Virus record (IMG/VR): IMGVR_UViG_3300044733_002789 | Location: 1-26,751 of that record | Direction: 5' to 3' (one strand) | Source of the DNA: a virus | Lineage: Duplodnaviria > Caudoviricetes | Length of the DNA stretch: 26,751 nt | Shown: one piece after another, positions 1-26,751 of the stretch | Layout: every line of letters starts with the position of its first letter | How positions within the stretch are numbered: position 1 is the first letter of the stretch | The notes under the pieces: model-generated | Databases searched by the model: none | Told to the model about the DNA's origin: nothing | What the model saw: only the letters and a program-made list of their open reading frames with translations | Program-made: the position numbers and the translations under genes

Positions 1-333
1 GAGCGGCGCCTCGCGGGGGAGGATGTGTCAACTGAGCTATCCGCCGCCGCCTGGGCCGCCACCTGGGCCGCCGCGGGCTGGGGCGTCGCCTGGGCCGACA
101 CCGCCGCTGCCACCGCCGCCACCGCCACCGCCACCGCCACCGCCGCCACCGCCGCCGCCGACGCCGCCTGGGCCACCGCCGCCGCCGCCGCCGACGAACG
201 CGCCGTTGCCGCCGAACGCGCCGACCAGTTGGCCGACCTGCAAGCAGCCGCCCGCGCCGCCACGGGGAGCCGATGCGGGGCCATGGTGGAGGATTCCACG
301 GGGGGCGGGAATGCCGCTATCCTAAACGAATGA
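1..333 (+). CDS. C-terminal part of an Ala/Trp-rich helical phage protein (resembles Imm5-like 'AAAWAA' proteins); 5' end outside window
   Basis: Frame 1 is open from base 1: ERRLAGEDVSTELSAAAWAATWAAAGWGVAWADTAAA...DAAWATAAAAADERAVAAERADQLADL. It ends at TGA 331-333 and overlaps the tailspike 3' end by 12 nt. Family call is from recalled pattern only. Confidence 0.55.
   Translation, partial: ERRLAGEDVSTELSAAAWAATWAAAGWGVAWADTAAATAATATATATAATAAADAAWATAAAAADERAVAAERADQLADLQAAARAATGSRCGAMVEDSTGGGNAAILNE
41..215 (+). repeat. Low-complexity GCC/ACC/TGG triplet repeat
   Basis: Runs of gccgcc, accgcc and gcctgggcc; 51/60 G+C in 61-120. Confidence 0.85.
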
Positions 334-2430
334 AATAACTGGGAAGGTGCTAAAGCTTCTTGCCAAGCCACCTACTGTTGCTGTTGCAGTAACGCAGGGG
401 TGGGTAACAGAGATGGCAATCTCAACCTTCAGGCCGCCGTTGGCTGAGCTACTGGTGGTAATGGTTTGCCCGCCTGTGTTCTGCATAACGATTGGCGCTT
501 GGTCGGCATATCTGCCAACTACCACTTTGGTTGCAAGATTGAAACCAGCCACAGTAATTTCAGCAATGCAGGAACCATCGCTGCTATTAGAAACAAACTC
601 AAATATAACACTTGTGACCGCCCCGCTTTTGTAACCAAAGGCAACCGTATAGGGGTTTACAACTGGAAAGACATATGCGTTAATCGGCCAAGGACCACTA
701 GAGGGTGAAATGTAGGCAGGCTGCTCAAAAAAGTCGTTGACTATTGATGCCGTGTCAAAATTAATGCCAAACAATTTGGGCGCTGTATTCAGGTCAGTAC
801 TAAATCTATTGCCAGTAGACTTGCGAACACCTTGCAAAAGACTGTGCAACTGGAATGTTGCCGATCCATGCTCCGTAGCAGCAATAAAGACACGGTTGTT
901 AGTAAACTCACACTTAGGTGCCGTTATGTATAACCTGTAAGTTCCAGCGGACGATGTAGGCGCACGAAGCTGAATATCACATCTGTCAACGATTAGCGTT
1001 GGGTTTGCTTGGGCGTGTAGGATAGCATAGGCGGTAGGCTGCCTGGAGATGATGTGGCATCCATGTAACTCAGTTTGATTGTCATCATTTAAGGTGTAAC
1101 CTGGGTACAAAGCTACATCGTCAAAGCTGCATGAGTAGAAGCGGGTAAGGCGCGTTGCGGTTACAACTTGTGGGGCGCTGTTATTGGTGTTCTGAAACAG
1201 GCAGCCAAAAAACTGAACTGGATGCTGAACGGTGTCCCTGCTAGTTCCGACAAACTCAAACCCGTTGTTATCCTTAAAGCGACAGCCGATGAATGAGATG
1301 TCTCCGGTCGAATCGTTACCAGCAGCGTTCAGCGGAACCGTTGGGTTGTCATGTGCAAAGTTGGGTTCAATGTCAACTCCCGCCATAGGGCTATGGCCAC
1401 CGTAGGTCCCAGTGGTTCCCGTAAAACTAAAATCGCAGTTAGTGAAAGTAGCATGGCGAAGTTGAATGAGTGACATTCCCTGCCGACCGTTGTTGTTGAA
1501 GCGGCAGTTGCTGGCATAGACCTGGCGTGAAGCCTTGAACGCGGTGATCGGACCACTCATATCAACACGCAAACCATCCGTACAGCAATGGTGGATAAAC
1601 AAATCGCGCAGTGAAACCTGTGTGCAGCCATTCAAAACGACGCCATATGAAGCACCTTCGGCAGTTGCCTGTTTGACAATCGTGTTCGCGCCGCCATCGA
1701 CTTCGAGACCTTCTACCGTGAGGTTTGTGCAATCGGTAAAAACAAAGCCGATGCTGTTTGAATAGGAGAAGGTGAAACCGGACGAGCTGTAATCTGCTGT
1801 GCGCGTCCATCCACCTTTCATCACCAGCTTTGCGCCATAGCCACTAATGCAGACGTTGTTCAGGTTTTGCAGCGCAAAATCGACGATGCCGTTCGCGCTT
1901 GGGCCGCCGTCGATCTTGTACTGGTCGATGAAGTAACTGCCTTTGGGAAAGAACAGCGTCCCACCGCCTGCTGTCTGAAGTCGGGCTACGGCTTTCTTGA
2001 TGGCATTGTAATCGTCTGTGACGCCGTCCCCAACCGCTCCTAAATCCTTAACGGACACCACATCCTTGAGTTTGGAATCAACGGTTCTTGCCGTTGCACC
2101 AGTACCGCTTTGGGTAAACGACAGCTTGCTGGCTGCAATGCCAGCGGAAGCGTGCACATCATCGTCGACGATGATGCCGCCGCCCGACGGGATCAGGCCG
2201 AGGTTGGCGGTGTCCAGTTTGCCAATCGTGATCCAAGCATTGTTCGAGCTGTTGCGCTGCTTTAGCAGTGCTGGGCTGCTGCTGGTGTCCACCCAATACT
2301 GGTAGGCGAACGTCGTACTGGGGGCCGATGCGCCGCTGTTGCTGCTGACGATCGCCGCCAAGGCGTTGTTCAGGTCGGCTAGGACTGCCAAGCCCGAGGC
2401 GTCTGAAATTGTGTAATCGTGTTGGGCCAT
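322..2430 (-). CDS. Tailspike / receptor-binding protein with right-handed beta-helix (pectate-lyase-like, putative polysaccharide depolymerase)
   Basis: 702 aa directly after gpJ. N-terminal virion-attachment segment (MAQHDYTISDASG...), neck motif FTQSGTGATARTVDSKLKDVVSVKDLGAVGDGVTDD followed by GGGTLFFPKGSY, and beta-helix coils (NCRFNNNGRQGMSL, AGVDIEPN). Confidence 0.85.
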   Translation of the reverse strand: MAQHDYTISDASGLAVLADLNNALAAIVSSNSGASAPSTTFAYQYWVDTSSSPALLKQRNSSNNAWITIGKLDTANLGLIPSGGGIIVDDDVHASAGIAASKLSFTQSGTGATARTVDSKLKDVVSVKDLGAVGDGVTDDYNAIKKAVARLQTAGGGTLFFPKGSYFIDQYKIDGGPSANGIVDFALQNLNNVCISGYGAKLVMKGGWTRTADYSSSGFTFSYSNSIGFVFTDCTNLTVEGLEVDGGANTIVKQATAEGASYGVVLNGCTQVSLRDLFIHHCCTDGLRVDMSGPITAFKASRQVYASNCRFNNNGRQGMSLIQLRHATFTNCDFSFTGTTGTYGGHSPMAGVDIEPNFAHDNPTVPLNAAGNDSTGDISFIGCRFKDNNGFEFVGTSRDTVQHPVQFFGCLFQNTNNSAPQVVTATRLTRFYSCSFDDVALYPGYTLNDDNQTELHGCHIISRQPTAYAILHAQANPTLIVDRCDIQLRAPTSSAGTYRLYITAPKCEFTNNRVFIAATEHGSATFQLHSLLQGVRKSTGNRFSTDLNTAPKLFGINFDTASIVNDFFEQPAYISPSSGPWPINAYVFPVVNPYTVAFGYKSGAVTSVIFEFVSNSSDGSCIAEITVAGFNLATKVVVGRYADQAPIVMQNTGGQTITTSSSANGGLKVEIAISVTHPCVTATATVGGLARSFSTFPVISFV

Positions 2431-2436
2431 GGTTGC

Positions 2437-5400
2437 TTAGGGAATTTGACGGCCAAAGCCGATAGCGGTGTAACTAAATTGCCGCGCCACTGCGACGGCA
2501 GCGCTGTTTCTAAATGTAATGCTAAACCCGGCTCTGGTGATGCTTGCCGGGTCCAGAACCCAGTAATCCCCTGCCGCGAGGTTGTAGCCGGTAATCCCAA
2601 TATTTGGCGGTTCATAAAACGCTTCGGCAAACGTCACTGTCAACGCCGCCGCAGTGGTCAGCAGCGTGCCTGATTGCTCGATTCGCTGTTGCAGCTCCAT
2701 AACTGCCCCCAGCTCGTCAATGATGATGTTGCACGCCGGGTCGCTGCTGGTTGCGTAAGCCTTGAACTGGAAGGCCCGGCCCCTCACAATTCCATTAGCC
2801 AACCCGCTCCACTCGCTCCACTGGGGGGCGGTGTTCGGGTCATGCGGCGTTGAGCGCACCAGCAGCGCTGCATCCACATCTCCACCGGATGGGCCCGACC
2901 ATGACGACCAGCCGCCGACCAGGCCATGGCGAGCGCTAACCAGATTCAGCTGATTGAGCGGTCGAGTAACAAAGCGCCGTTGGATGTTTACATCAAATAC
3001 TCCGCCCATGTCATAGGTTGAGCCGAACTCATATTCTCCCCTGGCAGCAACCGGCTGAGTCAGGGAAGAGTCGCTTGAGCCGATAGACGCCACTGCAGCA
3101 ACGCTGGCATACGAACTGAACAGAACACCACTCCCCAGCACCAAAGCATCAAAAGCAGGGCTATATAGCATTTCAATAGCGTTGCCATTGAACGGCGGCG
3201 ATTCCTGATCCTCGGCGTATGTTTTCACCAGCAGCCTGGCCTGAGGCTGCGGCAGGTCGGCAACTACATAGGCGGTTCCAGCGGATTGGCGTCCGCCATC
3301 ATCTTCAAAGCGCAGCAGATAGCTACCCTCCAGCAACGGCACACGCGCTTGCACCTGGCCACCATTGGCCGTTGCAATGCCAATGGCCTCGCCCCATGCC
3401 GGGGTGTCGAGCCTGGGGCTGTGGCGGATCAGGACCTGCCCGCTCAACTTCACATCCAGGTCGAGAGCCTGATCCCAGGATAGGAGAGCAGTATCCGAGT
3501 CGACCGGCACTAGCGAGACGCCTGTTACATCAGTAGGTGGCGCTGTTTTGCCGTACGCGATAAACCGGAGCGCAGACGATTTGCCAGCCAGTAATCCGCG
3601 CAATCCCACGACCGTGATCTCGTAGGTGCCGGTCGCTGAATCTAATATCTCGCATGCAGGCGCTAGCGTGGTCTGCCTTTGCCAGTTGCCACCATTCAAC
3701 CGCCACTGCACACGATAGCCGCTGGCGTCGGCGACAGATGTCCAGCTAAGCTGAATTTTAGCTGCTGCTCTGCCCTGCAATTCGTAGATCACTTCTATGC
3801 CGGTCAGGTTTCCCGGAGCGGCGGGACGTATATTCAGGTCAGTAATATCGCGCGGTTCTAGCGCCCATCCGTATTCAATATTATTGAATACGGATGGGTC
3901 GTGGGCCATGGCGCCGATCTCATAATCCACGCCATTTGTTTCGCTAACGCCCAGCACCCGCCAGAGCGATTCTCTGACGGCAGTGGTCTCGAATTGCCAG
4001 ATGCCATTCGGCATCGGTGCAGACGAAAACCCCGGCGACACTGTGAACACATTGCCAGCAATGCCGGTGACCGGCCGGGTCTGGGCCGTGCTGTCGTTGA
4101 GCTGCACGGACAGGGTGGGGCTGTTGGTGGCCGTCAGGCCCGCGGCGCTGTCGACAGTGATGGAGGTGGTAGTGGCCGCAGCGATCCGCCCCCCTCGGCG
4201 GCTGCCTGCGCGTACTGGATCGGCGATGCCGATCACCTGCCCTGGCCTGGCAATGGAGCCGATCGCCAGGCCTGTTGTCGCCCCCACCAGCTCCTTTTCT
4301 TCCCATTCAGTGTGCAGCAGCCATTTGCCCCAGCGGGCTGCCTGGCCCCTGCTGGTGCAGCCGACCGCCTCGGTCTCGGCTTTGACTACTCCATATTTAA
4401 TAATGGCATCCCTGCGCTCTACAAGCTCGTAGTCGTAGTCTTGGATGTCATTATTAAAGAATTTTACCACTGCAATAGTAGGCCGCTTACGTAAGCGGCT
4501 GCCTGAGTATTTGAAGCCCTCCGGTGACACGTTGGATGTGTTCAGCCTGAACGACACGTCTGCCGGCCTGTCCTGAGCAATAGTCATTGCGCTTTCCGAC
4601 AAGTAGGGCATCGCTCGCATAATCGAGCAAAAATCTTGAATTAGTTTATAGGCGTCGGCGGGCTGATCAATAACCATATTGACAGCAAACCTAGGCTCCC
4701 AGCCACCAAAGCCATCAGGAATCAATTGAGCGCTATATTGGCTAGCGGCAAAAAAAGCCCACCTATCTAGCTGGCTGGCGTCTATGTGATCGCCAAAGCC
4801 ATAGGGCTGCGTCAGTAGATCCCAGAGGCACCAGGCTGGATCTGTCGTCCACTGCGCCGCGCCAAAAGTTCCGTCCCATACGCCGCTATAGATCAAGCGC
4901 CCGTTGCTCGGATCAACTGCTGCGTTGCTGGGAATTTTTACCTCTAGGCCGTAAACGTCAAAGCTGCAAGTTGGAATACTATTGAACTGCTCAGCGCTTA
5001 GCCTGATTCCAGCGTGCGCAAAACCTGGATACGCTAGCTTAGCGTAGGTAATAGGGCTGTAGGTACTCCATACAAGTTGATTAAATAGATTGTTGCTGTT
5101 GCTGTCTGGGGTGACGCGCGACACCCGAATATCCACGGGGAACGCGCCAGTAATGGCGACCTGCACTTGCCGCTGATAGCCTTGCCTGGTGCGACCGCTG
5201 ATCACATCGTCTACCACAGTAGTATAACCACCGCCGTTATACTGAATAGCAACGCGATAGTTTATGCTTGTCGTTAGGATGTCGTTTTTGTCTGTGTATT
5301 CTTCCAGTCGCGGCACGGTAATGGTTAGCCGCACGGCGTTAGCGGTAGCGTCCGTGACCGTTCTGGTAATCGGCGTAGATTGAGCGACCGCTACGCCAAC

Positions 5401-5718
5401 CGAGAAGGGCCCAGCCGCTACAGCATCAAAGCCGGGGATGTAGCCTTGGTCTTGCGCACCGTCGCGAAATGTGACAGCAACGTTTTCAAAATTAAAGCTA
5501 CCGTCTGGATTTTGCAGCGGTGTTTTGTTGAAGTAAATAGACTGAAGGCCATTGACTAGCCCCTTGATTTTGCCGGCGCCTAATATGTGAAGCGTCTTTG
5601 CATAGCTGTCAGAGAACAGGCTTTCAGTATCTTGGCGGGGTACGTACTGTTGTGGCTGAGCTGTTGCACCGCCGCCCTTGCCACCGCCGCCGCCGCCGCT
5701 ACCGCCGCTAATGATCAT
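2437..5718 (-). CDS. Tail tip / central host-specificity protein, lambda gpJ-like
   Basis: 1093 aa with gpJ-type motifs (GKIKGLVNGLQSIYFNKTP, YSGVWDGTF, WTTDPAWCLWDLLT, EPRFAVN, GCTSRGQAARWGKW) and FN3-like segments; follows gpI. Confidence 0.93.
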   Translation of the reverse strand: MIISGGSGGGGGGKGGGATAQPQQYVPRQDTESLFSDSYAKTLHILGAGKIKGLVNGLQSIYFNKTPLQNPDGSFNFENVAVTFRDGAQDQGYIPGFDAVAAGPFSVGVAVAQSTPITRTVTDATANAVRLTITVPRLEEYTDKNDILTTSINYRVAIQYNGGGYTTVVDDVISGRTRQGYQRQVQVAITGAFPVDIRVSRVTPDSNSNNLFNQLVWSTYSPITYAKLAYPGFAHAGIRLSAEQFNSIPTCSFDVYGLEVKIPSNAAVDPSNGRLIYSGVWDGTFGAAQWTTDPAWCLWDLLTQPYGFGDHIDASQLDRWAFFAASQYSAQLIPDGFGGWEPRFAVNMVIDQPADAYKLIQDFCSIMRAMPYLSESAMTIAQDRPADVSFRLNTSNVSPEGFKYSGSRLRKRPTIAVVKFFNNDIQDYDYELVERRDAIIKYGVVKAETEAVGCTSRGQAARWGKWLLHTEWEEKELVGATTGLAIGSIARPGQVIGIADPVRAGSRRGGRIAAATTTSITVDSAAGLTATNSPTLSVQLNDSTAQTRPVTGIAGNVFTVSPGFSSAPMPNGIWQFETTAVRESLWRVLGVSETNGVDYEIGAMAHDPSVFNNIEYGWALEPRDITDLNIRPAAPGNLTGIEVIYELQGRAAAKIQLSWTSVADASGYRVQWRLNGGNWQRQTTLAPACEILDSATGTYEITVVGLRGLLAGKSSALRFIAYGKTAPPTDVTGVSLVPVDSDTALLSWDQALDLDVKLSGQVLIRHSPRLDTPAWGEAIGIATANGGQVQARVPLLEGSYLLRFEDDGGRQSAGTAYVVADLPQPQARLLVKTYAEDQESPPFNGNAIEMLYSPAFDALVLGSGVLFSSYASVAAVASIGSSDSSLTQPVAARGEYEFGSTYDMGGVFDVNIQRRFVTRPLNQLNLVSARHGLVGGWSSWSGPSGGDVDAALLVRSTPHDPNTAPQWSEWSGLANGIVRGRAFQFKAYATSSDPACNIIIDELGAVMELQQRIEQSGTLLTTAAALTVTFAEAFYEPPNIGITGYNLAAGDYWVLDPASITRAGFSITFRNSAAVAVARQFSYTAIGFGRQIP

Positions 5719-6317
5719 CCCAGAACCTGCACTACGTCAATTTCTTGGCTTACTATGTTAGAGCCAACTACGCGGCGCCCGTATATCAGCGCTGCCGATA
5801 ATCCGAGGCGAGTATTATTCTGGATCCCCGAGAAGCTGTAGGTTTTGCGGGGGTCCTTCGCTTCGTCTGTCTGCCCCTGGTTGCCACCTGCATCAAATCT
5901 GGGCACCGGCGTCAGCAGCTGGGCAACGCCGCCTAGGGCCAGGCTTGCGCCAAGTCCCGTTGTATAAGCAAAGAGCCCGATGTTTTTAGCAAATGCAGCG
6001 CCCAAAAAGCCAGCTCCGCTTGCAAACGACAGCGCAATCAACGCCACTCCCGCAATAATTCTCCCCACGGCCCCAGCCCCGCCGATCACCGGTACGATGC
6101 TGATCTCCTGAGCCCCTGCGGGTTCCTGTAGCTCATCCTCGCCAATCGCCCTGGGGCCCACCTTCACCCGGTAGCGCTGGTCGTTCATGTGCCCCTCTAT
6201 CTGGGGGAAATTGGCATGTAAAAACCTCATCGCCTCCGCAGCGCTAGCCACCTCCGCCCGGAACACCCGGCGGCCCAGGAACTTTGCCAGCTTGCCGTAG
6301 ACGCGAATCGTTCTCAT
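5715..6317 (-). CDS. Tail assembly protein, lambda gpI-like
   Basis: MRTIRVYGKLAKFLG, ISIVPVIGGAG, hydrophobic middle, LALGGVAQLLTP, YSFSGIQN, IYGRRVVGS. Confidence 0.92.
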   Translation of the reverse strand: MRTIRVYGKLAKFLGRRVFRAEVASAAEAMRFLHANFPQIEGHMNDQRYRVKVGPRAIGEDELQEPAGAQEISIVPVIGGAGAVGRIIAGVALIALSFASGAGFLGAAFAKNIGLFAYTTGLGASLALGGVAQLLTPVPRFDAGGNQGQTDEAKDPRKTYSFSGIQNNTRLGLSAALIYGRRVVGSNIVSQEIDVVQVLG

Positions 6318-7045
6318 GGCCTCAGTCTACCGATCCAGCCGGTGGCTTTCTGCAGATAGTCGCCGTAGAGATCCCGACTCGACAGCCGCCCCCGCAGGTG
6401 ATGGAGCACCTGCTGCTCGCCCAGGTAGATGCCGATGTGGTTGAGCTGCGTGTTGCGGATGGCCATGAATATCGCATCGCCTTCCTGCAGGTCGGCGAAC
6501 TCAACCCGCTCGAAGCCGGCGGCAGCCCAGTTCTGAGCGAACAGCGGCGCCGCCTCGAACTCGGCAGGCGTAGTTGGTCGATCGAAATCAGGCAGCTCGA
6601 TGCCGCGCTCCTGTCGATACCAGTCGCGAGCCAGAGTCCAGCAGTCGTGAACGCCCCAGATCCACAGGCGCCCGATCAGCGGCGCCCTAAACCCACAGGG
6701 CTCGCACTGGGCCCACTCCGCAGTCTTGGGATTGACGATCAGCCAAGGCAGGCCAGATTTCTCGCACGCGGCGCGGTCGTCGTCGTGGGGCCCAGGTGGC
6801 GTGCACGGGTGCGAATGGAACACGGCCACTACCTCGCCAGCATCCTCAGCTGCCTGGTAATCGTCCGGGTCGAGGATGAACATCAGACCCGGGTCGTCGC
6901 CGTCAGCGCCCTCGGCGGCATTTCGGCAGGGCCGGTAGCGTTGCCTGCCCTTCACGATCACCACCAGCCCGCAGGCCTCGCGGGGGTCATCCTGCTGGGC
7001 GTGGGCCAAAGCTGCGGATTTGATTGCGTCGTCGATGTAGATCAT
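6314..7045 (-). CDS. Tail assembly protein, lambda gpK-like (JAB/MPN + NlpC/P60)
   Basis: PREACGL and HSHP...DD (JAB); GVHDCW, NHIGIY, LHH (NlpC/P60). Confidence 0.93.
   Translation of the reverse strand: MIYIDDAIKSAALAHAQQDDPREACGLVVIVKGRQRYRPCRNAAEGADGDDPGLMFILDPDDYQAAEDAGEVVAVFHSHPCTPPGPHDDDRAACEKSGLPWLIVNPKTAEWAQCEPCGFRAPLIGRLWIWGVHDCWTLARDWYRQERGIELPDFDRPTTPAEFEAAPLFAQNWAAAGFERVEFADLQEGDAIFMAIRNTQLNHIGIYLGEQQVLHHLRGRLSSRDLYGDYLQKATGWIGRLRP
6315..6329 (-). promoter_or_regulatory. TAGACT-GAGGCC-ATG motif (putative -10 / leaderless start) before gpI
   Basis: Same arrangement recurs at 16718-16732 and 24227-24241. Confidence 0.55.
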
Positions 7046-7734
7046 GCGTAGCTAGTGCCAGCGCCAGGGAATCCGCCAAACGGTAGCTGGTTGTTGGCGC
7101 CCCAGTTGTTCTTACAATCCGATAGGCGCTTCCCGCAGTTAGGTGCAAACTGGCATTGAGTCGTGCTGGTCCACTGGCATAGCGTAACCATCTGGAACCG
7201 TGGTGCACGCACCGTGGAAAGGTCAAATGTGGCGCACAGCTCAAACTCAACTACCTCCCTGGTCTCCGCCTTTTTTTGATCTACCCAGTACACCTGTCTG
7301 GGATACTCGTAGGTGGGATCTGGTGTGCCCCAGGGGTTGACATTGCCTGGGAAGTTCACTGCATCGAGATGCCTGGCGTGGACCCGCAGGCGGCTGACCT
7401 GCGCCCCCTCTAGCCCGTTGGGCAGGCTGAGCAGTAGGCCGCTGATCAGGCCACCCGCAAACGGGTTATTGATGGTCAGCGGAATATTGGCGACCCGTAG
7501 CGTGGGGCGCGGCAGTGATCCGGTGCCGGTCAGGGCAAACCCCTCAGCCTCTATAGGCAGCGCTTCGTAGGTGTTGCCGGCCCACACTACGTCGCCGGTC
7601 TGTTTCGCGTTGATGCCGGCATGAAATCGATAGACCTGATTGACGCCGTGAATAGCCGCAAACAGCTGCAGCTCAAATAGCTCAATCAGAGCGGATGGGG
7701 CCGGGAGTTGCGCCTCGGCAAAGGGGATTGGCAT
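7042..7734 (-). CDS. Minor tail protein, lambda gpL-like (C-terminal 4-Cys cluster)
   Basis: LIELFEL, PIEAEGF, LPRPTLRVAN, VEFEL, CQW...C...CGKRLSDC, LPFGGFPG. Confidence 0.92.
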   Translation of the reverse strand: MPIPFAEAQLPAPSALIELFELQLFAAIHGVNQVYRFHAGINAKQTGDVVWAGNTYEALPIEAEGFALTGTGSLPRPTLRVANIPLTINNPFAGGLISGLLLSLPNGLEGAQVSRLRVHARHLDAVNFPGNVNPWGTPDPTYEYPRQVYWVDQKKAETREVVEFELCATFDLSTVRAPRFQMVTLCQWTSTTQCQFAPNCGKRLSDCKNNWGANNQLPFGGFPGAGTSYA

Positions 7735-8069
7735 TATAATTCAAACACCTGGATAAAGGTGGCCGTGATTTGATTGTTATTAAAATTGCTGTAGGTTACT
7801 TTCCATTCTGGGCATATGAATTTGCCAGCGCTGCCCCATGGCGGTGTCCAGCCAAATGACTCAGCGCCGCCCCTGGCGTCTAGAAATGCTTCAATCTGAT
7901 CGCGCTCGGTGTTGCTGCGATTTTTGAATTGCAATGGATAAATTTTAGGGTTTGCATTAAGCCCCATTTTGATCCGCTGGCTATAGCCATCTCCAAATTT
8001 GTGTTCGTAGACAGCTGGCTTGCTTTCCTTGGGAAGATCAAAATCTGGTGTCCAGGTGAAGGTAGCCAT
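7734..8069 (-). CDS. Minor tail (distal tail) protein, lambda gpM-like
   Basis: MATFTWTPD, FGDGYSQR, GLN, IEAFLDARGGAESFGWTPP, TATFIQVFE. Confidence 0.93.
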   Translation of the reverse strand: MATFTWTPDFDLPKESKPAVYEHKFGDGYSQRIKMGLNANPKIYPLQFKNRSNTERDQIEAFLDARGGAESFGWTPPWGSAGKFICPEWKVTYSNFNNNQITATFIQVFEL

Positions 8070-11000
8070 TAGCGGTTCAGGAGGCCTCCTCGCTCCATGT
8101 GCCGCTGCAATTGCCGATCGACCATGGGCCCCACCATCGGCACCAACATGCGAGCCAGATCGTTACCCAGGGTTTTAGCGTCGCCGGAGCCGTCGCTGTT
8201 GCTGGTCACGTTGCCGTTGGGGTGGACGTGAACCGCAATATTCACCTGGGTCGACCTGGTGGCGCCGCTATCGCCCTGCGCGTGGTCCACCACAGTCTCC
8301 TGCGGGTGGAGCATGGCCATGAAGCCGCCGCGGCCATCTAGTCCGCCAGATCTGGCGCCATTGCCGGTGAAGCCGCCGCCGGCAAACCTAGGCAAATTGG
8401 TCATCCCTGCCGGCGGCAGCGCCCAATTGCCCACGCTGCCAATGCCAGGGCTAAACGCTGGCGCCTGGGGAAAGCCCGTGCTCAGTCCATAGTTCCCTGT
8501 GAATGATTGCGACATTGTCGGCATTGCAGCCGACGGTGACAGGAACCCCAGCACCTGCATAATGCTTTTTAGAACAAACTGCCGCACAATCATGCGGCTG
8601 GTATCTTCTAATACGCTGGCTGCAAACGCACGAAAATTGCCGCTGCCAGTTGTGGCCAGGCTTACTAGGCTATTCTCCAACCCGCCCATGCTGTTGACGG
8701 TTAGAGACGCAATTGCATCGCGCACATTGCCAATCGATTCGCCATATTGCTTCATCCCCTGCGATAAGCCAGCGCCAGCGGAATCGCGAGATTGATATTC
8801 CCTGATCGCATCGCCCATGGCGAACACATTTTCCAGACGCTGTCGATCGAGGTCGAGCTGCTCTGCGGTGATCCGTTTGAGATCCTCGCGATAGGTAAGC
8901 TCCGCCCGGCCGGACTCGGCAGCCTGAGCCGCGTTATACGCCGCCTGGGCGTCTGGGTTGCCGTTGACACCCTTGAGTAGCTCGGCATAGCGCCGCGCCC
9001 GCTCTGCCCGCTCCGCCTCGAACTCAGCCAGGGCCTTCGCGGCGGGGCCCGTGGCCTCGGCAATCCTCAGCAGCCCCTGGTTAGTGGCCAGCAGCTCGCG
9101 GGCGCTGGCCAGCTGATCGGCTCGGGTTTTCTGCAGCGCCGCGGCTTCCTCGGCGCCCTGCACCTGATTAGCGCCGGCTTGGGCCAGGTCGTAGCCCACA
9201 TTCTCCATGCTGCCGCCGAAAAACATGCGCAACACCTGCTGACGGTGCGGGCCCATGCGGGCCACTCCGCTGGTGGGGGTGACGCCATTGCCGTCCGTGC
9301 GGGTCAGGCTGGCCGTGGGGTTGCCCCCCAGCACCGTGCGGTAGAGCGTCAGCAGGTCGGCGCCCTGGGTGGACATTCCTCGGCCCTTGAATCGATCCTG
9401 GAAAAACTTCACCACAGGCCCCTGAACCTGTTCCTCGAACGATTGGCCAGCATGGGCGCCGTATTTCTTGCGTTCTGGGCCGCCCATTTGAATCAGGCCT
9501 AGATAGTTATTGTCAGAGCCGCCCCACTTGCCTGGGTTAAATGTGCCGCCAGTCTCAAACGAAATAATCGTTGCCAAATCAAGCGGCGATACGCCTAGCT
9601 TGCCGGCGGCGCTGATCAGGGCGCGGGCTTTGCTGCTGGGCTGGAAGCTGGTGCTGGTGCCTGGGCCGCCGCCGCCGCCGACGCCGCCTGGGCCGCCGCC
9701 TGGGCCGCTGCCTGCGCCGCTGCCTGCGCCGCTGCCAACAGTCTTCTCCACCAGCGCACGCATGGCGGGGTCGTCAGGCTTGGTCCCCGCGTACATGCGA
9801 TTGCCGCGAATGCCGCCGCCCTGCTGTTGGCGCGTGACAAAGTCAGCCCAGTTGGGATCAACCGTGCCCCCCTTGACGCTAGGCATGGTCGGCTTAAGCA
9901 ATGCGCCAGTTTTAGGGTCGAACTGCCCCGCAACACCTGCAACGCTATAAGGGCTAAGGTATGTAAACCCTTTAGTGATTATTGGCGAGCCGGGCTTATA
10001 TGGTACGCCTTTGGGTTCAGCTGGCTTGTCAAGCATGCTGCCTACGTCCGTAAGCCTGCGCCATTGCTGATCGGCCTGTATTATCTTGGTCATTAGCTCA
10101 AGCGTCTTGACCAGCGCCGGCAGGTAAGCTCTACCTGCATTAGCTGAAAAATCTTTCCATGCATTACTAAATTGCTTAACAGGATCAACGGCTTGCTTTG
10201 CTGCCTTAGCTGCCTGCCCCTTCAATGTGTCCATATTTTGCAGCGACTTGTTATATCCCTTAAGCCCGTCATTAGTCAATGATACAACGGCCTTAAATCC
10301 GTCAATGTCCGAGAAAAGCACGCCAAGAGCTGACGCGCTACCTTTGGTTTTTACCATTACGTCCTGCAGGAAGCCGCCTAATCCCTTGGCCTGCAAGCCA
10401 GCAACGCTAAACTCTATGCCTAGCGCCGCCGCAAGCTTTTTCGCTTCTTCGGTTGGTTTGATGATGCTTTTGATTGTTTGGTTCAGGCCACTCATTGTGG
10501 TCTCAACCGGTGCGCCCTTGGCTGTCAGCGCCGAGATGGCGGCATTCATCTCCTCAACCGACAGGCCCGCCACCGCAAATGATGGCGCCAGCCGACCAAT
10601 AGATTGCGCGTACTGATCAACTACAATTTTGCCATCATTCTGAGTTTGCACCATTTGATCAACAACCTTTGCAGCTTTATCAGCGGAAAGGTTGAATGAG
10701 TTCATAATGGACGTTGCGCCATCCGCAACGGTTTTAATATCTGAAAAACCGCCAGTGGCGCCTAGTGTCGATGCCTTAAGAATTTTGATAACGTCGTCGG
10801 TTTTGCTAAAGCCAGAGCTAAGGATTTCATAGGCTGCGGCGCCTGCTTCTGCGCTATTCGATAGATTCCCCTGCGCTACAGTTAGCTCCCTGATTTTTGC
10901 CATCAGGGCGTCTGAGTCTGCGGTTAGCGTCCGCACCCGCCGCAGGCTGGCGTATTCGTCCAGCGCCGATCTCGTGCTGCTGGCAACTGCGGCCCCAGCT

Positions 11001-13906
11001 GCTGCCACTCCCGCGCCCGCCACGATGCCGGCAGGACCGCCAGAGAACGCCAGCCCCCCAGCCAGGGCCCCAATGGCGCCCTGCGCACCACCGCCACTGG
11101 CCAGGGTGCCCAGGGCGCTGCCGATTGCCTCGCGGCCAATTCCTTGCCGCTGCATATCCTGCTGTTTTCGCTGGGTTGCGGTCAGCTTGGCCAGCTTCTC
11201 ATCGAGCTGCTGCACCTGCGCCGTCGCCCTGGCATAGGCCGGTGCTGCTGGATTCACCGCGACCCGGAGCGCTTCCCAGGCGCTGCGTTGCCGCTGCAGG
11301 CTGCTGACGCTGCCGTTGCTTGCCGCCGTCACCCGATCGATGGTGATGAACAGCTCGGCAAGGGCGCCCCGTGTGCGCTGGCTGGCTTGCGCGGTGGCAT
11401 TGCTGGCCACGCCGAATTGAGGGCCGGCGTAGTCGCTGGCGCCACCGAACGCGGCACGGCGAGAGCGATCGACGCCCATGATCAATGGCCGCTCGCCGCC
11501 GCCAGCGGCAATGGCTGCCCTGGCACCGCCGCCAAAGCCGCGGCTATCAATTGCGCCTTGGAAGGCGGTCTGCCCTGCTGCTGGGAGGGCCAGCGTGCGA
11601 GCTGGGGCCCCAGCAAATGCCGGTGTGTATCGTGCCCGCGCCAGCAGGCCGGCCTCCAGTGCAGCCGCTGCGGCCTGCTGGGATGCAGCGATCTGATCGA
11701 GCTGCCGATCCAAGGCCTTCAGCTGGTCGGCCGCTCGCGCAAAAACTGGCGCTGCTGGGTTGACCGCGTTTTGCAGCGCAGCCCATGCCGTTCGCTGTTG
11801 GTTGATGCTGCCGATGCTGCCATTGCTGGCAGCTGTAACCCGGTCGATCTGCAGGTACAGCTCAGCCAGGGCGCCACGGGTGCGCTGGGCGGCATCCTGT
11901 TGTTGCCGCAACACCGCATCAGATCGGCTGGCCATCACCTGGCCGATGTCGTCGCGGGTGCCGGCGGTTTCGAAGCTGCCGCCTCGCAGTCGCCGCATGC
12001 CGTCACCGACGCCAAAGCCCGCGGCATCGACGCGACCTTGGAAGCTGGTCTGCCCGGCTGCCGGGAGGGCCAGCGTGCGCGATGGCGGGAACGCTGCAGC
12101 AGCCCGAGCCGCAAGCGCCGCCTGCCGCTCTGCCTCGGCAGTCGCTTTTACCGCAGCCGTGAGCTGTTGCTGAGCCTCCAGCCGATCGCGGACGCCCTGC
12201 ACCAGCGCCTTCTGCTCACCCTTGATCCGGTTGATCTCCCGCTCAGCCGACACCACGGCATTGGCTGCTCGACGGGCCTCCGCCGAATCGCTGGGCACCT
12301 CGCCCAACCGCTGCAGGTTGCGATCCCTCAGCTCTTGCTGGGCCTCCAATCGAGCGTTGGGCACCTTGTCGTAGATGCGCACCAGATCGCTCAAAACCTT
12401 CTGGGCGCCGTCGCTGATGCCACGGAATGAGGCCTCTAGATCGGCCTGCGCTGCATCGGCCTGGCGACTCAGAACCTGATAGACCCCAGCAATTGCCAGC
12501 GATGCCACGCCGGCCGCAGCCGACGCTTCAGGCCCGATAGCGCTGATGGCGTTGCCAATGGCCTCGAATGGCCCAGATAGCGCCGTCAGTTTGGCTTGGG
12601 CAGCGGTGAGAGATGCCGACCACTGGCCCACGCTGTTGGCCGCTGCTGCCGCCGGTTCTGATAGCAGGCCGCCCAGGGGTTTCAACACCCCAGGCATTGC
12701 TGCGGCCTTGGCCGCAATCGCATCGAGGCTGTTGGCCAAGCCCTGTGCGCCGCCGGCCATGCCGCCCAGGCCCGATGCCATCCCCATGCCGGCGGCACCG
12801 GCAACACCAGATGCTGCCAGCCCTTCACCGGTGAGCACCACCCGGCCCATCATTGAGCGGGCTAGGTCCTGGCGCATCGCCACAATGTTTTGCACGGCGC
12901 CGACCGTGCCCCGCGCCACGTTGCCAGGGGTGACCTGGAGGCCCTTGCTCAGATCGAGGCTGGCGGCCTTCTGGCGCAGTGCGTCGATCTCGCGGCCAAC
13001 CCGTCGGTAGGCGTCGCCGGCCTCACCTAGCGTCGCCTGCAGCAGGGTGACCTGACGCGACTGCTGAGCGACGGATTCACCTGCGGCCTTTGAAAATAAT
13101 TTCCAGCCGCGAATCCCAGGCTCCCAGGCCAGCCCGATCTGTACCGCGCGATCTTTGAGTTTGTCTAGTTCTGCCGTGTGCTGGCGAATATCGCCACCAC
13201 CTCGCCGCATCAATTCTATAAATTCCCGCTGCTCCTGAATTTGCTGACCCAGTGAGTCAGCGTGCGCCTGCCCAGCTGCAGCAGCGCGTTTCAGGTTGTT
13301 GGCATTATTGCTAGATTCAATATCTGCGGCTTTGGTAATCGCCGTAAGCCGCTGAATATCGCTGCTCAGTGCATTAAAGGTGCTGCCGTTAATCTCCGCT
13401 TGGCTGCGTAGATTCTTTAGCGCAGTGAGCTGCAGATTTATGGAGCGCTCAGATTGAGTATTGGCGGCACCATATTGCAAAACGCTTTCGCGTAATTTTG
13501 CTAGTTGCGCTTCGGCCGGCTGCAGGAAATCTTGCAGCTTGCGAATGCTAGCGGCGCCTTTCACCGCCGATCCGCTCAGCCCATCAAAGGCGCCGGTGCT
13601 CTGGCCCTTGATCCGCTGAAAATCAGCACCCAGGGCCTTGGCCTCGCCGCCCATCCGCCGCATCTCAGCAGCGCCGGCCTGGGCACCGGTGCGCAAGGCC
13701 TGGAGCGCTACCGCCTGACTCCTGGCTGCTGCGCCGGCTCGCGCCGATTCATTGGCGGCCCGGCTGGCTTCCTGCGCCGCCTGCTGTAGGCCGGTGCTGG
13801 CATTTTTGGCCGAGCTTTCGACCCCCTGCAACCCTTCGCCCAGCGTCTTGATCTCATTGACGCCAGCAACCTGGGCCGAGATCCTCAGGATTGCGTCTTG
13901 ACTCAC
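8069..13906 (-). CDS. Tail tape measure protein with embedded lysozyme/transglycosylase-like domain
   Basis: 1945 aa, Ala/Gln-rich helical. GTG start preceded by AGGAGG. TP901-type core (~10130-10960), lambda-type C-terminal domain (~8555-8770), FAGGGFTG...LHPQETVV tail motif; lies between the chaperone and gpM. Confidence 0.93.
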   Translation of the reverse strand: MSQDAILRISAQVAGVNEIKTLGEGLQGVESSAKNASTGLQQAAQEASRAANESARAGAAARSQAVALQALRTGAQAGAAEMRRMGGEAKALGADFQRIKGQSTGAFDGLSGSAVKGAASIRKLQDFLQPAEAQLAKLRESVLQYGAANTQSERSINLQLTALKNLRSQAEINGSTFNALSSDIQRLTAITKAADIESSNNANNLKRAAAAGQAHADSLGQQIQEQREFIELMRRGGGDIRQHTAELDKLKDRAVQIGLAWEPGIRGWKLFSKAAGESVAQQSRQVTLLQATLGEAGDAYRRVGREIDALRQKAASLDLSKGLQVTPGNVARGTVGAVQNIVAMRQDLARSMMGRVVLTGEGLAASGVAGAAGMGMASGLGGMAGGAQGLANSLDAIAAKAAAMPGVLKPLGGLLSEPAAAAANSVGQWSASLTAAQAKLTALSGPFEAIGNAISAIGPEASAAAGVASLAIAGVYQVLSRQADAAQADLEASFRGISDGAQKVLSDLVRIYDKVPNARLEAQQELRDRNLQRLGEVPSDSAEARRAANAVVSAEREINRIKGEQKALVQGVRDRLEAQQQLTAAVKATAEAERQAALAARAAAAFPPSRTLALPAAGQTSFQGRVDAAGFGVGDGMRRLRGGSFETAGTRDDIGQVMASRSDAVLRQQQDAAQRTRGALAELYLQIDRVTAASNGSIGSINQQRTAWAALQNAVNPAAPVFARAADQLKALDRQLDQIAASQQAAAAALEAGLLARARYTPAFAGAPARTLALPAAGQTAFQGAIDSRGFGGGARAAIAAGGGERPLIMGVDRSRRAAFGGASDYAGPQFGVASNATAQASQRTRGALAELFITIDRVTAASNGSVSSLQRQRSAWEALRVAVNPAAPAYARATAQVQQLDEKLAKLTATQRKQQDMQRQGIGREAIGSALGTLASGGGAQGAIGALAGGLAFSGGPAGIVAGAGVAAAGAAVASSTRSALDEYASLRRVRTLTADSDALMAKIRELTVAQGNLSNSAEAGAAAYEILSSGFSKTDDVIKILKASTLGATGGFSDIKTVADGATSIMNSFNLSADKAAKVVDQMVQTQNDGKIVVDQYAQSIGRLAPSFAVAGLSVEEMNAAISALTAKGAPVETTMSGLNQTIKSIIKPTEEAKKLAAALGIEFSVAGLQAKGLGGFLQDVMVKTKGSASALGVLFSDIDGFKAVVSLTNDGLKGYNKSLQNMDTLKGQAAKAAKQAVDPVKQFSNAWKDFSANAGRAYLPALVKTLELMTKIIQADQQWRRLTDVGSMLDKPAEPKGVPYKPGSPIITKGFTYLSPYSVAGVAGQFDPKTGALLKPTMPSVKGGTVDPNWADFVTRQQQGGGIRGNRMYAGTKPDDPAMRALVEKTVGSGAGSGAGSGPGGGPGGVGGGGGPGTSTSFQPSSKARALISAAGKLGVSPLDLATIISFETGGTFNPGKWGGSDNNYLGLIQMGGPERKKYGAHAGQSFEEQVQGPVVKFFQDRFKGRGMSTQGADLLTLYRTVLGGNPTASLTRTDGNGVTPTSGVARMGPHRQQVLRMFFGGSMENVGYDLAQAGANQVQGAEEAAALQKTRADQLASARELLATNQGLLRIAEATGPAAKALAEFEAERAERARRYAELLKGVNGNPDAQAAYNAAQAAESGRAELTYREDLKRITAEQLDLDRQRLENVFAMGDAIREYQSRDSAGAGLSQGMKQYGESIGNVRDAIASLTVNSMGGLENSLVSLATTGSGNFRAFAASVLEDTSRMIVRQFVLKSIMQVLGFLSPSAAMPTMSQSFTGNYGLSTGFPQAPAFSPGIGSVGNWALPPAGMTNLPRFAGGGFTGNGARSGGLDGRGGFMAMLHPQETVVDHAQGDSGATRSTQVNIAVHVHPNGNVTSNSDGSGDAKTLGNDLARMLVPMVGPMVDRQLQRHMERGGLLNR
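11192..12079 (-). repeat. Internal ~160-aa duplication within the tape measure gene
   Basis: RTLALPAAGQT(S/A)FQG begins at 12079 and 11599 (480 nt apart). QRTRGALAEL..IDRVTAASNGS...AVNPAAP also occurs twice (~507 nt apart). Confidence 0.9.
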
Positions 13907-13908
13907 GA

Positions 13909-14256
13909 CTAGGCCTCCTGTGCGCGAAGAGCAGTGAGCGCGGCATGCTCCATCACCCGCAACCGCTCCACCATGGCCCGGTGGTCAGGCACCTCGTAGA
14001 GCTCAAACAGCTTGCCTGGGCCCAGATAGGTATTGAGGTCGAGGCATTCTCGACCGTTCATACTGAATTGCCACTGCCCTCGACAGAACATCATCACGGC
14101 CTCCCAGTTGGCGGGGAGCACCGGATAATCAATGGCTGCAGGCTCGGGCATGGCGGGGAGTGCTACACCGAAGGCTGCGGCGGCGGCGATGGCGTCGGGA
14201 GAGTAGGGGGCTTTTCGCTTACCGCCGGTTGCCCAGTATTCAGCGGCGCCGAGTAG
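13909..14256 (-). CDS. gpT-like (DUF1799-like) extension of the tail assembly chaperone, reached by -1 frameshift
   Basis: The -1 frame after the slippery site reads LLGAAEYWATGGKRKAPYSPDAIAAAAAFGVALPA and runs without a stop into the listed 80-aa ORF (VLPANWEAVMMF...QW...LRVMEHAAL). Confidence 0.85.
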   Translation of the reverse strand, partial: LLGAAEYWATGGKRKAPYSPDAIAAAAAFGVALPAMPEPAAIDYPVLPANWEAVMMFCRGQWQFSMNGRECLDLNTYLGPGKLFELYEVPDHRAMVERLRVMEHAALTALRAQEA

Positions 14257-14648
14257 TTTTTTTCTTCGCCTTCAGTGTCGAGGCTTTCGATCCATCTGTC
14301 GATAATGGCCCGCAAAGCGCCTTTAATGCTGAGCACTCTGTTCCGAGCAACTTCATCAAATAGCACGGAATTGCCCCCAGGCTCAACGATGTCATCCCAG
14401 CCGCCCAGGATGATGTCAACTATCTGCCGATCGGTTCGGGGCTCCCTGGTTTTTTCGTCTTCTGTTAGCTCATCTTGCTGCCCAGCGGCCCGCCAGAAAT
14501 CAACGAATACATCCCTGATTTGCTGTACGTCCAATCTATGAAACCGCGCCGTAAATTTGATCTCTACTGGCGTGCTGGGGCTGTCGCCCGCCACTTTCCA
14601 GCTCACCTCGCGCGGGTAGGTGGGAGACAGGTCAAGAACAAAGGTCAT
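14163..14648 (-). CDS. Tail assembly chaperone (gpG-like)
   Basis: 161 aa between tail tube and tape measure; FTARFHRL, ILGGWDDI; has the EKN slippery codons near its end. Confidence 0.85.
   Translation of the reverse strand: MTFVLDLSPTYPREVSWKVAGDSPSTPVEIKFTARFHRLDVQQIRDVFVDFWRAAGQQDELTEDEKTREPRTDRQIVDIILGGWDDIVEPGGNSVLFDEVARNRVLSIKGALRAIIDRWIESLDTEGEEKNYSAPLNTGQPAVSEKPPTLPTPSPPPQPSV
14256..14262 (-). promoter_or_regulatory. -1 programmed ribosomal frameshift heptamer A AAA AAC
   Basis: Coding strand GAA GAA AAA AAC TAC matches X XXY YYZ in the correct frame. A possible stem CCGCTG...CGGCGG starts about 9 nt downstream. Confidence 0.85.
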
Positions 14649-14696
14649 GGTGGTGGTGAGTGGGGATCGGGCTAGAGAGTCTGAGCCAGCAGACGC

Positions 14697-15650
14697 TTAG
14701 GTAAATGCAAACGTGTGGCCATCGTTGCCTGTAGTGCTGGGAAGCAAAATGCCCGGCACCGTCATCATTACCACCCCGTTGTCGCTGCTATAAGAAGGAA
14801 TCAGCGTCTTGGCCCTGGCAGCTGCAAATGCCACGCGGTTGCCGTTGGTAATGCCTTGGGTGACACCGAGGGCCCCAGTGGTATTAGTAAGCGCAGCTGC
14901 AAATGGGTCGAATACCGATTGCAGCGGGGCCTCGTAGACGGCTTCGAACATCGTGGTCTGCATACCGGTGATCAACACCTCTTTGGCGCCACCTGGCCGG
15001 GAGTTATAAATCGTGTCATTTGTCAACGTCACCCGGAAGCTTTGCAAATACGGAGCGGTATAACCCGCAATGTTTATGTTCAGCGTATTGCCCAGGGTGA
15101 CCGGTAGCGCAAGCGGCGCTGTAGTGGAGAATGTATAAGTAGGCAGCGCCGTTGTAACGGGGCCTGCGTAGATTCCAATGCCCTGGAAGGTAAAGTAGCC
15201 CTTATCGTTATTAACCAGCTCAAATGTCACTGAAGAGCCGCGCCAACCGGTGACGGCGTGGCGGGAGCCGTTGTACCAGATGTGGCAAGTGACGCTAGTA
15301 GCGGCGGCGCCAATTGTACTAATCTCGGAATAAGTATTAGACGTGGTGGCTACAGTAGTCAGCGCGTGGCGGGTGGCCTGTAGCAGTGGGCCATAGCGCG
15401 GCGCAGTACCGGCGGCGCCGCTGCCGTTGACCTCCACCTTGAAATTGACCGCGTAATGCTCGCCGACAACCATTTGCCGCTGGCCGCCCATAAACGGCCG
15501 CACCAGGCTCTCGGTGATAACTTCCCCGCGCATCTCGGGGATTACCGGTTCAACGCAAAGAATAGCGTCATTGGCTGTAGGAACAGCATCGACGCCATAG
15601 GCGGTCTCCAGCTTGACCAGCGCTAGGTTTTCAACTGCAAAATTGGCCAT
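14697..15650 (-). CDS. Major tail tube protein
   Basis: 317 aa, beta-rich; KLETAYGVDAVPT and GSGAAGTAPRYGPLLQA motifs; located between terminator and chaperone. Confidence 0.85.
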   Translation of the reverse strand: MANFAVENLALVKLETAYGVDAVPTANDAILCVEPVIPEMRGEVITESLVRPFMGGQRQMVVGEHYAVNFKVEVNGSGAAGTAPRYGPLLQATRHALTTVATTSNTYSEISTIGAAATSVTCHIWYNGSRHAVTGWRGSSVTFELVNNDKGYFTFQGIGIYAGPVTTALPTYTFSTTAPLALPVTLGNTLNINIAGYTAPYLQSFRVTLTNDTIYNSRPGGAKEVLITGMQTTMFEAVYEAPLQSVFDPFAAALTNTTGALGVTQGITNGNRVAFAAARAKTLIPSYSSDNGVVMMTVPGILLPSTTGNDGHTFAFT

Positions 15651-15652
15651 GA

Positions 15653-15820
15653 TTATTTACCGAGGGCTGGGGTGGAGGGCTTGGTAGGCTTGGTAGGCTC
15701 GGGAGCCTCCGCGGGCAACGCAGGCTCTGTGATGAGCGTGCGCTTCCCGGTCGCAGGGTCGAGTTCGTAGCTGCCGCCGTGGCCAGCAGCAAACATTTCA
15801 TCTGCAGTCAGGCTAGCCAC
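15653..15820 (-). CDS. Small hypothetical phage protein (55 aa; not in ORF track)
   Basis: GTG at 15820 (or ATG at 15796) to TAA 15653: ASLTADEMFAAGHGGSYELDPATGKRTLITEPALPAEAPEPTKPTKPSTPALGK. It fills the gap and stops 2 nt before the tail tube ATG. Confidence 0.75.
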   Translation of the reverse strand: MASLTADEMFAAGHGGSYELDPATGKRTLITEPALPAEAPEPTKPTKPSTPALGK

Positions 15821-15830
15821 TCCGATCCCC

Positions 15831-16259
15831 CTAGATAGTTGCGGTCGGGTCGTCGCGCCGGTGGCGGAAACGAACCTCGAACCTCAGCCTAGCGATTCCG
15901 ATCTCTCCCACGGCACGATCCCACTCTGTCCCGTCGGGCACGATGTCCCAGGCCAAGCTTCCCAGGGTGCGGGGGCTGGCCATCAGCCGCTGACTGATTT
16001 CAACGCGGATCGGATCGGCCAATGTGCTGAGCGGCCGGCCTGAGACGCAGATGTCGATGAAGGCCTTCAGCCGGCAGTCCACCACGGGCACCGTTCCAGC
16101 GCTGCTGATCTCAGCGTCGCAGCTCAGGATCAGGCACGGGCATTCGTCGCGGCTGGGCGGCTCCTCGCGCTCGCGCCAGATCCTCGTGCCTACCTGCGGC
16201 ACGCCCTGCAGCAGGGCCTCGACGGCCACCATGATGCGCTCACTGATGCTGCTGGTCAT
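15831..16259 (-). CDS. Tail terminator / tail completion protein (gpU-like)
   Basis: 142 aa; SISERIMVAVEALL, RIWRERE, LADPIRVEISQRLM, LRFEVRFR; upstream of the tail tube. Confidence 0.75.
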   Translation of the reverse strand: MTSSISERIMVAVEALLQGVPQVGTRIWREREEPPSRDECPCLILSCDAEISSAGTVPVVDCRLKAFIDICVSGRPLSTLADPIRVEISQRLMASPRTLGSLAWDIVPDGTEWDRAVGEIGIARLRFEVRFRHRRDDPTATI

Positions 16260-16305
16260 GGCCGGCGGCTATAGGGGTCAGGGTCGAGAGTCCGAGCGCC
16301 AGGGG

Positions 16306-16458
16306 TCAGCGCATGCGGCTGTAGGGGAACGCACGACGCGCGGCGCTCAGCACCAGCTGTAACACGCTGTTGCTCCGCAGCCTGCTCATGCCAATCAGCT
16401 CGCTGGTGACAAACAGCGCCAGGCCTGCATACTGCGCATAGTCGCTGGAGATGGTCAT
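16306..16458 (-). CDS. Small membrane protein, holin-like (50 aa; not in ORF track)
   Basis: ATG 16458 to TGA 16306: MTISSDYAQYAGLALFVTSELIGMSRLRSNSVLQLVLSAARRAFPYSRMR. Hydrophobic helix, amphipathic helix and basic tail; GAGG upstream. Confidence 0.7.
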   Translation of the reverse strand: MTISSDYAQYAGLALFVTSELIGMSRLRSNSVLQLVLSAARRAFPYSRMR

Positions 16459-16504
16459 GGAGTGCCTCTGTCTGGCTACAGGCTACTGCCAACAGCCGGC
16501 CAGC

Positions 16505-16720
16505 TCACAGGCCGCCATCCCTCAGTCGTTCGTCGTGGCGGTCGGCGACCTGCTCCAGTCGGTTGATCTGGCTCTGCTGGTTTTTTATCACCTCCAGGAT
16601 CTTGCTCTCGAACGAGCCGAGGCCCCTGGCGATTTTGAACAGCGCCGTGGCGCCAGCGGAGCCCACCCCCAGCAGAGACAGGCCCAGTGCCGCAAGCGCA
16701 ATCATGGCATCAACTCCCAT
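16505..16720 (-). CDS. Small single-TM + coiled-coil protein (holin/hemolysin-XhlA-like architecture)
   Basis: 71 aa; hydrophobic N-terminus (AMIALAALGLSLLGVGSAGATALF) then heptad-like ILEVIKNQQSQINRLEQVADRHDERL. Confidence 0.65.
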   Translation of the reverse strand: MGVDAMIALAALGLSLLGVGSAGATALFKIARGLGSFESKILEVIKNQQSQINRLEQVADRHDERLRDGGL

Positions 16721-16732
16721 GGCCTCAGGCTA
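16718..16732 (-). promoter_or_regulatory. TAGCCT-GAGGCC-ATG motif before the 71-aa membrane protein
   Basis: TAnnnT hexamer exactly 6 nt before the ATG. Confidence 0.55.
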
Positions 16733-17099
16733 GCGAGTCTGAGGCTGACTCACCATCGCCGGGTTCCGGATTCAGCTCGGGCAGTCGAACAATGGTGGCC
16801 GTGCCGTCAAGGTGCAATGTGACATCCCAGGGGGCCATCAGCTGCAATCGGTCGGCAGTGCAGCCTGGAGAATATTTTTCCAGCAACTCGCACAAGTCAG
16901 CGGACAGCGCAAACATTCCAGCCGCTGTAATCCCTAACTCCGCGACCGTTGCCGGTGGATCTGCGCATTGCCAAATTTTGTCCATACCCATTTGCCATGC
17001 GTTCAGCATGGAAGTAAGCGTGCTGAGTGCTATAGTCTGCACTTCTAGCGCGGCTCGTTTTGCCTGGGCATTGCTGCTGAGGGCTTGAATCGTATTCAT
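16725..17099 (-). CDS. Hypothetical protein, possible fibre assembly partner
   Basis: 124 aa; ATGA overlap with the upstream 662-aa gene. Function inferred from position only. Confidence 0.6.
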   Translation of the reverse strand: MNTIQALSSNAQAKRAALEVQTIALSTLTSMLNAWQMGMDKIWQCADPPATVAELGITAAGMFALSADLCELLEKYSPGCTADRLQLMAPWDVTLHLDGTATIVRLPELNPEPGDGESASDSLA

Positions 17100-19084
17100 G
17101 GGTTAAAACCTTTCAGAAGTACATAATTTAGGATTGTAGTGCCGCCAGATCCGGCGGTAACGACAATCCCCCGAATAGCCTGGGTGTGTACGTTGGCGAC
17201 GGTAACGCTCATCGGCGTTGCCGCGTTTGCCGCAAGCGCATTGCCAATGTTGTACCACGCGGCTGTTGGCGATTGCCAATCGTCCTCCGTGCCCTGCATT
17301 TGAACTACCGGGGCAATGGTGCCGATAGCGTCAGCCCTGATTACCATTTGCAGGTTGCGGCAATCGCCAACAATCAGAGCTGGCGTCACGGACGAGGCTG
17401 TAGTTAGCGATATGGTGCGGTCATAGCGCTGGCGAATAACACCAGGCGCTGCATTAAAGACAAGGCGAACAATTGAGCGCGTGAGCTGCGTTCCAGTGTT
17501 TAGGGTTTGAACGTAGCGCCACCTGTTGCCACCAAGAATCAGCACTGGAGACCTGTACTGGCCATTTGCTGTAATGCGCGGCAAATCATAAATAACATAC
17601 CAGGTTGCGCCAGAGTCGCCGGATTGCTCAATCCTAAAATCGGCCCAGGCGTTTGCCCCTGATATGCTGCTTATTGAAATCTCAACTGCAAAACCAAGCC
17701 CCGAACCCGGCGAGATGTTGGCTGAAGTTACGCTGGCGGATATTGTCGCTGAACCAACGTCAGTGGTGGGGGATGTTGTCGCCAGGGAAAAAACTGAGCC
17801 GGACACCGGCACGATTGCTTGGACGCTAGGCGTAAATGATGTTTCACTCCATCGCTGTAGACTAACGTGAACCGTGCCCCCAGTTGTTGCGGTAGCCAAT
17901 CGCAATCTAAACCACAACGCGTAAACGCTTGTGTTATAATTACCTACGGCAAACGTCGTAGGAACAGCGCCAGATGTGGCATTTATTAATTGGGCAGTAA
18001 ATACGCCAACGCTGAAAGAGCTATCTGGCGCCCACTCTGCCACAACCAGGCCACCTGTGCCTATTGAAAAACACTGCATCGACAGCATGCGCGTATTGGC
18101 GCAGTCGATTGGGCCGATCAGAGTTGTGTTGACGCTCAGCGGGCCAGGAGTTGCCTGCTGGTAGACCGAATTGATAGGCGCGGCCGGCGACGCAACAACA
18201 GGCAACGCCGTGCCGCCGCTGGCGCCCTGCACCGACAACACATCCCCGCTGGGGGTTCCGGGAACGCCAATAGCTGGCTGTCTAGCGGCTGTGGCCGCGC
18301 CGGTCGGCAGGCTGGGCTCCACCAACAGCCGACCACTGCTCAGCTCGGCCGGGAGCCGATTCAACAGCGCCTGGTAGAGCACCTGCACTAATCCTGCGAG
18401 GCCGCTGGCGCCAGTTGGCAGGGTGGGGGCATCTGTGCCGGTGACGCCCAGCCTGCCGTCAATGCTGCCCAGCGCAGCATTAGATGCCGCCTGGTTGGTG
18501 GCTGTGGATGCATCAGTCGCCAACGACGGTTCAACCTGCAGCCGCGTGCCGGATAGGGTCAGAATTGGCAGCCTCTCAGTCAGCTGCACGTTGGTCAGAG
18601 GGCCAGAGACCGGCTGAGTTGTCTGCCAAAAAGTCCCTGAAACCGGCTGAGTTGCTGGCCAAAACGTTCCGCTGACTGGCACTGGCTGAGCCCTCAGCTC
18701 AACGTCAGTCAGCGGTCCAGATACGGGCCACCGTCCACCGTCCAGCGGCGGCAATTTGTCGCCGATGCCACCCAGCAAGACATTCCCGGCTGCCTGCAGT
18801 GCGCTGGTAGCGCCTATTTCGCTGTCATCAATAACAATTTGCAGCGCATCGCCGCTGTTCATTGCTGTGGTGACGATCTCAAGCGTTAAAACGCCTGTGG
18901 TCGCGTTATATGCGCCGCCACGCCCCGACTGTACGGGCAGATAAAGATAAATCTCATTAGAAGTATTGACAATGCTGACAATCTGTGCCTGATGCGTTGG
19001 CCTCGTAGATCCCGCTGCAAACGTCACCGTTCCAGCCGTTGGGCTAAACGTAAACAACGATGGGTCGAGCGGTGGCTTGCGCAT
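17096..19084 (-). CDS. Putative virion fibre/appendage protein (head- or neck-associated)
   Basis: 662 aa, Thr/Ser/Gly/Ala-rich. N-terminal domain FTFSPTAGTVTF...VLTLEIVTTAMNSGDALQIVID, PVSGTFW/PVSGPLT repeats, beta-rich C-terminal domains; TAATG-coupled to the connector gene. Confidence 0.65.
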   Translation of the reverse strand: MRKPPLDPSLFTFSPTAGTVTFAAGSTRPTHQAQIVSIVNTSNEIYLYLPVQSGRGGAYNATTGVLTLEIVTTAMNSGDALQIVIDDSEIGATSALQAAGNVLLGGIGDKLPPLDGGRWPVSGPLTDVELRAQPVPVSGTFWPATQPVSGTFWQTTQPVSGPLTNVQLTERLPILTLSGTRLQVEPSLATDASTATNQAASNAALGSIDGRLGVTGTDAPTLPTGASGLAGLVQVLYQALLNRLPAELSSGRLLVEPSLPTGAATAARQPAIGVPGTPSGDVLSVQGASGGTALPVVASPAAPINSVYQQATPGPLSVNTTLIGPIDCANTRMLSMQCFSIGTGGLVVAEWAPDSSFSVGVFTAQLINATSGAVPTTFAVGNYNTSVYALWFRLRLATATTGGTVHVSLQRWSETSFTPSVQAIVPVSGSVFSLATTSPTTDVGSATISASVTSANISPGSGLGFAVEISISSISGANAWADFRIEQSGDSGATWYVIYDLPRITANGQYRSPVLILGGNRWRYVQTLNTGTQLTRSIVRLVFNAAPGVIRQRYDRTISLTTASSVTPALIVGDCRNLQMVIRADAIGTIAPVVQMQGTEDDWQSPTAAWYNIGNALAANAATPMSVTVANVHTQAIRGIVVTAGSGGTTILNYVLLKGFNP
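18595..18730 (-). repeat. (T/A)QPVSG(TFW/PLT) peptide repeats, 33-bp period
   Basis: WPVSGPLTD...PVPVSGTFWPATQPVSGTFWQTTQPVSGPLTN; accggctgagttg at 18609 and 18642. Confidence 0.85.
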
Positions 19085-19428
19085 TACTGGAACACGGATA
19101 GGTAGTAAGAAAAACCCACGTCTTCATTGGCGGGAGGTGGGGTTTCGTCAGTGGGCATCAGGGGCACGATGCACATCGCCCCGTCATCAATTGGACGAGG
19201 CTTGTACTCCACCTTGAAAGTGACGCCATCCACCGTAATAATTTGGCCATAAACAAGATTGCCAAATGTGGCAGTTGGTGCCAACAGCGGATATTCAACG
19301 TAGGCAAGATCGCCGCCCAGAGCAAATTCACCGGACTGGTCCAGGATGCCGAGGCCCGTCACTGTTCCCGCCACAACCGGCTTGCCGAAGTCAGCGAAAA
19401 ACAAATCTAGGGCCTCGGTAAATGGCAT
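19084..19428 (-). CDS. Head-tail joining/closure protein (gpFII-like)
   Basis: 114 aa; FFADFGKPV, GILDQ, ITVDGVTFKV, IDDG; position after the capsid genes. Confidence 0.75.
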   Translation of the reverse strand: MPFTEALDLFFADFGKPVVAGTVTGLGILDQSGEFALGGDLAYVEYPLLAPTATFGNLVYGQIITVDGVTFKVEYKPRPIDDGAMCIVPLMPTDETPPPANEDVGFSYYLSVFQ

Positions 19429-19616
19429 CAGTCGGGGGTTTTCTCGGGCTGCCTGGCTTTGGCGGCAGGGAGCACTGCCTCAATGGCGCCCAGGGCCAGC
19501 AGCGGCGCGGCGGCATCGCTGCTCAGGGGGATTTCTGCCCCCTCCGGGTAACGGGCCCCATCGTGGTCAATGGGGCCCGTTAAGACCGTGTAGATGCTGG
19601 TGTCTTGTTTGGTCAT
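19428..19616 (-). CDS. Small capsid-adjacent hypothetical protein
   Basis: 62 aa; YTVLTGPIDHDGARYPEGAEIPLSSDAAAPLLALGAIE, a pattern typical of small genes following phage capsid genes. Confidence 0.75.
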   Translation of the reverse strand: MTKQDTSIYTVLTGPIDHDGARYPEGAEIPLSSDAAAPLLALGAIEAVLPAAKARQPEKTPD

Positions 19617-19618
19617 GG

Positions 19619-20584
19619 TCAGGCAACAACGTTTGAGAAGAGGTAGCCAACGTCGCTGGCGGCAATGATTTCATTGACGCTTTCACCCACCCGCACCCGC
19701 TGAGAACCGCGCAGGCCGATTTTAGGCTCGGGGATGCTGCCGCTCACCCGGTTGCCAAATTCGGCGGTATAGCCAAAGGTTATCACTTTGCCGTTGGTGG
19801 TGCTGCCAATAGGGTTTTGATGGAGCAAAGCCATGTGCTTGCCCCATACCCGCACCAGGCTGGCTGTCTGGCCGGGTTTGGCGCTATTGATCCAGGCCTC
19901 GCCCACCAGGATACGATCAAGCTCCAGTAGCTCGGCCACGGCCTGCAGGGTGGCAGGTGCTCCAGCGCCATTACTGGTCAATGTGTTGCCGGTGCTGGAG
20001 GGGGCCAGCGCTGCAGTAATTTTGGGGTGAACCTTAAGGCGGCTCCATGCCTGTCGGCCAATGACTCCAATATTGGGAGGCATCAACATGCCATCTCTGG
20101 CGGTGTTGATTGCGGTGTACGGATCGGAGTTTGCGAAGTCGCTCCATTGCGATGTACCGCTTAACGTTGCACGGTTGGCGGCTGGGTAGTTAGATGCAGT
20201 AAAGTACAACGTAGCAACTCTTTGTTCCCTGTCCAACGCCACTAAATCCGTAAGTCCTTCGACTGCAGTCCCTAATGGGTCAAAGCCTGCCGGTGCCTTT
20301 TCGATGTCATCATTAGGCACCAGGTCGTCTAAGCCATAGTCTCTGACGAAGCCAGTTTGATCGCTGCCGCCAAATTGCACTTCGTTGGGCTGGGAGGTGC
20401 GGCCAACCATGGTCTCGGGCACCGTAAAGGCTTCGTCTCGATTTCGCAGAAGCCACTTAAATTCTGGACTGGCGACGCCAACGCGAGGCGATACTTCGTC
20501 AGCAATATATCTTTTGTTGCTGTACGCAAGTGAAATCCCCGTGCGCTCTTGATCAATAGGAAAGGGAAAATTTTGAAAGGCCAT
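19619..20584 (-). CDS. Major capsid protein (gpE-like, HK97 fold)
   Basis: 321 aa; LAYSN..YIADEVSPRVGV, LDREQRVA, LSGTSQWSD..NSDP, VWGKHMAL, TFGYTA, GYLFSNVV. Confidence 0.9.
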   Translation of the reverse strand: MAFQNFPFPIDQERTGISLAYSNKRYIADEVSPRVGVASPEFKWLLRNRDEAFTVPETMVGRTSQPNEVQFGGSDQTGFVRDYGLDDLVPNDDIEKAPAGFDPLGTAVEGLTDLVALDREQRVATLYFTASNYPAANRATLSGTSQWSDFANSDPYTAINTARDGMLMPPNIGVIGRQAWSRLKVHPKITAALAPSSTGNTLTSNGAGAPATLQAVAELLELDRILVGEAWINSAKPGQTASLVRVWGKHMALLHQNPIGSTTNGKVITFGYTAEFGNRVSGSIPEPKIGLRGSQRVRVGESVNEIIAASDVGYLFSNVVA

Positions 20585-20622
20585 GGATTAGTCAGCGAAG
20601 GATTGTTTGATGCTTAAATAGT

Positions 20623-21003
20623 TCAGCCTTGGAAAGATCCAGGGATCAGCAGCACGGGCCCCTTGTCGCCCAGCACCCCAGAAGCCAACGCAATGCCACA
20701 GGTGCGAATGTTCGTGCCGGCTGCCGCTGTTGCAGTAACGGCTCGGCCTACCGAGTCCGAGGTGATCAATGCACCGCGCGTGATCGTGCCTCCGAAGTCC
20801 ACGGTGGCAATGCCAGCCAAAACGACGTCAAATCGCTCGCCTGATGCACAGCCAACTTCATCGCTTGCGCCCACAATGAAATCGGCAACAGCAGCCGCTG
20901 GAATCATGGTGCGATCGTCGGTGCCAAATTTGATCAAGCGATTGGCTGCAATTGCAGCGCCAGCTATAAATGCTTTTTTCAGTCCTGCGTTGCGCAAGGT
21001 CAT
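20623..21003 (-). CDS. Capsid cement/decoration protein (DUF2190-like)
   Basis: 126 aa Gly/Ala-rich; AGAAIAANRLIKFG, GGTITRGALITSDSVGRAV, GIAL; between protease and capsid. Confidence 0.85.
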   Translation of the reverse strand: MTLRNAGLKKAFIAGAAIAANRLIKFGTDDRTMIPAAAVADFIVGASDEVGCASGERFDVVLAGIATVDFGGTITRGALITSDSVGRAVTATAAAGTNIRTCGIALASGVLGDKGPVLLIPGSFQG

Positions 21004-21041
21004 GGGAATTGCCTCGTTAAGAATTTAGTCGGAGTGGTAAA

Positions 21042-22373
21042 TCAGACTTGAGCAAACTCTTGCTTGGCTTTGGCCACCGCAGCAGTTGCGGATAGCGTTC
21101 GGCCCTGGGCCTGGGCCTCGGCAATCAGCTCCCTAGCCCGATCTGCCAGCTGTACGCCATTCACCTCGGGCTTTGGAGCCTGAGCCTCTGCCTCCAGGCC
21201 TTCAGGCGCAGCAGCCTGCGGCACCGCATCAATGGCATCATCCAGCCGGGACTGGCGGTGGTTGGCCTGGCGCAGCCTGTCAGCGGCGATCACCCGCATG
21301 GCAGCCTCAGGCCCGGAAGTCTGGCCGTCAGCGGCCAGCTGCTCAATCAGCGCCTCATGGCCAGGCAATACCTGCTGGCGCACGGCGGCGATGCGGTCGC
21401 GTTCGCCAGATGCGCCCTCGTCCCGCAGCACGGCTGCAGCCTGGGGATTCTTGGCCGCCCACTCGGCGGCGGCTTGGGTGGGGTCCATAGATGCTCGTCT
21501 CAGGGGGGGTACGACAACCGACGACCTGGCGGCCGTGGCTGCCCGATCGTTTAATTCGGCAATTACAGTCTCCAGGCTAGCGATTCCATCCGCCAGGCCT
21601 GCGTCTACAGCCTGCTGGCCAATGAACACCCGAGCATCGGCCATATCAGCACGCACTTGGTCGACGGAGGCACCACGCTGAGCCGCTACATCGCCCACGA
21701 ACAGCGAGTAGAGATAGTCCACCTGGTCTTGCATCGTCTGCCGCCCCAGCTCGCTTAGCGGCTGGTGGGGGCTCATAGCGGCCTTGAACCGGCCGGCAAA
21801 TATCTCGGTCGTTTTCACGCCTAGCGACGCCTCGCGCTGGCTTTGATCGGAGTGGGTGGCGATCACGCCGATACTGCCCACCGGGTGAACACTGGAGCCC
21901 AGGTAGACCCGCTCTGCTGCTGAGCCAATCCAGTAGGCGGCGGACGCCATCGCCCCGTCAACCCAGCTGGCTATGGGTTTCGCGGCACGGGCCGCCATCA
22001 CTGCCCCTGCTGCCGCCGGTGTGCCGCCAACAGCGCCGCCGGGCGAATCCACCAGCAGCACAATGGAGCTCACCGCGGGGTCGGCTGCTGCGGCCTGCAC
22101 ATCACGAACAAACAGCTCGGCGCTGGTGCCGCCGCTCACCTGGGCCATCAAATTCATTCGCGGCGCGATCACGCCTCGCAGGGGGATCAGGGCCGCCCCG
22201 TCCTGCACCTGGTAGCCCTGGGGCTCGTTTTGCAGCTTGCGGCCAAGCCGGGCCTCCGCCGCCTCGATGTCAATCGATTCGCCCCGCAGGTGGTGTGCAT
22301 AGATCGCCTGGATTTCCATCAGGCGATCGGCGTCAATCGCCCAGGGCTGGTAGAGAACGTCGAGGATGTTCAT
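21042..22373 (-). CDS. Prohead maturation protease, S49 family (lambda gpC-like), with C-terminal scaffold region
   Basis: VDSPGG, MASAAYWIGS, VGSIGV, AGRFKA, AVDAGLADGI; helical C-terminal extension with ERDRIAAV. Confidence 0.92.
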   Translation of the reverse strand: MNILDVLYQPWAIDADRLMEIQAIYAHHLRGESIDIEAAEARLGRKLQNEPQGYQVQDGAALIPLRGVIAPRMNLMAQVSGGTSAELFVRDVQAAAADPAVSSIVLLVDSPGGAVGGTPAAAGAVMAARAAKPIASWVDGAMASAAYWIGSAAERVYLGSSVHPVGSIGVIATHSDQSQREASLGVKTTEIFAGRFKAAMSPHQPLSELGRQTMQDQVDYLYSLFVGDVAAQRGASVDQVRADMADARVFIGQQAVDAGLADGIASLETVIAELNDRAATAARSSVVVPPLRRASMDPTQAAAEWAAKNPQAAAVLRDEGASGERDRIAAVRQQVLPGHEALIEQLAADGQTSGPEAAMRVIAADRLRQANHRQSRLDDAIDAVPQAAAPEGLEAEAQAPKPEVNGVQLADRARELIAEAQAQGRTLSATAAVAKAKQEFAQV

Positions 22374-22376
22374 GGG

Positions 22377-24005
22377 TTAATCGAGCTCGGTAGGGTCTTC
22401 ATTCTCGCCAGGATCGTCATCCTCTGGCTCTGGCACGCTGCCGGCAGGGAGCTGGGGAGGTGCCGCGCCTGGCTGCTGCAGCAGCACTGGCGCCTCTAGG
22501 CCGCCCTCAACGCGCTCGGCTGTCACTCGGACGCTGGTGCGGTGGTTGGCCTCCCAGTCGCTGCCGTCGTAAGCAAGCGATTCTTTTGGCAGCGTGGTGA
22601 GGCCAATCTTGATGCGTTTCTCAGCTGCGTTGGCCTCCTTGAGCGGATCCAGGGCCCCCGGGCCGTCGCCACTCCAGCTGAAGCCGAGCCAGGCGGCACG
22701 AATGAACGGGTCGGAGAAAAAGCCGGGGGCTTTCAAATGACCCATGGCCACGCCATCGGCAATGATCTCTTCGTAAACCGGCCCGCCAAACCTACTGGAG
22801 AGCCGAGCACGGCGCACCTGATAACCGCGCCAGGCATCCATCAGCGCGGCGCGAGACGCTGAGTAGCTGGCGTTGAACGATTTAAGTACCACCTCGCGCG
22901 GCAACCCAAGGCCTACAGCGATTTCGTTATTTACAGCTTGAAAGAACTGTTCAAACACCGGGTTAGGTCGCCCTGGTGATGGGCTAGAGATCGTTTCGCC
23001 GGGGAAAGTATTGATAACCTTGCCAGACTTAAGACCGCCGTCCCAAGACTTTGCATTCTCGATATAGGTTGCTTTTGATGCGTCATCAAATAATCCGTCA
23101 AATGCTTCTGCGTCCATTGTTGCAAACACGGCAAACACTGCCGCATTCACTGCCGCATCTACCTCTGCGTCGCTATAGCGATCAAGCTGCTTCAGCTTTG
23201 CGATCACTGGTGCCAGCCAGGGCACGCCACGGGTTTGGTTGGGGCGTTTTTTGTGGAACAGATGCAACACCTTGCGGCTGCCATTGGCGGCATAGAAAGG
23301 CCGTTCAATCCACTGGGGCGGCTTGCCGCTGATTGTTCGGCCGGGATGGCGGTCTGCTATATGAATGCTGGTGGCAATGCCGTCTATTTTTGCAATCCCC
23401 TGGGTCAATGCATCGGTATCCATCGCATGGTTGGGATTCGATACACGATCGGCTTCAACGATCTGCACCGCAATACGATAGGGCCAGTTCTTGGCTTTTG
23501 ACTTCACCAGCAGCGCAAAGGCATCGCCTGATTCCAGCTCAGCGCGAAGCGCCAGGTCCTGCAACTCGTAAAAATTCTGGCCTTGGTAATAGTCTGCAAA
23601 TTGCGAGCCCGCCCAAGTATTAAAATACCGCTCAAATTCACCTTGGTATTTACTGGCTTCGTCGTCGCTGAGCCCTAGCAGCTCAGCATCGATCCTGCTC
23701 TGCACCGTCAAGCCAGTGCCGACCACATAGGTGGCCATGTTCTCGATCGCACCGCTAGCAATCGGCGCGTTGCGAGCCATGTCCCGCGACCTGCCGCGCA
23801 TCTCCCGCAGGTCGTACGCAATGTCGCTATCTGCATCGCGGACGCCAGGGGTCCACCCGGCAAAGCGTTCGCTGTAGCTGCCGCCCACATAGCCGCCCAT
23901 CCGCGCCATGGTGGCCCGCGACTTCTCGCGCTCGAGCGCCCACTTCGGGGAGATCCGATTGATCAGTCGCTCCAGGATCGGCGGCTTTGGCTTCTGGTGT
24001 TCCAT
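22377..24005 (-). CDS. Portal protein, lambda gpB family
   Basis: 542 aa; RGRSRDMARN, QIVEADRV, RPNQTRGVPWLAPV, ASYSASRAAL, LDPLKEANA. Confidence 0.95.
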   Translation of the reverse strand: MEHQKPKPPILERLINRISPKWALEREKSRATMARMGGYVGGSYSERFAGWTPGVRDADSDIAYDLREMRGRSRDMARNAPIASGAIENMATYVVGTGLTVQSRIDAELLGLSDDEASKYQGEFERYFNTWAGSQFADYYQGQNFYELQDLALRAELESGDAFALLVKSKAKNWPYRIAVQIVEADRVSNPNHAMDTDALTQGIAKIDGIATSIHIADRHPGRTISGKPPQWIERPFYAANGSRKVLHLFHKKRPNQTRGVPWLAPVIAKLKQLDRYSDAEVDAAVNAAVFAVFATMDAEAFDGLFDDASKATYIENAKSWDGGLKSGKVINTFPGETISSPSPGRPNPVFEQFFQAVNNEIAVGLGLPREVVLKSFNASYSASRAALMDAWRGYQVRRARLSSRFGGPVYEEIIADGVAMGHLKAPGFFSDPFIRAAWLGFSWSGDGPGALDPLKEANAAEKRIKIGLTTLPKESLAYDGSDWEANHRTSVRVTAERVEGGLEAPVLLQQPGAAPPQLPAGSVPEPEDDDPGENEDPTELD

Positions 24006-24229
24006 CAGAACAGCGGCGAGGGAGTGATGGAGCGGCCACGCGATTGCCGGGCGCTCAGTTCCTGCACGCGCCGATTCCAGAGCGTGATGCCGGCCTGCAC
24101 CGTCTCCAAATCGGCTCGCTTCATGCGCCGGGCGCCGATCGTGTACTCCTGCCCGTTCAGGATCGCCGTCTCGGCCGCTAGGTAGGCGTCGAGCTGCGTC
24201 TGTGCAGTTGCTAGCGAAATTCCTGCCAT
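24005..24229 (-). CDS. Head-tail adaptor, gpW-like
   Basis: 74 aa between terminase and portal; YLAAETAILNGQEYTIGARRMKRADL. Confidence 0.85.
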   Translation of the reverse strand: MAGISLATAQTQLDAYLAAETAILNGQEYTIGARRMKRADLETVQAGITLWNRRVQELSARQSRGRSITPSPLF

Positions 24230-24241
24230 GGCATCAGACTA
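24227..24241 (-). promoter_or_regulatory. TAGTCT-GATGCC-ATG motif before gpW
   Basis: TAnnnT hexamer exactly 6 nt before the ATG, lying in intergenic DNA. Confidence 0.55.
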
Positions 24242-24252
24242 GCTAGCCCGAG

Positions 24253-26130
24253 TCACCGCTTCCAACCAGCAAGGGACAGGCCCCCGCCAACTGACTGGCC
24301 GGACTGTCCCTGCGCTTCCAGTTGATCCCACATCGTCGCCCGGTTGTAGCGGCGGGCAACCAGCTGCAGCGCCGCATAGGCCATCCTGGTGCAGTCGCCG
24401 GCCTCATCGCGGGAGCCGTTGGGGAGTACCCAGCTGTAGGTGGTCTGGCCGTTGTGCCGTTTGGGCATGCGTTTCCACGGGAACAGCTCCGCCAGGAACT
24501 GATCAGTCGAGGCCTCACCAAAATGCAAATAGCCGGGGCCTGGTTGTTCGTTGCGCAGCCGGCCCTGCAGGTGATTGATGCTGGCGTCGTAGCCGATGCC
24601 ATAGAGCAGCACGCCCTTTTTCACGATGCTGTGGTTCTTGCGGTTGACATCCACGGCCACACCTTTCCCGAGCAGCGGCTTGCCCTTCTGAGGCGCCCCT
24701 TTCATCGGCACCCAGTTGGCAGTGCGGCCCCGGCACCAGTCGCGCACCTCATGAGTGGCATAGCCGCCGTCGTCAATGCCGCCCATCGCCAGCCGCATCT
24801 CCGCGCCATCGGCCCTGACCCACTTGGTTTTGGCGATCTGATCCAGCTGCGCCAGCGTCTCGGGCTGCTGCGGGTCGCCATCGATCTCCCAGTGGCCCAG
24901 GTGCCAGCCCTCTTCACCACGGCCCCAGCCCCATACCGTCACCACCAACCGCTCGTCTGAGGTGCCGCCGCCGCCCTGCACGTCAACGCCAGCGGTGATC
25001 AGCAGCACGCCATCTGGCACCGTGCCAGCCGGGTAGCCGTTGCCGGCGGTTTCGTTGCGCCTGCGCTCGGCTAGGCCGTCGCCGGTCAATTTGCCGCTCA
25101 GCGTGTCCTCCCATGGCTCGCCTAACACCGTGTTGTGATAGGTCTGCATTGCATCAGGGTCGCCCTTGCGCATTGCCTCCAGGGCCTCGGCGTGCTCGCG
25201 CACCAGCACGGGCCAGCTCGCCGCTGGGGAATAGCTGTAGGCGGCCCAGATGTGGAAGCTCACCAGGCCCGGCTGCTGGCTAACAGCCGTGGGGCGCCAC
25301 TCGCCGCGCTCCACCATCCACCGTTTTTTGCTGTGGGGGATCGGCTCGGCGCAGTTTTCACACCCGTAGTGGCCGGCGTGCTCGCCCTCGCGAATCATCT
25401 GCTCCCAGCGCAACACCTGCATCACCTGGCAGAACGGACACGGCACGAAATAGCGCCGTTGGTCGCCCCTCAGGAACCATTCCTCGGTTTTGCCACCCTT
25501 AAAAATTGGAGTGCCGCCTAGGCCGATCTTGCGATCCCAGTAATAATCGGCCCTGTTGCGGCCTAACTTGATCGGATCGCCTTCATCGAGCTTGGGGTAG
25601 GCGTCCACCTCATCAAACAGCACAACCTTGCGGCTTTTGCGTCGGAAACTGCGACCGCTGGCAGCGTTCACAATGTCAACCAAGCCGCCGTTGCTCAGCT
25701 GCTTTAACAGAATCGTGTTGCTGACTGTATTGCGAGCTTTGCTTTCGGAGATTAGGCCACGCAGGCAGGGCGTATTTTGAAACAAGTCCTTAATTTCTTC
25801 TTTGCTATAGCCCTCTGCGTCTTCTTTGACCGGCTGCACAATCATCACGGGGCATGGATCCTGATGGCTGAACAGCTGAATCACCACGCCCAACATCTTT
25901 GTCCAGCCAATTCGAGCGCTCTTCATAATCGCCACCGTCTCCACAGCTGGGTCGGTGAAGGCGTCGAGGATCTCGCGCTGATAGGGGAGCGTGTTCCACC
26001 GCCCCTTCTCAGCAGCGTTGCCGGTCATCACCGCAAACTCGTCGGCGTACTCGCTCAGCCGCAACCGTGGCGGCGGCTTGAGGCCGGCCAGGATCTGCCT
26101 GGTGAGTTCGGCCGGATCGGCGGTGATCAT
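24253..26130 (-). CDS. terL: Terminase large subunit, lambda GpA family
   Basis: 625 aa; Walker A KSARIGWTK, Walker B VLFDEVD, GTP, GDQRRYFVPCPFC...CENC, nuclease ITAGVDVQ, IDDGG, RDEAGDC. Confidence 0.96.
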   Translation of the reverse strand: MITADPAELTRQILAGLKPPPRLRLSEYADEFAVMTGNAAEKGRWNTLPYQREILDAFTDPAVETVAIMKSARIGWTKMLGVVIQLFSHQDPCPVMIVQPVKEDAEGYSKEEIKDLFQNTPCLRGLISESKARNTVSNTILLKQLSNGGLVDIVNAASGRSFRRKSRKVVLFDEVDAYPKLDEGDPIKLGRNRADYYWDRKIGLGGTPIFKGGKTEEWFLRGDQRRYFVPCPFCQVMQVLRWEQMIREGEHAGHYGCENCAEPIPHSKKRWMVERGEWRPTAVSQQPGLVSFHIWAAYSYSPAASWPVLVREHAEALEAMRKGDPDAMQTYHNTVLGEPWEDTLSGKLTGDGLAERRRNETAGNGYPAGTVPDGVLLITAGVDVQGGGGTSDERLVVTVWGWGRGEEGWHLGHWEIDGDPQQPETLAQLDQIAKTKWVRADGAEMRLAMGGIDDGGYATHEVRDWCRGRTANWVPMKGAPQKGKPLLGKGVAVDVNRKNHSIVKKGVLLYGIGYDASINHLQGRLRNEQPGPGYLHFGEASTDQFLAELFPWKRMPKRHNGQTTYSWVLPNGSRDEAGDCTRMAYAALQLVARRYNRATMWDQLEAQGQSGQSVGGGLSLAGWKR

Positions 26131-26751
26131 GCTGCGCAGCCTGAGCTGAACAGGTCAATTTGCTTACCACCGATGCAAGCCGGCGACAGCCACAGCCGCT
26201 CCCTGCGACCGTTCAGGCTGTTCGTGCTGTAGCCAGCCCCTCCGCCCGCCTTGCCCTCGGCGACGCTCCACCCGTAGGGCAGCAGAGCATCGTGCTCGGT
26301 GTCGTAGCCGCAGAGGATCACGCGCAGCTCACGCGGAGCGGTCAGGCACCAATCCCGCACGGCCAGGGCCACGCCCTCGGATGATTCGGCATAGAGATCG
26401 CCGGAGGTGGCGTAGGGCGGGTCCAGGAAGATCGCCCGCGTGCCATCGCCGCCGGTGCCGCTGCGGATGACGGATGGCTTGACCACCCGCTCCCATGATC
26501 CGCAGGTGATGCGCACGCGGCGGAGGCGATCAGCAAGCTGCCCCATGTAGGCCTCAAGCTGGCCCCGCCCCGCATCCCCGAGGTGCGGCAGCTCGCGGTT
26601 GACGCCCTGCCCCGCATTCCCGAGGTGCGGCAGCTCGCGGTTGACGCCCTGCCCCGCATCCCCGAGGTGCGGCAGCTCGCGGTTGACGCCCCGCCCCGCA
26701 TTCCCGAGGTGCGGCAGCTCGCGGTTGACGCCCTGCCCCGCATTCCCGAGG
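26127..26751 (-). CDS. DNA amino-methyltransferase (Dam/D12-like, DPPY), 5'-truncated by window, with in-frame 14-aa tandem repeats
   Basis: The frame is open from 26750 through the repeats into GQLEAYMGQLADRLRRVRITCGSWERV...IFLDPPY...ILCGY...RERLWLSP. DPPY is catalytic motif IV; the SAM-binding motif I must lie upstream if the enzyme is intact. ATGA overlap with terL. Confidence 0.82.
   Translation of the reverse strand, partial: LGNAGQGVNRELPHLGNAGRGVNRELPHLGDAGQGVNRELPHLGNAGQGVNRELPHLGDAGRGQLEAYMGQLADRLRRVRITCGSWERVVKPSVIRSGTGGDGTRAIFLDPPYATSGDLYAESSEGVALAVRDWCLTAPRELRVILCGYDTEHDALLPYGWSVAEGKAGGGAGYSTNSLNGRRERLWLSPACIGGKQIDLFSSGCAA
26562..26751 (-). repeat. 42-bp coding tandem repeat, at least 4.5 copies (LPHLG[N/D]AG[Q/R]GVNRE)
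   Basis: Plus-strand unit gccc(c/t)gccccgcat(c/t)cccgaggtgcggcagctcgcggttgac starts at 26562, 26604, 26646, 26688 and 26730 (cut by window end). Confidence 0.97.

Follow-up and report, generated by a model that had tools for sequence, protein, structure and literature searches.

Why would a phage DNA methyltransferase carry one short segment of itself in several tandem copies, and what could the copies do? The question is raised by a 26,751-nucleotide stretch of viral DNA, referred to here as the window, which ends inside such an array. A first-pass annotation had noticed the repeats and had proposed a TALE-like, repeat-variable insert in the target recognition domain (TRD). Comparison with related genes indicates that the array is real, family-wide and likely under selection. 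A literature search found no description of this 14-residue repeat, with REBASE and supplements outside its scope, and a characterised member may exist; the only match to the unit motif was a paper on a casein peptide. The favoured reading, held with a confidence just short of even, is that the array amplifies the base-reading loop of a Dam-type enzyme. Three residues of each unit would then diversify as alternative recognition loops that alter or widen the set of methylated sites.

The array and the complete gene

The 42-bp tandem array seen at first inspection is recovered by TRF with a period of 42, 4.5 copies, 95% matches, no indels and a score of 352. It lies in frame with the open reading frame that encodes the DPPY motif, both on the minus strand (Table 1). 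The order of residue pairs read from the window units (NQ, NR, DQ, NQ, DR) is reproduced, as is the lack of silent differences among them, and all four combinations of N/D with Q/R are also present in the full six-unit gene. The N/D difference falls on unit base 19 (AAT/GAT; window positions 26576, 26618, 26660, 26702 and 26744) and the Q/R difference on unit base 29 (CAG/CGG; 26566, 26608, 26650, 26692 and 26734). The claim that only two nucleotides vary holds for the window units but not for the full gene of a near-identical phage, where a third variable base past the contig end, unit base 1, exchanges K and E (AAG/GAG). The first N, at 26744, is present in the window, and the four other assemblies all have D there. 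Its codon lies 8 bases from the contig end and holds one of just 7 mismatches over 26,751 bases between the window and the complete phage G001 (99.97% identical). This N in the outermost unit may be a strain variant or an error at the tip of the assembly.

Table 1. Features of the window around the methyltransferase array
Feature	Position	Strand	Remark
Terminase large subunit gpA	24253..26130	-	PF05876, PF20454; start overlaps methyltransferase stop by 4 bases
Methyltransferase, 3' 207 codons	26127..26750	-	373-aa Dam-like (D12, alpha-class) DNA amino-methyltransferase
Catalytic motif IV, DPPY	26412..26423	-	No change in D, first P or Y across 138 aligned relatives
TCGSW strand	26493..26507	-	Counterpart of EcoDam YCESY by residue count and fold
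Array, 42 bp / 14 aa	26562..26751	-	Units 2 (partial) to 6 of six; x-L-P-H-L-G-x-A-G-x-G-V-N-R
Unit 2, partial	26721..26751	-	x-N-Q in window, K-D-Q in G001 and L002-L004
Unit 3	26679..26720	-	E-N-R
Unit 4	26637..26678	-	E-D-Q
Unit 5	26595..26636	-	E-N-Q
Unit 6	26553..26594	-	E-D-R; continues into TRD-closing helix

The first 166 codons, with motifs X, I and II, most of the TRD, the hairpin and unit 1, lie past the end of the window's contig. As the record stops inside the array, the full gene was taken from near-identical phages. A 29-base pattern search found four further viral contigs, three of them with the whole 373-aa six-unit gene (L002:2550-3671). Extension of the contig, which had been proposed as a check, reveals a frame open upstream and an intact motif I; the protein carries PYFGGK at residues 8-13, YVEPFAGS (motif I) at 30-37, LNDAD at 55-59 and DPPY at 276-279. 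In gene order its six units read K-D-R, K-D-Q, E-N-R, E-D-Q, E-N-Q and E-D-R at the three variable sites. Long open reading frames in other frames across the array were discounted, given the free variation of silent sites from gene to gene.

The existence of the array is already settled against an origin in faulty assembly, which is scarcely credible. The window contig, L001 and several others do end in the array, and P0277 and pairs like L009/L088 could reflect collapse over a 69-base perfect repeat. Against this, the exact six-unit protein occurs on 10 contigs and the array is identical base for base across three separate assemblies. Array carriers include an isolate genome and a single-chromosome assembly (L085, L083), the diverged units of distant members cannot arise by collapse, and errors would have no reason to favour amino-acid-changing bases. 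Logan contigs of four lake runs are fragmented, with no piece spanning the array, and are uninformative on variation within a strain. P0277, from the cluster of P0002 and on a 47,538-bp contig, encodes the same protein minus two units (K-D-R, K-D-Q, E-N-Q, E-D-R) and may be a true variant or an assembler collapse.

Enzyme class and position of the array

The enzyme had been taken for an alpha-class, Dam-like methyltransferase with motif I upstream, and the complete protein bears this out with an intact X-I-II-TRD-IV motif order and the Dam fold in its AlphaFold model (pTM 0.78). PF02086 gives 30.3 bits against a cut-off of 22, and the Dam subfamily model TIGR00571 gives 30.1 bits, below its cut-off of 114.85. 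These profiles place the enzyme in the D12/alpha class but not in the Dam subfamily. The model matches E. coli Dam (EcoDam, 2g1p) with Z 19.4 and an rmsd of 2.8 over 228 aligned residues, and the next unrelated entry scores 10.3 (VIA); the Z scores for M.CbeI (7m6b), DpnM and T4 Dam are 19.1, 17.8 and 16.6. Foldseek places the predicted model in the two-domain Dam fold (E 1.8e-8). A PDB search with the single sequence returned nothing, but the family profile did give matches, the best being M.CbeI (E 2.8e-11). A BFVD search returned distant Dam-like models only.

E. coli Dam, T4 Dam and DpnM (2g1p, 1yfl, 2dpm) share with the array enzyme the fold, the motif order, DPPY and the predicted TRD hairpin, at 12-19% identity, and the likeness extends to occurrence as an orphan phage gene. 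They have a short loop after the hairpin, where the array enzyme has one to six or more copies of the unit. Dam makes m6A in GATC, which need not be the site of the array enzyme. M.CbeI is described as a DPPY enzyme producing m4C (PMC3425538), so DPPY here is no proof of an adenine target, and the product may be m6A or m4C. M.CbeI belongs to a restriction-modification pair, unlike the array enzyme.

The array was expected between motif I and DPPY, in the target recognition region, and it is found there, directly after a beta-hairpin in the AlphaFold model. The predicted hairpin (residues 140-149) immediately precedes unit 1, and a long helix immediately follows unit 6. R141 is separated from P151 by 10 residues, as is R124 from P134 in EcoDam; P221 of the last unit is separated from T248 by 27 residues, as is P134 from Y161 (in YCESY) in EcoDam. 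With these equal spacings a one-unit gene would be colinear with EcoDam here, and the D/N site would fall on Y138. EcoDam is described as reading the fourth base pair with R124 and contacting a base pair with P134 and L122, with K9 and Y138 in recognition of the first base pair (PMC4417163). By gapless count between the anchors, the 14-residue unit is likely to be the EcoDam loop with P134 and Y138, and the unit would then contact DNA. The mapping uses a count because hhalign alignments to EcoDam and T4 Dam were confined to motifs X-II at the N-terminus and did not reach the TRD. The counterpart of EcoDam R124 is not conserved in distant members, in which a hairpin-like pattern occurs in just 53 of 150. 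In the AlphaFold model of the six-unit protein, made without DNA, the array over residues 157-223 has no secondary structure and a pLDDT mostly below 50. The single unit of a one-unit relative likewise has a pLDDT below 50 and no secondary structure. Low pLDDT in models without DNA is compatible with folding on DNA.

Spread of the unit and variation within arrays

The 14-residue unit is a family-wide trait. A homologue search retained 7,856 of 8,000 candidates at E <= 0.001, and strict LPHL(G/A) units were counted in the best 120 of the 7,856 matches plus the query: 9 of these 121 proteins have two units, 95 three, 14 four, 2 five and one six. Single-unit genes are present among 72 viral loci. 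Copy number in close relatives runs from one to six, always in frame, in hosts or genomes that include Cyanobacteria, Actinobacteria and Chloroflexota, which agrees with the suggestion that it can change without loss of frame. The unit is 42 bp and all listed arrays are in frame, a pattern that does not match a frame-shifting ON/OFF switch. A profile search gave 1,729 clusters at 50% identity (E <= 1e-30), and 127 of the best 150 of these contain one to seven units, compared with 2 of 150 after shuffling, by a unit-finding matrix seeded from the same proteins. All 295 units in distant members lie before DPPY or in pieces without DPPY. The unit spacing in distant members is 14 residues for 77, spacings of 12-25 residues also occur, and the unit exists in 17- and 22-residue forms.

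Several relatives have features of their own. The distant P0183, P0187 and P0225 keep the core of the unit within longer repeats (eight of 17 residues; five or six of about 22), which suggests independent re-expansions. Long N-terminal insertions are found in P0187, P0150, P0175, P0196 and P0216 (658-732 aa), which are probably intein carriers; for P0187 there is a match to an intein-containing family model and a weak one to an HNH family. Immediately upstream of the array enzyme, L094:~210-3000 encodes a second DPPY methyltransferase, about 590 aa long and laid out differently, and ORFs related to it occur at 6 loci. A Mycobacterium abscessus prophage (L077:2992-4056; MW584155.1) encodes a relative with a degenerate three-unit array, and a cultured Cutibacterium avidum phage (L078:1980-2933; PV441878.1) encodes one with a single degenerate unit. 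The words 'methyltransferase' and 'methylation' are absent from the main text of the paper on that Cutibacterium phage. Plasmids yielded no full-length relative, with 0 of 17 matches covering 80%, and a plasmid search with T4 Dam as query gave nothing useful.

Variation inside arrays was followed in 58 distinct arrays of at least two units from 81 motif loci, single-unit and duplicate arrays having been dropped. Units differ in amino acid at site 1 in 41 arrays, at site 7 in 29 and at site 10 in 38, and silent polymorphism affects 0-6 arrays per codon. Between genes the same third bases differ widely (heterozygosity 0.19-0.61). With one array per silent background (n=41), amino-acid polymorphism affects the three sites in 72 of 123 cases and silent sites vary in 23 of 410, an approximately tenfold contrast between rows related by descent, for which a Fisher p value is too confident; the early impression that the variable bases mostly change amino acids is upheld. 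When boundary units are excluded, the three sites vary in 9, 9 and 8 (6 without the first unit) of 21 arrays, against 0-2 per silent codon. Among 112 proteins with at least three units, site 1 varies in 107, site 7 in 66 and site 10 in 96, whereas the other seven unit positions vary in 4 in total. The L, P, H, L and glycines of the unit are almost invariant. When genes are compared with one another, the three sites are matched in variability by several surface positions outside the array.

On a 48-gene tree at least 77 silent changes have swept whole arrays and copy number has changed at least 19 times, and 34, 21 and 18-22 arrays are currently polymorphic at the variable bases. For D/N, the contrast within the same codon is 18 versus 0 of 41, though the third base concerned was swept just twice. 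Among 8 non-independent pairs of close relatives, 2-10% apart at silent sites, the final units disagree at site 10 in 75% and at site 1 in 62%. Substitutions go either way (D>N 37, N>D 22, R>Q 30, Q>R 28), and D/N polymorphism is alike after GGG, GGC, GGT and GGA. No reverse transcriptase (PF00078) was found in 5 phage records, one of them complete, and complete G001 holds no template copy of the unit elsewhere within 12 mismatches. Taken together, the amino-acid excess over silent change, the two directions, the several codon contexts and the lack of a reverse transcriptase or template in those records point to diversifying selection on the three residues as the likely and simplest reading.

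It is improbable that the array is a neutral product of slippage whose tolerated sites undergo local hypermutation. A/G transitions make up most changes, 4 of 28 silent sites with a G-G-R-A context are variable, and third-position A is polymorphic in 11 of 51 against 8-10% for other bases. The excess at A appears to leave some room for mutation bias, though not for the whole effect, as tolerated sites are not expected to vary tenfold above silent ones. The specific sources were rejected in turn: a diversity-generating retroelement for want of a reverse transcriptase or template in the element and by the silent adenines (11/51 vs 72/123 at the variable sites), one-way deamination by the two directions of change, and G-run dislocation by the four contexts in which D/N varies alike. 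A retroelement acting in trans from a host is a residual possibility.

Residues assort almost freely among units, with 72 strings among 95 three-unit arrays and 2.66 unit types per three-unit array against 2.83 under free assortment; there is no over-dispersion, and in 6 of 41 arrays all three sites are identical across units. This bears on the TALE-like code first proposed, in which all units would be bound at once, successive bases would be read and copy number would set site length. Such a code would suit the rigid 14-residue period, the few variable positions and the base-reading types of residue. It is nonetheless very unlikely, since no repeat fold is predicted, one-unit genes exist, distant members have irregular spacings, the strings are so diverse and the variable sites are three, not two. 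In a genome of 47.6 kb, long sites would also be scarce and would offer little protection.

A different possibility is that the array, as a flexible DNA-binding loop rich in Gly and Arg, governs affinity, processivity or the level of methylation and not the motif, with the three sites adjusting charge. K/E, D/N and Q/R/K all switch charge, the array is predicted to be unstructured and copy number varies freely on the tree, yet this explanation is unlikely. Net charge varies no less among three-unit arrays than after shuffling (variance 2.25 against 2.58, p 0.17; four-unit arrays p 0.61), and charge balancing within arrays was rejected accordingly. The near-invariant L, P, H, L and glycines also exceed the needs of a charged spacer. 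Some defences sense phage methylases, and the three sites could form a protein-contact surface in an arms race with a host sensor or inhibitor. The diversifying signal has no fixed positional pattern and the loop is exposed and flexible in the model, as such a race would allow. The idea is distinctly improbable, given that the unit sits at the position of the Dam DNA-contact loop, that variation recurs at the same sites across three host phyla and that no partner was found.

Alternative loops, related systems and phage setting

Alternative loops used one at a time appear to be the best reading of these comparisons, and a TALE-like serial code the less likely one. The comparisons show an in-frame array that gains and loses copies by slippage or unequal recombination, becomes uniform at silent sites and stays mixed at K/E, D/N and Q/R/K. 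In the proposed mechanism a single unit would dock next to the hairpin at any one time, with the remaining copies looped out, and unlike units would add target sites. Expression late with the packaging operon would mark progeny DNA against host restriction enzymes, by which arrays of unlike units would be rewarded. Such 'or' logic would account for diverging duplicates and for the persistence of one to six copies, whereas a serial 'and' code would lead to long, rare sites. A broader proposal is more tentative and on balance doubtful. It holds that a large family of phage amino-methyltransferases uses a plug-in 14-residue loop with a three-residue code, stacked loops making a multispecific, programmable m6A/m4C writer that is retuned by 42-bp slippage and point change.

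The nearest functional parallel may be the multispecific C5 methyltransferases, in which one module serves one site and the modules are longer and diverged. The Bacillus phage enzymes M.SPRI, M.phi3TI, M.rho11sI and M.H2I are described as phage orphans with tandem recognition modules. By analogy the array enzyme may work like them, although it is not one of them: they have a C5 core, and it has amino-methyltransferase motifs and fold. Its units differ from C5 modules in being 14 residues long and near-identical, with three differing residues and ongoing copy change. In EcoR124I and EcoR124II a change of in-frame repeat number alters spacer length and with it the recognised site. The difference between these Type IC HsdS proteins is described as four extra residues (PMC12707154). 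Their spacers are identical and lie between two TRDs, whereas the array enzyme is monomeric and has units with variable residues at what would be the recognition loop. TAL effectors are built of near-identical tandem units with few hypervariable residues. The array differs from them in its lack of a predicted repeat fold, in units of 14 rather than about 34 residues, in three non-adjacent variable sites and in its one to six copies.

How phage orphan methylases track shifting host restriction systems is a largely open question. The family offers many natural variants that differ just in unit number and three residues, which makes the link from residue to site testable. If the units set specificity, the enzyme would be to amino-methyltransferases what the multispecific enzymes are to the C5 class, with far smaller modules, and could serve as a scaffold for engineering. 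If they merely tune activity, it would still be a clear case of selection inside a homogenising repeat.

The methyltransferase gene lies upstream of gpA and overlaps both flanking genes by 4 bases, an arrangement that suggests late expression coupled with the packaging operon. G001 is a 47.6-kb phage with lambda-type terminase gpA and portal genes, as well as genes for an HNH protein, a serine recombinase and a sigma-70 factor. Sequencing runs containing the window stretch are mostly lake metagenomes. The named close relatives come from Vulcanococcus, Cyanobium and Synechococcaceae, by which the carrier is likely a temperate picocyanobacterial phage. Neighbours are variable over 91 loci (L005-L095), with a terminase of the G001 type near 8 and another type near 21. 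The 16 commonest neighbour groups of these loci include no conserved nuclease partner other than the HNH gene, which occurs in 4 loci. A putative small terminase gene is so labelled from its position, its product having no Pfam match. Upstream of it lies L107:3612-4598 (minus strand), which encodes a 328-aa protein with an HNH domain at its C-terminus and Cys-rich segments in its N-terminal part. A pentapeptide-repeat ORF with GANLT-like repeats (L105:1-547, plus strand) lies at the start of the complete G001 genome. In the window, positions 41-223 contain GCC-rich low-complexity repeats, and the end of the ORF there is rich in Ala, Thr and Trp (AAWAATWAAA-like). A 662-aa ORF at 17096-19084 (minus strand), with short QPVPVSGTFW-like internal repeats in 2-3 copies, probably encodes a structural protein.
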